NCBI GenBank assembly: GCA_963976285.1
Contig: CAXBJY010000005.1
Coordinates: 75,242-139,241 of the forward strand
From: an uncultured Gammaproteobacteria bacterium
Lineage (GTDB): Bacteria; Pseudomonadota; Gammaproteobacteria; Ga0077536
Direction: 5' to 3'
Length of the DNA: 64,000 bases
Shown here: positions 1 through 64,000 of the stretch, piece by piece
How the letters are laid out: each line of letters starts with the position of its first letter
Numbering within the stretch: the stretch's first letter is position 1
Position numbers and translations under genes: made by a program
Notes under the pieces: generated by a model
The model's database searches: none
Told to the model about the DNA's origin: nothing
The model's input: only the letters and a program-made list of their open reading frames with translations

Positions 1-2
1 TC

Positions 3-272
3 GGCGAAGCGGTACGTCGCAGTAAACGTGTCGCGCGTGATTGGCCCGGCCGACGCGTAACGCCAGGCGCGTGCATTGCGGATCGTGAAATGCGTGCCAT
101 CGCTCGCGATGCTGACGTCGGCGAGGACGGCGACATCTTCGTCCCAGTCACGGTCGAGTCGCGGGGTGCGGAACTGGCTTGCCGCGATGAGCGCGAGCGC
201 GAGTGCTGCCACCGCGAGCAGCCCGCGGACGAGGAACCGGCGGCCGTGACGCGGCGGGGGCGATGCGGACAT
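3..272 (-). CDS. DUF4105/Lnb-N-like protein, N-terminal part (runs off window edge)
   Basis: Manual translation MSASPPP...LLAVAALALALIAA...PRLDRDWDEDV...FTIRNARAWRY; ATG abuts the upstream gene's stop at 273-275; not in ORF track. Confidence 0.65.
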   Translation of the reverse strand, partial: MSASPPPRHGRRFLVRGLLAVAALALALIAASQFRTPRLDRDWDEDVAVLADVSIASDGTHFTIRNARAWRYASAGPITRDTFTATYRFA

Positions 273-1478
273 TCAATCGTCGCAGTCGAGTGCCGCGGCG
301 ATGGCGTCGTCGTCGAGGCCCGCCTCCCGCAATACCTCGCTGCCGTGCTCACCGAGCACCGGCTGGTGCCGGCGCACGGGCAAACGCTCACGGTTGAGGC
401 GCAGGCCCGAATCGAGCAGGTCGAGCGCGCCTTCGCTCGGGTGATCGTAGGCGCGAAACATGCCGACCGCCTGCAGATGCGGGTCGGATCTCAGATCGTC
501 GAACAGGTTGATCGGTCCGCACGGGATTTCCGCCTCGCGTAACGCGCCGAGCCATTCTTCCGTCGAGCGCGCGAGCAGTGCCGCGCCGGTGCTCGCATAC
601 AGCGTGTCGATGTTGCGCGTGCGCTCGGCGAGCGTGCGGTAACGCGGATCGTCCTTCATTTCAGGGGTCCCGGCCAGGTCCCAGAACGCTCGCCAGTGCT
701 GATCGGTATACGGGAGCATGCACAGATAGCCGTCGCGCGTGGCATACGGTTTGCGCTCGGCGGAAATCAGCCGGGTATAACCCGTTGCACCTTCCGGCGG
801 GTCGAAGATCGCGCCAAACTGATGTTCGAGCAGGGTATAGGCGACCATGCTCTCGAACATGCCGATTTCCATGTAAACACCCGTGCCCGTGCGCAGGCGT
901 TGAAACAATGCCGCCATGAGCCCGTTCGCCGCGATGAGGCCGGCACTCTTGTCCGCGATGACGCTCGGCGCAAACGCGGGTTTGCCATCGCGCGCGAGAA
1001 ACGCGGCGGCGATTCCGCTCTCGCCCTGGATGATGTCGTCGTAGGCCGGGCGGCCGGCGTAGGGACCGCTTTCGAGATAGCCGTGGAACGCGCCGTAGAC
1101 GATGTCGGACTTGCGCGCCATGACGTCGTCGGCGGTGAAACCGAGGGCGGCGATTTTTTGCGGGCGGATGTTGTGTACGAAGACATCCGCGCTGTCGATC
1201 AAGCGCCACAGCGCCGCGCGGGCCGGCGCGCGTTTCAGATCGAGGCATACGCTGCGTTTGTTGCGGTTACAGCCGAGAAAACCCGCGGCCATGCCGGGAT
1301 GGCGCGACGGGCCGATACCGCGCGTCGGATCGCCGCCCGGCGCTTCGATTTTGATCACATCGGCGCCGTAATCGCCGAGTATCTGCGTGGCATACGGTCC
1401 GAACAGTACGCTCGTCAGATCGATGACCCGGATCCCGGCCAGCGGCGATATGAGTGAGTTCGGCGTCGCGCCCGGCAT
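273..1478 (-). CDS. CaiB/BaiF family (class III) CoA-transferase
   Basis: PLAGIRVIDLT..FGPYATQILGDYGADVIKIE, NRNKRS, PAYDDIIQGESG; start moved to ATG at 1478. Confidence 0.92.
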   Translation of the reverse strand: MPGATPNSLISPLAGIRVIDLTSVLFGPYATQILGDYGADVIKIEAPGGDPTRGIGPSRHPGMAAGFLGCNRNKRSVCLDLKRAPARAALWRLIDSADVFVHNIRPQKIAALGFTADDVMARKSDIVYGAFHGYLESGPYAGRPAYDDIIQGESGIAAAFLARDGKPAFAPSVIADKSAGLIAANGLMAALFQRLRTGTGVYMEIGMFESMVAYTLLEHQFGAIFDPPEGATGYTRLISAERKPYATRDGYLCMLPYTDQHWRAFWDLAGTPEMKDDPRYRTLAERTRNIDTLYASTGAALLARSTEEWLGALREAEIPCGPINLFDDLRSDPHLQAVGMFRAYDHPSEGALDLLDSGLRLNRERLPVRRHQPVLGEHGSEVLREAGLDDDAIAAALDCDD

Positions 1479-1480
1479 GA

Positions 1481-2281
1481 CTATTTTCTGAACGCGGCGA
1501 GGCGCGCTTCCGTCTCGGCGGTGTCGAACGGATAGTCGGTGTCGGCTTCGTAAGCGAGACCGTCGGCGAGACCCGTGTCTTCGGCGCGGCGGTATAAATC
1601 CTTGTACGCGGCGAACGCGGCCGCGCTGTTCGGCCGCATCTCCGCGATCAGGGCATCGATGGCGGTGTCGAGCTCGTCGTCGGCGGCGAGCGTGTTCGCG
1701 AGTCCGAGCGCGACGGCATCCGCACCCGTCAGCGTGCGTGCCGTATAGGACAGTTCGCGCGCTTTCGTGATGCCGATCCGGGCCGGGAGCCGCTGGCTCA
1801 TGCCCCACGTCGGACGCAGCGCCCATTTCGCGTGGGTATCACCGAGGCGCGCACTTTCCGCGACGACGATCAGATCGCAGGCCAGCGCGAGTTCGAGCGC
1901 GCCGGTAAAACAGAAGCCGTTGATCCGGGCGATCACCGGTTGCGCGATGGTCGTGATTTTTTGCGTCACGGCGCGTGCCGGGACGTCGAGTATGTCGCCG
2001 ACTTTCCCGCGCTCGAGCTTGCGCTCGCCGAGTGCTTTCAGATCGACGCCGGCGCTGAACGCACGCCCGGCGCCGGTGAGGACGATAAAACGGATGCTGT
2101 GGTCAGCACCGAGCGCGGTAAACGCGGTGTCGAGTTCCGCGAGCATGGTCGGTGTGATCGCATTCAAGGCATCGGGTCGGTTCAGGGTCACGGTCGCGAC
2201 ATCATCGGAGCGGGACACGAGAATTTCTGAGTATTGATCGGGCACGCCGGGGTTTCCTCGTCCGCCGTTTGCGGAATTCAT
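1481..2281 (-). CDS. Enoyl-CoA hydratase/isomerase family protein
   Basis: VTLNRPDALNA, AFSAGVDL, GALELALACD. Confidence 0.9.
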   Translation of the reverse strand: MNSANGGRGNPGVPDQYSEILVSRSDDVATVTLNRPDALNAITPTMLAELDTAFTALGADHSIRFIVLTGAGRAFSAGVDLKALGERKLERGKVGDILDVPARAVTQKITTIAQPVIARINGFCFTGALELALACDLIVVAESARLGDTHAKWALRPTWGMSQRLPARIGITKARELSYTARTLTGADAVALGLANTLAADDELDTAIDALIAEMRPNSAAAFAAYKDLYRRAEDTGLADGLAYEADTDYPFDTAETEARLAAFRK

Positions 2282-2375
2282 GGTGACAATTAGCGGATGC
2301 GGGTAATTCCGCGACCGGGGGTGATACTATCGTCCCGCCGCGTCGGCAGCCAGTCCGATGCCCCGCAGACGGAGA

Positions 2376-3272
2376 ATGCCAGCCTTGACGCATCAGGTGC
2401 CGCAGAAACTACGCAACAGCAACCGGATCGGCCGTTACGAAGTCGTGGCGAAAGCCGGCGAGGGGACTTCGGGGATCGTCTACCGCGCGTTCGACCCGGC
2501 GCTCGACCGTGAAGTTGCGATCAAGCTCGCACGGCTCGAGTCGCTCGACGATGATGCTGTCCGGCATGTGGCCGCCGAATTCCGGCACGAAGCGAAGATT
2601 GCCGGCAAATTCGCGCATGAGAATATCGTCACGATTTACGATGTTGTGAACAAAGGGCGCGTGATCTACCTCGTCATGGAGTTCGTTCCCGGACGCTCGC
2701 TCGATGATTACATGAAGGCCACGGGCCGCCTCGATCTCGCCGAAGCGCTCATGATTACGTTCAGGTCGTGTGTCGGACTCGCCTACATTCATTACCACGG
2801 GGTTATCCATCGTGACATCAAGCCGGGCAATATCATGTATCACCCGGCGCACCGTACGGTGAAACTGATGGATTTCAGCGTCGCGCACAGCATCGAGCAG
2901 CCGCCGCCGCGGGATACCGGCACGATTGCGTACATGGCGCCCGAGCATTTCGATCCCGCGCGACGAATTTCGCAGCTCACGGATATTTTCGCGCTCGGGT
3001 CGACCCTGTATCGCTTGTTGTCGGGGCAGTATCCGTTCAGCCGTGAACATACGGCGTTCCAGATCCTGCATCAGTAGCCCGCACCTATCCGGGCACTGCG
3101 CCCCGATATACCCGCGCCGGTGGCGACACTGATCGAGCGTGCGATGGCAAAATCGGATGCGGAACGGTTTCAGTCCGCGGCGCAGTTCGCGCGCGAAGTC
3201 GAGCAGGTCTGCCGCGCCGTCCTGCCGGACCCCGATGTGATCGATACGACGGCGCGCTATCTCGCGGGCTGA
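2376..3272 (+). pseudogene. Hanks-type Ser/Thr protein kinase interrupted by in-frame TAG at 3075-3077
   Basis: VAIK, HRDIKPGN, DFS, GTIAYMAPE, DIFALG; after the TAG the frame continues PAPIRALRPDIPAPVATLIERAMAKSDAERFQSA to TGA at 3270-3272. Confidence 0.85.
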
Positions 3273-3293
3273 CCGGCGCGCGGCGTCGTTCGC

Positions 3294-3728
3294 TCAGGCA
3301 AGCGCCGCGGCGACGTTATCGAGCGACACGGCATACAGTCCTTCGAACGCAGCGCACAGCTCGTCGGCGGAGAGGTCGCCGTTCGGGGTCCAGGTGCTCG
3401 TCCACGTGACGCTGCACGTGCCGTCCCCGAGATCCTCGACTTTCATCGTCGCGATATAGTCCGTGATCGGGATCGGGCTGTCGCCAACCACGCGGTAGCG
3501 GAACTCCATCGCGTCCGCATCAAACGCATCGAGGCGTTCGGTGATACGACCCGGAAAACCGGTTGCCGGATCCAGATCAGCGCTGCGCGTCGAACCGGGA
3601 CCGTCGCCCGTCACCGTGACGGGGCCGACCCCCGGGATCCATTTGTGCGTCGCGCCCCATGCCGACACATACGCCCACACCTGCGAGGCCGGCGCGGCGA
3701 TGATTTTCGTAACGGATACGTTTGCCAT
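3294..3728 (-). CDS. SRPBCC/polyketide cyclase family protein
   Basis: IAAPASQVW...W.P, ITERL, typical size. Confidence 0.85.
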   Translation of the reverse strand: MANVSVTKIIAAPASQVWAYVSAWGATHKWIPGVGPVTVTGDGPGSTRSADLDPATGFPGRITERLDAFDADAMEFRYRVVGDSPIPITDYIATMKVEDLGDGTCSVTWTSTWTPNGDLSADELCAAFEGLYAVSLDNVAAALA

Positions 3729-3757
3729 AGGTGTGTTACTCCCTGGAACTTGACGCT

Positions 3758-4534
3758 TCAGCGACCTTTGAACACGGGGTCGCGCTTCTCGACGAACGCC
3801 TGGATCGCTTCCCGGGAATCTTCCGTCTTGCCGAGTTCACCGGTCATCGTCTGTTCGAAGCGATAACCGTCGCGCAGGCTCATTTCCTCGATTTGGTTCA
3901 GCGCGTGTTTCGCGAGTTTCGTCGCGATCGGGCTCTTGCCGGCGATTTCGCGCGCGATCCCGAGCGCCGCTTCCATCAACTCATCGGGCGCGGTGCACGC
4001 CTCGACGATGCCGAGGCGATACAGTTCCGGCCCGAACACGCGCAGGCCGGTGAGCATCATGCGACGCTGGCGCGAGTGACCGAACAGCCGCTGCGCGTGA
4101 CGACCGCCACCGAGCAGGCCGACGTTGATTTCCGGCAGGCCGAGGCACCCGTTTTCGCTCGCAATGAGGATATCGCACGACGCCGCGAGCGCGAGCCCAC
4201 CGCCGAGCGCGGGCCCGTTGATCGCAGCAATGACGGGTTTCTGGCATTCCATGATGCTGTGATAGGCCTCGCGCGCGCGGCGCGAATTCTGCCAGTGGTC
4301 GCCGGGCCCGCGTTTCGCGCCCGCGCGTTCCTTGATGTCGGCACCGGCGCAGAAACACTTGCCGTCGCCCGTGAGTACGGCGACGCGGATGTCGTCGCGA
4401 TCGCTGATCGTATCGAACGTCCACGCGACTTCTTCGAGTAGTTGTTGCGAGTGCGCATTCACCGGCGGATTGGCGAAGCGGACGAGCGCGATGTGATCCT
4501 CGACGAGATCAAGTTTAACGACTTCGGGTTTCAC
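3758..4534 (-). CDS. Enoyl-CoA hydratase family protein
   Basis: FCAGADIKE, KPVIAAINGPALGGG, GLPEINVG, AFVEKRDPVFKG. Confidence 0.92.
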   Translation of the reverse strand: MKPEVVKLDLVEDHIALVRFANPPVNAHSQQLLEEVAWTFDTISDRDDIRVAVLTGDGKCFCAGADIKERAGAKRGPGDHWQNSRRAREAYHSIMECQKPVIAAINGPALGGGLALAASCDILIASENGCLGLPEINVGLLGGGRHAQRLFGHSRQRRMMLTGLRVFGPELYRLGIVEACTAPDELMEAALGIAREIAGKSPIATKLAKHALNQIEEMSLRDGYRFEQTMTGELGKTEDSREAIQAFVEKRDPVFKGR

Positions 4535-4635
4535 GCTGTGGGGATCCTCCGGGTGCTGATGTGCAATTCAGTTCGCGGGACCACGGAGTTTAACGTGCAT
4601 TGCCCCACCGGGACACGCACGGACCGGCAGGCTGC

Positions 4636-4902
4636 TTAGCGCAACTGGCTGTCCTTGCTGCCGCGCCGATTGATCGAACCTGAATGGTCCGTACCCGCAT
4701 CGGCGAGTTCCTGGCAGGGTACACAGCGACGAACGCCCGGCACGGCGGCCCGCCGCGCGGGCGGAATCACGGCACCGCAGTCTTCACATTCCGCGCGACT
4801 GATACCGTCACCGAGTGCTTCGCGTGCACGCTTGACGGCGTCCTCGACGCTCGCGTCGATCTGATCCTGTACCGCACCGTCCCGTGACCATCCGCCAGCC
4901 AT
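4636..4902 (-). CDS. ybiI: DksA/TraR C4-type zinc finger protein (YbiI-like)
   Basis: MAGGW..DGAVQDQI, CEDC...CVPC, C-terminal NRRGSKDSQLR. Confidence 0.88.
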   Translation of the reverse strand: MAGGWSRDGAVQDQIDASVEDAVKRAREALGDGISRAECEDCGAVIPPARRAAVPGVRRCVPCQELADAGTDHSGSINRRGSKDSQLR

Positions 4903-5008
4903 ATTGAACTCCCTGCTGCACGTCGCTTACCGATATTCGCGCTCGCGGGGCACCGCGTCAATGTCGACTCGCCGGCCGTCGCAGCGCTTGCCGCCACGGT
5001 CACCCGCT

Positions 5009-5515
5009 TCAGTGCGGCGTGCCGCGCGGCACGATGGCCCAATAGCGAACGTTGCGCTTCACTGCCGGATCGAGGTCATATTTTTCCGCATAAGCGCCGC
5101 GGATCGCCTCGAGCGTGTCTTCGTCGGCGACGTCAGCCACGCTGACCGGGTAGACGTTCGGGCCGATTTTCAGGCGCACGTCGCGGTCCTGTTCAACCCA
5201 GCCGGGCCAGTGTTTCGTGTCCGGATCCCGTGCGCCGATATACAACTGACCGTGAATCTGCGCACACCAGATCGTCACGGAGTGCGGCAGGAAATAGGGC
5301 GTCGCGACTTCGACGAAAATTTCCTTGTGTGCATCGGTGAACGACCAGTCGCGCGGCGGCGGGTCGACGACGTCTCCGCGCAACCACAGACCCGGCGTGC
5401 GATCGCTCGGCTCACAGCCACCGAGCAGCAGCGCGACGCCGAGGACCGCGGCAATTACGCACGCAGTAGCGCGCTTCGCGGATGACTTGGAATGGAGATT
5501 TGGCCTCAGGGTCAT
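5009..5515 (-). CDS. Putative lipoprotein, DUF2255/PNPOx-like fold
   Basis: Lipobox LLGGC; PHSVTIWC...LYIG, VRLKIG..VY. Confidence 0.6.
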   Translation of the reverse strand: MTLRPNLHSKSSAKRATACVIAAVLGVALLLGGCEPSDRTPGLWLRGDVVDPPPRDWSFTDAHKEIFVEVATPYFLPHSVTIWCAQIHGQLYIGARDPDTKHWPGWVEQDRDVRLKIGPNVYPVSVADVADEDTLEAIRGAYAEKYDLDPAVKRNVRYWAIVPRGTPH

Positions 5516-5615
5516 GCTGCCGTTCTCGCGGATATTGCCGACCCCGAGCATAGATCGTTTGTGGCAGCCGCGCAGCCCGCGCGCGGTGGACCGGGCCGAG
5601 GCGCAACGCAGACCG

Positions 5616-6548
5616 TTAGCTCGCGCGCCGGCGCAAGCCCGCGAGCGCGATGCCGGCCGAGCCGAACAACCACACCGCGCCGGGGATTGGCACGGGGTCG
5701 ATGAGCGCCGAAGCGCGGTACTCGGTGACGATTTCGAGCGAGAAATAACCGTCCTCGGCTATATCGGGATGGAACAGCGACAGCGTGCCGCTGTTCAGCG
5801 GGCCGCCGATCCCGGGATCCGCCTCGGTGAAGATCGAGGTCTGGCCGGGAGTTGAATTGCCGAGGCTCGGCGGCTCGTCACCGCAGACAGCGCAGCGCGT
5901 GAGCACGGCTTCGTCGAGCACGTCCTCGTTGTCGTCGAGCAGGCGTACGGACAGGTTGATGAAGCTGCTCGTATACCCGGGGTCGTTGTTCGCGAGCGTC
6001 ATGGTCCACAGCACATCGAAAGCGAAGCGCAGATCGATCGTCGGCTCATCACCGTAGTAATAGCCGTACAGGTAAGTAACGTCCGTGCCCGAATACGTCG
6101 TCGGCAGCATGCTCGCGCTGGCGGGACCGGTCGCCATCGCCGTCATCGAGCCATCGATCACGATGGGTGGGGCGCCGGCGCCGTAAACCGGCGGGTTCGC
6201 GAACGGATCGTCCGGGTCGTACGCGGGGTTCAGCAGAGTCGCGATGGCGTCGTAGTTGTCGCCGTCATCAATCCGGATACCGCCGATGGTTTGCGTGATG
6301 TCGTTGCTCGTCGTGCCCATCCGGGGTGCGTCGAAGACCATTTCCTGGAAGCCTTCGGGGATTTCGAACTCGACGTTCAATGATTCGTCACCGCTGCCCG
6401 GCGCACCGCTGCTGTCGGCGCCGAGAAAGCCGAGCGTAAACGTGAAATCGAGGTCGGCCGTGTTCGCGGCAAGCGTGCCTTCGGCGCTGAACAGGCCGCA
6501 CACGGTGAGCAGGATGGCTAGACGATTCGCGCGTGATGGGCGGTTCAT
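5616..6548 (-). CDS. Secreted acidic protein with VPLPA/PEP-CTERM-type sorting signal
   Basis: N-terminal signal peptide; C-terminus PVPIPGAVWLFGSAGIALAGLRRRAS. Confidence 0.85.
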   Translation of the reverse strand: MNRPSRANRLAILLTVCGLFSAEGTLAANTADLDFTFTLGFLGADSSGAPGSGDESLNVEFEIPEGFQEMVFDAPRMGTTSNDITQTIGGIRIDDGDNYDAIATLLNPAYDPDDPFANPPVYGAGAPPIVIDGSMTAMATGPASASMLPTTYSGTDVTYLYGYYYGDEPTIDLRFAFDVLWTMTLANNDPGYTSSFINLSVRLLDDNEDVLDEAVLTRCAVCGDEPPSLGNSTPGQTSIFTEADPGIGGPLNSGTLSLFHPDIAEDGYFSLEIVTEYRASALIDPVPIPGAVWLFGSAGIALAGLRRRAS

Positions 6549-6589
6549 GACGACAATCCTTCCGCTATCGATTCGATCGCCGATAATAC

Positions 6590-6605
6590 TGCAAGATTAA
6601 CGCCA
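6590..6605 (-). promoter_or_regulatory. Sigma54 -24/-12 promoter of the CTERM gene
   Basis: Minus strand TGGCGTTAATCTTGCA = GG-N10-GC, about 40 nt before ATG. Confidence 0.75.
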
Positions 6606-6669
6606 TAAACGGAAATCGCCTGAATTCCCGGGGCCTGGCCGCCGCGTCGTCGCTATCACCCGGTGCCAC

Positions 6670-6798
6670 TGTCAACAAATTTTACGGTCCACGGTAAAGG
6701 ATCCACGCGCGGCATCGGGGCAACCCGCCTGCAGGTACGGTAACTCACTGACTCGCTGCTTGTTTTTGCGCTCGCCCGAATTGTCAAAAACTTTTACA
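6670..6798. promoter_or_regulatory. Two TGT-N11-AC(A/G) enhancer-like boxes (PEP-CTERM box/PrsR-type)
   Basis: TGTCAACAAATTTTACG (6670-6686) and TGTCAAAAACTTTTACA (6782-6798), upstream of the sigma54 site. Confidence 0.6.
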
Positions 6799-6829
6799 CG
6801 CGGGGTCGTCGAAACCACCCGACCATTTA

Positions 6830-6843
6830 TTGATACGCATCAT
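6830..6843 (+). promoter_or_regulatory. FNR/Anr box upstream of the usp gene
   Basis: TTGAT-ACGC-ATCAT (1 mismatch to TTGAT-N4-ATCAA); TAACCT at 6865-6870 gives class II spacing. Confidence 0.65.
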
Positions 6844-6900
6844 CGCGGTGCGCGCCGTGCTTGCTAACCTGCGCTGAAACTACCGCACGGGAGATCGGTC

Positions 6901-7728
6901 ATGGCACTGCAGATAGGAAAAATACTTGCGATCGTCGATCCGACGACGGACAAACAACTCGCGCTTTCGCGCGCGCTCGGCATCGCGGAACAACTCGATG
7001 CCGCCGTGCATGCCTACATCTGCTGTTATTCGCCGCTTGAAACGAGTCATTTTCTCGCGCTGAAACGCGCGGAAATCGCCCGCCACGAGGCGTGGCTGGA
7101 TCGCCTGCTCGAAAGCGAAAATCTCGGCGGGGTCGAGGTCACGACGCAGGTCGAATGGCGCGAGGACTGGCGTGAAGGGCTGGCCGAAGCAGCGGCGCAG
7201 GAAGAGTGCGACCTGATCGTGAAAACCGCGTTCGAACATGCGGAACCGGGGCGCCTGCTGCTGAAAACATCCGACTGGAGCGTGCTGCGCAGCGCGCAGA
7301 GCCCGGTACTGCTCGTGAAGCGCGAGTCGCTCGTCGCGGTCAAGCGCGTGCTCATCGCGATTAACCCGAAAGTTGAAGACGACAAGCATCGGCGCCTGAA
7401 CGAGAGCATGATCGCGTTTGCGAAGTTGCTGCGCGAGCAGGATGATGCGATCGAATTACATGCCGTGTCGGCCTACACCGGCGCGGAGCCGTTCACGCAT
7501 CCGCCGGAACTCGCCGCGCTGATCGGGATTGATGAAAGCCAGGCGCATTGTACGCAGGGTTCGCCGGGCGACGTCATCGTCGACTGCGCGAAGCTGCTGC
7601 AGTCCGAACTCGTCGTCATGGGGACGGTGTCGCGTTCCGGGCTGTCCGGGCTCGCAAAACCGAATACGGCGGAGCAGGCGCTCGACCGTCTCTCGGCCGA
7701 CGTGCTCGTGTTCACGTCGCCCGACTGA
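6901..7728 (+). CDS. uspE: Universal stress protein, tandem-domain UspE-like
   Basis: KILAIVDPT, SDWSVLR..SPVLLVK, VMGTVSRSGLSG...NTAEQ. Confidence 0.85.
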   Translation: MALQIGKILAIVDPTTDKQLALSRALGIAEQLDAAVHAYICCYSPLETSHFLALKRAEIARHEAWLDRLLESENLGGVEVTTQVEWREDWREGLAEAAAQEECDLIVKTAFEHAEPGRLLLKTSDWSVLRSAQSPVLLVKRESLVAVKRVLIAINPKVEDDKHRRLNESMIAFAKLLREQDDAIELHAVSAYTGAEPFTHPPELAALIGIDESQAHCTQGSPGDVIVDCAKLLQSELVVMGTVSRSGLSGLAKPNTAEQALDRLSADVLVFTSPD

Positions 7729-7747
7729 GCGCCACCCCGACGGCGGT

Positions 7748-8626
7748 CTAGCCTGCTGCGCTGCGCGCCGCGAGTTTGCGCGCGCGCACCGCGGCCTGCT
7801 CGGCGCGACGCGCATCGCCCGCGGCGCGCAGCGCGTCGATGTTGTCCGGCCCCACGCGCAGGAAATTCGCCTTCCAGTCATCCCGGGCATCCCACACGAG
7901 CGGCGTTTGCACGGTTTCGCCCGGAGTATCGGCATTGCGCAGGCGCCCGAGCGCCGTGTCCATGATGATCCGTTTGCTGTCATCGTCATACGGGCGGCCG
8001 CACGGGTTGCCGAGCGGGTAGTCCGTAAAGACGAAACGCGGAACACCGCAATACTCCACGATGTCTTTCGCCGAGCCGGTGATGACGGTGGCGATGCCGT
8101 GTGCTTCGAGTTGTCGCGCGACCAGACTCACGGTCTGGTGACAAACGGGTCACAACGGCACGAGCAGGGCGACGTCAACCGCATCCTCGACGCAGCCCGC
8201 GACGATCGCGGGGGCATCGCGCTCGATCGTGTGGCGTTGACTGTATTGCGTTGGCACGCAGTAGAAACGCGGGGCAAGGCGCCCGAGTTCGCCGGCCGCG
8301 ACGCGCCGCTCGAGTTCGCGCACGGGGAAGTAGCTGTCGCGGTCTTCGGTATGCGTGGCATCGCGATCCCACGACAGATCGCCGGTAAAAAATTTCTCCG
8401 GCGGGTTGCCGAGATCGCCGATGTGCAGGCGGCGATGTTCCTTGCGGTAGCTCTCATCGGGCATCGACGTGGTCACGATCGTCACCGTGCAGTCGCTGAG
8501 TTCGCGTCGCGGACGGGCGAACGGAATGTCATCGAAATGCGACCATTTGTACGGCTTGTCATAGCCCTGCGCGGCGTAATAAGCGCGTGTGCGTTCCATG
8601 TAAGCGACGCTCGTATCGTCTTTCAT
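7748..8626 (-). CDS. Selenoprotein, glycine/sarcosine/betaine/proline reductase subunit B (GrdB/PrdB)-like; Sec at codon 159 (UGA 8150-8152)
   Basis: Two ORF-track ORFs are in frame; reads VDVALLVPL-U-PVCHQTVSLVARQLEAHGIATV, then DYPLGNPCGRP; hairpin follows the UGA. Confidence 0.85.
8121..8139 (-). promoter_or_regulatory. Bacterial SECIS-like hairpin
   Basis: mRNA ACCAGAC-CGUGA-GUCUGGU, 7-bp stem beginning at the 11th nt after UGA. Confidence 0.75.
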
Positions 8627-8679
8627 ACCTTTGTCCTGGATTGACTGGATTCGTTTCGTGGCGGCGGGCCGCCGCCGGT

Positions 8680-8988
8680 TCATCGTTTCAGCAACTCGCG
8701 TTCCGCGGAAATTTCGCTCGCGACGACTACGGCGCGCTCGATTTTTGCGCTCGCGAGGAGACGGTCGAATTCTTCATCCGCTTGTTGCAGGTGGGCATTC
8801 AGGGATGCTTCGTCCGTCCATTTTTCGATCAGCCGGATTTCCGACGGCTCCGCGAGGTTGCGCGTGAATACGTAATCGAGGTTTCCTTCGTCCCGGCGAC
8901 TGCGTTCCGCACGGCGCTTCAGCGCCGGCACAAGCCGCTCGGCTTCGTCGGCGGATTCGAGCGTGATCGTACCGAGGATGATCAGCAT
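8680..8988 (-). CDS. Antibiotic biosynthesis monooxygenase (ABM)/quinol monooxygenase-like protein
   Basis: SRRDEGNLDY.F...IRLIEKWTDEASLNAH; GGAG RBS before ATG at 8988. Confidence 0.8.
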   Translation of the reverse strand: MLIILGTITLESADEAERLVPALKRRAERSRRDEGNLDYVFTRNLAEPSEIRLIEKWTDEASLNAHLQQADEEFDRLLASAKIERAVVVASEISAERELLKR

Positions 8989-9001
8989 GTGGCGGTCTCC
9001 G

Positions 9002-9733
9002 TCACGTGAGGTGAGCTGCGAGCGCGGCGCCGACGATATCGGGATCGGAGCGACGCGTGTAGTTGTCCGACTGGTCCATCCACACGACTTTGCCATCCGC
9101 ATCGACGAGCAGCGATGTTGGCACCGGCAGTCCCGCGCGGCCCGGGATTTTGAAGTTGTTGAAATTCTGGTTGCGGTAGCCAAAACGATCGATCAGTTCG
9201 AGTTCGGGATCCGCGAGCATCGTTGCCTCGAGCCCGTGCATGCCGCGACCCAATGTGATCTCTTTCGGCGTGTCCGTGGATACGGTCACGATGCGGACCC
9301 CCGCCGCATCGAGCGTCGGCCGCAATTCTTCCCATCGCCGTAACTCGGCGACACAGTAGGGTCACCAGTGGCCACGAAAGAATTTGATCAGGACCGGATT
9401 CCCGGCAAGCTCGCTGCTGTCAAACGTATTGCCTGCCGCGTCGAGCGCGGTGAACGCCGGGATCGCATCACCGACCCGGATCCTGTCGGCGCCGGCGCGC
9501 TGGGCGCCGGTCATGACGAAATACAGGAACAGGAAGCCGAGACCCGCGGCCCAGGCCGCGGCGGCGCCGCCGGCGAAACTCAGCGATAACAGGCCGAGCC
9601 CGCCGCCGATACCCCAGGCCACTGCGAACGGCCCCGGATTTTGCGGGATAGCGACGCGAAACGCGCGCCGGAACCACACAATCGTGGTTACGAGAACGAT
9701 GGCCAGTGCAATCAGCCCGGGGCTTGCCATCAT
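9002..9733 (-). CDS. Membrane-anchored AhpC/TSA (peroxiredoxin-like) selenoprotein; Sec at codon 124 (UGA 9362-9364)
   Basis: Hydrophobic N-terminus, VGDAIPAFTA, VLIKFFRGHW-U-PYCVAEL, VTVSTD, LADP, PVPTSLLVDADGKV; same frame across the UGA. Confidence 0.88.
9335..9351 (-). promoter_or_regulatory. Bacterial SECIS-like hairpin
   Basis: mRNA UCGCCG-AGUUA-CGGCGA, 17 nt, beginning at the 11th nt after UGA. Confidence 0.75.
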
Positions 9734-9844
9734 GGGACTCCAGTCGTCTGCCGTTCAGGCATTGAGGATAACGGCTCGGTATGAGCCCTGCAATTGAGCG
9801 CGAATCATGCGATGCCGGACAGTGTTCGGGCCGTGGTATCGCGC

Positions 9845-10831
9845 TTATTGCGCGATCGCCGTTGGATGGATCCCTTCGCCGTAGACAAAGCGGGAACCGA
9901 CCGCGCCGACGACCGCCGTGCGACGATCGAGGTCGAGACCGGCGCGCAGCCGGATCAGCGGTTCGATGCCGGTGCAATGTCCGGCCATCAGATGTTGCAC
10001 GCCGATATCACGCAGTTTCGCCGCCGTCCACTTGAGCGTTTCATCGTCGGCTGCAAACAGGTGCATCCCGCCCATGAGCGCGTGGATCGAGTGTGGCTGG
10101 ATCGCGCGTTGTACCTGTTCGAGCGTATTGACGGCGCCGGCATGGCCGCAGCCCAGCAGTACGATCGGGCCTTGCGCGGTGAGCACCGCGAGCGCCTGGC
10201 TGTCGGGCACAGGGTCTTCCACCCACTCGCCGTCAACTTTGATCCGGAGCGCGGGCGAATAGTTGCGTTCCGGGTTCGTTCGTTCCACCGGTCCCGTTAC
10301 CCAAACTGCGGGGCCAATGCGGGTGGGCTCGGCATATTCGATGATCGTTACGCCGGCCGCTTCCAGTTCACCGCGCAGCCCGATCATCTGGTTTACCTCC
10401 GCGTCGCCGCTGCTCGCGGGCATGCGCCGCGACGCGAAGAAGCCTTGTGCGACGTGAAACGTGCGCATCGCCGCCGGGTTTCGCGGACGCAGTTCCGCAA
10501 TCAACGGCAGCAGCCCGGTCGTGTGATCGAAATGAAAATGACTGAGCACGACGTCGGTGGCGCAGGACAGATCGATGTCCAGCACCCTTGCGTTACGAAT
10601 TACCGTGTCGGGATAGCGTCCGGCATCGAACAGGATGCAGCGACCATCAAGCTCGACGAGCGCGGACAGCCCCCACTCGCCGATGGTTTTGCCGTTCGCA
10701 AGATTCGACGACAGGATCGTAACGCTGACGTTTGCCGCGACTTCGACGGGTGCCTCGGCGTCCGCCGCGAACGGAACTGCGAGCAGTGCGCCGAGCAGCG
10801 CCGAGCCAACGAGCAGGGTCGGAAGATTCAT
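9845..10831 (-). CDS. Secreted MBL-fold metallo-hydrolase
   Basis: Signal peptide; GEWGLS, ILFDAG, SHFHFDH, GCGHAG, GGMHL, GHCTG. Confidence 0.88.
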   Translation of the reverse strand: MNLPTLLVGSALLGALLAVPFAADAEAPVEVAANVSVTILSSNLANGKTIGEWGLSALVELDGRCILFDAGRYPDTVIRNARVLDIDLSCATDVVLSHFHFDHTTGLLPLIAELRPRNPAAMRTFHVAQGFFASRRMPASSGDAEVNQMIGLRGELEAAGVTIIEYAEPTRIGPAVWVTGPVERTNPERNYSPALRIKVDGEWVEDPVPDSQALAVLTAQGPIVLLGCGHAGAVNTLEQVQRAIQPHSIHALMGGMHLFAADDETLKWTAAKLRDIGVQHLMAGHCTGIEPLIRLRAGLDLDRRTAVVGAVGSRFVYGEGIHPTAIAQ

Positions 10832-11059
10832 CGTATCGGTCCTTTCGCGGATCGCGCCCTATGAGTATAGCGGTCGGCGACGCATTCGCGCCGCGTGGAC
10901 GTGATCGGCAACGGGTGCCCGCAGGCGGTCTCCGGGCCGACGAAAAGCCTCGCGGAACCGGGTGGCGGTGCTACCGGCCGCAATTTCATGCGCGGCTGCC
11001 CGGGGCGCTCGCTCGAGCCGTTCGATCGCGATCGGCCGTTGCGCTGGTGGCATACTGAG

Positions 11060-11195
11060 TGCGTAAATCCGAGACACCGTGGCTTCGGGACCGGAACCAT
11101 TGTCTACACCCCATCCAAAGTCCCTTCCCCTCGATTTGAGGGTAAGGGACCCTGGTCCATTAAGGTCGGTAGTGCATAATCTGGAGCACGTATTT
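11060..11195. repeat. Dispersed structured repeat/MITE-like element, copy 1
   Basis: Ungapped match to 41135-41270 (about 20 mismatches in 136 by hand count); internal hairpin CCCTTCCCCTC-GATTT-GAGGGTAAGGG. Confidence 0.85.
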
Positions 11196-11265
11196 TGCCC
11201 GCGGGCTTCATCGACGAACGTTCATGTACTACTCATTTCGCACAGTATCAGCGGGTTTCTCCGCG

Positions 11266-12627
11266 ATGTTTCGATTACGGGCTGTTCGCGTCATGGGCGT
11301 GTTGACGACGGCACTGCTGTTACACCCGCGGCTCGAAGCCGTGGAGCGGGTCGTCGGCAGCGACGCGGGCTATGCGACGATTGGCGCGGCGCTCGAAGTC
11401 GCGCGCGCCGGTGACGTGATCCGGATCCGGCCCGGAACGTATCGTGAGTCGCTGCGGAGTTTCGCGCCGGGGGTCACGTTACAGGGCGACACGGAGGGCG
11501 AGGTCGTGATTACGGCATCGAGTGGCGTGTTCGATATTCAGCATGCCGACATCGAATTGCAGAACGTGATTGTTGACGGTGGCTTTGGGGCCGCGGACGC
11601 GTTGAAAGTGCGCACGGCGGCCGATCGGTTCGTGTTGCGTGGGGTCGAGGTGCGTCGCAGCGGCCACGACTGCATCGATCTCGAAGCACCGCGCGACGTC
11701 AGGATCACCGACAGCGTTATCCACGATTGCCTGCGTACGGCGGACCCGGATTGCCCGGAGGAGCCCTGTGCGCCGGTAGTGCGGTGCGACGATAACAATT
11801 GCCGCCGCGATGCTCACGGGATCGCGGCCGGCGCGGTGCAGCGCTTGCGCATTATCAACACGAAGATTCACACGTTTTCCGGTGACGCGGTGCAGGTAGA
11901 CGCCGATCGCGGGCAACCGGCGTGGGACGAGGTCACGATCGCGGGTTGTGAATTTCGTCTCGCGCCGCTCGACGCGGATGTGGGTGGTTTCGCAGCCGGC
12001 GTCGTGCCGGGCGAAAATGCCGTTGATACGAAGACGCCCGTCGTGGACGGGCCACCGTCGCGGCTCACGATCCGTGACACCATCGCCAGTGGATTCGGCG
12101 GCGGCCTCGTGCGCAACTCGGCGTTCAATCTGAAGGAAAACGTTGCCGTCGACATCGACGGGGTGACGGTTTACGACTCGCAGATCGCATTCAGGATCCG
12201 CGGCGCGAACGCAAAAAGTCCTTTTCGTGCCGCGGTCGGTATGCGTAACGTGGTCGTGTTCGACGTCGCGACGGCGTTTCGCTATGAAGGCGGCAGAAAC
12301 ACGATTGCGCTCGTGAACTCGACAATCGGGCGTGACGTCGGGCAGGTATTCGATGCCCGGGCGTCGGCGCCGGGCACGGTGATCAACGCCCGCAATGTGC
12401 TCGTCGTCGGTGACGCGCTGCCGCCCCAGATCACGGGTGCAACGAATCTCGCGATCAGCGCCCGCGGGTTCATCGATGCGCTCGCGCATGACTACCACCT
12501 GAGCGCATCAAGCCCGGCAGTTGATCGCGGCTCGGATGCGGGTGAGATCCCGGAGCGGGATCGCGATGGCCGGCCGCGCATCGTCGGGGAAACGATCGAC
12601 CTCGGCGCGTTCGAGTATCAGCGGTAG
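11266..12627 (+). CDS. Secreted right-handed beta-helix protein with choice-of-anchor-Q-like C-terminus
   Basis: YATIGAAL...GDVIRIRPGTY; C-terminus DYHLSASSPAVDRG...DRDGRPR...IDLGAFEYQ; start uncertain. Confidence 0.8.
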   Translation: MFRLRAVRVMGVLTTALLLHPRLEAVERVVGSDAGYATIGAALEVARAGDVIRIRPGTYRESLRSFAPGVTLQGDTEGEVVITASSGVFDIQHADIELQNVIVDGGFGAADALKVRTAADRFVLRGVEVRRSGHDCIDLEAPRDVRITDSVIHDCLRTADPDCPEEPCAPVVRCDDNNCRRDAHGIAAGAVQRLRIINTKIHTFSGDAVQVDADRGQPAWDEVTIAGCEFRLAPLDADVGGFAAGVVPGENAVDTKTPVVDGPPSRLTIRDTIASGFGGGLVRNSAFNLKENVAVDIDGVTVYDSQIAFRIRGANAKSPFRAAVGMRNVVVFDVATAFRYEGGRNTIALVNSTIGRDVGQVFDARASAPGTVINARNVLVVGDALPPQITGATNLAISARGFIDALAHDYHLSASSPAVDRGSDAGEIPERDRDGRPRIVGETIDLGAFEYQR

Positions 12628-12649
12628 GCGCGCAGCCTTACGGCCCTGC

Positions 12650-13648
12650 TCACGGCCGCGCGAGGAACGCGATGCAGCCACTGTCGTGCAGTAAGGGATC
12701 GATGCGCCCGCGTGCACGCTCATCAAGTGCGGCGTAGGCAGACAGCAGGGCGCCGTAGCACTTGGCCTGGTAACGGTTCGCGGCTTGTGCGTAAGGCTGT
12801 CCGTCGATTTCCAGTGTTACGCGATCCGTACCGGTGTCGAGTGCGTGGCGGTTCGCGGCGAGAAACGGCAGATAGTATCGGCCCGCGAGATCGAGCAGGC
12901 CTTTGAGCGCCTCCGTGAAGTCGCGCGACCATGCACCGTCCACCCCGGACGCGTCGTCGAGACGCAGCACCCAGTGCGCCGTGCGCGGTGCGATCTCGCG
13001 CATCATGTCACGCGGCGTCGGGTCGGCCGCGAGCGTTTTCAGCTGTCCGTAAATGGCGAAATCAGCGAGTGCGGGGCGGCTGCCAAACAGGAAACGATCC
13101 GTCGCGACGAAGCGTTCGAGCACTTCGAGCAGTTCGCGATAGTGGCGTTCCAGCAACGGCGCATTGGACGGGGTACACCCGACGAGCGGCATGCGTGAGG
13201 TCTGACGCGCGATAAATTCACCGGTCAGCGCGTCGAGTTCTGCCGGACTCAGATCCGGGTGTGCGTCGTCCATCACCCACGCGGCGCCGCTGACCGCATC
13301 GCGTGCGCGGCTGAAGCGGTAATGAAAAAGCGATTTCGTCAGCCACTCATCGGCCATGTCCTCGATCAGGGCGCTCAGGAACGCGTCGCCCGGTGCATCC
13401 GGTACGATGCTGCGCGCATGCGGGTGCCGTTGTTCGAGGTCGACGATGATCGGCGTACTGTCCGTGCGGTAAGCGCCGTCCGGGTATTGCACCACGGGCA
13501 TGATCAACGGCCGTACCGCGAGCGTTTCGGCGTGGAACTGCGGCATGCGGGCAACCCACACATAGGGAATATGACGGTAACGCATCACTGCGCGCACCTT
13601 CACCGCATAAGGTGACGATTCGATGCCAATGATTCGATACGGTTGCAT
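12650..13648 (-). CDS. Glutathione S-transferase family protein
   Basis: GIESSPYAVKVR, DSTPII, IEDMADEWL, FLFGSRPALADF. Confidence 0.88.
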   Translation of the reverse strand: MQPYRIIGIESSPYAVKVRAVMRYRHIPYVWVARMPQFHAETLAVRPLIMPVVQYPDGAYRTDSTPIIVDLEQRHPHARSIVPDAPGDAFLSALIEDMADEWLTKSLFHYRFSRARDAVSGAAWVMDDAHPDLSPAELDALTGEFIARQTSRMPLVGCTPSNAPLLERHYRELLEVLERFVATDRFLFGSRPALADFAIYGQLKTLAADPTPRDMMREIAPRTAHWVLRLDDASGVDGAWSRDFTEALKGLLDLAGRYYLPFLAANRHALDTGTDRVTLEIDGQPYAQAANRYQAKCYGALLSAYAALDERARGRIDPLLHDSGCIAFLARP

Positions 13649-13787
13649 TGCGGGTGCCTCGCAATTCACGCGGAAACCGGGATTGTCCATCGCATCATAG
13701 CGAACCTCGCGCGGCGCGGCGCGACAATCGGCTCGCGTCGCGATTGGTGCGATAATCCCTGTTCGTATTGTCGTGGACTGATTTGCC

Positions 13788-15083
13788 GTGGGCCTGACGC
13801 TCGAAACGATCAATATCCACCATCCGAGTGTATACGCCACCGGCGGCTCGCCGTGGGCGGCCTGGGATCTGCTGCGCGAACACGCGCCCGTGTACTGGTA
13901 TGAACGCGACGACGTCGAGCCGTTCTGGGCGGTCACGCGTTACGCGGACATCATGACGGTTTCCGATCATCCGCAAGTGTTCATCAACGGTGGCCCGCGC
14001 TTGCGGCTCACGCTGAAAGGTACGCCTGAACTCCTGCGCGCCGGGGTGGACACGTTCGGCGCACAACGCGGCTGGGATCCCGACGAACCGCCGGACATGG
14101 TGTTCATGGACAATCCGCGCCACCGACACCTGCGGCGACAGTCGAGCTGGGCATTTACCCAGGGCGGCATGCGTCGCATGGACGCACATTTCACGGCGCT
14201 CGCCGAGCAGTTCACGCGCGAATATATCGCGCGGCTCGAGACCGCCGCCGCCCCGGATCGGACGGTTGATTTCGTCAGCGGGCTCGCGTGCAAACTCCCG
14301 CTCGCGGCCGTGGGCGAAATCATGGGGCTCGCGCCGGACGACTGGAAGCAGATCCTGATCTGGTCGAATGCCTTGATCGGCGAAATCGAGGAATGCGATC
14401 GGCTGCCGGGCGAAAGCCGCGGTGCGGCCGGCTACCGCAATATGTACGAACTGCGCTCCTATCTCGAGGGTCTGATCCACGAGAGTCGCGCGCACGGCGC
14501 GCAGCGTGGCGGGTTTATCGACCACATGGTGCATCACAAGGTGCAGGGACAGGTGCTCACCGATCAGCAACTGATCGGTTACCTGTTTCTGTTGATCGCG
14601 GCGGGCAACGATACGACGCGCAACGCGCTGACCGGCGGGGTTGCCGCGCTGATCGAGCACCCGGAGGAATGCGCACGTCTGCGCCGCAACCCCGATTTAC
14701 TGCCGGGGGCGATCGAGGAAATCCTGCGCTGGACGTCACCAGTGGTTAATTTCCTGCGCACGGCGACGGAAGATTTCGAACTCGCGGGCACCGGTATCGC
14801 GGCGGGCGATACGGTCGGCCTGTTTTATCCGTCGGCGAACCGCGACCGGCGCGTGTTCGCCGATCCGTATCGCTTCGATATTACGCGCGCGCCGAATCCG
14901 CACCTGACGTTCGGTTTCGGGGCGCATTTTTGTCTTGGCACGAATCTCGCGCGCGCGGAACTGAAAGCCAGCCTGCGGGCGTTGCTGCCGTACCTCGATC
15001 GTCTCGAAATCCACGGCGAACCGACACGCATTGCGCAGACCCACGTCACCGGTTTCTCGACCCTGCCGCTACGCTTGCGCTGA
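13788..15083 (+). CDS. Cytochrome P450
   Basis: AGNDTTR, EEILRW, FGFGAHFCLG. Confidence 0.95.
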   Translation: MGLTLETINIHHPSVYATGGSPWAAWDLLREHAPVYWYERDDVEPFWAVTRYADIMTVSDHPQVFINGGPRLRLTLKGTPELLRAGVDTFGAQRGWDPDEPPDMVFMDNPRHRHLRRQSSWAFTQGGMRRMDAHFTALAEQFTREYIARLETAAAPDRTVDFVSGLACKLPLAAVGEIMGLAPDDWKQILIWSNALIGEIEECDRLPGESRGAAGYRNMYELRSYLEGLIHESRAHGAQRGGFIDHMVHHKVQGQVLTDQQLIGYLFLLIAAGNDTTRNALTGGVAALIEHPEECARLRRNPDLLPGAIEEILRWTSPVVNFLRTATEDFELAGTGIAAGDTVGLFYPSANRDRRVFADPYRFDITRAPNPHLTFGFGAHFCLGTNLARAELKASLRALLPYLDRLEIHGEPTRIAQTHVTGFSTLPLRLR

Positions 15084-15950
15084 ACCAGGCTCCGAGCGCG
15101 TCGGCCCGTCGCCGGCGACCCGCGTTTGCCGCATGAGGCGGCGCCAGCGATCGGCGTCGAACCCGGTGCCCCGGTGCAGCACACAGCGGTTGTCCCACAT
15201 CACCGTATCGCCCGCGCGCCAGCGGTGGCGGTAAATCCGCTCCGGCGCCGTCGCGAATGCGCACAACTCGTCGATCAGATGGCGCCCGTCGATCCCCGAC
15301 CAGCCGACGATGGAGCGCGCATGTGAGCCGACGTAGTAGTTCTTCGCGCCGTTCGCCGGGTTCACGCGCACGAGGCGGTGCTCGATCGGCGGCAGAGATG
15401 CGGCGTGGTTCGGATCGACCGGCGCCACCTGGCTGCGTGAAAAAACGTAGTCGTGCAGGACGAGGAGCGGATCGATTTCCGCGGTTCGTTGCGCCGGCAG
15501 GCGCGCATAGGCGGCGCGCTGACTCGCGAATTCCGTCTCGCCGCCTTCACCCGGCGCTTCGTAGGAGTGATTGATCGAAAACTTCGTCGGCACGAGCCGA
15601 AACGATGAGTCGGAATGCCACAGGTTGTTGCCGCGCTGATAGCGCGTGTGCGGGTCGTCGTTGCCCTTGTGATTGTGGGCGTCGATGACGTTGCCGATCG
15701 TGGCAAAATATTCGACGACGCCGGTGGCACCGAGCGTGACGTGGTTCGGCTCCGGTTCGCCGAGTTTCCGGGTCAGCGCGAGTTGCGCCTGATCGGACAT
15801 CGCCTGCTCGGGAAACACGAGGACGGAATAGCGATCCATCGCGTCGCGGATCGTGGTGACGACGCTTGCGTCGAGATTACGCGTCAAATCAATTCCGCGC
15901 ACACGCGCGCCGAAATCCTCGTGCAGCGGTTCGAAAACCGGATCATGCAT
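15069..15950 (-). CDS. TauD/TfdA family Fe(II)/2-oxoglutarate dioxygenase
   Basis: WHSDSSF, GGETEFA, WDNRCVLHR. Confidence 0.92.
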   Translation of the reverse strand: MHDPVFEPLHEDFGARVRGIDLTRNLDASVVTTIRDAMDRYSVLVFPEQAMSDQAQLALTRKLGEPEPNHVTLGATGVVEYFATIGNVIDAHNHKGNDDPHTRYQRGNNLWHSDSSFRLVPTKFSINHSYEAPGEGGETEFASQRAAYARLPAQRTAEIDPLLVLHDYVFSRSQVAPVDPNHAASLPPIEHRLVRVNPANGAKNYYVGSHARSIVGWSGIDGRHLIDELCAFATAPERIYRHRWRAGDTVMWDNRCVLHRGTGFDADRWRRLMRQTRVAGDGPTRSEPGSAQA

Positions 15951-16010
15951 AAGCCGTACTACCGTTTCCTGTGGTTACCCACGAATGCCTCCGCGCATCG
16001 AAAACCGCGC

Positions 16011-16582
16011 TCAGGCGGCAGGGCAGGCAATCGGATCGACGAGCGGCATGCGCAGCTCGCTCGTGTAACGGCGTGCCTGCGCATCCGTGAGCCACGCCTG
16101 GGCCGTCGCCGGCAGCATCTCGCTCAGCGTGACGACGTTACCTGCTTCACGTTCGTGCTTCAGAATGCGTCGCGCGATGTCCAGCGTCAATGGTGCGGTG
16201 AAATCGACGTAAACCGGTTTCGTTTCGAGCGGTGCGCGGATGAACACTTCCCGTGGCAGGCCCATTGCGTGCTGCCAGCTTCGGGCGGCCTGAAAGCGGC
16301 GCGCGGCCGGGGATGTGTCGAGAAACGGAAGATCCGCCGCGGCGACCCGCCAGCTTTCCCGGCGCACGATCAGATCGTCGAGATAGATCCGTGGCGTATG
16401 CGCCTGCGCGGCGATCGGCCGCAAGCCATTCATGACGCAGAATCTGAACACGGCCTGGAATATCGTCGCGAGCGGGCGTGAGCGGCCGTCGCGGATGTCG
16501 CGAATTCTGATCCGTCCGTGTCCACGAGTTGCAGGGAGGCGACGTCGACACACTGTGCGGGCGGGTGATCAGAGCGCCGGTA
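16011..16582 (-). pseudogene. 3' remnant of a lantibiotic dehydratase (small LanB/PEARL-like) gene
   Basis: HTPRIYLDDLIVRRESW, GLPREVF, ETKPVYVDF, VTLSEMLP..QAWLTD...RYTSELR; only about 190 codons, with a frameshift near 16510. Confidence 0.7.
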
Positions 16583-17674
16583 TCAGCCGAGTGTATTCGC
16601 GGCCGACGGGAAATCGTTGAGCCCGTAGGCTGCGCGAAAATCCTCGCTCGCGGTCAATACGACCCGTTCCACGCTGATCCCGATCGCGTTCGCGGCGCGA
16701 TCGACGAGGCTGAAGTCGCCGGCGATGACGGACGCGGCGACCACGGCGGCCGGACTCATCGCGCCCGCGAGTGCCGTGCGTGCGCGGGCGAGCGCATTCA
16801 GATCGCTGCCGATCACGGCATCGGCGAAGGCGAACAGTTCGCGGCCGTGCTCGACGCCGCTGTCACGGTCGATATCAAACACACCGTCGAGTTCGATGTT
16901 CAGTTGCAGGGCTTTGCCACTCTCACGGAGGACATGGGTGTGCCAGGTGGTTCAGTAAAAACACTGGTTCAGCGCGGACACCCTCGCCGCGACGAGTTCG
17001 ATCTGCGGGCGCGACAGGGCCGCGTGTGAACTGTGCGTCAGATCGAAGATGTTCTCCATTGAAAAATATTCCCGATCCATTATGTGGATCAGGCGGCGGG
17101 CTTCGTCCGGGACGAGACTCAGGGAGCGCAGGATGTTCGCGGCCTTGTGTTTGCCGTACAGCGACACGGCGAGTTCGCCACCAGCCGGAGCGTTCGGTAC
17201 GGTCGCGGTGAAGAAGCCCTCGTTCGTCGCCTCCGACGGGCGCTCGAATGTCGGCGCGTGGCCGTCGTTCGGGGTGGCCAGCGCACGTGCCGGAACGCCG
17301 ATGCCGCGGGCAAACACATCGAGATGCGCGAGCCGCGCGACGAGTCCGACGATTTCGACATAGGCACCTTCCGTGACGCCCGTGGCCTGCACCGCGGCGC
17401 AATACCCGCGATCGATCGTCGTGCCGCCGAGTGCGACGTCGCGCGCGAGCTGGCGCGCCGCCGCGGGCAGTTCGGCGCTGTCGACGAGGTGCTCGTCGCC
17501 GATCGACTCCTGGATGCCGGCGTCGACACGCGCCCGGCGTGCCTCGGCCGCGATCGCGGTGCGTTCGGCCGCCGTACCCCAGGTGCCCGGTTCGGCGTAA
17601 GAGCGTAATTCGTCGGCGTGCAGTTCCGCGGTTTCTTCAGGCACGGGGAAAACGGAATCGGCATATAACGGCAT
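16583..17674 (-). CDS. AhpD-like (alkylhydroperoxidase/CMD) selenoprotein; Sec at codon 241 (UGA 16952-16954)
   Basis: LSRPQIELVAARVSALNQCFY-U-TTWH...LRESG continues in frame without a stop into ORF 16583..16882. Confidence 0.82.
16917..16937 (-). promoter_or_regulatory. Possible SECIS hairpin
   Basis: mRNA CCAU-GUC-CUC-CGU-GAG-A-GUGG, 14 nt after UGA; imperfect stem. Confidence 0.5.
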
Positions 17675-17707
17675 GACGCGTCCTCAATCGGGGTGGTTGC
17701 AATTAGC

Positions 17708-17869
17708 CTAGCAGCCTGTCGGACTCAGGGACAATCTACTGCGCTGATGGGGGAGTGGCGCAAATCCGCCCGATTTTTCGTCACCCGGAACCACTATGCG
17801 TCTCAAAATCGGACGAACTCGCTCTCCCACGATGCTCGCTACGATTGCCTGAGTCCGACCCACTGCCAG
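17708..17869. mobile_element. MITE-like element (about 162 bp)
   Basis: Perfect inverted repeats GTCGGACTCAGG (17718-17729) and CCTGAGTCCGAC (17848-17859) within longer imperfect termini CTAGCAG...CTGCCAG. Confidence 0.7.
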
Positions 17870-17897
17870 CACGGTTGCGCGTCGTGACCGCAGCGGA

Positions 17898-18434
17898 TCA
17901 GTCGACGGCGCCGATGATAATCGACGTGGAGCAGTGGTAGACGTTCGTCGTCGTGCCCATGCACCAGTTGATGTCGTTACTCTTGCCGGGGTTGTAGACG
18001 GCACGGTCGCCCTCGTTGCGCGAACACAGACAGCGGCCGCAACTGCTCTTGCCGCAACAGTCGTTATAGGAAATGATGTAGTCCTTGCCGTCGCCCGGAT
18101 TGCGACACGTACCGATCCAGGTGACCGTGGACATCTCCGTTCCCGGCGGGCACGTATTCTGCGAGCCGCCGCAGCAGCTGCACAGATAGCCGTCCATTGC
18201 GCAATTGCGCCAGTATTCACACGCCAGCGGATCCCCCTGCGGCCCGTCGATGAGTGCTTCATCCGGCGCCGGTTCGCGTGCCGGCGCGGCGGCGCGGGCC
18301 ACCGGCAGCAGCGGCAGCAGGCTGCTACCGACGAGCAAGCGGCCGAAGCGGCCGAGAAAGCCGCGGCGCGAATGCAGGCGCGCGAGACGGCGACCAAGGC
18401 GTTCACAATGGGCATCGAAGCGGTTCAGCGGCAT
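17898..18434 (-). CDS. mauA: TTQ amine dehydrogenase small subunit (MauA/AauA family, aromatic amine dehydrogenase-like)
   Basis: Tat SRRGFL; CEYWRNCAMDGYLCSCCGG..CPPG, TWIGTC and NDINWC (the two TTQ Trp positions). Confidence 0.93.
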   Translation of the reverse strand: MPLNRFDAHCERLGRRLARLHSRRGFLGRFGRLLVGSSLLPLLPVARAAAPAREPAPDEALIDGPQGDPLACEYWRNCAMDGYLCSCCGGSQNTCPPGTEMSTVTWIGTCRNPGDGKDYIISYNDCCGKSSCGRCLCSRNEGDRAVYNPGKSNDINWCMGTTTNVYHCSTSIIIGAVD

Positions 18435-18447
18435 ACGGGGTTCTCTG

Positions 18448-19656
18448 TCAGTGACCGACCGGGGTTTCGATGCCCGTCGGGGTATAGCCGATCTGTTCGA
18501 CGGAGCGCAGGAACTCGCCGGAATCCGCCGCGTAGACATCGATCGCATTGCGCGCCACAGCGGCGGTGAATAGCAGCGGCGCGGCATCCTGGGTCAGCGC
18601 GATCAGGCCGGTGTCGGCACGCGTCTCGATGACGCCGCGGCGCTGCAGGCTTGCGAGGTCGTACACCCAGATGTGCCGGCCCGGGTCCTTGCGCGTTTCC
18701 TGACCGCCACCGCGATGCACGATCGAAAACAGCCGCTGACTCGCCGCGTGTACCGCGAGATGGCGGACCCCGCCGATCCGCCATCCGTCGGCGCGTTCCG
18801 CATCGCTGAGCAGCGAGACGGGTGGCGAGAACCGAGGCGCGGCGGTGCGGGCGTCGACCCGGTACAACGAACCGTCGAACGATACGAAGTGCCACACACC
18901 ATTCGCGCGCACGCCTTTTTCGCTCAGCGGATCACCCTCCGGATCGAAGAACGGTTGCGAGCGGGTCGTGCTCAGCGCGGTGCCCGCGTCATCGAGTTCG
19001 ACGGCCAGCAGCGAGCCGTCGCCGCACAGCGAAAAGAATCGCCGCGGACCGCTTGGGTAGATCAGAGCGCAGCCCGGGGTTTCGATTTCGCCGACGAAAC
19101 GTCGCGCCGGCAGATCGACAACGCTGACGGACGTCGCCGGGGTGAGGTTGAAGATCAGCATGAAGCGATCGTCGTCCGTGAGCACCGCGTTGTGCGGGGT
19201 CGGGATCGTCGAGGCGCGTTTGTCCGGAATGTCGATCTCGGCGATCGGCGCCAGGTTCGTCGGCGAGTAGATCGACACGACATCATCGCGTTTGCCGCGC
19301 GTATAGCGGCTGTAATACGTCTCCGCGGAATAGATTTCGCGGTGATGCCGCGGCAGGGTCAATTGCGTGAACGAATAACCCGTACTGAGCATGCCGAGGA
19401 AGCGACCACTGTCGCCGTCGATCAGGGATGCACGCCCGTCGGTCATGTAGTCGTAGACCATGTCGTACACCCATAGCCAGTGCGGATCGGGTTTCGCCGG
19501 CAGCGTATTCACGCGATTCAGGGGTTCGGGTGCGAGTTCCGCGGCCGTTGCGGATCCGGCCGGCAGGGCGATGACCCAGCCGATGAGCGCGATCGCCTGC
19601 CACCCGCGCAGTACGGCAATGAAGGGGCGGCACTTGCCTGCGCTGCGATGGTCCAT
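18448..19656 (-). CDS. mauB: TTQ amine dehydrogenase large beta-propeller subunit (MauB/AauB family)
   Basis: IDGDSGRFLGM, ETYYSR..RG.R.D, NLTPATSVSVVD, PGCALIYP, SLCGDG. Confidence 0.9.
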   Translation of the reverse strand: MDHRSAGKCRPFIAVLRGWQAIALIGWVIALPAGSATAAELAPEPLNRVNTLPAKPDPHWLWVYDMVYDYMTDGRASLIDGDSGRFLGMLSTGYSFTQLTLPRHHREIYSAETYYSRYTRGKRDDVVSIYSPTNLAPIAEIDIPDKRASTIPTPHNAVLTDDDRFMLIFNLTPATSVSVVDLPARRFVGEIETPGCALIYPSGPRRFFSLCGDGSLLAVELDDAGTALSTTRSQPFFDPEGDPLSEKGVRANGVWHFVSFDGSLYRVDARTAAPRFSPPVSLLSDAERADGWRIGGVRHLAVHAASQRLFSIVHRGGGQETRKDPGRHIWVYDLASLQRRGVIETRADTGLIALTQDAAPLLFTAAVARNAIDVYAADSGEFLRSVEQIGYTPTGIETPVGH

Positions 19657-19870
19657 GGGCGTCTATGCTACGACAGCAGTTCCCGGCTACCAAGACCGAC
19701 GCCACCGTTGTCGCGCACCCGGATCGCCGACACGTGCCGCAACGACGCGCCTCGGGTCGTTGCATTTGACGTTCGGCGCCGGCGTGGCGCATATTCAAAT
19801 GCCGTGGGCCGTGAACGTTCGCCGCAACGAGGGGCGCTTTTTTTTGGGAATTTCTCTGGATTCTGCCGGC

Positions 19871-21538
19871 ATGCTGCTGGGCGGGCTCGGCCTGCTGCTG
19901 ATCGGCATGAGTCTGATGACCGAAGGCCTGAAGCTCGCAGCCGGCAGCGCCTTGCGCGACATTCTCGCGCGCTGGACGAGCAATCGCGTGCGCGGACTCC
20001 TGTCGGGTTTCGGGATTACGACGCTCGTGCAGTCGTCGAGCGCCGTCACGGTAGCAACGATCGGATTTGCGAACGCGAACCTGCTGTCCCTGCAGCAGGC
20101 CGTGTGGGTGATCTTCGGCAGCAACGTCGGCACGACGATGACCGGCTGGATCGTCGCGCTCGTCGGTTTCAAGCTGAATGTCGAAGCGTTCGCGCTGCCG
20201 CTCGTCGGGTTCGGCGTCATGCTGAAAATTTCCGGCGAACGCAGCCGGCGTGCCGCGTTCGGTCAGGCGCTCGTCGGCTTCGGCCTGCTGTTCCTCGGCA
20301 TCGGGGTACTGAAAGAAACGTTCGATGCGTTCGGCGAGCACATGAGCCTGCCGATACTCGAAGGGCCGGCACTGCTGACGACCGCCGTGTACGTACTCGC
20401 CGGGGTGCTGTTGACGACGGTGATGCAATCCTCGAGCGCCGCGCTCGTCGTTGCGCTCAGTGCGGCTGAGGGGGGCATGATCCCGCTGGCCGCGGCCGCC
20501 GCGGTTGTGATCGGCGCGAACCTCGGCACGACGACGACGGCGCTGATCGCAGTGTGGGGCGCGACTCCGACGGCGAAACGCGTGGCCCTCAGTCATGTTG
20601 CGTTCAATATCGTCACGGCGACGGTCGCGATGATTATCCTGCAACCGATGCTGCTGCTCGTCGAATGGTTGCGCGAAGCATTCACTTTGCCCGCGGCGCC
20701 GGCGACCACGCTGGCGGTGTTTCATTCGGCATTCAATGTGCTCGGCGTGTTGCTCATGTGGCCCGTTGCCGATCGCATGATCGCATTCCTGTTACGCCGC
20801 TTTCAGTCACAGGAGGAAGTCGAATCGCGGCCGAAGTTCCTCGACACGACGAGCCTCGGTCTGCCGTATATCGCCGGTGAAGCACTCGCGAACGAAGTTG
20901 GCCGGGTCAGCACGATCGCACGCGGTGCGGTACTCAGCGCATTGAGCGTCGAAGGCGCCAGCGCGCAAACAATGGAACGCGAACAGCACATTGCGCGCAG
21001 CCTTATCGGCGCGATTGGTTCGTACTCGGCGGAACTGGGTCGCATGGAGCTACCCGAGGCGATCGCGACACTGTTGCCGAGTTACCTGCGTTCGGCGCAA
21101 CAATCCGCGAGCGTGATCGAAATCGCGCAGCAGATGATCGCGGTGCAGGCGGAACTCGGCGAACTGTCCGACGAGCGGCTCGATGAACCGGTACAGGGTT
21201 TCCGGCGCGAGGCCATGCGCGTAATCGAGGCAGTCGGCACCGGACAGGCGGAAACCGCTCCGGCTCAGACCGACGTGCTGATCGCTGAACTCGACCGGGT
21301 GTACGAAGAAGCGAAACAGGCAGCGCTCCACGAAGGCGTGAGTGGCCGCCTTGGTGTGTTGCAAATGGATGCCTTGCTCCGCTATCTCGCCCTTTCCCGC
21401 CGTGCGGCGAAGCAACTCGCGAAAGCGGCCCGCCGGCTCACGGTAATTCGTACCGCCCTCGACGCCGGCCAGACCGCGCCGGGGGCGCACGAAGGCAAAG
21501 ACGCAGACGCAGACAGTTTCGAAGCGCGGTCCGACTGA
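19871..21538 (+). CDS. Na+/Pi cotransporter (NptA/YjbB family)
   Basis: GGLGLLLIGM, two QSSSA repeats, GSNVGTT and GANLGTT; start approximate. Confidence 0.9.
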   Translation: MLLGGLGLLLIGMSLMTEGLKLAAGSALRDILARWTSNRVRGLLSGFGITTLVQSSSAVTVATIGFANANLLSLQQAVWVIFGSNVGTTMTGWIVALVGFKLNVEAFALPLVGFGVMLKISGERSRRAAFGQALVGFGLLFLGIGVLKETFDAFGEHMSLPILEGPALLTTAVYVLAGVLLTTVMQSSSAALVVALSAAEGGMIPLAAAAAVVIGANLGTTTTALIAVWGATPTAKRVALSHVAFNIVTATVAMIILQPMLLLVEWLREAFTLPAAPATTLAVFHSAFNVLGVLLMWPVADRMIAFLLRRFQSQEEVESRPKFLDTTSLGLPYIAGEALANEVGRVSTIARGAVLSALSVEGASAQTMEREQHIARSLIGAIGSYSAELGRMELPEAIATLLPSYLRSAQQSASVIEIAQQMIAVQAELGELSDERLDEPVQGFRREAMRVIEAVGTGQAETAPAQTDVLIAELDRVYEEAKQAALHEGVSGRLGVLQMDALLRYLALSRRAAKQLAKAARRLTVIRTALDAGQTAPGAHEGKDADADSFEARSD

Positions 21539-21778
21539 ACGCGAACCGTCGCGCGCGTGCCACGGTCGCGGCGCAGCGGTTGCGTCGGGGCAGGTTCGGA
21601 GCGGTGATCGCGGTCGCGAAAAATCCGGATTCGTACGCGGCAACGGCGGGGGGGTGACCGGGTTCTGCTTCGCCGCTGGCGTGAAAATCAATCACGGGTT
21701 CATGCCAGACCAAGGGGCGGGGCGAGCGCCGCTGTTGCGGTCATCGTCGCGAGACTCGCGCGGTCGCGGCGTCGGCAC

Positions 21779-23122
21779 TCAGCGACGAAAACGCGCGCCG
21801 GGGTGGCGGCTGGACAAGCGCGGTGAGCCGAACAGCTTTTCCCGCAGCGCGCCGTCGGCATATTCCGCTTGCATGAGTCCGCGTTGCTTCAGGATCGGCG
21901 CGACGCCCTCGATGAAATCGACAAACGTTCCCGGGGTCGTCGCATAGACGAGGTTGAAGCCGTCGAGCCCGGTAGCCGCGAGCGCTTCGAGCCGGTCCGC
22001 GATCTGCTCCGCGCTGCCAACGAGCCACTGTCCGCTCATCTGACGTCGCGCGAGATCGCCGAACGTCAGCGTCTTGTCGGGCGTTTGATCGGCGAAGCTC
22101 TTGAGAAAACCGAGCACCCCGTTGAAATCGAATTCCGCGATCGGTTTCGTCAAATCGACCGCGCCGAGGTCCGCGCCGAGGTGCCCGCTCATGTGCGCGA
22201 GACCGGCTTCAACGGACAGGGTTTCACCGAGTTCCGAAGCTTTCGCCTGAGCTTCGGCTTCGGTTCCGCCAATGACGAGGGAAACCCCGAGACAGAATTT
22301 CAGATCGTCGGGATGACGGCCAAATTTCTCGGCCCGGGCGCGGACGTCGGCGATTAGTTTTTCCCGCCCGCTACCGACGATAAAAATACATTCGGCATGG
22401 CGTGCCGCAAATTCGCGCCCGCGGTCCGAGGAGCCGGCCTGAAACAGCAGTGGCGTGCGTTGCCGGGACGGCTCGCACAGGTGCGGGCCCGGTACCCGGT
22501 AGTAGGGTCCGTCATGATCGATGCGATGCACTTTTGCGGGATCGGCGTAAATACCGCGGCCCGTGTCGCGCACGACCGCGTCATCTTCCCAGCTCCCTTC
22601 CCAGAGCTTGTACAACACGTCGAGGTAATCGTCGCCGCGGTCGTAGCGATCATCGTGCCGGGGCAGATCGTCGAAACCGAGGTTCTGTGCCGCGCTCGGC
22701 AGGTAGGACGTCACGATGTTCCAGGCGATGCGTCCGTCAGTGAGATGATCGAGCGTCGATGCGCGGCGTGCGAAATTGAACGGGTGTTCGGCGAGCACGG
22801 AACCGGTGAACGCGAAGCCGAGGTGTTGCGTCGCATGTGCCATCGCCGGGATCAGCAGGCTCGGATCGTTGATCGGGATCTGCATCGCTTCGCGGATCGC
22901 GGTCTCGGCGCTGCCTTTGTAGTTGTCGTAGACGCCGCTGACGTCGGCGAGGAACAGCGTGTCGAACTTCGCGCGTTCGAGCAGGGTTGCGAGTTCCACC
23001 CAGGGGTCGAGCGAGGCGTAATCGAGTTGTCGCGTATCCGGTCGCCGCCACAGGCCGTGATGAATGTGCGATACGCAGTTCATCGAGAAAGCATTGAACA
23101 ACAGACGTTTCGGCGGGGTCAT
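21779..23122 (-). CDS. NtaA/DszA/SoxA-family FMN-dependent monooxygenase (LLM class)
   Basis: FDTLFLAD, TLDHLTDGRIAWNIVTS, QRTPLLFQAGSS. Confidence 0.92.
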   Translation of the reverse strand: MTPPKRLLFNAFSMNCVSHIHHGLWRRPDTRQLDYASLDPWVELATLLERAKFDTLFLADVSGVYDNYKGSAETAIREAMQIPINDPSLLIPAMAHATQHLGFAFTGSVLAEHPFNFARRASTLDHLTDGRIAWNIVTSYLPSAAQNLGFDDLPRHDDRYDRGDDYLDVLYKLWEGSWEDDAVVRDTGRGIYADPAKVHRIDHDGPYYRVPGPHLCEPSRQRTPLLFQAGSSDRGREFAARHAECIFIVGSGREKLIADVRARAEKFGRHPDDLKFCLGVSLVIGGTEAEAQAKASELGETLSVEAGLAHMSGHLGADLGAVDLTKPIAEFDFNGVLGFLKSFADQTPDKTLTFGDLARRQMSGQWLVGSAEQIADRLEALAATGLDGFNLVYATTPGTFVDFIEGVAPILKQRGLMQAEYADGALREKLFGSPRLSSRHPGARFRR

Positions 23123-23310
23123 GCGTTAGTCGGGTCGCGCGGGGAATGGGGGAGACGTATCGTCTCCGAAATGACCGGCGTTCGCAAAACGCGTTTGCCG
23201 GTGCTCGCACGGCGGCGGGTAAGACCCGGGCGGTCCGTTTGCGCCCGGCGCGGGTTGCTCGATTGTTGCGACGCAACGAAAAATTGAAACCCTGTGCCAT
23301 TATCGGTGGC

Positions 23311-23530
23311 ATGAGTGATTCGGAAGTCTCAGTCCGCGAATCCAAGCTGGCGAAACGGCGCCGCCGTATTCTCACCGAGGCGCGTCGTTTGATTGCGCAC
23401 GGTGGCGTCGAGCGGGCGGGTGGAACACTTCATCTTCGGACGCAAGGAACCGGCGTTGCACGATTGCCTCGAGAACTACGGTGACGCGCTCGGGTTACCG
23501 CCCCTGGAAGAGTATCGCGCGGCGGGCTGA
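23311..23530 (+). pseudogene. Chimeric remnant: TetR-like 5' end joined out of frame to the 3' end of another gene
   Basis: MSDSEVSVRESKLAKRRRRILTEARRLIAHGGVE ends before the HTH; another frame reads GRVEHFIFGRKEPALHDCLENYGDALGLPPLEEYRAAG*. Confidence 0.55.
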
Positions 23531-23663
23531 AGCGGCAGTCGATCGGGCGGCCGCATCCGGCTCAAACGTCGGGTCGAACGATGAAACTCAGGCGGAGGAC
23601 GGACCGGGGAAACCGGTCTCGCGCCTCGGATCGGTGTTGCACCGCGGAGTTGAACTTGCGAAC

Positions 23664-23695
23664 GCCCGACCACCGTTGGGCGGTGGTCGGGCTTT
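23664..23695. terminator. Intrinsic terminator-like hairpin downstream of the GS gene
   Basis: GCCCGACCACCG-TTGGG-CGGTGGTCGGGC-TTT, 12-bp stem. Confidence 0.75.
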
Positions 23696-23714
23696 CGTGG
23701 GTTGGCGGGTTGCG

Positions 23715-24731
23715 CTAGAAGCCGGCCTCTTTCGTCGTTTTCACGATCGCGGCCGCAACTTTGTACGGATCCGCGTTCGATGCGGGACGGCGATCTTCAA
23801 GCCGGCCTTTCCAGCCGTCTTCAACCGTGCCGATCGGGATCCGGATCGATGCGCCACGGTCGGAAACCCCGTAGCTGAACTGCTCGATCGACTGCGTTTC
23901 GTGCTTGCCGGTCAGACGCTTGTCATTGTGCGCGCCGTAGACGTTGATATGGCGTCCGATGTTCTTGCCGAATTCCTCACAGATTTTCGTGAACGTGTCC
24001 TCGTTGCCGGATTCACGCATCGCGCCGTTCGAAAAATTCGCGTGCATACCGGAGCCGTTCCAGTCCGTCTCGCCGAGCGGTTTCGGATGCCATTCGATCG
24101 CGTAGCCGTGCTTCTCCGCCGTGCGTTCGAGCAGGTAACGTGCAATCCACGTTTCATCCCCGGCTTTCTTCGCGCTTTTCTGGAACACCTGGAATTCCCA
24201 CTGGCCAGCGGCCACTTCGGCGTTGATGCCTTCGACATTGAGCCCGGCTTCCAGGCACTGGTCGAGGTGTTCTTCGATCACTTCACGGCCGTAGGAGTTC
24301 TTCGCGCCCACTGAACAGTAGTAGGGACCCTGGGGCCGCGGGTAACCGGCGCGCGGGAACCCGGGCGGGAGATCCGTTTCCGGATCCCACAGGAAGTACT
24401 CCTGTTCGAACCCGAACCAGAAGTCCTCGTCGTCGTCGGCGACATCGATCGTCGCGCGGCCGTTCGAGACATGCGGCGTACCGTCGGCATTCAGGACCTC
24501 GGTCATCACGAGGTAGGCATTCTTGCGGTCGGGGTCGGGGTAGACCGCGACGGGTTTCAGCAGGCAGTCCGACGCGCTGCCATCGGCCTGTTCCGTCGAG
24601 CTGCCGTCGAAAGACCACATCGGGCAGTCTTCGAGTTTGCCGCTGAAACCCTTTTCTACGCGCGTCTTGCTGCGCAGGCTCTGTGTTGGTTTGTATCCGT
24701 CCAGCCAGATGTACTCCAACTTGCTTTTCAT
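23715..24731 (-). CDS. glnII: Glutamine synthetase type II
   Basis: 338 aa; LEYIWLDG, LRSKTR, WSFDGSST, GFEQEY, PQGPYYC, DWNGSGMH, RLTGKHET, EDRRPASN. Confidence 0.93.
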   Translation of the reverse strand: MKSKLEYIWLDGYKPTQSLRSKTRVEKGFSGKLEDCPMWSFDGSSTEQADGSASDCLLKPVAVYPDPDRKNAYLVMTEVLNADGTPHVSNGRATIDVADDDEDFWFGFEQEYFLWDPETDLPPGFPRAGYPRPQGPYYCSVGAKNSYGREVIEEHLDQCLEAGLNVEGINAEVAAGQWEFQVFQKSAKKAGDETWIARYLLERTAEKHGYAIEWHPKPLGETDWNGSGMHANFSNGAMRESGNEDTFTKICEEFGKNIGRHINVYGAHNDKRLTGKHETQSIEQFSYGVSDRGASIRIPIGTVEDGWKGRLEDRRPASNADPYKVAAAIVKTTKEAGF

Positions 24732-24783
24732 GATGTCGTGCGCTCCTAATCGTCTGCAGGTTCGTCAATAGATACCCGGCCCC

Positions 24784-24799
24784 TGCAATAAGCGTTCCG
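24784..24799 (-). promoter_or_regulatory. Sigma54 promoter of glnII
   Basis: Minus strand CGGAACGCTTATTGCA = GG-N10-GC. Confidence 0.6.
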
Positions 24800-24964
24800 C
24801 TTTTCAGAAGTCGTGCCGCCGGACCGATCGGGAACCCGGGACCGACTCTCAGCACGACGGCGGTGGCGGCGAATTATCTTGCCGATACAGCGCCTTAGGA
24901 GGTTGCAGTACGCGGGCCGCCGGAACCGGGTGACGCCGGCCCGGGAACGGGCGGAACCGGGCGC

Positions 24965-25033
24965 CGCACGTTATCAGTGCGTGATTGCACTACACTGGAT
25001 CGCCTGATCCGACGGACGCACCATACTGGGGCG
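24965..25033. promoter_or_regulatory. NtrC-like enhancer boxes
   Basis: CGCAC-N7-GTGCG (24965-24981), TGCACTACACTGGATCG (24986-25002), CGCACCATACTGGGGCG (25017-25033). Confidence 0.6.
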
Positions 25034-25065
25034 TCGATTCGGCGGCGCGGGCGGATGGCGCGGTG

Positions 25066-26040
25066 CTAAGCGGGTCGCCAGTGGCTCTTGCCCCAGTCTT
25101 CCTGCAGCAGGCGTATCAGTTCCGACCAGTCATGCAGCCGTTCGTCCGGCGCCTTGGCAATGCAGCGCATCGCGACGGTCTCGAGCAGGCGAGGGGGCTT
25201 TGGCGTCACGAATTCGCTTGGCCACGGCGGGTCCACGTTGTGGATCTGCTCGATGACCTCGTCGACGGTTTCACCCGGCGACGGCAGCCGCCCGCTGAGG
25301 ATTTCGTACAGCATGACCCCGAGGCTGTAGATGTCGGAGCGGTAATCGATCGCCGGATCGCGCCGGATCTGCTCCGGCGACATATACGCGATCGTGCCCT
25401 GTAGCTGGCCCGCGCTCGTATCGCTGTCGACTTTACGGCCCGGATCTTCGGCGTCGGCGACCGGCGGATCGTCGTGGTTGCCCGATTCGTCCCAGACCTT
25501 CGCGAGGCCCCAGTCGAGCAGCAGGACTTCGCCATAGGGACCGACGAGCACATTGTCCGGCTTGATGTCGCGATGGATCACCCGGTGGCTGTGCGCGTAC
25601 TGCAGGGCGTAGGAAACCTGGATGACAACGTCGACCAACTGCCGCAAATCGTAGCGCTCACGGTAATCGAGCACCTCGCGCAGCGTGTAACCGTGAACGA
25701 GCTTCATCGTAAAGAAGTATCGCCCCCTGGAGTCGCGACTCAATTCATAGGTCGGCACCGTGTTCGGATGTTGCAGCATCGCGCTGACCCGCGCTTCGCG
25801 CAGCAGGCGTCGTTGCTCGGCCGGGTCGTCCTCGAATTCGGGGCGCAGCGTCTTGTAGCAGACCGTGCGCCCGAGGTGCAGGTCGCGACACGACTGAATT
25901 ATCGACTTGCCGCCGCGCGCAATCGTTTTGAAGTAGGCGTAGCGTGTGCTCTGGACGATTTTTTCCGGCAGCGGCTTGTCCGTGTCCTTGCGATAGAGGA
26001 CGGCGTAGTCGTCGTCCGGGGGTTCAGGAAAAGCTGTCAT
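25066..26040 (-). CDS. Ser/Thr protein kinase
   Basis: IARGG, HRDIKPDN, DWGLAK, GTIAYMSPEQ, DIYSLG. Confidence 0.92.
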   Translation of the reverse strand: MTAFPEPPDDDYAVLYRKDTDKPLPEKIVQSTRYAYFKTIARGGKSIIQSCRDLHLGRTVCYKTLRPEFEDDPAEQRRLLREARVSAMLQHPNTVPTYELSRDSRGRYFFTMKLVHGYTLREVLDYRERYDLRQLVDVVIQVSYALQYAHSHRVIHRDIKPDNVLVGPYGEVLLLDWGLAKVWDESGNHDDPPVADAEDPGRKVDSDTSAGQLQGTIAYMSPEQIRRDPAIDYRSDIYSLGVMLYEILSGRLPSPGETVDEVIEQIHNVDPPWPSEFVTPKPPRLLETVAMRCIAKAPDERLHDWSELIRLLQEDWGKSHWRPA

Positions 26041-26206
26041 CGGATTCGCGCCTGTCGGTTGTGAAGCGGGATCGCCCGCGCACCCAAAATAGCGCGTCTA
26101 CGGGTAAACGTCTAAATTCCGCCGTCGTGCGCGGTTGCTGCGCTTCTGCCGGGATCCGCATCGGTGCTACTCTCGGATCCATGAACGTTTCCGCAGCTGT
26201 GACACG

Positions 26207-27241
26207 ATGACCGAGCCGGACACACGCGCATCCACGGCAGACGGGAAATCCGGCCGCTGGCGTAACCGGCTACTCAAACTCACGACGTGGCTGCTCGCGG
26301 CGGCTTGCTTCTATGCGGTTTTCGGCAAGATCGAAGCGGCCGCGGCACGCGAACAACTGGGCGTGCTCGCTTATCTTGCGCGCTTTTTCGCCGACGCGAA
26401 CTGGCTCGCCTGGCTCGCGATCATGGTCCCGTATTCGTGTTTTTTCTTTCTCGTCGATGCACATGCGACGTGGCGGGTCGTGCGCTGGTACAACGCACCT
26501 GAGTTTCGGTTCAGGAGCATGCTGCCGATCCGGGCGAGCGCCTACATCCTGTCACTCGTGAACGAACAGGTTGGCAAGGGCGCGATCACGCTGTACCTGT
26601 GGCGGCGTCACGCGGTGCCCGCGTGGGAGGCGCTGTCGAGCATGGTGTTACTCGGCATGATGGAGATCTATCAACTGCTGCTGTTCTCGGCGATCGGTAC
26701 ATGGTTGTATTTCGATCTCGTCGGGGCTGCGTCGAGCGTGCTGCCGCTCGATCGGATCCTGCCGTGCGTGTTCGCGCTCGCCGCACTCTATTTTCCGCTG
26801 CACGTCGCGTATTTTTTCGGTCGCGTGTTGCCACGCAGTACGCTCCGCGACAGGGGTATCCTGCGCGCGTTCAGACTCGCACGCGTGCGCGACTACGCGC
26901 TCATCATCCTGTTCAAGGCGCCGAACCTGCTGGGTGCCGTCGCCGTGTACACGTTCGCGCTCGGCCTGTTCAACGTTGACGTCGGTTTCGGTCAGATGCT
27001 CGCGTTCCTGCCCGTGATCTTCCTCGCCGCCGCATTGCCGCTGCCGTTCCACGCCGGCGCGTTACTGTTGTGGACCGTACTGTTCCCGGATTACCCCGAA
27101 GTCGGCGCATTCAGCCTCGTCATGCATACGTTTTTCGTTTTGTTCAACGCGACGATCGGCCTGTTGTTCTTGCCGGCGGCGAATCGCGAATTGTTCGCGA
27201 CGACGACGGACGGCGAGGATCAGGACCCGCGCACCGCGTGA
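26207..27241 (+). CDS. Lysylphosphatidylglycerol synthase TM/flippase-like membrane protein
   Basis: Multiple TM helices, LPIRASAYILSLVN; adjacent to a lipid synthesis gene. Confidence 0.6.
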   Translation: MTEPDTRASTADGKSGRWRNRLLKLTTWLLAAACFYAVFGKIEAAAAREQLGVLAYLARFFADANWLAWLAIMVPYSCFFFLVDAHATWRVVRWYNAPEFRFRSMLPIRASAYILSLVNEQVGKGAITLYLWRRHAVPAWEALSSMVLLGMMEIYQLLLFSAIGTWLYFDLVGAASSVLPLDRILPCVFALAALYFPLHVAYFFGRVLPRSTLRDRGILRAFRLARVRDYALIILFKAPNLLGAVAVYTFALGLFNVDVGFGQMLAFLPVIFLAAALPLPFHAGALLLWTVLFPDYPEVGAFSLVMHTFFVLFNATIGLLFLPAANRELFATTTDGEDQDPRTA

Positions 27242-27750
27242 ACGAGATGCCACATACGTTCGGCAATCGAGGCAGTCGTGGCGGCAACGAGCAGCCAGCC
27301 GCCGCCCATGACGGCGGTTCGCGCCGGCGCCACGTCGGGAACGAGAACGTGGGTCACGCTCATCGCGGCCACGGCGATGTAATAGGCGATACCGTTGATC
27401 CGGCCAAGCCGCGAGGGGCGTAGCGTGCGCTCGCCGACGATGCGCGAATCGAACACGTACTGCAGGAACGCGAGTGCGATCAGCGGCGCGAGTGCGCCGG
27501 GTAACAGCCCGAGGTGCGCACCAGTCCCGGCGAGGACGGTAACGAACAGGGCATCGGCGGTATGGTCGAGCAGGGTCCCGAACGCTGTGGCCTGCCGGCG
27601 GCGGCGGGCAACGAAACCGTCGAGCAGATCGCTCGCAATCACGAACGCGAGGCCCGCCATCGCGAGTACCGCGTGGCTTTCGAGCACGGCCCAGGCAACG
27701 AGCGGGGTCAACGCGATGCGAACGGCGCTGATTGCGTTCGCGAGATTCAT
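27220..27750 (-). CDS. CDP-alcohol phosphatidyltransferase
   Basis: NLANAISAVR, DLLDGFVARR....G.LLDHTAD. Confidence 0.9.
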   Translation of the reverse strand: MNLANAISAVRIALTPLVAWAVLESHAVLAMAGLAFVIASDLLDGFVARRRRQATAFGTLLDHTADALFVTVLAGTGAHLGLLPGALAPLIALAFLQYVFDSRIVGERTLRPSRLGRINGIAYYIAVAAMSVTHVLVPDVAPARTAVMGGGWLLVAATTASIAERMWHLVHAVRGS

Positions 27751-27843
27751 CACACCTGAGCCGGGGTCGCACTGTATGGACATAGCGCGCAGTGTAACGA
27801 CTGTTCGTCCGCGGCCGCGAGTCTCGCCCCGGCACGCTTCGTC

Positions 27844-28767
27844 GTGAACCGCTGTCTTGTCACCGGCGCGAACGGACACCTTGGTCGACGACTGATTCCG
27901 GTGCTCGCGGCAAATTCGGAGGTCGTTGCACTCGTGCGCAGCGAGCGTGCGCGCGGCACCCTGCTGCGACATATCGGCAAGCTTGAACGGGTCACGGTTG
28001 CGCTGGCCGATCCGTCCAGCGCCGACGACGTTGCCCGGGTCGCCGCCGGCTGCGATCGCGCGGTTCACCTGATCGGTACGATCAAGGCAACGCGGGCAAA
28101 CCCGTTGCGCGCATCACACGAACACCCTGCCGCGGCGCTCGTTGCCGCGATGAATTCCGTGCCGATCCGGCATGTGGTTTATGTGAGCATACTCGGGACG
28201 GGGGCCGCGAGTGCAAGTGAATGCCTGCGCGCGCGGGCCGCGGTCGAGCGGATGTTCGGTGACGCCACCGCAACGGCAACGACGATCCGGGTGCCGATGG
28301 TATTGGGTGAACGCGATCGCGCAAGCTTCGCGCTCGCGAAGCGCGCGGCGGCGACGCGCGCGGTCGTGTTTCGCGCCGCGAGCCTGGAACAACCGATCTA
28401 CGCGGGCGACGTGGTCGCGGCGCTCGCGCACACACTCGCGCGGACCCCGGATCACGATCGGGTATTCGATCTCGCCGGGCCGCGTTCCTTATCGCGTCGC
28501 GAGCTGATACTCGCCGCGGGGCGTGTCATCGGGCGGCGCCCGGCCGTCGTTTCGCTGCCGTTGTTCTGTGGCATGGCGCTCGCGCGCGTGTTCGAGGCGA
28601 CGCGCGCGAATCCGCCGCTGACGCGTGACATGTTGCGGATTCTCGATCATGACGACGCTATCGATCCGCTGCCCGCGGCCGCGGTGCTCGGGATCGCGCT
28701 GACCTCGCTCGACGAGATGCTCGAGCGCTGTATTGTCGGCCGCCTGACTCAGCCGGGCACGGTATAG
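27844..28767 (+). CDS. NAD(P)-dependent epimerase/SDR oxidoreductase
   Basis: LVTGANGHLG, QPIYAGDV, DLAGP. Confidence 0.85.
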   Translation: MNRCLVTGANGHLGRRLIPVLAANSEVVALVRSERARGTLLRHIGKLERVTVALADPSSADDVARVAAGCDRAVHLIGTIKATRANPLRASHEHPAAALVAAMNSVPIRHVVYVSILGTGAASASECLRARAAVERMFGDATATATTIRVPMVLGERDRASFALAKRAAATRAVVFRAASLEQPIYAGDVVAALAHTLARTPDHDRVFDLAGPRSLSRRELILAAGRVIGRRPAVVSLPLFCGMALARVFEATRANPPLTRDMLRILDHDDAIDPLPAAAVLGIALTSLDEMLERCIVGRLTQPGTV

Positions 28768-29252
28768 CGGAGCATGACGCGCGAGCCTTTCATCAGGCCG
28801 TCGCGGAAGCGTGGTCCCCACGAGCCCCATTCGTCCGCGTACTTTTTCGCGTAAACATCGAGGACCGCCGCTTGCGCGGTGGCATCTTCCTCGAAGCGTC
28901 CTTCGATCACGAGATAGGGTGCGGAGCGGTAGCGCTCTTTCGCGCGCTTCCACACGCCGAACTCGCCGATCCAGATCGCCGCGCGGCGCAGACCGCGGCG
29001 TATCGCTTCCGCCCGCCACGCGTCGGAACGGGTGACGACGTAAACGTCGCCGGCGTGATGGACAAACCAGACTTCGCCGTGACACGCACTCTCCGCACCG
29101 TCGGATTGCAGCGGTGACAGATAAATCAGCTGTGACTTGTCGAGAAACGCGACGGCCGGCGACGTCGCCGCCGTTACTGGCCTGACGCCGCTGAAACCGG
29201 CAGTCAGGAGTGCGGCCGCGCCGCCGAGGATCTGTCTTCGATTAATCGCCAT
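28749..29252 (-). CDS. Tat-exported hypothetical protein (PNPOx/DUF2255-like)
   Basis: NRRQILGG Tat motif; GEVWFV, YAKKY. Confidence 0.65.
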   Translation of the reverse strand: MAINRRQILGGAAALLTAGFSGVRPVTAATSPAVAFLDKSQLIYLSPLQSDGAESACHGEVWFVHHAGDVYVVTRSDAWRAEAIRRGLRRAAIWIGEFGVWKRAKERYRSAPYLVIEGRFEEDATAQAAVLDVYAKKYADEWGSWGPRFRDGLMKGSRVMLRYTVPG

Positions 29253-29316
29253 CGGTGTTATTCCTCGAATCAGGGTTATCCAGGGGTAAACCGGCCGTCA
29301 CCGCAAACCCGTGCGA

Positions 29317-29736
29317 TTACGCCGTGAAACGCGCCCGCGCGCGCCACAATGCGATCATCGGGATCGCGAACAGTGCCGCAGCGACGAGTCCGCCAACGAT
29401 ACCGCGGCCGTTCGGATTGATCACGTTCCAGACGAACATCGCGATCACGACCTGGCCGGCGTAGACCGCGGCCCACGGCCACATCCACGCTTTCATTTTC
29501 CAGAACCCCCACGCCCCGGCGCCGTAGATCAGCCAGTGCAGGGGTTCCGTTGCTTTCGCCCACCAGCCGGTCAATGCGACGCCAAACCAGATTTCGTGGT
29601 CGTGTGCCACCGGTTTGAAGAAAACGTCGAACGGCATGTACACGAACGTCATGTAACAGCAGAAGTAGAACAGCACGTTGATCCACCAGGGGCGGGATGC
29701 CCAATCGTTCCGGATCACAGTGAGGGTCTTCGTCAT
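29317..29736 (-). CDS. Small integral membrane protein
   Basis: About 4 hydrophobic, Trp-rich segments. Confidence 0.7.
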   Translation of the reverse strand: MTKTLTVIRNDWASRPWWINVLFYFCCYMTFVYMPFDVFFKPVAHDHEIWFGVALTGWWAKATEPLHWLIYGAGAWGFWKMKAWMWPWAAVYAGQVVIAMFVWNVINPNGRGIVGGLVAAALFAIPMIALWRARARFTA

Positions 29737-30220
29737 GTCAGTTGCGGGCTCCGTTACGTCGTCGGCGACGTGCTGCACCATTCCCGTCCGCAATGCCGCG
29801 CCGCTTTCGCCCGGGCATTGCCTGCGGTCTTCGCCGGGCCACGCGCTCGAACCGCGTGTTGCCAGGAAGGATAGCACCGCCGCTCGGGTTCAGGCGTATG
29901 CGCGGACACTAATCGTTAACCGGCTGCCTGGGGTGACCGCCCCGCCGGACCGGTTCGAGCCTGGCGCGCGGCGCCCGTACCGGAGATTCGCCACCGGCTG
30001 CCGCGCCGTCGCGCGCGACGGCGCGTACCCCGCAAGCCCGTCGCCAGGGATTGCCTGCCGGCGACGCGAACGGCGTGCCGGCCAGCCATCTGCGCGGCAG
30101 ATGCGCCGCAACGACACCCTGTCATGTCGGCCCACGGGAGCGTCCGGGTCACATCGGCCGGTATCCCGTAACCGCCGTATCGGTCAGACTATTCCGGACG
30201 TCCACGACAGGAACAAAGCC

Positions 30221-30712
30221 ATGCCCGAGACAAACACGACTGAGTATCGGCTCGCGATCACGCACACGATCCAGGAAGTCGCGCGCGCGTTTGACGACAA
30301 GTTGCACCACGAACTGTTACCGCAGGTCTTCACGGACGACGCAACGGTGCTGTACCGTCTGCGCGGGCAGCGGTTCGATTTCTCGATGCCGGATGGTCCG
30401 GCCAAAGTGAAGTACTTCCACGATCGGTGTTACTGGACGCAACATCTCGTGTCGCCGCAGGTCATGTCCGTCGATGGCGATCGAGCGATTGCAAGATCCC
30501 CGGTGCATGCGCTGCACCTGCAAATCCGCGATGACGGTTCACAAAATCACTGGGTAATCGGCGCCGTGTATCACGATGAGCTCGTGCGCCAAAACGGGCA
30601 GTGGCGGATCGCGAAGCGGCTGGCGCTGTGCCCGTACGTCGAGGGTGATTTTCTTACGGACGGGGTGAGGACGTTTCCGGTTTTGCCGGATCTCGATAGC
30701 GAGACAATTTAA
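30221..30712 (+). CDS. SnoaL/NTF2-like protein
   Basis: ARAFDD..VFTDDA, TQHLV, YHDELVR..GQWRIAKR. Confidence 0.85.
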   Translation: MPETNTTEYRLAITHTIQEVARAFDDKLHHELLPQVFTDDATVLYRLRGQRFDFSMPDGPAKVKYFHDRCYWTQHLVSPQVMSVDGDRAIARSPVHALHLQIRDDGSQNHWVIGAVYHDELVRQNGQWRIAKRLALCPYVEGDFLTDGVRTFPVLPDLDSETI

Positions 30713-30727
30713 GCGCCGACCGTGCCG

Positions 30728-31015
30728 CTAGCCGAACCAGTACAGCGCGAGCACGGTGCCGCACACGATCAGCACCCAGGCATCCGCGAGTAGTTTCAGC
30801 GGCAGCGCGGCGGTGCGCACTTCCATGAAATAACGCAGCACGAAACGCACCTTGATAAACGCGACCGCGATCAACGCACTCGACACGAGGCGGATATCCG
30901 TGCCCGGTCCGCCGCCGTCGCTGCCCATCCACCACGACAAGCCCGTTGCGGCCACGAGCAGCAACCAGATCGGGGTGACCCGGTTACGCAACAGCGTGGC
31001 TACGGAACCGTTCAT
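30728..31015 (-). CDS. Cytochrome c oxidase subunit IV-family small membrane protein
   Basis: WLLLVAAT..SW, AFIKVRFVLRYFMEVR. Confidence 0.75.
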   Translation of the reverse strand: MNGSVATLLRNRVTPIWLLLVAATGLSWWMGSDGGGPGTDIRLVSSALIAVAFIKVRFVLRYFMEVRTAALPLKLLADAWVLIVCGTVLALYWFG

Positions 31016-31605
31016 TGCAACAGGTACAGCAGCGGAAACAGGACGATCCACAACAGGTCGACCATATGCCAGTAGATCGCGCCGCTTTCGAAGATGCGCA
31101 ACTCGCCCGCCGATTCGACCCCCGCGCGTACCATCGACACGAGGTAAGTCAAAACGCCGAGTCCGATGATCACGTGGACGAAGTGCAGCCCCGTGAAGAT
31201 GTAGTAATACATATAGAAATCGTTCGTCATGATCCCGATGCCGGCGCCGAGTTTTTCGCCGTACTCGACGATCTTGACGATCGAAAAACCAATTCCGCAC
31301 AGCATCGCGAGGCCGAGCAGGCGTGTGGCGTAGCGTCCCGCGTGTTCGCGTACGTCGATCACCGCAAGCACGACGAACCAGGAACTGAACAACAACAGCA
31401 GCGTATTCACGGCGCCGTAGTTCTGGTTCAGCGTTGCCTGCGATGCCCGGTACAGCTCGACGTCGAGACCGCGGTAATACGCGAAGACACTGAAGAACAG
31501 GCCAAACACGAACATATCGCCGAGCACGAACACCCACACCCCGACTTCGCCCGGGATCGCGTGGTGGTCTGCCGGCGCCTGCGCGGTGATCGTGCCGTCC
31601 GTCAT
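31012..31605 (-). CDS. Cytochrome c oxidase subunit III/NorE-family protein
   Basis: GVWVFVLGD, NTLLLLFSS, KIVEY, TGLHFVHV, YWHMVDLLW. Confidence 0.88.
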   Translation of the reverse strand: MTDGTITAQAPADHHAIPGEVGVWVFVLGDMFVFGLFFSVFAYYRGLDVELYRASQATLNQNYGAVNTLLLLFSSWFVVLAVIDVREHAGRYATRLLGLAMLCGIGFSIVKIVEYGEKLGAGIGIMTNDFYMYYYIFTGLHFVHVIIGLGVLTYLVSMVRAGVESAGELRIFESGAIYWHMVDLLWIVLFPLLYLLQ

Positions 31606-31606
31606 C

Positions 31607-32296
31607 TCAGGCGCTTGCCGGGGTGCGGATCGCCTTGATCAGGGCAAAGAACATGACGATGTACCACAGGAAAAATACCGTGAGCGGCAGCCAGAACGCG
31701 AGCAGGCCGTTCCAGGCGAACGGTCCCGTTTTGAAGAACGTCAGCAAGCCGCCCGGTATAAACAGAATCGCGACCCAGATGTTGAAATACCCGACCCAGC
31801 GCGCGAACACCGGACGCTCGTGCTTGTCCGATACGATCGCGAGGCCAATCGCGACGAGTTGCACGAAAAACGGCGGGAACGTCATGATCAGCATGATCCA
31901 GCCGAAGTCGTTCATCAGCTGGATCAGCTCGGGAGCACGCTCCGGCCGGAACGCCGCCACGGTCCAGATCATGATCGGGACGGTGAGGAAAACAACCGTC
32001 ACGGCGCCGGCGACGAGCTGGCTTGCGGTCAACACGGGGAAGTCGCGCTCCGTGCGCCGCAGTTGTATGCCGATGACGGCGATCCACGGAATCGTCAGCG
32101 AGGCGCTGAACATCGTGATCAACAGACCGAAGCGAATCGCGCCGGTATTTTCGCCGTAGAACTTCGCGATCGCCGCCGCATCGAGTGACGGCGACGGCGC
32201 CGGTACGAGCCCGGCGATAATGATCCAGCCGAGTGTGAACAGGGCGACGAATGCGGCACCACAAATGACACACGCGATTTGCGTCTTCATGTTCAT
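31607..32296 (-). CDS. Conserved hypothetical membrane protein
   Basis: 5-6 TM helices; translationally coupled to the subunit III gene. Confidence 0.75.
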   Translation of the reverse strand: MNMKTQIACVICGAAFVALFTLGWIIIAGLVPAPSPSLDAAAIAKFYGENTGAIRFGLLITMFSASLTIPWIAVIGIQLRRTERDFPVLTASQLVAGAVTVVFLTVPIMIWTVAAFRPERAPELIQLMNDFGWIMLIMTFPPFFVQLVAIGLAIVSDKHERPVFARWVGYFNIWVAILFIPGGLLTFFKTGPFAWNGLLAFWLPLTVFFLWYIVMFFALIKAIRTPASA

Positions 32297-32340
32297 GACT
32301 GTACTCCCCGGGTGGCGGACGCCGTGGCGGCGTTCCGCTT

Positions 32341-33081
32341 CTAGTTGTGGACACCGCCATCAACGGTGAATTCGCTGCCGGTGCAGTAGGAACTCTCGTC
32401 GCCGGCAAGGAACAGCGCGAGATTCGCGACCTCGAGCGCGGTGGCCGTGCGTCCGAGCGGGATCGACTTGACGACCCGATCGAGTTTGCCGGCCTGTATA
32501 TACGGCAGATCCTGCATCATGTCCGTGTCGATCAGGCCCGGGTGGATCGAGTTGACCCGAATGTTGTAGCGACCGAGTTCCTGAGCGGCGACCTTCGTCA
32601 TGCCGCGTACGGCCCATTTGCTCGCGCCGTAGGCGGTGCAGTTGCGCGTACCTTCGAGCCCGGCGACCGACGAGATGTTCACGATCGAACCGCCGCGATC
32701 GGCCTGCTTCATCGCCGCGGCGATCGTTTTCATGCCGAGAAAAACACCGACCTGATTAATCTCGACGACCCGGTTGTAATCCTCGAGCGTCGTGTCGAGC
32801 AGCGGGGCGGACATGAAGACCCCGGCGTTGTTCACGAGGACATCGACGCCGCCGTGGGCGGCGACCGTGGCGTTGCACACGTTCTGCCATCCGGCTTCAT
32901 CGCGCACGTCGAGATGATGGTAGCTCGCACCGAGGTCCGCGGCGACGCGTTCGCCGGCGTCATCGAGCACATCCGTAACGACGACCGTTGCCCCCTCGGC
33001 GGCGAACAGCCGGGCTTCCGCTTCGCCCTGGCCCCGCGCGGCGCCGGTAATGATTGCGACCTTCCCGTCGAGTCTGCCCAT
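32341..33081 (-). CDS. SDR oxidoreductase (3alpha,20beta-HSD-like)
   Basis: TGAARGQG, NNAG, YGASK, NSIHPG. Confidence 0.93.
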   Translation of the reverse strand: MGRLDGKVAIITGAARGQGEAEARLFAAEGATVVVTDVLDDAGERVAADLGASYHHLDVRDEAGWQNVCNATVAAHGGVDVLVNNAGVFMSAPLLDTTLEDYNRVVEINQVGVFLGMKTIAAAMKQADRGGSIVNISSVAGLEGTRNCTAYGASKWAVRGMTKVAAQELGRYNIRVNSIHPGLIDTDMMQDLPYIQAGKLDRVVKSIPLGRTATALEVANLALFLAGDESSYCTGSEFTVDGGVHN

Positions 33082-33158
33082 TGTTGTTTTTCTCCTTGCG
33101 TTAAATTCGTAGCGGGCAATCATCCCAGACGCAGACCGTCGGGGCCATACACCGCGGT

Positions 33159-34130
33159 TCAGTCTGAACGATCGCCCGCCGCGATCAGGGCGTCGAGTTC
33201 CGCGATCGCGGCCCGCGCGGCATCGCCTTCGGGGATCGGCGCCCCGGAATCGCGCCACTCGACCGCGGATTTGAAACCATGCGCTTCGGCCTGGCGACGG
33301 AACCACATGCCCTCGGGATTATGTCGCGTGATGCCGTCGAACAGCGTCGACAGGGTCTGGCTCGACAGTAAACCCATGCGCTCTACCGCTTCGTTGACGA
33401 CCATTTTCTGCATCTGCAGCATGCCGTGCGGCACTGCCGCCATCCGGTTTGCGAGTCGATTCACGGCCTCGTCGAGCTGTTCCGGCGCCGTTGCTTCACT
33501 GACGAGTCCCCAGCGTTCGGCGGTCGTACCGTCGATCAGATCGCCGGTGAGCAACAGGCGTTTCGCGCGTTCGGGCCCGAGGCGGTAGGTCCACTGCGCT
33601 GTCGTCGGACAGCCCCACACGCGGGTCGGCATGTAGCCGATGCGCGCACTGTCTTCCATGATCACGAGATCGCAGCACAGCGCGATGTCGGACCCGCCGG
33701 CGATCGCGTATTTGTGCACGCGCGCGATCGTCGGTTTTGGTGAACGCCACAGGCTCATGAAATCGTCCGTATACGCACGCATCGTGCGGTAGTCCGCCAT
33801 CGGGTCCCACGGTTGCGCTTCCTGACGGCACGCGTGTTCGAGTCCCGACTCCGCGAACTGGACGATGTCGTAGCCGGCACAGAACGCGGGACCGGCGCCC
33901 TGCAGGACGATCACATGGATCTCGTCGCAAGCGTTCGCGGCGTCGACGGCGCGGCGGATGTCGCCGGGCGTATCGAGTCCGATCGCGTTCAGACGTTGCG
34001 GGCGGTTGAATGTGATGCGTGCGATGCGCGGATTTTCCGCATCGTGGCGCACGCTCAGCGACGAATAGTCGCCGCCGTTCGCGAGTGGCCGACCGGCGTC
34101 GGGGTCCGCGCCATTGTGATCGCCTGGCAT
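33159..34130 (-). CDS. Crotonase/enoyl-CoA hydratase family protein
   Basis: TFNRPQRLNA, FCAGYD, AGGSDIALCCD. Confidence 0.9.
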   Translation of the reverse strand: MPGDHNGADPDAGRPLANGGDYSSLSVRHDAENPRIARITFNRPQRLNAIGLDTPGDIRRAVDAANACDEIHVIVLQGAGPAFCAGYDIVQFAESGLEHACRQEAQPWDPMADYRTMRAYTDDFMSLWRSPKPTIARVHKYAIAGGSDIALCCDLVIMEDSARIGYMPTRVWGCPTTAQWTYRLGPERAKRLLLTGDLIDGTTAERWGLVSEATAPEQLDEAVNRLANRMAAVPHGMLQMQKMVVNEAVERMGLLSSQTLSTLFDGITRHNPEGMWFRRQAEAHGFKSAVEWRDSGAPIPEGDAARAAIAELDALIAAGDRSD

Positions 34131-34292
34131 GTTTCGTCCTCCGGAGTTCGTACACATCGACGTGTGTTGCGCCGGTCACATTAACCGCGAACCCGGCACG
34201 TCGTCGAGCGCGAATCGGTTACGGCGGCTTTCGAGTACACTGCCGCGACAACGAACGCGAACGCGAACAAGCCCCCCGCGAAGGAGACCGAG

Positions 34293-35297
34293 ATGCCGTT
34301 AACCGTAAGACCCGACTGGCTCGCGCAGGTGCACGAAGACATCGTTGATCCCGAGCGGCGTATCGTCGATCCGCATCATCATTTCTTCGTCGCGAGCGAG
34401 GATTTCCCACATTACGAACTGAGCGACCTGTGCGCCGATACCGCATCGCACAACGTGGAACAGACGGTGTATCTGCAGTGCTGGGAAGGCTATCGCAGCG
34501 ACGGACCCGAAGAACTGCGTGTCGTCGGTGAAACGGAATGGGTCGACGGCATCGCGCACGAAGCGCGGAAGAATCCGCACGCCGTGCAGATTGGCGGCAT
34601 CATGGGGACGGCGGAGCTGCGTCTCGGCGCGGCTATGCGGCCGGTCCTCGAAGCGCATTGCGCGGCGAGTTCCCTGTTCCGCGGGATCCGCCAGGCGGCG
34701 GCGTGGGACGCGGACGAAACGATCATGTCGATGCCCGGGATCGACAGCGCGGCACTGTATGCGGACCCGGATTTTCGCGCCGGGGCCGCCGTCCTCGCGG
34801 ACATGGGGCTCGTGTTCGACGCGTATCACTACCATCATCAAACGCCACACCTGATCGCTCTCGCGCGCGCACTGCCCGGCTTGTCGATCGTGCTCGACCA
34901 TCTCGGCACGCCGCTCGGGGTCGGTCCCTATGCCGGCCGCCGCGATGAAATTTTCACGCACTGGGCGCGTGACATCGCTGAGCTCGCCACCTGCCCGAAC
35001 GTGACGATGAAACTCGGCGGGCTCGCGATGCCATGGAACGGCTTCGGTTATGACGACGCCGAACGCCCGCCGACCTCGGACGAACTCGTCGCCGCGCAAT
35101 CACGCTATTACGACTATGCGATTGAACAATTCGGGCCGCAACGTTGCATGTTCGAAAGCAATTTTCCGGTCGATAAATGCGCGCTGTCCTACAACGTACT
35201 GTGGAATGCGTTCAAGAAGATGGTCAGCGCTTACAGCGAGGCGGAACGCGATGCCATGTTCCGTGGCACGGCGACCCGGGTGTACGCGCTGAGCTAA
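34293..35297 (+). CDS. Amidohydrolase family protein
   Basis: VDPHHH, VLDHLG, CMFESNFPVD. Confidence 0.9.
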   Translation: MPLTVRPDWLAQVHEDIVDPERRIVDPHHHFFVASEDFPHYELSDLCADTASHNVEQTVYLQCWEGYRSDGPEELRVVGETEWVDGIAHEARKNPHAVQIGGIMGTAELRLGAAMRPVLEAHCAASSLFRGIRQAAAWDADETIMSMPGIDSAALYADPDFRAGAAVLADMGLVFDAYHYHHQTPHLIALARALPGLSIVLDHLGTPLGVGPYAGRRDEIFTHWARDIAELATCPNVTMKLGGLAMPWNGFGYDDAERPPTSDELVAAQSRYYDYAIEQFGPQRCMFESNFPVDKCALSYNVLWNAFKKMVSAYSEAERDAMFRGTATRVYALS

Positions 35298-35309
35298 TAC
35301 GCGGGGGCC

Positions 35310-36320
35310 TCAGGTCTTGCCGAAACCATTGATGAACTCGACCCCGGCTGCCGCATCGAGCGTGGCGTAGGCCGCGGACGTGCGGTCGATCACGTCGCCG
35401 TAGCGCGTCTCGATCTGCGCCGCGAGATCGGCCGGCGCGCCGCGGACGGCAAATTCGTCGAGCACGTCATCGGTGATCACTTCGCCCATCGCGGTCCAGT
35501 CGCCCTGTTTCGACATCGCGTTCAGGGTTGGCTGGATCTCACCGGCGCCGATGGAATCGAGTACGGGTTTGTACGCGGGGGTCGAGCCATAAAACGCGAT
35601 CTGCTGGCGCATCTGCGTGGCCGCTTCTGCGAGCTCGCGCTCATCACGTCCGGTGATTGAAAATACGGGATAGGAAATTTCGAAATCCGCGCGCGATTTA
35701 CCGGCTTTCGCGAGACCCCGTTCGAGCGCGGGCAGCGTTACGTTGCGTAAATACGCCGCGGTCGTGAAGCCGTGCACGATCAGTCCGTCGGCAACTTCGC
35801 CGACGACTTCCGTCATCCGCGGCCCGACCGCCGCGAGATAGACCTTCGGCGCGCCGTGCTCGATGTTCGTCGGGGTAAAGAACGGGGTCATCAATGTATG
35901 GGTATAGAACTCACCGCTGAAATCGAGCGGTGCTCCTGTGTGCCAGCAATTCCAGATCGCACGCAGCGCGAGAATAAACTCGCGCATGCGCGCGGCCGGC
36001 GCGGACCACGGCATCGAGAACCGCTTCGTGATGTGCGGACGAATCTGCGAACCGAGGCCGAGGATGAAACGGCCGCCGGATGCCGCGTTCAAGTCGTGAC
36101 CGACGTGCGCGAGCGTCATCGGTGAGCGCGCGAACGCGACCGCGATCCCGGTGATCAAATCGATCGAGCGCGTCGTGTAAGCGGCCGCGAGCAGCGGCAG
36201 AAACGGGTCATGGGCTGTCTCGATGGCTTTCAGCCCGGCGTAACCGAGTGCTTCGAGTTCCTGTGCCTCGGCGCCGGCCTGGCCGAGGTCCCACGTGATA
36301 CCGGTATCTACTTTCATCAA
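35310..36320 (-). CDS. LLM-class, probable F420-dependent oxidoreductase (TIGR03617-like)
   Basis: ETAHDPF, AFARSPM, LGLGSQIRPHI, QIAFYGSTPAY. Confidence 0.85.
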   Translation of the reverse strand: MMKVDTGITWDLGQAGAEAQELEALGYAGLKAIETAHDPFLPLLAAAYTTRSIDLITGIAVAFARSPMTLAHVGHDLNAASGGRFILGLGSQIRPHITKRFSMPWSAPAARMREFILALRAIWNCWHTGAPLDFSGEFYTHTLMTPFFTPTNIEHGAPKVYLAAVGPRMTEVVGEVADGLIVHGFTTAAYLRNVTLPALERGLAKAGKSRADFEISYPVFSITGRDERELAEAATQMRQQIAFYGSTPAYKPVLDSIGAGEIQPTLNAMSKQGDWTAMGEVITDDVLDEFAVRGAPADLAAQIETRYGDVIDRTSAAYATLDAAAGVEFINGFGKT

Positions 36321-36490
36321 TGCGTTGCCCCCGATTCGATCGCGATGGCGCCGTGCGCCGGTGGTTTCGCGTTATTGTAACCACCCTGAACGCTCTGCTG
36401 CCGTCTTGACTCGGCGCAACGCGAGCGCCAAAGTGACCATAGATTCCCGCGGCGACGGGCCCCGAGGCGTGATTAATTGGAGGATTCCTC

Positions 36491-36970
36491 ATGACAAGGA
36501 TCACGGTTAACGGCCGGCTACACGACGTCGATGCCGCGTCCGACACCCCGTTGTTATGGGTGCTGCGCGATCACCTCGGCATGACCGGCACGAAGTTCGG
36601 TTGCGGGGTCGCCGCATGCGGCTCCTGCACCGTGTTGCTCGACGGTGCGCCCGTACGCAGCTGTGTGCTGCCGCTCGGCGCGCTCAACGACCAGTCGATC
36701 ACGACGATCGAAGGGCTCGCGAACGACACGCGTCTGCATCCCGTGCAACAGGCCTGGATCGACCATCAGGTACCCCAATGCGGCTATTGCCAGTCCGGCA
36801 TGCTCCTCGCCGCCGCGGCACTGCTCGAGAACAACCCGCACCCGGATGAAGCCGATATCGAGCGCGCGGTGACGAACATCTGTCGTTGCGGTACGTACCC
36901 GCGGGTGAAGCGGGCGATCCTCGCGCTCGGCGACGGCGCCGCGGCGAACGCGCGGGAGGACGGCGCATGA
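36491..36970 (+). CDS. (2Fe-2S) subunit of IorA/xanthine-dehydrogenase-family enzyme
   Basis: GTKFGCG..ACGSCTV, QCGYCQSG, NICRCG. Confidence 0.93.
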   Translation: MTRITVNGRLHDVDAASDTPLLWVLRDHLGMTGTKFGCGVAACGSCTVLLDGAPVRSCVLPLGALNDQSITTIEGLANDTRLHPVQQAWIDHQVPQCGYCQSGMLLAAAALLENNPHPDEADIERAVTNICRCGTYPRVKRAILALGDGAAANAREDGA

Positions 36971-39243
36971 ATGCGGGTCACAACAAGGGGCGTCGCCGCT
37001 TTCTGATCGCGACCGGCGCGCTCGGTGGTGCGCTCGTCGTCGGCTCGTGGTGGGTGTACCGCAAGCGCGACATGCTGACAGCGCCGGACGCGCTCGAGGC
37101 CGGACCCGGCGAAGCGATTTTCAACGCGTGGCTGAAGATCGACAGTTATGGCCGCATCGTCGTGCAGGTACCGCGGCAGGAAATGGGGCAGGGGGTCACA
37201 ACGGCGCTGCCGATGCTCGTGGCGGAAGAACTCGACGCAAACTTTGCCGACGTCACGTTCGAACAGGCGCCGATCGCCGATATTTACGGCAACGCGCTCA
37301 TGTTCGGTGAAGGCGTGCCGTTCCGGCCGGAAGACGACAGTTTTATCGCCGAGATGAATCGCCTCACGCAGTTCAAGGTCGGGCGTATTCTCGGCCTGCA
37401 GGCAACCGGCGGCTCAACGAGCGTACGTGACGCGTGGGAACCGATGCGGCAGGCCGGCGCGACAGCACGCGCGATGCTCGTGGCCGCGGCGGCCGAACGC
37501 TTCGGCGTGCCGGTCGCGCAGTGCACCGTGGCGGGAAGCGTCATCAGCGCCGGCAGCCAATCGGCATCGTTCGGTGAACTCGCCGGGGCCGCGAGCGCAT
37601 TGCGACCGCCGTCGGACGTGTCGTTGAAGTCGCGCGAACAGTTCAAAATCCTCGGCACCTCACCGCCCCGCATCGACATCCCGGCCAAGGTGGACGGCTC
37701 GGCTGTCTACGGCATCGATGTGCAGCCGCCGGGCATGGTGTACGGCGCGATCGCGCAGAGCCCGGTCATGGGTGGCGCGGTCCGGAAAGTCGACCGCGCC
37801 CGGGTCGTCGAAAAGCCGGGTGTGCGGGCAGTGCTCGAATTGCCCGCGACGAGTATGTCGGAAGCCGCCGTCGTCGTCGTTGCTGAACATTACTGGCAGG
37901 CGAAAACCGCGCTCGACGAACTACCCGTCGAGTGGTCGCCTGGACCACATGCAAGTCACGACACCGACGAACAACGCGCGCGCTATGCCGCGCGGCTCGA
38001 CGCCGAAGACGGGCGCGTATACGACGGAGCGGGAGAACCGGAACAGGGATTCGCGCAAGCCGCAACCGTCGTCGAGGCGGACTACTACGCGCCGTATCTC
38101 GCCCATGCGACGATGGAACCGATCAACTGCACGACCGTTGTCCGCTCCGACGGTACGGCCGAGGCCTGGGTTGGCAATCAGGCGCCGACGGTTGCACGCT
38201 GGGTCACGGCGAAAGCGGCGGGCCTCGAAACAGAAAACGTGACGCTGCATACCCCGTATCTCGGCGGTGGTTTCGGACGGCGGGGCGAAATGGACGTTGT
38301 CATGCAGGCCGCGATGGTCGCGCGCGAACTCCCCGACACCCCGGTGCAGTTGATCTGGTCGCGGGAAGAGGACATTCGCCACGATTTATACCGGCCGATG
38401 GGGAGTGCGAAGTTGCGTGCCGGTCTCGACGAGAGCGGGAGTCTCGTCGCGCTCGACGCGAAAATCGCCGGGCAGTCGTGCGTGTATTCGATCACGGCGC
38501 GGCTCATGCCGGGTGCGGAATCGACGCTGCTGAAGGACAAGACGACGGCCGAGGGTCTGTTCGATCTGCCGTATGGGGTAGCGCACCGTCGGATCGCCCA
38601 GATCACGACGGAAGAGCCGATCAAGGTCGGCTTCTGGCGCAGCGTCGGGCACAGCCACCATGCGTTTTTCGCCGAAGGCTTCATCGACGAATGCGCCGTC
38701 GCGGCAGGTCAGGACCCGGTTGCGTTCCGCAGCGCATTACTGGACCACGCACCGCGACACCGGGCCGTACTCGAACTCGCGGCCGCGCGCGCGAACTGGG
38801 GATCGGCATTGCCGGCGAACCACGGTCGCGGCATCGCGCTGGCCGAGAGCTTCGGCTCGATTTGCGCGCAGGTAGCGGAAGTCGAAGTGATCGGCAGCGA
38901 CGTTCGCGTCCACCGGGTCGTGTGCGCAATCGATTGCGGCTTCGCGATCAATCCGGATACCGTCGTCGCGCAAATGGAAAGCGGTATCATCTACGGCCTG
39001 ACGGCCGCGTTGTATGGCGAAATTACGTTCCGTAACGGACGCGTGCAGCAATCGAATTTCCCCGACTACAACATGGTCAGGCTCGACAACTCACCGACGA
39101 TCGAAGTGCACATCGTCGAATCCGGAGTCGAACATCTCGGTGGTATCGGTGAGCCGGGAACACCGCCAATCGCGCCGGCCGTGTGTAACGCAATCCATGC
39201 GGCGTGCGGCAAGCGCCTGCGTACACTGCCGATCCGGGTCTGA
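36967..39243 (+). CDS. Molybdopterin subunit, IorB/aldehyde dehydrogenase family, Tat signal
   Basis: GRRRFL, EMGQG, TGGSTS, GGGFGRR, GFWRSV, GIGEPG; ATGA overlap with the upstream gene. Confidence 0.93.
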   Translation: MNAGHNKGRRRFLIATGALGGALVVGSWWVYRKRDMLTAPDALEAGPGEAIFNAWLKIDSYGRIVVQVPRQEMGQGVTTALPMLVAEELDANFADVTFEQAPIADIYGNALMFGEGVPFRPEDDSFIAEMNRLTQFKVGRILGLQATGGSTSVRDAWEPMRQAGATARAMLVAAAAERFGVPVAQCTVAGSVISAGSQSASFGELAGAASALRPPSDVSLKSREQFKILGTSPPRIDIPAKVDGSAVYGIDVQPPGMVYGAIAQSPVMGGAVRKVDRARVVEKPGVRAVLELPATSMSEAAVVVVAEHYWQAKTALDELPVEWSPGPHASHDTDEQRARYAARLDAEDGRVYDGAGEPEQGFAQAATVVEADYYAPYLAHATMEPINCTTVVRSDGTAEAWVGNQAPTVARWVTAKAAGLETENVTLHTPYLGGGFGRRGEMDVVMQAAMVARELPDTPVQLIWSREEDIRHDLYRPMGSAKLRAGLDESGSLVALDAKIAGQSCVYSITARLMPGAESTLLKDKTTAEGLFDLPYGVAHRRIAQITTEEPIKVGFWRSVGHSHHAFFAEGFIDECAVAAGQDPVAFRSALLDHAPRHRAVLELAAARANWGSALPANHGRGIALAESFGSICAQVAEVEVIGSDVRVHRVVCAIDCGFAINPDTVVAQMESGIIYGLTAALYGEITFRNGRVQQSNFPDYNMVRLDNSPTIEVHIVESGVEHLGGIGEPGTPPIAPAVCNAIHAACGKRLRTLPIRV

Positions 39244-39276
39244 CGGCGGCGTCCATTACGGTATGCACGAAACTCC

Positions 39277-40620
39277 ATGAGTCTGACCGTCAAGGTGCTG
39301 ATCGGCATGGCGGCGGGGATCGTCGTCGGGCTCGCGATCAATCTGAGCGGCGCGAATGCGACGGGTTCGATCGTGAACACGTATGTCGTCGACGGGCTGT
39401 TCCATGTCGTCGGCACGATGTTCATCAACGGGCTGAAGATGCTCGTGGTACCGCTCGTGTTCTTCTCGCTCGTGTGCGGCGTGTGCGGGATCGGCAATAT
39501 CGGCATGCTCGGGCGCGTTGGCGGCAAGGCGTTTGCGTTGTATATGCTCACGACCGCGGTCGCGATTGGCTTATCGATCACGATTGCCACGCTGTTCGGT
39601 ATCGGCGAAGGCATGCAGCGCGATGGTGCCGGTGCGTTTGCCGGGCGTGAATCGCCGCCGCTGTCGCAGGTTCTGATTAACATCATTCCGAGTAATCCCG
39701 TCAGGGCAATGGCGGACGGCGATATGCTGCCGATCATCGTGTTCGCGATCCTGTGCGGGATCAGCATGCTCATGGTGGGGCGCAAGGCGCGCAGTTTCGT
39801 CGAAGGCGCGGAAATCGCGAACGAGATCATGATGAAGATGGTCATGATCGTGATGGCGGTGGCGCCGTACGCGGTGTTCGCACTGATCGGCAAGGCACTC
39901 GCGGAACTCGGTTTCGATTTGCTGACCTCGCTTGCGGGCTACGTTGGTGTACTCGTCGGTTCGCTGTTTCTGCATCTGTTCGTCACGCTGATGATCGTGT
40001 TGAAACTGTTCTCGGGATTAAGTCCGGCGATTTTCCTGCGCAAGATGCGCAGCGCGCAGGTGTTCGCGTTCAGTACCGCGAGTTCGAACGCGACGATCCC
40101 GGTGACGATGCGCACCGTCACGGAACGGCTCGGGGTGAGCAATTCCGTCGCCTCGTTTACGGTGCCGTTCGGGGCCACGATCAACATGGACGGCACGGCG
40201 ATCATGCAGGGCGTCGCGACCGTGTTCATCGCGAACGTCTATATGATCGATCTCAGCACGGGCGATTATCTCACCGTGATCGCGATGTCCGTACTCGCCT
40301 CGATCGGTACCGCCGGCGTGCCCGGGGTCGGTTTGATCATGCTGTCGATGGTGTTCGTGCAGGTCAACCTGCCGGTCGAGGGGATCGGGCTCGTGCTAGG
40401 CGTGGACCGGCTCATGGATATGTTGCGCACGGCCGTCAATGTTTCCGGCGATGCGGCGGTATCGACGATCGTGGCGAAAAGCGAAAACCGGATCAACGTC
40501 GAAACGTTCCGCGATCCGCTCGCCGGGCAGCTCGAGGATACCGGTTCGATTCGAATCGACGAGGCCGTCGAAGCGGATTTGGCCGAGGCGCTCGAGGAAA
40601 TTCACCAGCGCCGCGACTGA
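39277..40620 (+). CDS. Dicarboxylate/amino acid:cation symporter (DAACS)
   Basis: AFSTASSNATIP, GATINMDGT, DMLRTAVNV. Confidence 0.95.
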   Translation: MSLTVKVLIGMAAGIVVGLAINLSGANATGSIVNTYVVDGLFHVVGTMFINGLKMLVVPLVFFSLVCGVCGIGNIGMLGRVGGKAFALYMLTTAVAIGLSITIATLFGIGEGMQRDGAGAFAGRESPPLSQVLINIIPSNPVRAMADGDMLPIIVFAILCGISMLMVGRKARSFVEGAEIANEIMMKMVMIVMAVAPYAVFALIGKALAELGFDLLTSLAGYVGVLVGSLFLHLFVTLMIVLKLFSGLSPAIFLRKMRSAQVFAFSTASSNATIPVTMRTVTERLGVSNSVASFTVPFGATINMDGTAIMQGVATVFIANVYMIDLSTGDYLTVIAMSVLASIGTAGVPGVGLIMLSMVFVQVNLPVEGIGLVLGVDRLMDMLRTAVNVSGDAAVSTIVAKSENRINVETFRDPLAGQLEDTGSIRIDEAVEADLAEALEEIHQRRD

Positions 40621-40734
40621 GCGTACCCGCGGCGTGCGGCGCGGCTATGCCGGGCTTGTAAATTGCCCGGTGGCCGGATTGAATACGGTTCACCGCGAGT
40701 GCGGATTTTCACCACCAAGCGAGGAGCAACGGCA

Positions 40735-41127
40735 ATGGCCAAGCGAATTATCCCGGCTCAGATGCAGAGCTATTATGACGGTTATCATTTTGCACCGGCC
40801 GTGATCGACGGCAAGCACGTACGCTGCTCAGGCGTTATCGGTACGAATCTGTCCGACGGCACGGTGTCGGACGATCCGGGCACGCAGTTCAAGCAGGCTT
40901 TCGATAATCTGAAACTCGTACTGAAAGAAGCGGGCGTCTCGTTCGCCGATGTGACGGAAATGACGACGTTTCACGTCGGCCTGCAACAGCATATCGAGAC
41001 GTTTATCGGGGTCAAGGACAATTACATGAAAGAGCCGTACTGTGCGTGGACCGCGATCGGTATCACGGAACTCGCGATCCCCGGTGGCATTGTCGAAATC
41101 CGCGTTACCGCGCGCAAGCCGGACTAA
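40735..41127 (+). CDS. RidA/YjgF family protein
   Basis: FAPAV, SGVIG, WTAIGITEL..PG..VEI. Confidence 0.88.
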   Translation: MAKRIIPAQMQSYYDGYHFAPAVIDGKHVRCSGVIGTNLSDGTVSDDPGTQFKQAFDNLKLVLKEAGVSFADVTEMTTFHVGLQQHIETFIGVKDNYMKEPYCAWTAIGITELAIPGGIVEIRVTARKPD

Positions 41128-41275
41128 ACAGGTCTGCGTAACTCTGTGACACTGTAGCTTCGGGACCGGAACCACTGTCTACACCCCGTCCTGAGTCCCT
41201 TCCCCTCGATTTGAGGGGAAGGGTACCTGGTCCACCAGGGTCGGTGTTGCGCAATTTGGAGCACGTATTTAGTCC
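41121..41275. repeat. Dispersed structured repeat/MITE-like element, copy 2
   Basis: Matches 11060-11195; termini GGACTAAA...TTTAGTCC are inverted; perfect hairpin CCCTTCCCCTC-GATTT-GAGGGGAAGGG. Confidence 0.85.
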
Positions 41276-41321
41276 AGGCGATCAATTCCCGGGCGGCGGG
41301 TCTGCGCCGCCCGCATCGCAC

Positions 41322-41603
41322 TCAGCGGTCTAGCCCGACCGAAAACACCGCTTCGAGGTCGTGACGCGAGTACGCCTTGAATGCGATCATCGTTTCCGTG
41401 TGCTCGATTCCCTCGATAGTTACCATCTTCTGGGTCACGAGATCCGCGATTTGTTCGTTGTCATGCACGCGAACAATCGCAACCACGTCGTGACTGCCCC
41501 CGACGGAATAAACCTCTGAAATTTCCGGCAAGTCGGCAAGTGTTTCGGCGACGTTGTTGATGCTGCCGTGTCGCGTGCGAATCAAAACGATGGCATTGAC
41601 CAT
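41322..41603 (-). CDS. Lrp/AsnC ligand-binding domain protein (no HTH)
   Basis: MVNAIVLI...SEVYSVGG.HD, GIEHTETMIAF. Confidence 0.85.
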   Translation of the reverse strand: MVNAIVLIRTRHGSINNVAETLADLPEISEVYSVGGSHDVVAIVRVHDNEQIADLVTQKMVTIEGIEHTETMIAFKAYSRHDLEAVFSVGLDR

Positions 41604-41900
41604 GGGTAGCGGTACCTCGGGTACAGGTTGATGCGTGCGCCAACGCGAAGCCGCCGGCGGACGCGAGCATGGTACCCGGTGCGCCGTGACGGCGAAAGGC
41701 AAGGCGTGGCGACGGTGCAAGGCGGAGCGGTGGCGGCGCCGTGCCATGCCCCGGTCGTGCAGCGACCCCGCAAGCCGGGCGCGCGCGGGCGCAATCGACG
41801 TTTAGTTGATCGGGCGCAATTACGTCCCGGCGTCTGCGGATACTGTTAAGCGGTGCTGCGAAATGCACGACTATCGAACAGAGTAAAAGGGAAGCAGACC

Positions 41901-42386
41901 ATGTTGCATTATGTTTCCGGTGACATTTTGTTGACCCGGGCCGTCGCGATTGCTCACGGGGTTGCGCCGAACGATCATTTCGATTCCGGGCTGGCTTTGT
42001 CGCTGCGTGAGCGCTGGCCGGCGATGTACAAGGATTTTCGGCACTACTGCCATACCGGTGACTGCAAAGCGGGCGGAATCTGGGCGTGGGCGGGCGCCGA
42101 CGGCACCCGGATCGTGAACCTGTTGACCCAGGAAGCGCCGGCGAGCCAGAACCAGCGGCCCGGGCCCGCAAGCGAGACTTACGTCGGCCATGCCCTGCAT
42201 GCGCTGGCGCAATTCCTCGTCGACGAGGAGATTCCCTCGCTCGCAATGCCGCGGCTCGCGACCGGGGTTGGCAAGCTGCCGTGGGATGTCGTGAAGCCGT
42301 TGATCGAGCGCCACCTGGGGTCCGTCGACATGCCGATTTACGTCTACGAGACCTACCACGCGGGCCAGGCGGGAAAAGAGGCCTGA
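41901..42386 (+). CDS. Macro domain protein
   Basis: VSGDIL, AHGV, GLA..LRERWP, NLLTQ, SLAMPRLATGVG.L.W. Confidence 0.85.
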   Translation: MLHYVSGDILLTRAVAIAHGVAPNDHFDSGLALSLRERWPAMYKDFRHYCHTGDCKAGGIWAWAGADGTRIVNLLTQEAPASQNQRPGPASETYVGHALHALAQFLVDEEIPSLAMPRLATGVGKLPWDVVKPLIERHLGSVDMPIYVYETYHAGQAGKEA

Positions 42387-42560
42387 ACCCGATTCGGTCG
42401 TCGCGACGAGCAGTCGTGCGCCGCGAATTTGCCTGCCCTATACTCAGGCACGGCCTGCCGCGGGCGGGGCGGCAGCACGACGGCGGCGGGGCGGGTTCCG
42501 CGGCGCGTCCCGCAGGGTCCGCATGCTAACGAAACACCTGAACTCACCGGGAGCAAGCTG

Positions 42561-43355
42561 ATGGATGCGATAGCAAAAATGAAGGCCGCCGCGCGCGACG
42601 GCTGGTCGACGTTCGCGCCGTTCGAAAGCGTGACCAGTACCGCCGCGCCCACACTCATCGAATTCGCCGGGATTGCACCGGGCCAGCGTGTCCTCGATGT
42701 CGCCTGTGGCACCGGGGTCGTCGCCATCACGGCCGCACGCGCCGGCGCGCAGGTCTGCGGTCTCGATCTGACCCCGGCATTGCTGGCGCGGGCGCGCGAG
42801 AACGCCGCGCTGGCCACTGCGGCGATCGAGTTTCACGAGGGCGATGTCGAAGACCTGCCGTTCGGCGATGCCGAATTCGATTGCGTCGTCAGCCAGTTCG
42901 GACACATGTTCGGTCCACGACCCGACATCACACTCGCCGAGATGCTGCGCGTACTGAAGCCGGGCGGCACGATCGCGTTTTCGACGTGGCCGCCGGAACT
43001 GTATACCGGCGCGATGTTCCGCCTCATCGGTACCTACGCGCCACCCCCGCCGGAGGGGACCTCGCCACCGGGCGCCTGGGGCGACCCCGCGACCGTGCGC
43101 GAACGCTTTGGTGATCGCGTCGTGGACGTCAAATTCAGCGCGGGCACGATGTGGATGCCGGCGTTGAGCCCCGCCCACGTTCGCGTATTTACGGAAGCGA
43201 ACGCCGGTCCCGTGACACGCCTGATCGACATGCTCGCTGACGACCCGGCGCGCCTCGCGCGGTTTCGCGAGGAAATCGAAGCGCTTGCAGCGGACTTTTT
43301 CGCCGACAACCGCCTGCGGCAGGATTACCTCATGAGTCGCGCGACGAAGCGCTGA
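42561..43355 (+). CDS. Class I SAM-dependent methyltransferase
   Basis: VLDVACGTG, GDVEDLPF, RVLKPGG. Confidence 0.92.
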   Translation: MDAIAKMKAAARDGWSTFAPFESVTSTAAPTLIEFAGIAPGQRVLDVACGTGVVAITAARAGAQVCGLDLTPALLARARENAALATAAIEFHEGDVEDLPFGDAEFDCVVSQFGHMFGPRPDITLAEMLRVLKPGGTIAFSTWPPELYTGAMFRLIGTYAPPPPEGTSPPGAWGDPATVRERFGDRVVDVKFSAGTMWMPALSPAHVRVFTEANAGPVTRLIDMLADDPARLARFREEIEALAADFFADNRLRQDYLMSRATKR

Positions 43356-43371
43356 GCGAAATTACGCCGGA

Positions 43372-45021
43372 CTACATATACGTACTGCCCTTCATCCCGG
43401 TCGCGATATCCTGGCGCATGACGACGTTGATCAATGCCGGCTTGCCCGAAGCGAACGCGCGTTCCAGCGCCGGTGCGATTTCGTCGGGGCGCTCGCAGTG
43501 TTCCCCGTGTCCGCCCATCGCTTCGACGATTTTATCGTAACGCGTCGGATTCAGTTTCGTTGCCACGAGCCGGTCTTCGCCGTAGACCTGCACCTGCGGC
43601 CGCGCCATCTGTCCCCACGCGGCGTCGTTGCCGACGATGCCGACGATCGGCAGACCAAAACGCACCGCGGTGTCGTATTCAAAGCCGTTCAGCCCGAACG
43701 CGCCGTCGCCGTAGATAATCAGCACCCGTTTGTCCGGTTGCGCAATCTGCGCCGCGAGCGCGAACGGCATGCCGACCCCGAGCGTGCCGAGCGGGCCCGG
43801 GTCCATCCAGCAATTTTCTTTCGGTACCGGCAGGACTTTCGACGCCTGGGCGACGATGTCGCCGCCGTCGCCGATCAGGATCATGTCCTTGTCGGCAACG
43901 TAATCGCGGATCTCGCGGCACAGGCGCAGTGGATCGACGGGCACTTCGTCGGAATTCAACTGCGTCGCGAACGCGGCTTCGAGTTCGTCTTCGCGGGCGA
44001 TCAGCGTATCGCGCCAGCTACTGTAGTCGAGCGCTTTGCCGCTGCTGGCGGTCGTTCCGACGAGGGCGTCGAACGCTGCGGCAAGATTACCGACGACGGC
44101 GGCGTCGGGCGAACGGTTCGTGCCGATTAATTCGTTTTCGATGTCGAGCTGGATGATTTTCGCATCCGCCGGAATCGTCGCGCCGTAGCCGAGGCGGAAG
44201 TCGAGCAACACGCCCGCGCAGACGAATACATCGCATTTTGTGATCGCTTCCTTGCGCACGCGGTTCAGCAATTCAGGCGTACCCGGCTTCACCGCGCCGC
44301 GGCCCATGCCGTTGACGAACGTCGGAATATGCGTCGACTCGATGAATTGCTGTACGGCGCCGGACGCGTTCGACCACTTCACACTCGTACCGACCATCAT
44401 GACGGGTCGTTCGGCACCCGCGAGGATCGCGAGCGCGGCATCGACATCGGTTTGCGGCGGCAGCATCAATGGTGGTTGCGTGCGGATCTTCGGGAAGCGA
44501 ACTTCGTCCCATTCGGCTTCCGCGCTCAAGACGTCCATCGGGATTTCGAGGAAGGCCGGGCCGGGATTACCGGACACGGCGTGGCGTATGCCCATTTCGA
44601 TGTAGTCGGGGATTCGCTTCGTGTCGTAACACGTGTCGGCCCATTTCGTGATCGGTTTCATCACCGCGACATGGTCCATCTCCTGCAGCGAGCCACGGCG
44701 GAGATTGTGAAACGGCCCCTGGCCGCCGATGACGAGGATCGGGCTGTTCGCGCGCCACGCGTTCGCTACCCCCGTAACCCCGTCCGTGACCCCGGGACCG
44801 GCCGTGAGTACGGCACAGCCGATCTTGCCCGGATTCAGCCGACTCCAGGCATCCGCGGCGTGCACCGCGGCTTGTTCGTGGCGCACGTCGATGATCCTGA
44901 TGCCCTCGTCGAGGCAGCCGTCGTAGATGGCCATGACGTGGCCGCCGCTCAGTGTAAAGATACATTCGACCCCGGCTTGCTTCAGTGCCCGCGCCGCGAG
45001 CTTGCCCCCATGAACGCCCAT
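43372..45021 (-). CDS. ThDP-dependent enzyme (acetolactate synthase/2-hydroxyacyl-CoA lyase-like)
   Basis: VRHEQAA, TAGPG, GDGAFG...N ThDP motif. Confidence 0.92.
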   Translation of the reverse strand: MGVHGGKLAARALKQAGVECIFTLSGGHVMAIYDGCLDEGIRIIDVRHEQAAVHAADAWSRLNPGKIGCAVLTAGPGVTDGVTGVANAWRANSPILVIGGQGPFHNLRRGSLQEMDHVAVMKPITKWADTCYDTKRIPDYIEMGIRHAVSGNPGPAFLEIPMDVLSAEAEWDEVRFPKIRTQPPLMLPPQTDVDAALAILAGAERPVMMVGTSVKWSNASGAVQQFIESTHIPTFVNGMGRGAVKPGTPELLNRVRKEAITKCDVFVCAGVLLDFRLGYGATIPADAKIIQLDIENELIGTNRSPDAAVVGNLAAAFDALVGTTASSGKALDYSSWRDTLIAREDELEAAFATQLNSDEVPVDPLRLCREIRDYVADKDMILIGDGGDIVAQASKVLPVPKENCWMDPGPLGTLGVGMPFALAAQIAQPDKRVLIIYGDGAFGLNGFEYDTAVRFGLPIVGIVGNDAAWGQMARPQVQVYGEDRLVATKLNPTRYDKIVEAMGGHGEHCERPDEIAPALERAFASGKPALINVVMRQDIATGMKGSTYM

Positions 45022-45222
45022 AGTTCCTGCTCCGTCTTGGTTTTCCCTGAATGCTATCACGCGCGCCGCGCGGACGGCCTGCGCCATGTTGTGCTGCGCC
45101 GCGCCGCCGTTGCTTGCGTGTCGCGATGTCCTCGGGCAGCATCGGTGCGCAATTCCGGAACTGCCGCCAATACCCGGCGAGCGGGTATGCTGCAGCTCGC
45201 CGGCAGACACAGGGGCGCTGCA

Positions 45223-46164
45223 ATGCATTCCGATCACGGACCCAGGACGCAGTCGACGGGGCTTCACCGATGGCGCGATATCGCTAATGTGCTGCAGGTC
45301 CAGTTTGACTTTGATGCACCGCAACCGGAGGACTTCGTCGGCAGCATTGTCGACCACGATCTCGGGCCCGTGCGTCTCTACGAAATCGAAGCGACGGCGC
45401 ACGTTGCGCGCCGGAACACGACCGGCTGCGTTCACGGCGAGCTGCCGCGGACGCTGGTCACGATGCACGAGGCGGGGGCCTGCGAAGTTGAACATCGCGG
45501 CACGGTGCATGCGCTCGCACCAGGGGACATGACGATCCTGCACAGTGCGCAGCCGTTTACGCTGCGTTTCCCCGGACCGATGCGGGAACACGTGATGAGT
45601 ATCCCGGCGCAATTGCTCGGGCACGAAATGATCGCCTCGCGCCACCTCGCCGCAATTTCAATTCCGTGTCGCGAAGGCATCGGTCGCATCGCCCGCGAGC
45701 TGCTCGCGAGCACGCTGACGAGTGTGGCGGAGCTCTCGACGACGGAGCGCGAACGGGTCGCGCACTCGCTGATCGATGTGTTCAACACGCTCGCGGGTTC
45801 GGTCCTCGCGACCGCCGGCAAGGACCTGATGGACAACGGTGCCTACCAGGTTGAACGCATTACCCAGTATATGTACGAGAATCTGCGCGACCCGACGCTC
45901 AGCGCGCGTAACATCGCCGAGGCGCTCGGGATTTCGCGGCGTTACATGAACAAGCTGTTTCAACGCGAAGGGACGACGGTCGGCCGCGCACTGCTGGCAC
46001 GACGGCTCGAAGGGAGTTACCGGGATCTGAGCGATCCGTACAAGCGCGCCCGTTCAGTGACTGAGATCGCCTACGCGTGGGGGTTCAACAGTCCCTCGCA
46101 TTTCAGTCGCGCGTTTCGTCAGCGTTTCGGTATGAGTCCGCGTGAAGCCCGCGGCGGCGGTTGA
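45223..46164 (+). CDS. AraC-family regulator (FeaR-like)
   Basis: NLRDPTLS..IA..LGISRRY, VTEIAYAWGFNSPSHFSRAFR. Confidence 0.9.
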   Translation: MHSDHGPRTQSTGLHRWRDIANVLQVQFDFDAPQPEDFVGSIVDHDLGPVRLYEIEATAHVARRNTTGCVHGELPRTLVTMHEAGACEVEHRGTVHALAPGDMTILHSAQPFTLRFPGPMREHVMSIPAQLLGHEMIASRHLAAISIPCREGIGRIARELLASTLTSVAELSTTERERVAHSLIDVFNTLAGSVLATAGKDLMDNGAYQVERITQYMYENLRDPTLSARNIAEALGISRRYMNKLFQREGTTVGRALLARRLEGSYRDLSDPYKRARSVTEIAYAWGFNSPSHFSRAFRQRFGMSPREARGGG

Positions 46165-46186
46165 GGCAGGACCGGCGCCGCCGCGG

Positions 46187-46669
46187 TCACGCGTTCGCGT
46201 CGGAGCGGTCGGCGGGATCCTCGTCGGACATTTTTTCGACGAGTTCATCGAGCAGTTCGTACAGCAGCTCGAGTTTGCCGTAGCCGAAGCGCGCCGTGAT
46301 GTCGGCGTAGCGGGCCTCGTTGATCGGCGAGAGCTGTTCGAACAGGGCGCGTCCGCGCGGCGCGATCGAGATCATCGAGCGACGTTGATCCTCCCGCGCC
46401 ACGTTGCGCTCGACGAGGCCGCGCTGATGAAGATTCTGCAGGATCCGCGACACGCTCGGGGTGAGCAGCGCACAGCGCTCGGCAATTTCTGTTGCATCGA
46501 GGCGCTCGTTTTCCACGAGAACCCGGATCACCCGCCACTGCTGGGGCGACAAGCCGTGCTGCTTCAACGCCGGGGTGAACTTCTTCATGACGACTTCACG
46601 CGCCTTCAGCAGCGCCATCGGCAGTGAACGGTCGAACTGGCGCATCGGAATGTTTGCTCGCGGGGCCAT
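46187..46669 (-). CDS. hpaR: Homoprotocatechuate operon repressor, MarR family
   Basis: SLPMALLKAREVVM..F.P.L, QQWRVIR, DQRR; hpa context. Confidence 0.88.
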   Translation of the reverse strand: MAPRANIPMRQFDRSLPMALLKAREVVMKKFTPALKQHGLSPQQWRVIRVLVENERLDATEIAERCALLTPSVSRILQNLHQRGLVERNVAREDQRRSMISIAPRGRALFEQLSPINEARYADITARFGYGKLELLYELLDELVEKMSDEDPADRSDANA

Positions 46670-46679
46670 CGTGCTGCGT

Positions 46680-47540
46680 TCAGCCCGCGGTCGGGTCGTC
46701 GATCACGCCGTTACGCAACAGACCGATCCGGGGAACTTCGATTTCGACGGTATCGCCCGGGGCCAGGTAGCGCGGTGGATCGAAGCGGGCGCCGGCACCG
46801 AGCGGGGTACCGGTCGAGATGATGTCGCCGGGTTTCAAAATGAAGAACGTCGACAGGTAGCTGATCAGGAACCGAAACGGAAACATCAGGTTCGCCGTCG
46901 TGTCGTGCTGACGTTGCTCGCCGTTGACCCGGGTCGTGAGCACGAGATCGTCATAATGCTCGAATTCATCAGCGGTAACGATCCACGGCCCCACGCTGCC
47001 GGAATGGACGAAATTCTTGCCCTGCGTGACATTGAATTTCGCGTGGCGGATCCAGTCGCGCAGCGTCCCTTCGTTGAGCAGGGTCAGGCCGGCGATATGA
47101 TCGAGGGCATCGCGTTCGGCGATGCGGTGACCGGACTTGCCGATGACGAGCGCGATCTCGCCTTCGTAATCGAGTTGCGCGGATTCCGGCGGACGCCATA
47201 ACGGCGCATCGTGGCCGGTGAACGAATCGATCGTGCGCATGAACAGGCTCGGCCACTCGGGTTCGTCCGAGCCATCCTTGTACTCCGCGTTACGGTTCGC
47301 GTAGTTCACCCCGATGCAGGCGATCTTTTCCGGGCGCTCGACCGGCACCTCGAACGTCACCGCGGCGGGGTCGTGATCGGGCGCGGTGCGGGTCGCGAGC
47401 TCGCGGACTTCGGCGAGCGTGTCGTTGTGCAACACCTCGATCACGCTGCCGCCGATGCGCGCACCGAGATCGACGATGCCGCGTTCGTCGATCACCCCCC
47501 AGGACCGCGAGACGCCGGTCGAAAATGTACAAAGTCGCAT
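46680..47540 (-). CDS. Fumarylacetoacetate hydrolase family protein (HpaG-like, single domain)
   Basis: CIGVNY, LDYEGE, QGKNF, LKPGDIISTGTP. Confidence 0.88.
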   Translation of the reverse strand: MRLCTFSTGVSRSWGVIDERGIVDLGARIGGSVIEVLHNDTLAEVRELATRTAPDHDPAAVTFEVPVERPEKIACIGVNYANRNAEYKDGSDEPEWPSLFMRTIDSFTGHDAPLWRPPESAQLDYEGEIALVIGKSGHRIAERDALDHIAGLTLLNEGTLRDWIRHAKFNVTQGKNFVHSGSVGPWIVTADEFEHYDDLVLTTRVNGEQRQHDTTANLMFPFRFLISYLSTFFILKPGDIISTGTPLGAGARFDPPRYLAPGDTVEIEVPRIGLLRNGVIDDPTAG

Positions 47541-47558
47541 TGCGTCGCCTGATTACTA

Positions 47559-47716
47559 TTAACGCGTTAACTATAATTGAATTATTCCGGATGATGCAAG
47601 ACAGTCACCGTGATTGATAAAATTGCGCATATTTTGCCAATAACTGTCATTATGGCCCGCGGATGCGTCCGCCTGCGGGCACTTGAATTGACGGAAACTA
47701 ATTAACAGGTTATGTT
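47559..47716. promoter_or_regulatory. Divergent promoters with two HpaR-like operators
   Basis: TTAACGCGTTAA (47559-47570) and TTAACAGGTTAT (47702-47713); TTGACG-N17-TATGTT at 47688-47716. Confidence 0.65.
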
Positions 47717-47744
47717 TTGACCGGACTCAACGCTGGCAACGCCG

Positions 47745-49262
47745 ATGACCGATCTCGACCACAACTTGCGCGCCGTCGCGCCTTATCTCGAACGTTACCG
47801 GAACCACGTCACCGGACATTTCATTAACGGCAAAACCGTCGTGCCGCCCGGGGCCGCCACGTTCGACAACCTGAGCCCGGTTGATAACGCGACGCTCGGC
47901 GCGGTTGTGCGGGGGACAACGGCGGATGTCGACGCCGCCTGCGCCGCGGCGGCCGCGGCGTTTCCCGCGTGGCGCGATACGAGCGGGGCGGAGCGCCGCA
48001 AGCGCCTGAATCATTTCGCCGATCTCGTCGTCGCGCGGGCGGAGGAAATCGCTCTCGTCGAATCGATGGACTGCGGTCAGCCGATCCGGTTCATGCAGCA
48101 GGCGGCCCTGCGCGGCGCGGCGAATTTCCGCTTCTTCGCCGACAAGGCACCGGAGGCGCGCAACGGGCAAGCGCTGCATCAGGACGAACACACGAATTTC
48201 ACGATCCGTTCCCCGATCGGGCCGGTCGCGATCATCACGCCGTGGAATACGCCGTTCATGCTTGCGACGTGGAAAATCGCGCCGGCGCTCGCGGCCGGCT
48301 GCACGGTCGTACACAAGCCGGCGGAACTGAGCCCCCTGACCGCGATGATCCTCGCGGAAATCAGTGCCGAGGCGGGGATCCCTGCCGGGGTGTGGAATAC
48401 CGTCAACGGTTTCGGCGAGGATGCCGGCAAGCATCTGACGGAGCACCCGGCCATCAAGGCCGTCGCGCTCGTCGGCGAAGGTGAAACCGGCAGTCACATC
48501 ATGCGCCAGGGCGCCGCAACGCTGAAGCGCGTTCATTTCGAACTCGGCGGCAAGAATCCCGTCATCGTGTTCGACGATGCGAATTTCGAGCGCGCGCTCG
48601 ATGCGGTCGTGTTCATGATCTACAGCCTGAACGGACAACGTTGTACGTCGAGTTCACGTCTGCTCGTGCAATCCGGGATCCGCGATCGCTTCATCGATGC
48701 CGTGGCGGCGCGCGCGGCGAATCTGCGAGTGGGTCATCCGCTCGATCCGCGCACGGAAGTCGGTCCGCTCGTGCACCACGAGCATTTCGCGAAAGTCCAG
48801 AGTTACGTCGAGGCGGCCCGCGGCGACGGCGCGACGATCGCGGTTGGCGGTGAGCGGCGCGACGATCTCGGTCCCGGTAACTACATGAATCCGACCCTGT
48901 TCACGGAGGCCGACAACCGCATGCGGGTTGCCCGCGAAGAGATCTTCGGTCCCGTGCTGACGGCGATTTCCTTCGATACGGAAGACGAGGCCGTGGCGAT
49001 TGCGAACGACACGCCGTACGGACTGGCCGGCTACGTGTGGACAGCGGACGCGGGACGGGTGATGCGGCTCGCGCGCCGGATCGACGCGGGTATGCTGTGG
49101 TTCAACTCGGAGAACAACCGTAATTTGCCGTCGCCGTTCGGGGGCATGAAAATGAGCGGTATAGGCCGGGACGGCGGCGACTACAGCTTCGAGTTCTACA
49201 TGGAAACGAAGAACGTCTGTATCGCGCACGATACGCATACGGTGCCGGTGCTCGGTCGCTGA
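47745..49262 (+). CDS. hpaE: 5-carboxymethyl-2-hydroxymuconate semialdehyde dehydrogenase
   Basis: ALDH motifs PWN, ELGGK, YSLNGQRCT, EEIFGP; hpa context. Confidence 0.92.
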   Translation: MTDLDHNLRAVAPYLERYRNHVTGHFINGKTVVPPGAATFDNLSPVDNATLGAVVRGTTADVDAACAAAAAAFPAWRDTSGAERRKRLNHFADLVVARAEEIALVESMDCGQPIRFMQQAALRGAANFRFFADKAPEARNGQALHQDEHTNFTIRSPIGPVAIITPWNTPFMLATWKIAPALAAGCTVVHKPAELSPLTAMILAEISAEAGIPAGVWNTVNGFGEDAGKHLTEHPAIKAVALVGEGETGSHIMRQGAATLKRVHFELGGKNPVIVFDDANFERALDAVVFMIYSLNGQRCTSSSRLLVQSGIRDRFIDAVAARAANLRVGHPLDPRTEVGPLVHHEHFAKVQSYVEAARGDGATIAVGGERRDDLGPGNYMNPTLFTEADNRMRVAREEIFGPVLTAISFDTEDEAVAIANDTPYGLAGYVWTADAGRVMRLARRIDAGMLWFNSENNRNLPSPFGGMKMSGIGRDGGDYSFEFYMETKNVCIAHDTHTVPVLGR

Positions 49263-49274
49263 CAGGAGAACACG

Positions 49275-50126
49275 ATGGGTGAGATAGCGTTCGCGGCGAA
49301 AATAACTCACGTGCCGTCAATGTATTTGTCCGAGCTCGACGGCCCGCACAAGGGATGTCGCGAAGCGGCGATCGCGGGTCACCGGGAAATTTCGCGTCGT
49401 TGTCGCGACCTCGGCGTCGACACGATCGTGGTTTTCGACACGCACTGGCTCGTGAACTCCGGCTATCACATCAACAGCGCCCCGCATTTCAAGGGACTGT
49501 ACACGAGCAACGAACTGCCGCATTTCATCAAGAACCTGCCGTATGAGTACGACGGCAATCCCTCACTCGGCGATTTGATCGCGGACGCGGCGACCGCGGC
49601 CGGAGTGCACACACGAGCGCACAATGCGACAAGCCTGCCGCTCGAGTACGGCACGCTCGTGCCGATGCGCTACATGAATACCGATCGGGTTTTCAGGGTC
49701 GTATCGGTGTCGGCCATGTGCACGGTGCACGATTTGTCCGACAGCGCGAAGCTCGGCGCCGCGTTGCGCGAGGCCGTCGAGCGCGATTACGACGGCAAGG
49801 TCGCGATATTCGCGTCCGGTTCACTGTCGCACCGGTTCGCGCAGAACGGGGTTGCGGATCAATACCTGCACAAGGTGTGGTCGCCGTTCCTCGAACAGAT
49901 GGACCACCACGTGCTCGAGATGTGGCAGGCGGGCGACTGGAAGACGTTCACGACGATGCTGCCCGAATATGCCGAGAAGTGTCACGGCGAAGGATTCATG
50001 CACGACACGGCTATGCTGCTCGGCGCGCTCGGCTGGGACGCATACACCGGGAAGGTCGAAATCGTGACGCCGTACTTTGGCAGTTCCGGTACGGGACAAC
50101 TGAATGCCGTATTCCCGGTGATCTGA
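49275..50126 (+). CDS. hpaD: 3,4-dihydroxyphenylacetate 2,3-dioxygenase
   Basis: AAKITHVPSMYLSE, FDTHWLVN, GEGFMHDTAML. Confidence 0.95.
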   Translation: MGEIAFAAKITHVPSMYLSELDGPHKGCREAAIAGHREISRRCRDLGVDTIVVFDTHWLVNSGYHINSAPHFKGLYTSNELPHFIKNLPYEYDGNPSLGDLIADAATAAGVHTRAHNATSLPLEYGTLVPMRYMNTDRVFRVVSVSAMCTVHDLSDSAKLGAALREAVERDYDGKVAIFASGSLSHRFAQNGVADQYLHKVWSPFLEQMDHHVLEMWQAGDWKTFTTMLPEYAEKCHGEGFMHDTAMLLGALGWDAYTGKVEIVTPYFGSSGTGQLNAVFPVI

Positions 50127-50175
50127 AACGCGTGCCCGACCCCGGGCAGCAACTGAGACGAATTCACTAATTGCC

Positions 50176-50979
50176 GTGCTGACACCAGAACAAATCGATC
50201 AAGCCGCGTGTGAACTGCATGCGGCGGAGCAGGGGCGCCGGCAAATCGCCGCGTTGACGCAATCCTATCCGGACATGGATCTCGACGATGCCTACGCGGT
50301 GCAGAAGCGCTGGGTCGATCGCAAGATCGCCGACGGACGGTCGGTGGTCGGGTACAAGATCGGTCTTACGTCGCGCGCGATGCAGATGGCGATGAAAATC
50401 GACACACCCGATTACGGCGTGCTGCTCGACGACATGATGTTTGCGAACCGTAGCCGCATCGCCGCCGGTGATTTCACGGACCCGCGTCTCGAAGTGGAGT
50501 TTGCGTTCGTCCTGAAGCAGCCGCTGTTCGGCGCTGAGGTGACGCTCGACGAGGTGATGGCGGCAACGGATTATGTCGTCCCGGCGCTCGAACTGATCGC
50601 CGCGCGCAGTTACCGGGTGGATCCCGATACCGGTTACACGCGCACCGTGTGCGACACGATTGCCGACAATGCCGCGAACGCCGGCGTGATTACGGGAGAC
50701 ACGCACGTGAATCCCCGGGATGTGGATTTGCGCTGGGCCGGGGCGCTGTTCTACCTGAACGGTGAAATCGAGGAAACCGGCCTTGGCGCCGCCGTGATGG
50801 ATCATCCGGGACACGGGATCCGCTGGGTCTGTAAACGCTTCGCACCGCACGGGATTGGCCTCGAACCCGGCCAGTTGATCCTGTCCGGTTCGTTTACGCG
50901 ACCCGTGATCGTGCAAGCCGGCGACCATGTGCGCGTGGACTATGGTCCGCTCGGTGAAATCACGCTCGACTTCGTATGA
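50176..50979 (+). CDS. hpaH: 2-oxo-hept-4-ene-1,7-dioate hydratase
   Basis: KIGLTSRAMQ, PDYG, DTIADNAANAG, GSFTRP. Confidence 0.92.
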   Translation: MLTPEQIDQAACELHAAEQGRRQIAALTQSYPDMDLDDAYAVQKRWVDRKIADGRSVVGYKIGLTSRAMQMAMKIDTPDYGVLLDDMMFANRSRIAAGDFTDPRLEVEFAFVLKQPLFGAEVTLDEVMAATDYVVPALELIAARSYRVDPDTGYTRTVCDTIADNAANAGVITGDTHVNPRDVDLRWAGALFYLNGEIEETGLGAAVMDHPGHGIRWVCKRFAPHGIGLEPGQLILSGSFTRPVIVQAGDHVRVDYGPLGEITLDFV

Positions 50980-50989
50980 GCACGTCCTG

Positions 50990-51799
50990 ATGAATTTCCC
51001 GGAAAACAAATTCAAACGCGGTCTCGCGAGTGGCACGACGCAATACGGCCTGTGGCTCGGGTTGCCCGATAACAGCGTTGCGGAGATCGCGGCCGGTGCC
51101 GGCTTCGACTGGTTGTTAATCGATCACGAACACGGTCCGTACGAACTCGCGAACGTACTCGCGAATCTGCAGGCGATCGCCGCTTACGACGTCGCGCCAA
51201 TCGTGCGGCCCGTCGACGACAATCCGGCGCTGCTGAAGCGTCTGCTCGACATGGGCGCGCAATCGTTTCTCATTCCGATGGTGGAAACCGCGGAACAGGC
51301 GACCGCGATCGTCGCGGCACTGCGTTACCCGCCGGCGGGCAAACGTGGCCTCGGCACGTCGATGGCGCGCGCGGCGCGCTGGAACGGTGTGCCCGATTAT
51401 CTCGCCCGCGCGAACGCCGAGTTGTGTCTCATCGTCCAGGTCGAGACGGCCTCCGCGCTCGCGAACCTTGACGCGATCCTCGCGGTCGACGGAGTCGACG
51501 GCGTGTTTATCGGGCCGTCTGATTTATCCGCCTCGATGGGGCACGTCGGTAATCCCGGGCACCCCGACGTTGTCAGCGCGATCAACGACGGCCTCGCGCG
51601 CATCATCGCAGCCGGAAAGTATGCCGGCCTGCTGTGCCTCGATCCGGCGCTCGTGGCGCAGTACCGCGCGCGCGGGGCGCATTTTATCGGGGTCGGGGTG
51701 GATGCTGTCGTGCTGGCCAATGGACTGCGCCAGCTTGCGGCACGTTATCGATCGCCCGACCCCGCTGGCGACGACCCGACGGCGGCCACCGGTTACTAG
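50990..51799 (+). CDS. hpaI: 4-hydroxy-2-oxo-heptanedioate aldolase (HpcH/HpaI)
   Basis: GFDWLLIDHEH, RYPP.G.RG, VFIGPSDL. Confidence 0.92.
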   Translation: MNFPENKFKRGLASGTTQYGLWLGLPDNSVAEIAAGAGFDWLLIDHEHGPYELANVLANLQAIAAYDVAPIVRPVDDNPALLKRLLDMGAQSFLIPMVETAEQATAIVAALRYPPAGKRGLGTSMARAARWNGVPDYLARANAELCLIVQVETASALANLDAILAVDGVDGVFIGPSDLSASMGHVGNPGHPDVVSAINDGLARIIAAGKYAGLLCLDPALVAQYRARGAHFIGVGVDAVVLANGLRQLAARYRSPDPAGDDPTAATGY

Positions 51800-51854
51800 A
51801 AGCGGTCTCAAAAACGAGTCCCGGCGCGACGCTGCTTATTTTTGATACCGCTTC
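51799..51854. repeat. 56-bp inverted repeat between convergent genes (IS-end-like mini element or bidirectional terminator)
   Basis: GAAGCGGTCTCAAAAA...TTTTTGATACCGCTTC, 15/16 complementary, overlapping the CTAG that contains the hpaI stop. Confidence 0.65.
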
Positions 51855-51914
51855 CAAATCCGGCGCACGTATTCAGCAACTGGCGACGATCCGCCGGGCT
51901 GTTTCGAAGCGCCG

Positions 51915-53210
51915 CTAGTCCCAGTCGACGTACAGCGCCGCCGGACCGCGGAACGTGATGTTCGGTGAAAACCGCAGCGTCTGATCCGCCACGAGACGCA
52001 GGCCCGGAACCCGCTCGGCGAGGACTTCGAGCGCGATCTGCGCTTCGAGCCGCGCGAGCCGCGCACCGAGGCAGAAGTGGATCCCGTGACCGAACGAGAT
52101 ATGTTTGCGCGCATTTTCACGCGCGATGTCGAACCGCGCCGGTTCGGGGAATTCCGCGGCTTCGTGGTTCGCCGCGCCGAGACTGAGAAAGATCTGCGTG
52201 CCCGCCGGGATATCGATCCCGCCAAGCCTTGTGTCGACGAGAGCGACCCGACGCCAGCTCGTTTGCGGCGAATCGTGGCGCAACACTTCTTCGAGCGCAT
52301 TCGTGATCAGTGACGGGTCGCGGCAAACCGCTTCCCAGTTCGCGGCGCGGTCGGACATCAGCTGCACGACGGAATTCGCAATGAAATTGCTGACAATTTC
52401 GTGGCCGGCGAACGACAGACCGTAGATCACGGATTCAACTTCGCGGTACGTCAGATCGTCCGGTGCTGCCGCATGCGCGGCGAGCAGTTCCGAGGTGAGG
52501 TCGTCAGCCGGTTCCCGCTGACGCCGCGCGACGAATTCGCGACAGTAACGCCAATACCGCAGCATGTTCTCCGCGATTTCCACCTGCTCATCGTCGCTCG
52601 GTTTACCCCAGGTAAATTTGAGCCGGTTTGACGTCCAGTCGATCAGTTGCTCGTCGTCCGTGTCCGGAAAGCCGATAAAACGAAAAATTATCTGCCCCGG
52701 CAGCGGGTGTGCGAACGCGCTGACGAACTCCGCGGGCCCACCGGCTGCGAGCATTTGCCCGACGAGCTCTTCGCTGCGTTGCCGGATATAGGGTTCGAGC
52801 AACTTCATGCGACGTCCGGAAAACCCTTCGCGCGTGTATTTGCGGATCCGCGTATGGTCCGGTTGCTGCCGGTTCGACATGACGGCCATCGGGTTGTAAT
52901 CCTCGGCCCCGAGGATCGCCGCGGCGCGCTCACACACGGGAAACACCGGGTCCTGGACGTTTTCGGACGAGAAGATTTCCGGCTGCTTGAACACCTCGAT
53001 GACGTCCTGCATGCGGGTGACAACGAGATAGCCGAGTTGTTCGGCGTAGAAAATCGGTTGTTCCGCGTTCAGACGTTCGAGCTCGGGATACGGGTTTGCG
53101 AGATAATCCGGCGCGAACGGGGTGAACGCCGGATCAACGGGGCAGCCGCGCGGTTTCGTCGCCGCCGCGATGCGGATTTTGTGGTAGGCGTCATCCGAGT
53201 TCGTAGCCAT
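51915..53210 (-). CDS. Cytochrome P450 (I-helix lacks the conserved Thr)
   Basis: FAGHEIVSN, EEVLRH, FGHGIHFCLG. Confidence 0.93.
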   Translation of the reverse strand: MATNSDDAYHKIRIAAATKPRGCPVDPAFTPFAPDYLANPYPELERLNAEQPIFYAEQLGYLVVTRMQDVIEVFKQPEIFSSENVQDPVFPVCERAAAILGAEDYNPMAVMSNRQQPDHTRIRKYTREGFSGRRMKLLEPYIRQRSEELVGQMLAAGGPAEFVSAFAHPLPGQIIFRFIGFPDTDDEQLIDWTSNRLKFTWGKPSDDEQVEIAENMLRYWRYCREFVARRQREPADDLTSELLAAHAAAPDDLTYREVESVIYGLSFAGHEIVSNFIANSVVQLMSDRAANWEAVCRDPSLITNALEEVLRHDSPQTSWRRVALVDTRLGGIDIPAGTQIFLSLGAANHEAAEFPEPARFDIARENARKHISFGHGIHFCLGARLARLEAQIALEVLAERVPGLRLVADQTLRFSPNITFRGPAALYVDWD

Positions 53211-53280
53211 CCCGACCCCCTGTGAATTTCAGCGCGCGAGAGCCGTAATTGTACATGCGCACGAGCGCCGCGGGTGCACC

Positions 53281-54222
53281 TCAGTACGTTACCGGCATGT
53301 CACGCAGTGCGGCTGGCCACTGACCTTCCCAGGTCCAGTGGTCTTTCAGAATCTTCGAGCTGTACTCGAGGCAGAACGGCATCGCGAGATCCGGGTACAG
53401 CCGGTTCATTTCGACGCGCAGCGCGGCGGCGTCCGGCGCTTCTCGCATTTTTGCCGCGAACGTCTGGATATAGCGGCGCGTGTAATCGATCGAGGCGGGC
53501 GCGAGGTACTCGTTCGACGGGGCATGGCCCGGCACGACGACCACGGGTTTCAGGGCATCGAGCCGGTCGAGTACCGCCAGCCACTCGTTCATCATGGCCG
53601 GGGATTTCGTCGCGGATAACCACGTGTGTGCGTGATCGAAGACCGTGTCGGACGCAACGAGCGCGCGGATAGACGGGATCCAGACGACGCTGGAATTCGG
53701 TGCATCAGCGTGGAACGGACCGAGCACTTCGAGACGCCGGCCTTCGAGCATGATCACCGGCTCGGACAGCGCTTCGACGACAACTTTTGTTTTCGCGCCG
53801 TTATGCCCGAGCACTTTGTTGCCCCAGTACTCGAGTTTGAATTCGGCGCTGCTGTTCACGTCGTCGGCGATTACCGGCAGGGAGACGACGCGCGCGGCGG
53901 GGAACGCCTGCTTGATCACGGGCAGGCCCATGAAGTGATCGGGATGTACGTGCGTGATGTAGATCGTGGTGAGATTGCGCCCGGTCTCGATGATTTCAGC
54001 GACGAGGCGGTGCGCATTCGACAGCGTGAACTGCGCGTCAACGAGCACGGCATCGCGTTCACCGTAAATGATCGCCGATGCGACGCCGAGACCCATGTGT
54101 TCTTCGGAACTCATGAACACCTCGACGTTGAGCGGCTCCTGCGCGACGGCCACGGTAGCGGACGACCACAGGCAAGCGCTGACGATGATGGCGGGGACGA
54201 GTGTTCTAATGTGAAAGTTCAT
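53281..54222 (-). CDS. Secreted MBL-fold metallo-hydrolase
   Basis: Signal peptide; LVDAQF, THVHPDH, VVPGH. Confidence 0.88.
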   Translation of the reverse strand: MNFHIRTLVPAIIVSACLWSSATVAVAQEPLNVEVFMSSEEHMGLGVASAIIYGERDAVLVDAQFTLSNAHRLVAEIIETGRNLTTIYITHVHPDHFMGLPVIKQAFPAARVVSLPVIADDVNSSAEFKLEYWGNKVLGHNGAKTKVVVEALSEPVIMLEGRRLEVLGPFHADAPNSSVVWIPSIRALVASDTVFDHAHTWLSATKSPAMMNEWLAVLDRLDALKPVVVVPGHAPSNEYLAPASIDYTRRYIQTFAAKMREAPDAAALRVEMNRLYPDLAMPFCLEYSSKILKDHWTWEGQWPAALRDMPVTY

Positions 54223-54567
54223 CGAGTTCACCTCGTAGTCAGGAGTAAAACGAACCTCGCCACCCGAAGCGGGCGGGCAGGCTTCCGGCGCTGCAATTTC
54301 TTGCAACCGTGTGCAAAGCTAGCTGATCGTCGTGCCCGGCGCTTTCACGGCGCGGCCCGAAAAATTGACTGTAAGAGAACGGGTGCGACAGGAACGATGC
54401 GCGTGGCGCGCGATGGGCCCGTGAACGCGCGAGCGGGGCGCGCGCGGCGTGCCGCCGACGGAGATTCTCCGTTCGCTCAATTTGATCCGCCGCAACGGGC
54501 CGGCGGCGGCGGGACCCGGTGCGCTGCCCGCGATTGTCGTCCGCGCGTCCGGCACGGCAACGCCAGG

Positions 54568-55677
54568 CTATGCGCTGCGACGTTTCCCGTCGAACGTGAC
54601 CTTGCGCAAGGCCGGCGCGACTTTCTCGCCAATCAGCTTGAGACTGCCACGGACGAGATCGAACGGCATACCGGCGTAGGATACGGCCATTGCCGGGCGT
54701 ACTTCACCGGTCATCGCAACCCGCCGGGTCCACTTCTCGATGATTTGATCCGGCGTACCCCAGGCCTGGTTCTGGACGAAGCCTTCGCACGCGGCATCGA
54801 TACCGATGTCCTTGATCGCGCTCGCGCCGGCCTGGTAGGCCTGGTAACCCTGGGTTTCACCCCAGTGCGAACCATCGAAATCGTAGTGACGGATCACGCT
54901 CAGGTAATATTTCGAGAGATATTCGCGCGCGATCTTTTCCGCGACCGCGGGATCTTCGTGGCAGAACGTGAAGTCAGAGAACACCGGTGCGCCCGGGGTC
55001 TTGTCGGGGTGTACTTCGGCGAAGCGTTCGCGCCACGCTTCGACCGCGGCATTGTGTTGTTCCCATGGCAATTGCACGAACGACATCATCGTGCCGCCGA
55101 GGTTTGCTGCCGCCATCGCGGAATCCGGGGTCATCGCGACGGAGAAAAACTCGCGATCGCGATAACCGTGCTCCGGCTTCGGGGTGACGTTTGTGCGCGA
55201 TTGTTTGAAATACTTCGTGTCGTATTCCGCGATGCCGGTATCGAGAATGTCAAGAATGATCTCCGCCGCCGTGTCGAAGCGCTCGCGCGCACTCGCCATG
55301 TCGACCCCGAACGCGCGATATTCCTCGCGCGCGAGCCCGCGGCCGAAACCGAGCAGAAAGCGGTCGCCGAGCATCACCTGCAGCAGTGAGATTTTCTCCG
55401 CAACCCGGGTCGGGTTTTCGTGCCACGGGAGAATGATCGCGCCGGTACCGATCTTGATCCGGTTCGTCTTGCCGGCAAGATAAGCCAGCCACTGCATGTT
55501 GTCCGGCATGATCGAGTAGTTCGGGTCGAAATGGTGTTCCGGTAACAGCAGGAAATCCATGCCGACTTCCTCGGCGAGCAGTGCGACGTCGGTTTCGTGG
55601 CGCATCATGTCCGCGTCCGACATGCCTTCGTGCGTATTCTGAAAAATGAATTGCAGGCCAATTTCCATTGCGGTCAT
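54568..55677 (-). CDS. LLM-class flavin-dependent oxidoreductase
   Basis: EHHF, P.RVAE, LGFGRG. Confidence 0.9.
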   Translation of the reverse strand: MTAMEIGLQFIFQNTHEGMSDADMMRHETDVALLAEEVGMDFLLLPEHHFDPNYSIMPDNMQWLAYLAGKTNRIKIGTGAIILPWHENPTRVAEKISLLQVMLGDRFLLGFGRGLAREEYRAFGVDMASARERFDTAAEIILDILDTGIAEYDTKYFKQSRTNVTPKPEHGYRDREFFSVAMTPDSAMAAANLGGTMMSFVQLPWEQHNAAVEAWRERFAEVHPDKTPGAPVFSDFTFCHEDPAVAEKIAREYLSKYYLSVIRHYDFDGSHWGETQGYQAYQAGASAIKDIGIDAACEGFVQNQAWGTPDQIIEKWTRRVAMTGEVRPAMAVSYAGMPFDLVRGSLKLIGEKVAPALRKVTFDGKRRSA

Positions 55678-55820
55678 CCTCTCGATTGGGTGCGGACCAC
55701 CGGCATCGGCGGACCTGTGTTACGCACGATTCTAGCACCGCCCGTAACCGGGATGCCCGTGGGGGGCGGGCGCGCCCGCGCCGACGCCGACCCGACCCTC
55801 ACGCGCAAGCGGGTTGACGC

Positions 55821-56114
55821 TCAGCCGTCGAACTTGTCGTGGTAGCGAATCGTCGGCGGTGCCGTCAGCATGCCCCCGAGTGCTTCCATGACCCCGGTTT
55901 CGGTACGCCATTGCAGGTATTTCTCCTGTTGCGCAACCGAGTCCCAGATCTCGTAGAACAGCACGTTACCGGGCGTATTCTGGTCGATCCAGATATCGAA
56001 TAACTGGCATCCATCGTAGGCCCGCGTTTCCGGCGCCGCGCCTTTAACGGCGGCGAGAAAATCATCCATCTTGTTCGGGTCTACCGCGAGATTAAACGTG
56101 ACACACACTGCCAT
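55821..56114 (-). CDS. ABM/putative quinol monooxygenase
   Basis: TRAYDGC, YEIWDS...Y..WR. Confidence 0.82.
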   Translation of the reverse strand: MAVCVTFNLAVDPNKMDDFLAAVKGAAPETRAYDGCQLFDIWIDQNTPGNVLFYEIWDSVAQQEKYLQWRTETGVMEALGGMLTAPPTIRYHDKFDG

Positions 56115-56498
56115 GGTTCGTGCTCCTCAGTTTTTGTCTGGTGGACGGCGAGCATAACGAATACGGACCGCGGCACGAAAGCGGCACCGTGCATGTACGG
56201 TGCCGGGCTGGCGGCGGGACGCAACGGGGGTGGCAAGTCCCGGCGGCGTTACCCCGAAGCGCCTCATGCTGCAGTGCCGTAGGTGGCCGCCGGCGGTTCC
56301 TGCAACGGCCACTCGTGCCGGGCGCAACGGGCGCCCGCGACGACGGGGCGCACGGCGACAGAAAAACTGTGCAACACGGATGCAGATCAATTGCGCGCCG
56401 TGCAAGCATGCTAATTTGCCCCTTCGTGGCGCCCGGGGTATTGCCGGCGCCTGGCTACCCGGTGTGGCCGCCGGCTTTATTAACGGGATGACGGGAAC

Positions 56499-57899
56499 GT
56501 GATCGTTGAAGCACTGAAGAATCTCGAACGTATTCACCCGCGCTCCTTGCGGCATCTCGCGAGCCAGCTGGCGTCGCTCACCGAGCATCGCCTGTGGCTG
56601 AAGGTGTTGCTCGGCATGGCACTCGGACTGGCAACGGGGCTGGCACTCGGGCCCACGGCCGGCTTCGTGGATCCGGCTACCGGCACCCTGATCGGCAGCT
56701 GGCTCGCGTTACCGGGGCAGCTGTTCCTCGCCGTGATCCAGATGATCGTGATTCCGCTCGTGTTCGCCTCGATTATTCTCGGCCTGGCCTCGAGCGAGAA
56801 CGCCGACCAGCTGAAGCGGCTTGGCGTTGCGGTCACCGGCTATTTCATCGCAACGACCGCAATGGCCGCGGCCATCGGGTTATGGATCGCACAAATCATG
56901 CGCCCCGGCGTTGCGCTGTCGAAAACCACGGTGCCGGCGACCCCGCTCACGGAATCGCCGACCGTGCTCGCGCCGCCGGGAATCGCGGAGCTGCCGGAAG
57001 TGCTGATTGGGCTGCTGCCGGGGAATCCACTCGGGTCGATGGTCGAGGGCCAGATGCTGCAGATTGTGATTTTCTCGATCATCGTCGGCATCGCGCTCGT
57101 GACGATGCCGCCGACGCAGTCGCGACCCTTGCTGGATTTACTGTCGTCACTGCAGCAGGTGTGTATGACGGTCGTGCGCTGGGCCATGTGGCTCGCACCG
57201 ATTGCGGTATTCGGCCTGATGGCGCGGTTGATGACGCAACTCGGGGTCAATGCGCTGATCGGGATGGCGCACTATGTACTGACGGTGCTGACGGGGCTCG
57301 TTATGCTGTTTGCGGTTTACCTGCTGATCGTGTGGACGAGCAGTAAACTGCGACCGTTCGCGTTCATCCGGGCAACCCGTGAACTGCTGTTGCTCGCGTT
57401 TTCGACCTCGAGTTCGGCGGCTGTGATGCCCCTGTCGATAAAGACCGCGGAGCAGCAGCTCGCTGTGCGTCCGTCGGTCGCGCAATTCGTGATCCCGCTC
57501 GGCGCTACGATCAACATGAACGGCACCGCGCTTTACCAGGGCGCGGCGACGGTGTTCCTGGCGCAGGTTTACGGTATCGACATCGGCCTCGCCGGTATGA
57601 TGCTCGTCGTGGCGCTCGCGGTTGGCGCGTCGATCGGTTCACCGGCAACCCCGGGCGTCGGTATCGTGATCCTCGCGACCGTGCTGGCGACGGTGGGGAT
57701 TCCACCCGAAGGCATTGCGCTCATCCTCGGTGTCGATCGCATCCTCGACATGAGCCGTACCGCGATCAATGTGGCCGGTGATCTCGTCGCCTGTCTCGTG
57801 ATGGATCGGATCGTGGACGAGCCGCGGTCGCAGGAACCCGGGGCCGCGGTGCCGCCCGATGGCGCGGCGTCGAATCCCGAGCCTTCGAACACGCTATGA
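56499..57899 (+). CDS. Dicarboxylate/amino acid:cation symporter (DAACS)
   Basis: AFSTSSSAAVMP, GATINMNGT, DMSRTAINV. Confidence 0.93.
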   Translation: MIVEALKNLERIHPRSLRHLASQLASLTEHRLWLKVLLGMALGLATGLALGPTAGFVDPATGTLIGSWLALPGQLFLAVIQMIVIPLVFASIILGLASSENADQLKRLGVAVTGYFIATTAMAAAIGLWIAQIMRPGVALSKTTVPATPLTESPTVLAPPGIAELPEVLIGLLPGNPLGSMVEGQMLQIVIFSIIVGIALVTMPPTQSRPLLDLLSSLQQVCMTVVRWAMWLAPIAVFGLMARLMTQLGVNALIGMAHYVLTVLTGLVMLFAVYLLIVWTSSKLRPFAFIRATRELLLLAFSTSSSAAVMPLSIKTAEQQLAVRPSVAQFVIPLGATINMNGTALYQGAATVFLAQVYGIDIGLAGMMLVVALAVGASIGSPATPGVGIVILATVLATVGIPPEGIALILGVDRILDMSRTAINVAGDLVACLVMDRIVDEPRSQEPGAAVPPDGAASNPEPSNTL

Positions 57900-57968
57900 T
57901 TGCCGGACACGCCGGCCTGCCATTAACCGCGATGAACTTTATCTGTCGCCCTGCATCTGACTGCCGAT

Positions 57969-58808
57969 ATGGATGACCTTAGCGCACAACCGGAAGACCA
58001 GGCCGCCGGGAATCTCGTCGAAGTCGAGAACCTGACGTTTGGCTACAGCGCGACGCGCCAGATTATCTCCTCGATCAATCTCACCGTGCCGCGTGGAAAA
58101 GTCGTTGCGCTGATGGGCGGCAGCGGTTGTGGCAAGACGACGTTGCTGCGCCTGATCGGCGGTCAGATCCGCCCGAACGCCGGTCACGTCAAAGTGGACG
58201 GGCAGGTGATGCACGAACTCGACCAGGACGGCCTTTACCGCATGCGCCGGCGCATGGGGATGCTGTTCCAGCTCGGCGCGCTGTTCACCGACATGAGCGT
58301 GTTCGACAATATTGCTTTCCAGATGCGCGAGCAAACGGACCTGCCGGAGGAAGCGATCCGGGATCTTGTCATGATGAAACTGAACGCCGTCGGGCTGCGC
58401 GGCACGGCGGACCTGATGCCGGCGGAACTCTCCGGCGGCATGGCGCGGCGCGTTGCGCTCGCGCGCGCGGTTTCGCTCGATCCGATGTTGGTCATGTATG
58501 ACGAACCGTTCGCCGGGCTCGATCCGATTTCGCTCGGGGTGATCGGGCAATTGATCCGCCGCTCCAATGATGCGCTCGGCGCGACATCGATTGTCGTCAC
58601 GCATGATGTCCAGGAATCACTGAAAGTCGTGGATTACGTGTATCTGATGGCCGACGGCGGGATCGTGGCGCACGGAACCCCGGATGAAATGCGCGAGTCC
58701 GACGTGCCGGTGGTACATCAGTTTATTCACGGTGAAGCGAACGGGCCGGTGAAGTTCCACTATCCGGCCGGCGATTATCGCGAATCCCTGGGGTTGCCAA
58801 ATGCTTAA
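57969..58808 (+). CDS. mlaF: Mla ABC transporter ATPase
   Basis: GGSGCGKT, LSGGMARRVALAR, DEPFAGLDP. Confidence 0.92.
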   Translation: MDDLSAQPEDQAAGNLVEVENLTFGYSATRQIISSINLTVPRGKVVALMGGSGCGKTTLLRLIGGQIRPNAGHVKVDGQVMHELDQDGLYRMRRRMGMLFQLGALFTDMSVFDNIAFQMREQTDLPEEAIRDLVMMKLNAVGLRGTADLMPAELSGGMARRVALARAVSLDPMLVMYDEPFAGLDPISLGVIGQLIRRSNDALGATSIVVTHDVQESLKVVDYVYLMADGGIVAHGTPDEMRESDVPVVHQFIHGEANGPVKFHYPAGDYRESLGLPNA

Positions 58809-59601
58809 GCAAATCGAAGCGCGGGTGGCCGGAATCGGCACGAGCACCCTCGATACGGTGCGGCGTATCGGGCGCGCGACCCGGTTCACCCAGCAGGTGT
58901 TGTTCCGATCGGGCCCGAGTGTACTGCGACCCTCGCTGACGATTCGCGAGCTTTATTTCGCCGGTGTGTTGTCGCTCGTGATCATTGCTGTTTCGGGTCT
59001 GTTCGTCGGTATGGTCCTCGGTATGCAGGGCTACGACACGCTGCAGGTGTACGGTTCCGAGGAGAAACTCGGCGTGCTCGTTGCGTTGTCGCTCGTGCGC
59101 GAGCTCGGGCCGGTTGTCGCCGCGTTGCTGTTCGCGAGCCGCGCCGGCTCGGCGATTACCGCGGAGATCGGGCTGATGAAAGCGACGGATCAAATCACCG
59201 CGATGGAAATGATGGCGGTGAACCCCGTCGCCCGGGTCGTCGCGCCCCGGTTCTGGGCCGGCGTGCTGTCGATGCCATTACTCGCGGCGCTGTTCTCCGC
59301 GATGGGGATCTTCGGCGCGTATATCGTTGGCGTGCAGATCCTCGGAGTTGATGACGGCGCGTTCTGGTCGCAAATGCAGGGCGCCGTGGATTTTCGCGAG
59401 GACGTGTTGAACGGCGTGATCAAGAGCTTCGTTTTCGGTTTCGCGATCAGCGCGATTGCCACGTTCGAAGGTTTCGACGCCCAGCCCACCGCCGAAGGCG
59501 TCTCGCGTGCGACAACACGCACGGTGGTCCATTCCTCGCTGCTCGTACTTGCGCTCGACCTCGTCCTGACCGGCTTCATGCTGCAGGCCTGGGGCGGGTA
59601 A
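58801..59601 (+). CDS. mlaE: Mla permease
   Basis: RELGPVVAALLFASRAGSAITAEIGLMK. Confidence 0.95.
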   Translation: MLKQIEARVAGIGTSTLDTVRRIGRATRFTQQVLFRSGPSVLRPSLTIRELYFAGVLSLVIIAVSGLFVGMVLGMQGYDTLQVYGSEEKLGVLVALSLVRELGPVVAALLFASRAGSAITAEIGLMKATDQITAMEMMAVNPVARVVAPRFWAGVLSMPLLAALFSAMGIFGAYIVGVQILGVDDGAFWSQMQGAVDFREDVLNGVIKSFVFGFAISAIATFEGFDAQPTAEGVSRATTRTVVHSSLLVLALDLVLTGFMLQAWGG

Positions 59602-59616
59602 TCACAGGAGAACAAA

Positions 59617-60081
59617 GTGAATCAACGCTCTATCGATTTCTGGGTCGGACTGTTCGTCCTGATCGGGTTTTGCGCCATGCTTGTACTGGCGTTGAAGGTT
59701 GGCAACCTCGGCATCGGCGGCAGCGGCGAAACGTATACGGTCACGGCAAAATTCAATAATGTCGGCGGGCTGAAAATCCGCGCGCCGGTACGTGCGTCCG
59801 GCGTGACGGTGGGCCGGGTCACGGATATCGAGTTCGACAGCGCCGCCTACCAGGCGGTTGCCGTCATGGCCATTGATGCGGCCTACGAGTTTCCCGTCGA
59901 CACGAGCGCCTCGGTGCTGACGTCAGGGGTGCTCGGTGAAAACTACATCGGGCTCGATGCCGGCGCCGAAGAGGACGTTCTCACCGACGGCAGTCAAATC
60001 GACATTACCCAATCGGCTGTCGTACTCGAACGCGTGCTCGGACGGTTCATGTATGACAACGCACAGAAACAGGCGGAATAA
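59617..60081 (+). CDS. mlaD: MCE-domain lipid-binding protein
   Basis: VGLFV, FNNVGGLK..APV..SGV.VGRV, TSGVLGE.YI. Confidence 0.93.
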   Translation: MNQRSIDFWVGLFVLIGFCAMLVLALKVGNLGIGGSGETYTVTAKFNNVGGLKIRAPVRASGVTVGRVTDIEFDSAAYQAVAVMAIDAAYEFPVDTSASVLTSGVLGENYIGLDAGAEEDVLTDGSQIDITQSAVVLERVLGRFMYDNAQKQAE

Positions 60082-60084
60082 ACC

Positions 60085-60699
60085 GTGATGCGCCCGCTAC
60101 GAATACTTATTGCGCTCGTTGTCGTCGGCCTCGTGTGGACGGGCAACGCCGTTGCAAGCGAGCAGGCACCGGATGCGCTCGTGCGTGAAACGACCGAGCG
60201 TCTGCTGCAGACGATCCGTGATGATCCCGAAATTGCCGCCGGCAACCGGCAGCGAATCACCGAAGTCGTCGAGGCGAATCTCGTCGAGCATTTCGATTTC
60301 GCGCGCATGACCCGTCTCGCCGTCGGCAAGGACTGGCGCCGCATCGACCCGGCCCGGCAGCCGGAATTGATCCGGGAGTTCAAGACCCTGCTCGTGCGCA
60401 CCTACTCGGTATCGCTCGCCGCATACCGCGATCAGGTGATTACCTACAAGCCCGTGGAAGTGGCGCCGGATGCGCGCAGCATCGTCGTGCAGACCACGAT
60501 CACGCAGTCGGGAACGAGCCCGATTTCGATGAACTATCGTATGGTCCCGACCCCGGAAGGCTGGAAGGTCTACGATGTCATCGTCGAAGGTGTGAGCCTC
60601 GTGATCAACTACCGTTCACTGTTTAATTCAACAGTCGAATCCTCCGGCGTGGACGGACTGATCAAACTGCTGCGCGACAAGAACGAGGAAGCGCAATGA
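60085..60699 (+). CDS. mlaC: Periplasmic phospholipid shuttle
   Basis: FDFARMTRLAVG..W, WKVYDVIVEGVSL..NYR. Confidence 0.92.
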   Translation: MMRPLRILIALVVVGLVWTGNAVASEQAPDALVRETTERLLQTIRDDPEIAAGNRQRITEVVEANLVEHFDFARMTRLAVGKDWRRIDPARQPELIREFKTLLVRTYSVSLAAYRDQVITYKPVEVAPDARSIVVQTTITQSGTSPISMNYRMVPTPEGWKVYDVIVEGVSLVINYRSLFNSTVESSGVDGLIKLLRDKNEEAQ

Positions 60700-60992
60700 T
60701 CAGCGTCGAGGGCAAGCGGCTCAGCGTGAGCGGGCCGGCCACGATCGAGACCCATGTGACGCTGCGCGAGGAAAGCGTGGCCAGTGTTACCGATGCCGAT
60801 CTCGAGATCGATCTCGCGGGGGTCACGGATGTCGATTCGAGCGCACTCGCGCTCGTGTTTTTCTGGCAGCGCCGGGCACGGCGCATTACGCTGATGAATC
60901 CCCCGCGCAGCCTGCTCGCGCTGGCGGATTTGTACGGCGTGGTCGAATTATTGCGCGGCGAGGATCCGGCTACCGCTTCGCCGGCGCAGTGA
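60696..60992 (+). CDS. mlaB: STAS-domain protein
   Basis: IDLAGVTDVDSSALA, LADLYGV. Confidence 0.88.
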   Translation: MISVEGKRLSVSGPATIETHVTLREESVASVTDADLEIDLAGVTDVDSSALALVFFWQRRARRITLMNPPRSLLALADLYGVVELLRGEDPATASPAQ

Positions 60993-61007
60993 GCATCGCC
61001 CGCGGCG

Positions 61008-61411
61008 CTACACGCACAACAGCGTTTCGTTATTGCCGATTAGTTTCGTCGCGAGATTCGCGCTCAGGGCGACGCTGACCCCGCTTTCGGGGGCGGCGTT
61101 CGCGTGGGTCAGCACACGCAGCGATTCGCAATCGAAGGCGAGGCTCCCCGGTTCGCGGACGCGTTCACCGTGGCGCACGCGGGTACGCGGGTGAGGCAAG
61201 CGATTTCTCCGACAATATCACCGGCTTCACATTTCGACGCAGGGGTGTCGCGAATCGCAACCGACGCCTCGCCACGTTCGACGAGGTACGGCGCGGCGAC
61301 GTCGTGCCCGTCTTCGGTGAGAATCCCCCGGGAGTGAATATCCGTGACCCGGCAATCGCCGGCACATTCAGCATGCGCGTGTTCGACAGGGTCGGAAATA
61401 CGCTGTCGCAC
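61008..61411 (-). pseudogene. Degraded cyclic-nucleotide-binding domain gene
   Basis: YLVERGEASV...GDIVGEIACLT..PACATV in one frame, ...ALSANLATKL..NN* in another. Confidence 0.6.
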
Positions 61412-61936
61412 AACACCCTCTGCTCACGCGAGAGACAGGCATGCCATTTTTCGATGAGCAGGGCGATCCACTACGTCACGTTCATCAGCGTAAAGGACGT
61501 TTCCCGCAAATACCGGACACGTTCCCGGTCCGGACAACGTCGCACGCGATGCCGGTGGGTCCGGCGCCCATCGCGAGGATGCGCAGCGAGAAGATGTTGC
61601 GCATCGCCATTGACCCGATCAGCTAGACCGGGGAAATATTGCCTGCGATTCCGACGCTCGAAAGCGGATCAATCAGGGTGGTTTCGATGGTCGGCCAACG
61701 GGTTCCGTGGTCCGTATCCTTATCCGTATTATAAAGTTAGCCACCGCATGACGGGGCGCGCTTGATGATTGCGCGCGGTATTGCCGCACCGGCCCGGGTC
61801 TGCGCTCGCAGCGGCGACCGCGACGACGCGAAAACGGGCAGGTATCGCAGGCCGCGCACGGCCGTCGGAGAATGTCGATTCCGCGGTCGGCGAACCGGGC
61901 GGGTTGATCAATCGAGATGGCGAAGGAGCGAACGAA

Positions 61937-62326
61937 ATGAGTGATACGAACAGCCGCATCGTGACGCAAATGTGCGACTCCCTGCTGAGCGGGGATTTGC
62001 GCGATTGCGTGGCATATCTCAGTGAGGAGGTCGTGTACCACAACATGCCCTGGGCTCCGGTAACGGGGCACGCCGGGGTGCGCACGGTACTCGAACCGTT
62101 CATCGAAGGAGCCGATTGTGCGTTGAAGAAGATGGACATCGTGCACACGGCTGCGAGCGGCGAAGTGGTCATGAATGCGCGCCGCGAGTTGTGGCAGCGC
62201 GCCGGGGTGAGCGTCGAGTTACCGGTGGCCGGCGTGTTTATCGTGCGCGGCGGATTGATCGTGCGCTGGGAAGATTACTGGGATGCGGCAACGATGCAGC
62301 CGCTGATCGACGTGGTCATGGGGTAG
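61937..62326 (+). CDS. Limonene-1,2-epoxide hydrolase/SnoaL-like protein
   Basis: YHNMPW.P..G, VVMN.R, LPVAGVF...G.I..WEDYWD; AAGGAG RBS. Confidence 0.85.
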   Translation: MSDTNSRIVTQMCDSLLSGDLRDCVAYLSEEVVYHNMPWAPVTGHAGVRTVLEPFIEGADCALKKMDIVHTAASGEVVMNARRELWQRAGVSVELPVAGVFIVRGGLIVRWEDYWDAATMQPLIDVVMG

Positions 62327-62556
62327 GCGGCCCCGGTCTGCGATGCGTCTGCGTGCGGGATCGGCGAACGGCTGCATACGGCGGGCGGGCTCCGGGTAAC
62401 GACGTTCACGGCAGGGATCGACCCCGAACACGGTGACTCGGCGCGCCGAAATTCAGGGAGGATCCGCAGCGGTCTTCGGGGAGGCGTTTCGCGGGACGGT
62501 TATCGCGGCGGTGAAAAAATCGCTACACCGTGGTGGTCATCGGGTCCGGCGGATTG

Positions 62557-62579
62557 TATAATTGAGAATAATTCTCATT
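62557..62579 (+). promoter_or_regulatory. Fur box adjoining a -10 element
   Basis: TATAAT (62557-62562) followed by the perfect 7-1-7 palindrome TGAGAAT-A-ATTCTCA (62563-62577). Confidence 0.8.
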
Positions 62580-62598
62580 CGCATCTAAAGCGTCACCC

Positions 62599-63075
62599 AT
62601 GAATATTATTGATCTCGCCCGGTTCCGCAGAGCGCGGGCCACCGGGTCCGCCGGCATGATCCGTCCGCACCGCCCGGATGATCGCATCGTCGTCGAAACC
62701 GTTTCCGTTGCCGGTGGCGCCGCCGCGTTTGGTCACTGGGAAGTGCGCATTTTCGATCCGGCCGGGCAGTTCCATCACTATTTCGCGCTGCGCGCATTGT
62801 TGCACGTGCAATTGTGGCATCCGTTCTTCGGCGTCTCGATCCTCACGCCATCGCGCCTGACGGGATTCAACTACGAATTGTTTCCGCTGAATGAGTGGAA
62901 ATACGCCACGCCTCACTACGCCGACATCGGCGATCAGCTGCGCTCGCGGATGGGCATCCGCATGCCGGACGAAGCGCAGGTGCGGCGGGTGTGCCGCGCT
63001 TGCGTGGGCGAAGCTGCGCCGCGCGAGTCGCCACCCGTCATGCCGACCCTTAAATCCACACCGCACGTCCGATAA
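62599..63075 (+). CDS. Hypothetical protein downstream of the Fur box
   Basis: ORF with protein-like composition, His-rich core, C-terminal CxxC. Confidence 0.6.
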   Translation: MNIIDLARFRRARATGSAGMIRPHRPDDRIVVETVSVAGGAAAFGHWEVRIFDPAGQFHHYFALRALLHVQLWHPFFGVSILTPSRLTGFNYELFPLNEWKYATPHYADIGDQLRSRMGIRMPDEAQVRRVCRACVGEAAPRESPPVMPTLKSTPHVR

Positions 63076-63138
63076 CGGCGCCTGGCGCAACTGAACCATC
63101 TGCACGAGGGAGTCTTTGTATGCCGCATCAATGCATTT

Positions 63139-63423
63139 TTGAAACATATCGTCCACGACAGTGCCGACCCTGACAGCGTGCCGATCGAAGCGATTCACGC
63201 GAGCAGCATCCGGCTGATGACACAATTCATGTGTCATCCGTCGCCGGAACTCGCGCACCTCGTCATCCGCATGCTCGAAGCGCTGGCCATACATCGTGAT
63301 CGTTTCGACAGTGACGGCAGCAGCAATATCTATGCGCAGGCGGCCATGGCCTGGCAGCGGTTATTGCATGATGTTGTGCACGAACAGGCATCGCCGCCAG
63401 GTCAAACCACGATCGTGCACTGA
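63139..63423 (+). CDS. Small hypothetical protein, probably co-transcribed
   Basis: Helical ORF IRLMTQF..HP...LA..V..ML.AL..H; start uncertain. Confidence 0.55.
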   Translation: MKHIVHDSADPDSVPIEAIHASSIRLMTQFMCHPSPELAHLVIRMLEALAIHRDRFDSDGSSNIYAQAAMAWQRLLHDVVHEQASPPGQTTIVH

Positions 63424-63607
63424 CCGTGGCGCGCGGATCAGGGCGCGCCGCGATTGTGCTAACGTATCCGCCGGCCGCCAGTCGCGGCGCTGGATGCACG
63501 GTGCGGGCCGGGTCGCGGTTCGTTCGGTGCGGCGCCGGTATTTGTCGCCGCCGCGCGCGCAGCCGTGCACACATTGGCCGTTAATCGTAACCACGGGAGC
63601 ACGTCCG

Positions 63608-64000
63608 ATCAGCAATCAGCAAACGCCTGCCGGGTCCGGCACCGCGCGCGGTGAACCGCGCTTTGATCCCCGGGCCGTGCGTGATTTCTGGTTTGGCGAC
63701 GGCGCGCTCGATGATCCGGCGTATGTCGCCGAGCGCATCAATGTGTGGTTCAGGACGGATTTCGCGTTCGATGCCGAGTTGCGTGAGCAGTTCGGGGCAC
63801 TCGTCGAACATGCGCGCCGCGGGGGCTGTCACGAATGGCTCGCGGATCCGCAAAGTGCGGTGGCGCTCGTCATCGTGCTCGACCAGTTGCCGCGCAATAT
63901 CTACCGGGGCCAGGCCACCGCGTTCGCGAGCGATGCGGCAGCGCGGGACGTTGCCCGGCGCGTGCTCGACGCCGGTTCCGCCGTGGCGTCCCTCAGTCTC
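63608..64000 (+). CDS. DUF924 family protein (partial, runs off window)
   Basis: Manual translation VRDFWFG...WF....FDAELREQFG...ALVIVLDQLPRNIYRG; start codon unclear. Confidence 0.82.
   Translation, partial: MSNQQTPAGSGTARGEPRFDPRAVRDFWFGDGALDDPAYVAERINVWFRTDFAFDAELREQFGALVEHARRGGCHEWLADPQSAVALVIVLDQLPRNIYRGQATAFASDAAARDVARRVLDAGSAVASLSL

Follow-up and report, generated by a model that had tools for sequence, protein, structure and literature searches.

Two genuine selenoprotein genes were found within a block of four genes in the window, the 64,000-nucleotide stretch of gammaproteobacterial DNA analysed here. In the reading that we favour, at a probability of roughly two in three, they belong to catalogued families, evolve separately and stand in a lineage-specific order that forms no conserved module. 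Both are new members of known families, and their arrangement is lineage-specific. The original prediction had proposed a possibly uncharacterised Se-dependent redox module, whose Trx-fold selenoprotein would recycle the stand-alone B-type subunit. Such a dedicated module is unsupported, as 8 related genomes carry both orthologues unlinked. Both families have been present in the marine selenoproteome literature since 2005, as seen from the available parts of PMC1088965 and PMC2398784.

The block lies on the minus strand in the order MBL, Prx-like, ABM, GrdB/PrdB-like (Table 1). Its description as four co-oriented genes with gaps of 111, 13 and 53 nt is borne out by open reading frames and translations; an alternative ATG of the GrdB-like gene at 8683 overlaps the ABM stop codon. 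Because of the gaps of 13 and 53 nt and the Shine-Dalgarno-like motifs present in the block, the genes are probably co-transcribed. A promoter/terminator scan was uninformative (0 promoter-like sites; 5 terminator-like sites against 3.9 expected), and an Rfam scan gave two sub-threshold chance matches and nothing more. The MBL protein matches Pfam Lactamase_B (8.1e-6). As predicted, standard gene callers split both selenoprotein genes, translation table 11 giving 123 + 107 aa and 177 + 127 aa, and the window is rich in oxygenases (two P450, TauD, two luciferase-like monooxygenases and LigB).

Table 1. Features of the gene block, in window coordinates
Feature	Position	Strand	Details
MBL-fold hydrolase gene	9845..10831	-	328 aa; hydrophobic N-terminal signal-like segment; first of the co-oriented block
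Prx-like (AhpC/TSA fold) selenoprotein gene, membrane-anchored	9002..9733	-	243 aa, read-through translation
In-frame TGA of Prx-like protein	9362..9364	-	Sec124 (U124, W-U-P-Y-C)
SECIS-like hairpin, Prx-like gene	9334..9352	-	7-bp stem GUCGCCG/CGGCGAU, 5-nt loop AGUUA
ABM (dimeric alpha+beta barrel) gene	8680..8988	-	102 aa; Pfam ABM 2.5e-12
Stand-alone PrdB/GrdB-like selenoprotein gene	7748..8626	-	292 aa from M20; motif LVPL-U-PVCHQTVSL
In-frame TGA of GrdB-like protein	8150..8152	-	Sec (L-U-P-V-C); U178 in the 311-aa reading, U159 in the 292-aa product
SECIS hairpin, GrdB-like gene	8121..8139	-	ACCAGAC-CGUGA-GUCUGGU: 7-bp stem, 5-nt loop

The two in-frame UGAs in U-P-x-C motifs withstood closer inspection. 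On the sequence evidence both genes are true selenoprotein genes, because the TGAs align with Cys of homologues, the conserved hairpins downstream show covariation and the Sec machinery is present. Of 79 readable loci from species representatives, 78 have TGA at the GrdB-like site, and the C/U-P-x-C columns are invariant across 15 aligned sequences. At the Prx-like site, 18 of 19 full-length homologues read W-C-P-Y-C, so that UxxC sits at the CxxC position; the remaining one shows W, i.e. a TGA read as Trp. Among metagenome loci of the Prx-like gene the TGA was found in 75 of 80, the other 5 being unresolved by the search pattern.

The hairpins behave as bacterial SECIS elements: they follow directly on the UGA, are conserved, carry compensatory changes, and are absent from the Cys form. 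For the GrdB-like gene, a comparison of 77 distinct sequences shows 97.2% of cells paired and two pairs with compensatory changes (14 cells changed on both sides); 0 of 500 shuffles scored as high, slid controls were 15–31% paired, and the loop CGUGA recurs in 67 of 78 loci. Eight Sec orthologues, namely those retrieved by the motif search, retain the hairpin of the Prx-like gene, with one two-sided change (L104); the Cys form L108 lacks it. Single-sequence fold z-scores of both hairpins are unremarkable (-0.6 and -0.7). The Prx-like stem begins at nt 13 and the GrdB-like stem at nt 14, both counted from the U of UGA, and the identical offset claimed originally holds if the closing G·U pair of the Prx-like stem is left uncounted. 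Both loops have G-U at positions 2–3, in agreement with what we take to be the bacterial SECIS consensus.

The genome is equipped to decode Sec, as a check for selA, selB, selC (tRNA-Sec) and selD found all of them. Profile scores for selA (587.7 bits), selB (417) and selD (281.5) exceed the curated cut-offs, and ARAGORN places tRNA-SeC (tca) at C20:62280-62375, contiguous with selA and selB on contig C20; selD lies on contig C71. At least 13 credible UxxC/CxxU selenoprotein genes were counted, a rough lower bound from a crude whole-genome TGA scan with a UxxC/CxxU filter and inspection of the candidates; scans by GC3 filter or codon log-odds alone were swamped by false positives. In two pairs the member genes lie within 2 kb of each other, where a rough estimate expects about 0.05 pairs: one is the pair of this block, the other a UGSC gene with a Prx-like gene 1.7 kb away on contig C68. 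Another UGSC gene adjoins selA on C20, and a third selenoprotein gene of the window, CMD/AhpD-like with CxxU, is 7.6 kb away from the block.

At its N-terminus the Prx-like protein carries three hydrophobic segments, ahead of a soluble domain (residues about 80–243); its redox motif reads FFRGHW-U-PYC. Its AhpC/TSA fold is established by Pfam AhpC-TSA PF00578 (3.1e-24, 85.7 bits against a cut-off of 26), next to a match to Redoxin PF08534 (5.9e-20, 72 bits). Judged by the positive-inside rule, the catalytic domain is probably on the cytoplasmic side.

Homologues of the GrdB-like protein, 2277 at E ≤ 0.001, begin near M20. The best NCBIfam match is PrdB TIGR04483 (E 2.3e-15), which spans protein residues 113–262 against model positions 82–232 and stays far below the equivalog cut-off (56.7 bits against 300). 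GrdH (1.9e-6), GrdF (2.8e-6) and TIGR01918 (6e-4) follow, these GrdB/F/H models reaching 16–27 bits against curated cut-offs of 65–800. Pfam GRDB never reached E 0.01 on this protein; a precomputed PF07355 is carried by some of its close homologues. Family-model similarity together with the UxxC motif places it in the GrdB/PrdB selenoprotein B superfamily, with an N-terminal region of its own (~110 residues, with invariant residues). Searching PDB sequences with the family profile yielded no relative, and Foldseek against PDB gave no match at E ≤ 0.001. VIA-align of residues 60–272 returned LacI/periplasmic-binding-like (Z 10.2) and SDR Rossmann-like folds (Z ~8–9). These matches, all to generic alpha/beta folds, offer no clue to function and no sign of a new fold. 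The genome encodes two further GrdB-like Sec paralogues (contigs C119 and C22) with unrelated neighbours. Stand-alone PrdB-like proteins nearly always contain Sec and occur in many phyla, mostly in aerobic marine and soil bacteria; the family numbers roughly 540 or more genome loci.

The expected absence of canonical reductase partners could be confirmed for GrdA: a search with PF04723 gave no match in this genome, so that the partner of a GrdB/F/H protein is not found, nor any in 5 other genomes carrying the GrdB-like family or in 5 relatives. As a positive control, the same search found GrdA through its TGA in one of 41 control genomes (G069, E 1e-43). For PrdA and GrdE, TIGR04480 and PF09338 (PrdA/GrdE) matched nothing in this genome (G000, 97% complete), both searches lacking a positive control; PF09338 matched nothing in the GrdA-bearing G069 either. 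Moreover, no neighbour of the GrdB-like gene is conserved, the best non-shadow cluster occurring in just 14 of 81 loci. Trx-fold families made up 0 of 125 small same-strand neighbour ORFs, in a scan that covered table-11 ORFs of 75–300 aa (125 of 214 candidates) and is blind to Sec-split neighbours. With the TGA kept in nearly all loci and no neighbour conserved, members of this GrdB-like subfamily normally stand alone and lack the canonical partners, and the locus is in no way peculiar in this.

Linkage of the two selenoprotein genes was seen in close relatives only. The order Prx-like–ABM–GrdB-like was encountered in 1 of 80 loci when approached from the GrdB side (L017, identical with G003) and in 2 of the 53 informative Prx-side loci, those that extend 1300 nt or more downstream (L129 and L130), with 73–96% protein identity to the window proteins. 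An ABM homologue takes this position in these loci only, and an MBL gene upstream of the Prx-like gene is present in L130 (85% identity) and missing in G003. Both orthologues occur in 9 of 30 related genomes, adjacent solely in G003 and unlinked in 8. One genome (G013) has the Prx-like orthologue with no GrdB-like match, and three (G007, G010 and G012) have a GrdB-like orthologue without an anchored Prx-like one. The linkage is missing from 79 of 80 GrdB-like and 51 of 53 informative Prx-like loci, and the order was seen neither beyond close relatives nor as an independent gain. The original prediction had named a lack of conserved linkage elsewhere as the finding that would speak against it, and, the nearest relatives G003, L129 and L130 excepted, this is largely what was observed. 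A neighbourhood that only the closest relatives share does not amount to a new and conserved redox system. At other GrdB-like loci, an AhpD-like CxxU selenoprotein gene lies directly upstream on the same strand in 3 of 80 (L037, L046 and L047), while 76 of 80 have no redox selenoprotein next door. Locus L173 has an anchored Prx-like gene at a distance of 775 nt from another GrdB-like paralogue.

That the TGAs are true stops, or that the genes are decaying fragments or assembly errors, is scarcely credible: table 11 does yield four separate ORFs, but the frame and strong protein conservation run on past both TGAs, the same TGAs recur in independent loci (78/79 and 75/80), the hairpins are conserved and covarying, and the Sec machinery is complete. 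The originally predicted module, taken for this lineage, would assign the tethered Sec-Prx-like protein the role of a dedicated reductant recycling the Se–S form of the B-type protein, with ABM and perhaps MBL acting on the same substrate. The tight, co-oriented spacing with Shine-Dalgarno-like motifs would suit such a module, as would the order kept in G003, L129 and L130, the AhpD-like gene upstream at the 3 other loci, and the probably cytoplasmic location of both catalytic domains. It would also satisfy the need of PrdB and GrdB for an external reductant (available part of PMC13188914; also established knowledge). However, synteny at 73–96% identity is expected without any selection, the orthologues are unlinked in all 8 other relatives that have both, and the phyletic patterns are discordant (G013 versus G007, G010 and G012). 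With no adjacent redox selenoprotein at 76 of 80 GrdB-like loci and the ABM gene absent elsewhere, we regard this module as rather unlikely.

Alternatively, selenoprotein genes might cluster for shared regulation, for example by selenium supply or oxidative stress, or through joint transfer, without direct redox coupling. Several of them do lie close together in this genome (the CMD/AhpD-like gene, the pair on C68, the UGSC gene beside selA), and the available part of PMC13188914 mentions that in metagenomes Prx genes share operons with SelW-like genes, and Prx-like genes with AhpD-like ones. Against this, G003 alone shares the pairs, which are missing from G012, G014 and G017, no regulator or common motif emerged from the promoter, terminator and Rfam scans, and the selenoprotein count derives from a crude scan, which makes clustering distinctly improbable as the explanation.

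Under the favoured reading of two separately evolving genes, each UGA would be recoded by its own SECIS hairpin via the selA-selB-tRNA(Sec) cluster and selD. The Prx-like protein, with its UxxC motif and AhpC/TSA fold, would be a membrane-tethered thiol/selenol:disulfide oxidoreductase. By analogy with PrdB and GrdB, the Sec of the GrdB-like protein (U-P-V-C-H-Q-T) presumably attacks the substrate, and the neighbouring Cys may resolve the adduct as a Se–S bond that is then reduced by a general thiol system. In most carrier genomes the GrdB-like family would work without GrdA, PrdA/GrdE or a fixed neighbour. The order MBL–Prx-like–ABM–GrdB-like is likely to be recent, dating from an ancestor that a few species of a single marine gammaproteobacterial genus have in common.

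The AhpD-like loci, L173 and the clustering of selenoproteins are weak hints that the GrdB-like family could have locally encoded, interchangeable redox partners. Taken further, the stand-alone PrdB-like protein might be a self-sufficient Se-dependent reductase of a small substrate, its own conserved N-terminal domain replacing PrdA/GrdE. Electrons would come from an adjacent thiol/selenol oxidoreductase (Sec-Prx-like in this genus, Sec-AhpD-like in Reyranella-like alphaproteobacteria), and the locus would exemplify a modular redox relay built from two selenoproteins. We consider this proposal unlikely as it stands; if true, the locus and the AhpD-like/GrdB-like tandems would offer a concrete protein pair for testing the role of an abundant marine selenoenzyme.

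The lesson is mainly one of annotation, as standard callers split three selenoprotein genes in the window and the genome holds at least 13 such genes. In the available parts of the marine surveys, "proline reductase PrdB" (UxxC) accounts for 42 of the Sec genes from the Sargasso Sea (PMC1088965) and for 235 Sec versus 110 Cys forms in GOS (PMC2398784), and Prx-like (UxxC) for 22 and 225, respectively. The stretch in the window is itself present in marine metagenomes. The GrdB-like family is most probably the 'PrdB' of these surveys (Zhang, Fomenko and Gladyshev 2005; Zhang and Gladyshev 2008), judged by the shared UxxC motif, Sec-over-Cys bias and environment rather than by comparison with the surveys' sequences. 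The available parts of both surveys count the family under PrdB and do not discuss the missing PrdA or the gene neighbourhood. If the families are the same, the "proline reductase PrdB" that ocean selenoproteomes have listed over two decades would be no proline reductase subunit and would stand alone, with no fixed partner. Literature searches on 'PrdB-like' selenoproteins, or on marine PrdB homologues and PrdA, returned nothing relevant. Papers that speak of 'GrdB-like' proteins concerned fluoroacetate reduction in Synergistota and a different family.

By score, the closest named family of the GrdB-like protein is PrdB, the selenoprotein subunit of clostridial D-proline reductase. Both carry Sec in UxxC, and the same selenol/thiol chemistry is presumed; the low score, the N-terminal region and the host, an aerobic marine proteobacterium in which the uncontrolled search for PrdA gave none, set the protein apart. 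The substrate-specific B subunits of the reductases for glycine, sarcosine and betaine (GrdB/GrdF/GrdH; PF07355, TIGR01918) also contain Sec and show weak similarity in the C-terminal half, but are longer (~430 versus 292 aa); the protein here lacks the UxxCxxC motif, and its genome lacks GrdA. The Prx-like protein corresponds to the Prx-like thiol:disulfide oxidoreductase selenoproteins ('Prx-like 1'), in which a thioredoxin-like UxxC replaces the peroxiredoxin TxxU/C on a PF00578 fold. The present subfamily differs by its conserved three-segment N-terminal membrane anchor, a feature unmentioned in the available parts of the literature compared. As for gene pairs, the available part of PMC13188914 names grdA-grdB, prdB-prdC, Prx with SelW-like and Prx-like with AhpD-like, and Prx-like with PrdB-like is not among them. 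With these reported pairs the locus shares two selenoprotein genes in one co-oriented block, a pairing that is here limited to a few close relatives.

The block at window positions 7748-10831 consists of four co-oriented genes separated by gaps of 111, 13 and 53 nt, as the original prediction stated. Reading of the sequence places a Shine-Dalgarno-like motif before each of the four starts, and the genes are probably co-transcribed. For the GrdB-like gene a second possible ATG is found at 8683, overlapping the ABM stop, and homologues start near M20. The GrdB-like protein has no Pfam match. Its nearest NCBIfam model is PrdB (E 2.3e-15, 56.7 bits, cut-off 300), with GrdH and GrdF as weaker matches.

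Coordinates of the block and of other features. Unprefixed positions refer to the window; L, surveyed locus; C, contig; G000, source genome; G014 and G017, related genomes.
Feature	Position	Strand	Remark
MBL-fold hydrolase	10831..9845	-	328 aa, hydrophobic N-terminus; Pfam Lactamase_B 8.1e-6
Prx-like protein	9733..9002	-	243 aa; Pfam AhpC-TSA 3.1e-24
In-frame TGA, Prx-like gene	9364-9362	-	
ABM protein	8988..8680	-	102 aa; Pfam ABM 2.5e-12
PrdB/GrdB-like protein	8626..7748	-	292 aa counted from M20
In-frame TGA, GrdB-like gene	8152-8150	-	
Divergent gene flanking block	11224-12627	+	block boundary
Universal stress protein gene, convergent to block	6901-7728		block boundary
CMD/AhpD-like selenoprotein gene	16589-17674	-	TGA at 16954-16952
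Methylamine dehydrogenase genes	17898-19656	-	
180-aa ORF	16011-16553	-	
U-G-S-C selenoprotein candidates, G000	C68:11949-14461, C50:14429-20685, C20:56586-57116, C20:21998-22645		four candidates
AhpD-like/GrdB-like tandems	L046:2149-2800; L047:5400-6050; L037:3356-3874		
GrdB-sized relatives	G014:C1:323057-323500; G017:C28:192786-193214		examples

As far as sequence can show, both in-frame UGAs are selenocysteine codons. Translation with table 11 splits the Prx-like gene into 123 + 107 aa and the GrdB-like gene into 177 + 127 aa, while frame and conservation continue unbroken across both TGAs. The Sec site of the GrdB-like protein is Cys in 14 full-length homologues, within an invariant C-P-x-C-H-Q-T block, and that of the Prx-like protein is Cys (W-C-P-Y-C) in 18 of 19 homologues; the Trp of the 19th is attributed to a TGA read by another code. 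Among full-length homologues of the Prx-like protein in the database, the closest, P0125, carries Trp at the Sec position (H-W-W-P-Y-C), evidently an annotation artefact of translating TGA with a code that reads it as Trp. Among 80 metagenome loci surveyed from the Prx-like side (47-86% identity), the site is TGA in 75 and unresolved in 5.

Each TGA is followed by a hairpin with a 7-bp stem and a 5-nt loop (AGUUA in the Prx-like, CGUGA in the GrdB-like gene), the stem starting at nt 13 and nt 14, respectively, counted from the U of UGA. As neither stands out by its single-sequence fold energy (z -0.6 and -0.7), both hairpins were compared across relatives. The GrdB-like loop is CGUGA in 67 of 78 loci, 97.2% of cells are paired over 77 distinct sequences, and compensatory changes occur at two pairs (C-G to U-A in 6, G-C to A-U in 8). 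In the number of paired cells, the number of cells with two-sided changes and the covariation score, none of 500 shuffles came up to the observed value; two pair-count measures were equalled by 246 of the 500, and in slid controls just 15-31% of cells pair. The Prx-like hairpin is present in the 8 Sec orthologues found by motif search, with one two-sided change, and is missing from a Cys form of the gene. The Sec machinery was looked for in the source genome (6.0 Mb, 192 contigs, 97% complete) and all of it is present: selA, selB and tRNA-Sec are contiguous on contig C20 and selD lies on C71, the three protein models scoring above their curated cut-offs and the tRNA being detected by ARAGORN. 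Cys-aligned TGAs, conserved hairpins and Sec machinery uphold the claim of two selenoprotein genes in the block; both are real and add new members to families already predicted.

The GrdB-like family is widespread. Database homologues number 2277 at E<=0.001 among 8000 candidates scored, under the source names 'glycine reductase', 'D-proline reductase PrdB' or 'hypothetical', and 540 of 599 pattern-matched stretches from species-representative genomes encode a relative. The best 80 of these 540 loci, assigned by record titles to Gamma-, Alpha- and Deltaproteobacteria, Actinomycetota, Chloroflexota, Spirochaetales and Binatia, show TGA at the Sec site in 78 cases, Cys in 1 and an unresolved pattern in 1. 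This Sec-rich composition matches the Sargasso Sea and Global Ocean Sampling (GOS) selenoproteome surveys. According to the accessible parts of these papers, 'Proline reductase PrdB' (UxxC) ranks third in abundance in the Sargasso Sea with 42 Sec genes, and has 235 Sec vs 110 Cys genes in GOS; counts for 'Prx-like' (UxxC) are 22 and 225 (PMC1088965, PMC2398784). The window stretch itself is contained in 19 runs from 12 studies, mostly marine metagenomes, with 0 RNA runs. Neither PrdA absence nor the gene neighbourhood of PrdB homologues is discussed in the accessible parts of either survey, a 2022 review (PMC9312934) or a 2026 review (PMC13188914), and a full-text literature search returned nothing on either point. 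The role of this orphan PrdB-like family in aerobic marine bacteria is a question older and broader than the locus of the block.

Variants of the family were also encountered. In the 446-aa database protein P0074, a Cys-form GrdB-like domain is preceded by a NUDIX domain (PF00293) at the N-terminus. GrdB-sized relatives (roughly 410-450 aa) occur as open frames in G004, G005, G006, G009, G012, G014, G017 and G018; each contains a single in-frame TGA and matches the GrdB-like protein over residues about 105-254. A search of five of these genomes found no GrdA, and no GrdB-sized gene was found in the source genome.

The original prediction interpreted the block as a possibly uncharacterised Se-dependent redox module in which the Trx-fold selenoprotein recycles the stand-alone B-type subunit, and named gene-order conservation as a test. 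This test mostly fails. When the other three proteins were compared by tblastn with 80 GrdB-like loci (flanks of up to 6 kb each side where the contig allowed), Prx-like and ABM genes were detected in only one, L017 (related genome G003; 78-88% identity), where tblastn found no MBL gene. From the Prx-like side, ABM and GrdB-like genes lie downstream in 2 of 53 loci with at least 1300 nt of downstream sequence, L129 (86%) and L130 (73%), the latter also with MBL upstream (85% identity). In the next closest judgeable loci, L131, L133, L134 and L137 (61-64%), nothing matched the GrdB-like protein at E<=0.001, and only L137 had an ABM-like match (weak, 26% identity). Both orthologues occur in 9 of 30 related genomes and are adjacent in G003 only. 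They are on different contigs in G001, G004, G005, G006, G009, G014, G017 and G018, with no other block gene in the flanks of either (up to 1.5 kb, contig permitting; the shortest, downstream of the Prx-like gene in G001, being 0.7 kb). The phyletic patterns disagree: G013 has the Prx-like orthologue without a GrdB-like match, and G007, G010 and G012 have the GrdB-like without an anchored Prx-like orthologue.

All-against-all clustering of neighbour ORFs at 81 loci likewise revealed no conserved partner. With the gene itself and shadow frames excluded, the largest clusters cover 14, 12, 12 and 10 of the 81 loci, and only two of their representatives are recognisable by eye (AMP-ligase-like and enoyl-CoA-hydratase-like). 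A Pfam scan of 125 small same-strand neighbour ORFs (of 214 candidates) gave 0 matches to thioredoxin-fold families; the commonest neighbour was an HpcH/HpaI aldolase, downstream in 6 loci. This aldolase follows on the same strand in L035, L055, L074, L079, L084 and L087, at about 7000-7900 in each; these loci are gammaproteobacterial, mostly Pseudomonadales. As the gene order is confined to the closest relatives, the arrangement is of recent origin and traces to a recent ancestor of a few species; synteny at such divergence requires no functional explanation. With the order found only in close kin and the phyletic patterns discordant, the block is a lineage-specific arrangement of genes and not a conserved selenium-dependent module.

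Three hints of coupling between selenoproteins can be set against this, none of them strong. By a rough scan, the source genome has at least 13 credible selenoprotein genes of the UxxC/CxxU type (3 Prx-like, 3 GrdB-like, 4 U-G-S-C, 2 CMD/AhpD-like, 1 Trx-like), and two pairs lie within 2 kb, the block pair and a U-G-S-C/Prx-like pair on C68, at a back-of-envelope expectation of about 0.05 pairs; the C68 pair likewise has a counterpart in G003 only. Three alphaproteobacterial loci, L037, L046 and L047 (Rhodospirillales/Reyranella by title), have an AhpD-like gene immediately upstream of, and co-oriented with, the Sec-containing GrdB-like gene. In L046 and L047, both translated, its product contains selenocysteine in a C-P-F-U motif, which would make a second kind of two-selenoprotein tandem. 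Finally, L173 has an anchored Prx-like gene upstream of another GrdB-like paralogue, the two being 775 nt apart and separated by an ORF on the opposite strand; since genomes carry several GrdB-like paralogues, we estimate this case, one in about 53 loci, to be near chance. Taken together, the three hints leave some room for a weaker, generalised form of the original idea, in which redox partners are interchangeable and locally encoded, and which is considered unlikely.

Further selenoprotein genes were noted along the way. A third in the window encodes a 362-aa CMD/AhpD-like protein (C-F-Y-U motif; Pfam CMD 1.6e-5), which table 11 cuts into a 240-aa ORF and a tail; G003 has a copy with 84% identity at the syntenic position. 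In the window, genes for the light and heavy chains of methylamine dehydrogenase adjoin the CMD/AhpD-like gene, and a 180-aa ORF between these and the TauD gene weakly matches the last part of the N-terminal domain of lantibiotic dehydratase. The C68 U-G-S-C candidate precedes a soluble Sec-Prx-like gene by 1.7 kb, with lipoprotein-like and cupin-like genes between; the C50 candidate is 5.7 kb from another Sec-Prx-like gene, and one on C20 about 1.7 kb upstream of selA.

The absence of canonical reductase partners, also part of the original prediction, holds for the source genome, with a reservation as to PrdA/GrdE. The GRDA model has no match in the source genome, a meaningful negative because the same search detected GrdA through its in-frame TGA (E 1e-43) in 1 of 41 control genomes. 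PF09338 (GrdE/PrdA) and the PrdA model TIGR04480 gave no match either; neither search was backed by a positive control, and PF09338 had no match in the control genome with GrdA. GRDA was likewise not found in 5 other family-carrying genomes nor in 5 relatives; the missing partners are not special to the locus of the block. The source genome encodes two further GrdB-like paralogues with in-frame TGA, on C119 (39% identity) and C22 (31%), in unrelated gene contexts, and relatives with any GrdB-like match carry 1-6 each.

Three hydrophobic segments are conserved in the Prx-like protein (about 5-21, 35-55 and 57-76), with a basic loop after the first and basic residues after the third. Because of these basic residues, the positive-inside rule would place a membrane-tethered UxxC domain in the cytoplasm, and the protein is probably a thioredoxin-type selenol/thiol oxidoreductase rather than a TxxC-type peroxidase. 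Structure prediction for the GrdB-like protein gives, with moderate confidence, an alpha/beta domain of the doubly wound type (mean pLDDT 73, with mostly high values in the core, about residues 50-260). The model has generic structural neighbours only, no solved structure related by sequence was found, and Sec178 is modelled where a strand ends and a helix starts. By analogy to the established biochemistry of PrdB and GrdB, also treated in a review (PMC13188914), the selenolate would make a nucleophilic attack on the substrate. Cys181 would then resolve the adduct to an Se-S bond, to be re-reduced by a thiol system. PrdB differs in lacking the conserved N-terminal 110 residues of the GrdB-like protein, which may form a binding site. 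In the clostridial enzymes this site comes from PrdA or GrdE, for which the N-terminal 110 residues may substitute.

Follow-up and report, generated by a model that had tools for sequence, protein, structure and literature searches.

The window analysed here, a 64,000-nucleotide stretch of DNA from an uncultured gammaproteobacterium, carries on its minus strand two open reading frames, 8150..8683 and 7748..8131, that occupy one frame, offset by 402 nt (134 codons), with the TGA at 8152-8150 as the sole stop codon separating them. Gene callers split genes of this kind at the in-frame TGA. Translated through this codon, the two frames give a single protein containing ...LLVPL-U-PVCHQTVSL..., which reproduces both the shared frame and the readthrough peptide proposed in an earlier sequence-only reading of the window. 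Two further genes lie on the same strand, in the order redoxin, ABM-domain gene, PrdB-like gene (last), with gaps of 13 nt and 53 nt. The features of the locus are as follows.

9002..9733, minus strand: membrane-anchored AhpC/TSA-type redoxin with a W-U-P-Y-C motif, first gene of the trio (Pfam AhpC-TSA, 85.7 bits)
9364-9362, minus strand: in-frame TGA of the redoxin gene, which splits it into two open reading frames (readthrough translation)
9352-9334, minus strand: redoxin hairpin of 7 bp with the loop AGUUA, 9 nt after the UGA
8680..8988, minus strand: ABM-domain protein of 102 aa (Pfam ABM, 47.2 bits), 53 nt before the selenoprotein start
8628..8636, minus strand: purine-rich GGACAAAGG just 5' of the ATG, a possible ribosome-binding site read from the sequence
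8626..7748, minus strand: predicted PrdB-like selenoprotein gene of 292 codons, with ATG at 8626-8624, stop codon TAG at 7750-7748 and selenocysteine (Sec) as codon 159
8150..8152, minus strand: UGA decoded as selenocysteine, which opens the U-P-V-C motif; homologues have an invariant Cys in this column
8115..8147, minus strand: putative, weakly supported extended SECIS, an imperfect lower helix around the upper stem-loop
8121..8139, minus strand: SECIS upper stem-loop of 7 bp (8139-8133 with 8127-8121), with the loop CGUGA at 8132-8128

The start of the PrdB-like gene was assigned to the ATG at 8626 because a same-genus orthologue (85% identical) has a 4-nt indel between the stop codon of the upstream gene and this ATG, and because in-frame conservation with the orthologue starts there; the gene therefore spans 8626..7748, the limits that had been given for it earlier. 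The ATG at 8683, which overlaps the stop codon of the ABM gene, was considered as a start and is ruled out by the same indel. The AAGG ahead of ATG 8626 is kept in the orthologue, and the sequence GGACAAAGG at this place may serve as the ribosome-binding site. If the UGA stopped translation, the N-terminal fragment would have 158 residues from ATG 8626 or 177 from ATG 8683, and the separately called C-terminal open reading frame has 127 residues. Residue U178 of the translation P0001, which is numbered from the upstream ATG 8683, is the Sec encoded by codon 159.

On the plus strand, a gene for a tandem universal stress protein (6901..7728; Usp, 90 bits) runs towards the selenoprotein gene, and the stop codons of the two are only 19 nt apart. 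Another gene of the window, at 5616-6548 on the minus strand, encodes a 310-aa secreted-looking protein that has no Pfam match and ends in a hydrophobic stretch followed by RRR, presumably a sorting signal of the PEP-CTERM type.

The genome to which the window belongs (G000; 6.0 Mb in 192 contigs, 97% complete) possesses the whole apparatus for selenocysteine incorporation, with SelA, SelB, SelD and tRNA-Sec all above curated cut-offs. The selA gene (587.7 bits), the selB gene (417 bits) and the tRNA-Sec gene are directly consecutive on contig C20 (C20:58868-62371; L001, L012, L048), and selD (281.5 bits) is on contig C71. The tRNA-Sec, with the anticodon tca, was matched by ARAGORN and scores 60.2 bits in Rfam. 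Among 40 related genomes, SelB exceeds its cut-off in 18 of the 20 that have the TGA-containing gene; the two carriers that lack it are drafts of 90-92% completeness, and one relative of 100% completeness has neither the gene nor SelB. Because these relatives are not independent, the co-occurrence with SelB is a matter of consistency and not of statistics.

A homology search of a collection of 5.8 billion proteins gave 2277 matches among the 8000 candidates scored, and 29 full-length homologues, hand-picked across 120 listed of these matches, were aligned with the window protein. They cover both of its halves at 40-53% identity, with strong conservation on both sides of the TGA, and the UGA column is Cys in all 29, within an invariant C-P-x-C-H-Q (C-P-V-C-H-Q-T) motif. 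Homologues thus carry Cys at this position, and not Trp or Arg, both in the alignment and in 20 of the 78 named loci with the motif; moreover, the Cys forms carry both halves as one open frame and not as two separate genes.

The TGA itself is widespread. Matches were found in 21 of 41 genomes, including the window's own, and among the 54 matches listed, two of which are in the window's own genome, 48 have an in-frame TGA. The 20 related genomes with matches all belong to the window's bacterial family, in which 20 of the 24 genomes have matches, compared with none of the 16 genomes that represent other families of the class. Of 31 relatives' loci that were fetched, 30 contain the motif (28 with U and two with C), and a scan of species genomes gave 80 named loci, of which 58 have U, 20 have C and two have no match to the motif. 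Sec forms are present in Myxococcota, Pseudomonadales, Burkholderiales, Reyranella, Acetobacteraceae, Dehalococcoidia, Acidimicrobiia, Binatia and Thermodesulfobacteriota; by phylum, the named loci with TGA belong to Myxococcota, Pseudomonadota, Chloroflexota, Actinomycetota, Binatota and others.

Altogether 85 Sec genes and 22 Cys genes were compared at the same motif, leaving out of the motif, hairpin and tree counts L035, which contains N, and L033, L068 and L090, which gave no match to the motif expression. The Sec:Cys ratio of these 107 genes is not a population estimate, because the sample was picked by similarity to a Sec form. A FastTree phylogeny of the 107 genes requires three changes between Sec and Cys, compared with 20.4 expected for shuffled labels, and groups the window gene, with good support, in a clade whose 13 members are without exception Sec forms from its own bacterial family.

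The sequence-only reading had also drawn a 7-bp stem with a CGUGA loop at 8121-8139 and had taken this hairpin for a SECIS element. The hairpin (8139..8121) begins 10 nt past the UGA, and the spacing from the UGA to the loop is 17 nt. Folded alone, the upper stem-loop has an energy of -9.1 kcal/mol, a stability that no dinucleotide shuffle out of 200 attains. With its flanks, a 38-nt fold reaches -12.1 kcal/mol and is equalled by 16 of 200 shuffles, so that only the upper stem-loop can be called strong; none of the seven lower-stem pairs is formed throughout, the counts running from 9 to 26 among 27 sequences. The bacterial SECIS model in the Fig. 2 legend of PMC13188914 has an apical loop of 3-9 nt on a stem of 4-16 bp, a G within the first two positions of the loop that is usually followed by G or U, a distance of 16-37 nt from the UGA to the loop, and a minimum free energy of -7.5 kcal/mol or lower. 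The window hairpin, with a loop of 5 nt, a stem of 7 bp, G-U at loop positions 2-3, and the spacing and energy given above, lies within this model on all four counts.

Like the SECIS of E. coli fdhF and the bSECISearch consensus, the window stem-loop is part of the coding region and follows the UGA directly, and it shares with the consensus a small apical loop that contains G-U as well as a spacing inside the model range. Unlike the fdhF element, it is embedded in conserved H-Q-T-V-S-L codons, where RNA and protein constraints overlap. Its sequence is presumably unrelated to that of the fdhF SECIS. A permissive Rfam scan of positions 7600-8800 gave chance-level matches only and no SECIS family.

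The best control for the hairpin is provided by the Cys forms, since the peptide that they encode is almost identical. The full stem of seven pairs is present in 66 of the 85 Sec genes (mean 6.7 pairs) and in none of the 22 Cys genes (mean 5.0 pairs), the 23-nt stretch folds on average at -8.8 kcal/mol in Sec genes versus -4.7 kcal/mol in Cys genes, and the loop codon that supplies G-U-G is GTG in 78 of the 85 Sec genes versus four of the 22 Cys genes. Two Cys paralogues of the same genus fold no better than shuffles. The hairpin therefore tracks the TGA, as expected of a SECIS element, and in this respect too the sequence-only reading stands. Because the hairpin largely overlies the strongly conserved H-Q-T-V-S-L codons, over which the Cys forms still average 5.0 of seven pairs, its conservation is partly driven by the protein. 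In 27 Sec genes from relatives, 83.6% of the cells are paired across the 14 proposed pairs, compared with 24-37% when the partner is slid by one to three columns, a contrast inflated by the relatedness of the 27 sequences. Only one pair in this set has changes on both sides: at pair 21-37, 19 sequences have C-G, seven have U-A and one is unpaired, and the change couples a synonymous position of a His codon with the first position of a Val/Ile codon. Changes from G-C to A-U occur in the named loci L079, L083, L089 and L066.

Two other accounts of the TGA have to be weighed: it may be a real stop codon, leaving a pseudogene or two small genes, or the UGA may be decoded as Cys or Trp without selenium. 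A search of representatives gave 263 clusters of the PrdB-like family at E <= 1e-30, and by a hand count the best 150 representatives include about 30 N-terminal halves, whose ends lie at profile positions 172-174, and 14 C-terminal halves, which begin at 177-182. The two kinds flank the Sec column (175) and count in favour of these accounts. Both accounts fit poorly, however, with a TGA that is conserved at one column across phyla and accompanied by a hairpin specific to the TGA forms, with the strong protein conservation on both of its sides, with only three Sec/Cys changes on the 107-gene tree, with a genome that has the full Sec machinery, and with the use of TGA as an ordinary stop in neighbouring genes, for example at the end of the Usp gene. 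These accounts, taken together, are barely credible.

It is very likely instead that 8626..7748 is one gene, encoding a cytoplasmic, stand-alone PrdB-like selenoprotein of 292 residues in which Sec is inserted at the UGA in dependence on SelB and the hairpin. SelB carrying Sec-tRNA(Sec) would bind the hairpin downstream of UGA 8152-8150 and insert selenocysteine, and comparative evidence suggests that the product would be the full-length protein rather than the 158-residue fragment and the 127-residue open reading frame. The hidden UxxC selenoprotein of the sequence-only reading is thus supported by the Cys column, by the Cys forms in one frame and by the hairpin that tracks the TGA.

The same reading had called the protein GrdB/PrdB-like, and this identity holds in part: homology to PrdB and the UxxC motif stand, but the relationship is distant, and the scores reach none of the curated family cut-offs. 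Its best family match is the PrdB equivalog TIGR04483 (E 2.3e-15), at 56.7 bits against a cut-off of 300, with window residues 113-262 aligned to model positions 82-232. The GrdB-type models give 16-27 bits (E 1.9e-6 to 4.5e-3), TIGR01917 scoring 16 against a cut-off of 602, and Pfam GRDB (PF07355) gives 11.5 bits against a gathering score of 22. Compared with PrdB of Clostridium/Clostridioides, the window protein is homologous over most of its length and shares Sec-x-x-Cys, but a C-terminal helix extension of about 45 residues is predicted in addition. Compared with GrdB, GrdF and GrdH (PF07355, TIGR01917/01918), similarity around UxxC is weak but detectable, and the window protein is shorter (about 290 versus about 430 residues).

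Two further PrdB-like paralogues were found in the same genome; in both, the motif again begins with a TGA codon, and a similar hairpin follows it.

Contig C119:2392-3282 (L010 1516-2376), minus strand: paralogue with U-P-V-C and an in-frame TGA
Contig C22:71308-71994 (L011 1408-2265), plus strand: paralogue with U-P-D-C and an in-frame TGA

Against the PrdB model the two paralogues score 114.3 and 137.7 bits, with alignment over positions 14-235, and one of them exceeds the Pfam GRDB cut-off with 27.6 bits. Since both score closer to PrdB, the window gene is the most diverged of the three PrdB-like genes.

An AlphaFold2 model of the window protein (mean pLDDT 86, pTM 0.85) has a Rossmann-like alpha/beta domain, in which the predicted Sec U178 lies between a strand (171-175) and a helix (179-194) in P0001 numbering. 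The model thus puts the Sec at the N-terminal end of the helix, three residues before the invariant Cys (U-P-V-C-H-Q-T). Such a junction of strand and helix is the usual place for a redox-active CxxC. A sequence search of the PDB with the family profile found no relative, the only match being a designed protein at E 0.14, and Foldseek against the PDB found nothing at E <= 0.001. A wide VIA-align comparison gave as its best match a LacI-type regulator (Z 9.4, rmsd 4.2 Å, 141 residues), followed by many short-chain dehydrogenases at Z of about 8; as far as the predicted model goes, these are matches to a generic Rossmann-like arrangement and not to a specific relative. One homologue of the Cys type (P0071, 446 aa) carries a NUDIX domain fused at its N terminus (PF00293, precomputed), which may hint at a nucleotide-linked substrate.

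The match to the PrdB equivalog and the shared UxxC would also be expected if the window protein were the B subunit of a genuine D-proline reductase, or of a glycine, betaine or sarcosine reductase, with its pyruvoyl partner encoded elsewhere in the genome, and databases label homologues 'D-proline reductase (dithiol) PrdB' or 'glycine reductase'. The gene for the PrdA pyruvoyl proprotein normally adjoins prdB. Unlike prdB, the window gene has no PrdA-type (PF09338) gene adjacent to it or found in the genome; its neighbours are instead the redoxin, the ABM protein and the Usp protein. The search for PF09338, which covers PrdA and GrdE, gave no match in the window's genome and five of five other genomes with Sec forms, none in 14 control genomes, and none in an 81-genome phylum sample that includes one of the six carriers, so that the sensitivity of the search is undemonstrated. 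For PF04723 (GrdA) there was no match in the window's own genome, and the 14 control genomes were likewise silent. The PrdA/GrdE partner is accordingly described as 'not found' rather than absent, since the PF09338 search matched in no control, and this want of a positive control in the partner searches leaves some room for a reductase subunit.

Other evidence points away from a reductase subunit. The scores of the window protein are far below the PrdB, GrdB and Pfam GRDB cut-offs, and the pyruvoyl partners were not found, PF09338 in six of six genomes with Sec forms and PF04723 in the window's own. Across the 80 named loci, with flanks of 4 kb, no neighbour is conserved: the commonest family, SDR, occurs at nine of the 80 loci, followed by alpha/beta hydrolase (eight), family III CoA-transferase (eight) and TctC receptor (seven). 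The carriers include lineages of aerobic type, such as Reyranella, Pseudohongiella and Acidimicrobiia. A subunit of a genuine reductase of this kind is, on these grounds, quite improbable. Because pyruvoyl partners were not found and no neighbour is conserved, D-proline or glycine is probably not the substrate; the window protein is probably not a proline or glycine reductase, and 'proline reductase' is probably a misnomer for the stand-alone clade.

The genes upstream of the PrdB-like gene suggest another connection. The redoxin is taken to be a second selenoprotein gene because it has an in-frame TGA and its own hairpin, which folds at -13.5 kcal/mol (four of 200 shuffles are as stable). Its TGA is kept in 14 of 15 matches, from the window's genome and 12 relatives, and the protein resembles the UxxC selenoproteins called 'Prx-like thiol:disulfide oxidoreductase'. 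The spacing of the ABM gene suggests that it is co-transcribed with the PrdB-like gene. The redoxin, the ABM protein and the PrdB-like protein might then form a dedicated relay of two selenoproteins, in which the redoxin would recycle the selenenyl-sulfide of the PrdB-like protein. The position of the three genes on one strand with short gaps, the TGA and hairpin of both outer genes, and the conservation of the trio in a same-genus genome (G003) all favour such a relay. Beyond the window, however, the redoxin adjoins the PrdB-like gene in only one of 110 other loci, that of G003; in 11 of the 12 relatives that have a TGA-bearing redoxin match, this match lies elsewhere, for example on a different contig in G005, or at distances of 22 kb (G014) and 56 kb (G017) from paralogues. 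A dedicated relay is therefore unlikely as an account of the PrdB-like protein; it is possible in the window and is not a general feature.

With the reductase and the relay so placed, there is an even chance that the stand-alone PrdB-like proteins constitute a separate family of pyruvoyl-independent selenol/thiol enzymes with substrates of their own, widespread in bacteria of aerobic type from many phyla and expanded to two to four copies per genome in the window's bacterial family, one copy being wired to the membrane-anchored U-x-x-C redoxin in the window's genus. The catalytic cycle can be sketched for the window protein purely by analogy with PrdB and GrdB: the selenolate would attack a bound substrate and reductively cleave a bond, the neighbouring Cys would resolve the adduct to form a selenenyl-sulfide, and a thiol reductant would recycle it.

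The family is not new, and the window gene belongs to a clade that has been catalogued as a selenoprotein since 2005. In the Sargasso Sea study of Zhang, Fomenko and Gladyshev (PMC1088965), 42 selenoprotein sequences with UxxC are given as 'Proline reductase PrdB', and the supplement has TGA reads with ...LVPL-u-PVCHQTV... under this name, 'PVCHQT' occurring 13 times. The Global Ocean Sampling (GOS) study of 2008 by Zhang and Gladyshev (PMC2398784) reported 235 Sec and 110 Cys members, and 'PVCHQT' occurs 55 times in its supplementary sequence file, with at least two of the passages under '#Proline reductase'. A review of 2026 (PMC13188914) still names the family D-proline reductase (TIGR04483, UxxC). 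The window gene carries, with TGA, the clade pattern ...VP[LN]-U-PVCHQTV[SG]LVARxLE..., the motif of which is present in both supplements, and it resembles the environmental reads of 2005 and 2008 in clade, motif and kind of hairpin codons. In the available portions of PMC1088965 and PMC2398784, the D-proline reductase function is assigned by name only, whereas the partner subunit was not found here. A literature search found no published, tested function for the stand-alone PrdB-like clade.

The window gene is, then, a genuine but unannotated member of a known selenoprotein family. Whereas the members of 2005 and 2008 are anonymous marine reads, this gene is complete and comes from an assembled genome, with three paralogues and a neighbouring selenoprotein gene. 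What is new is a single genome that combines the full Sec machinery with three paralogues, a hairpin that differs cleanly between the Sec and the Cys forms and, probably, the second selenoprotein gene two genes upstream and the case against the 'proline reductase' name.

Because gene callers split the gene into two open reading frames, counts of the selenoproteome of this genome come out too low; at least four genes of this kind are present, three PrdB-like and one redoxin. The PrdB-like family is among the most abundant selenoprotein families of ocean metagenomes, by the counts in the Sargasso and GOS studies (PMC1088965, PMC2398784), and its name is borrowed from anaerobic clostridia, although the partner subunit that the function needs was not found in the genomes searched. 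The hairpin codons differ sharply between the Sec and the Cys forms, which provides a simple annotation rule for the family, and three diverged paralogues with TGA and hairpin in one genome are a useful start for finding the real substrate.
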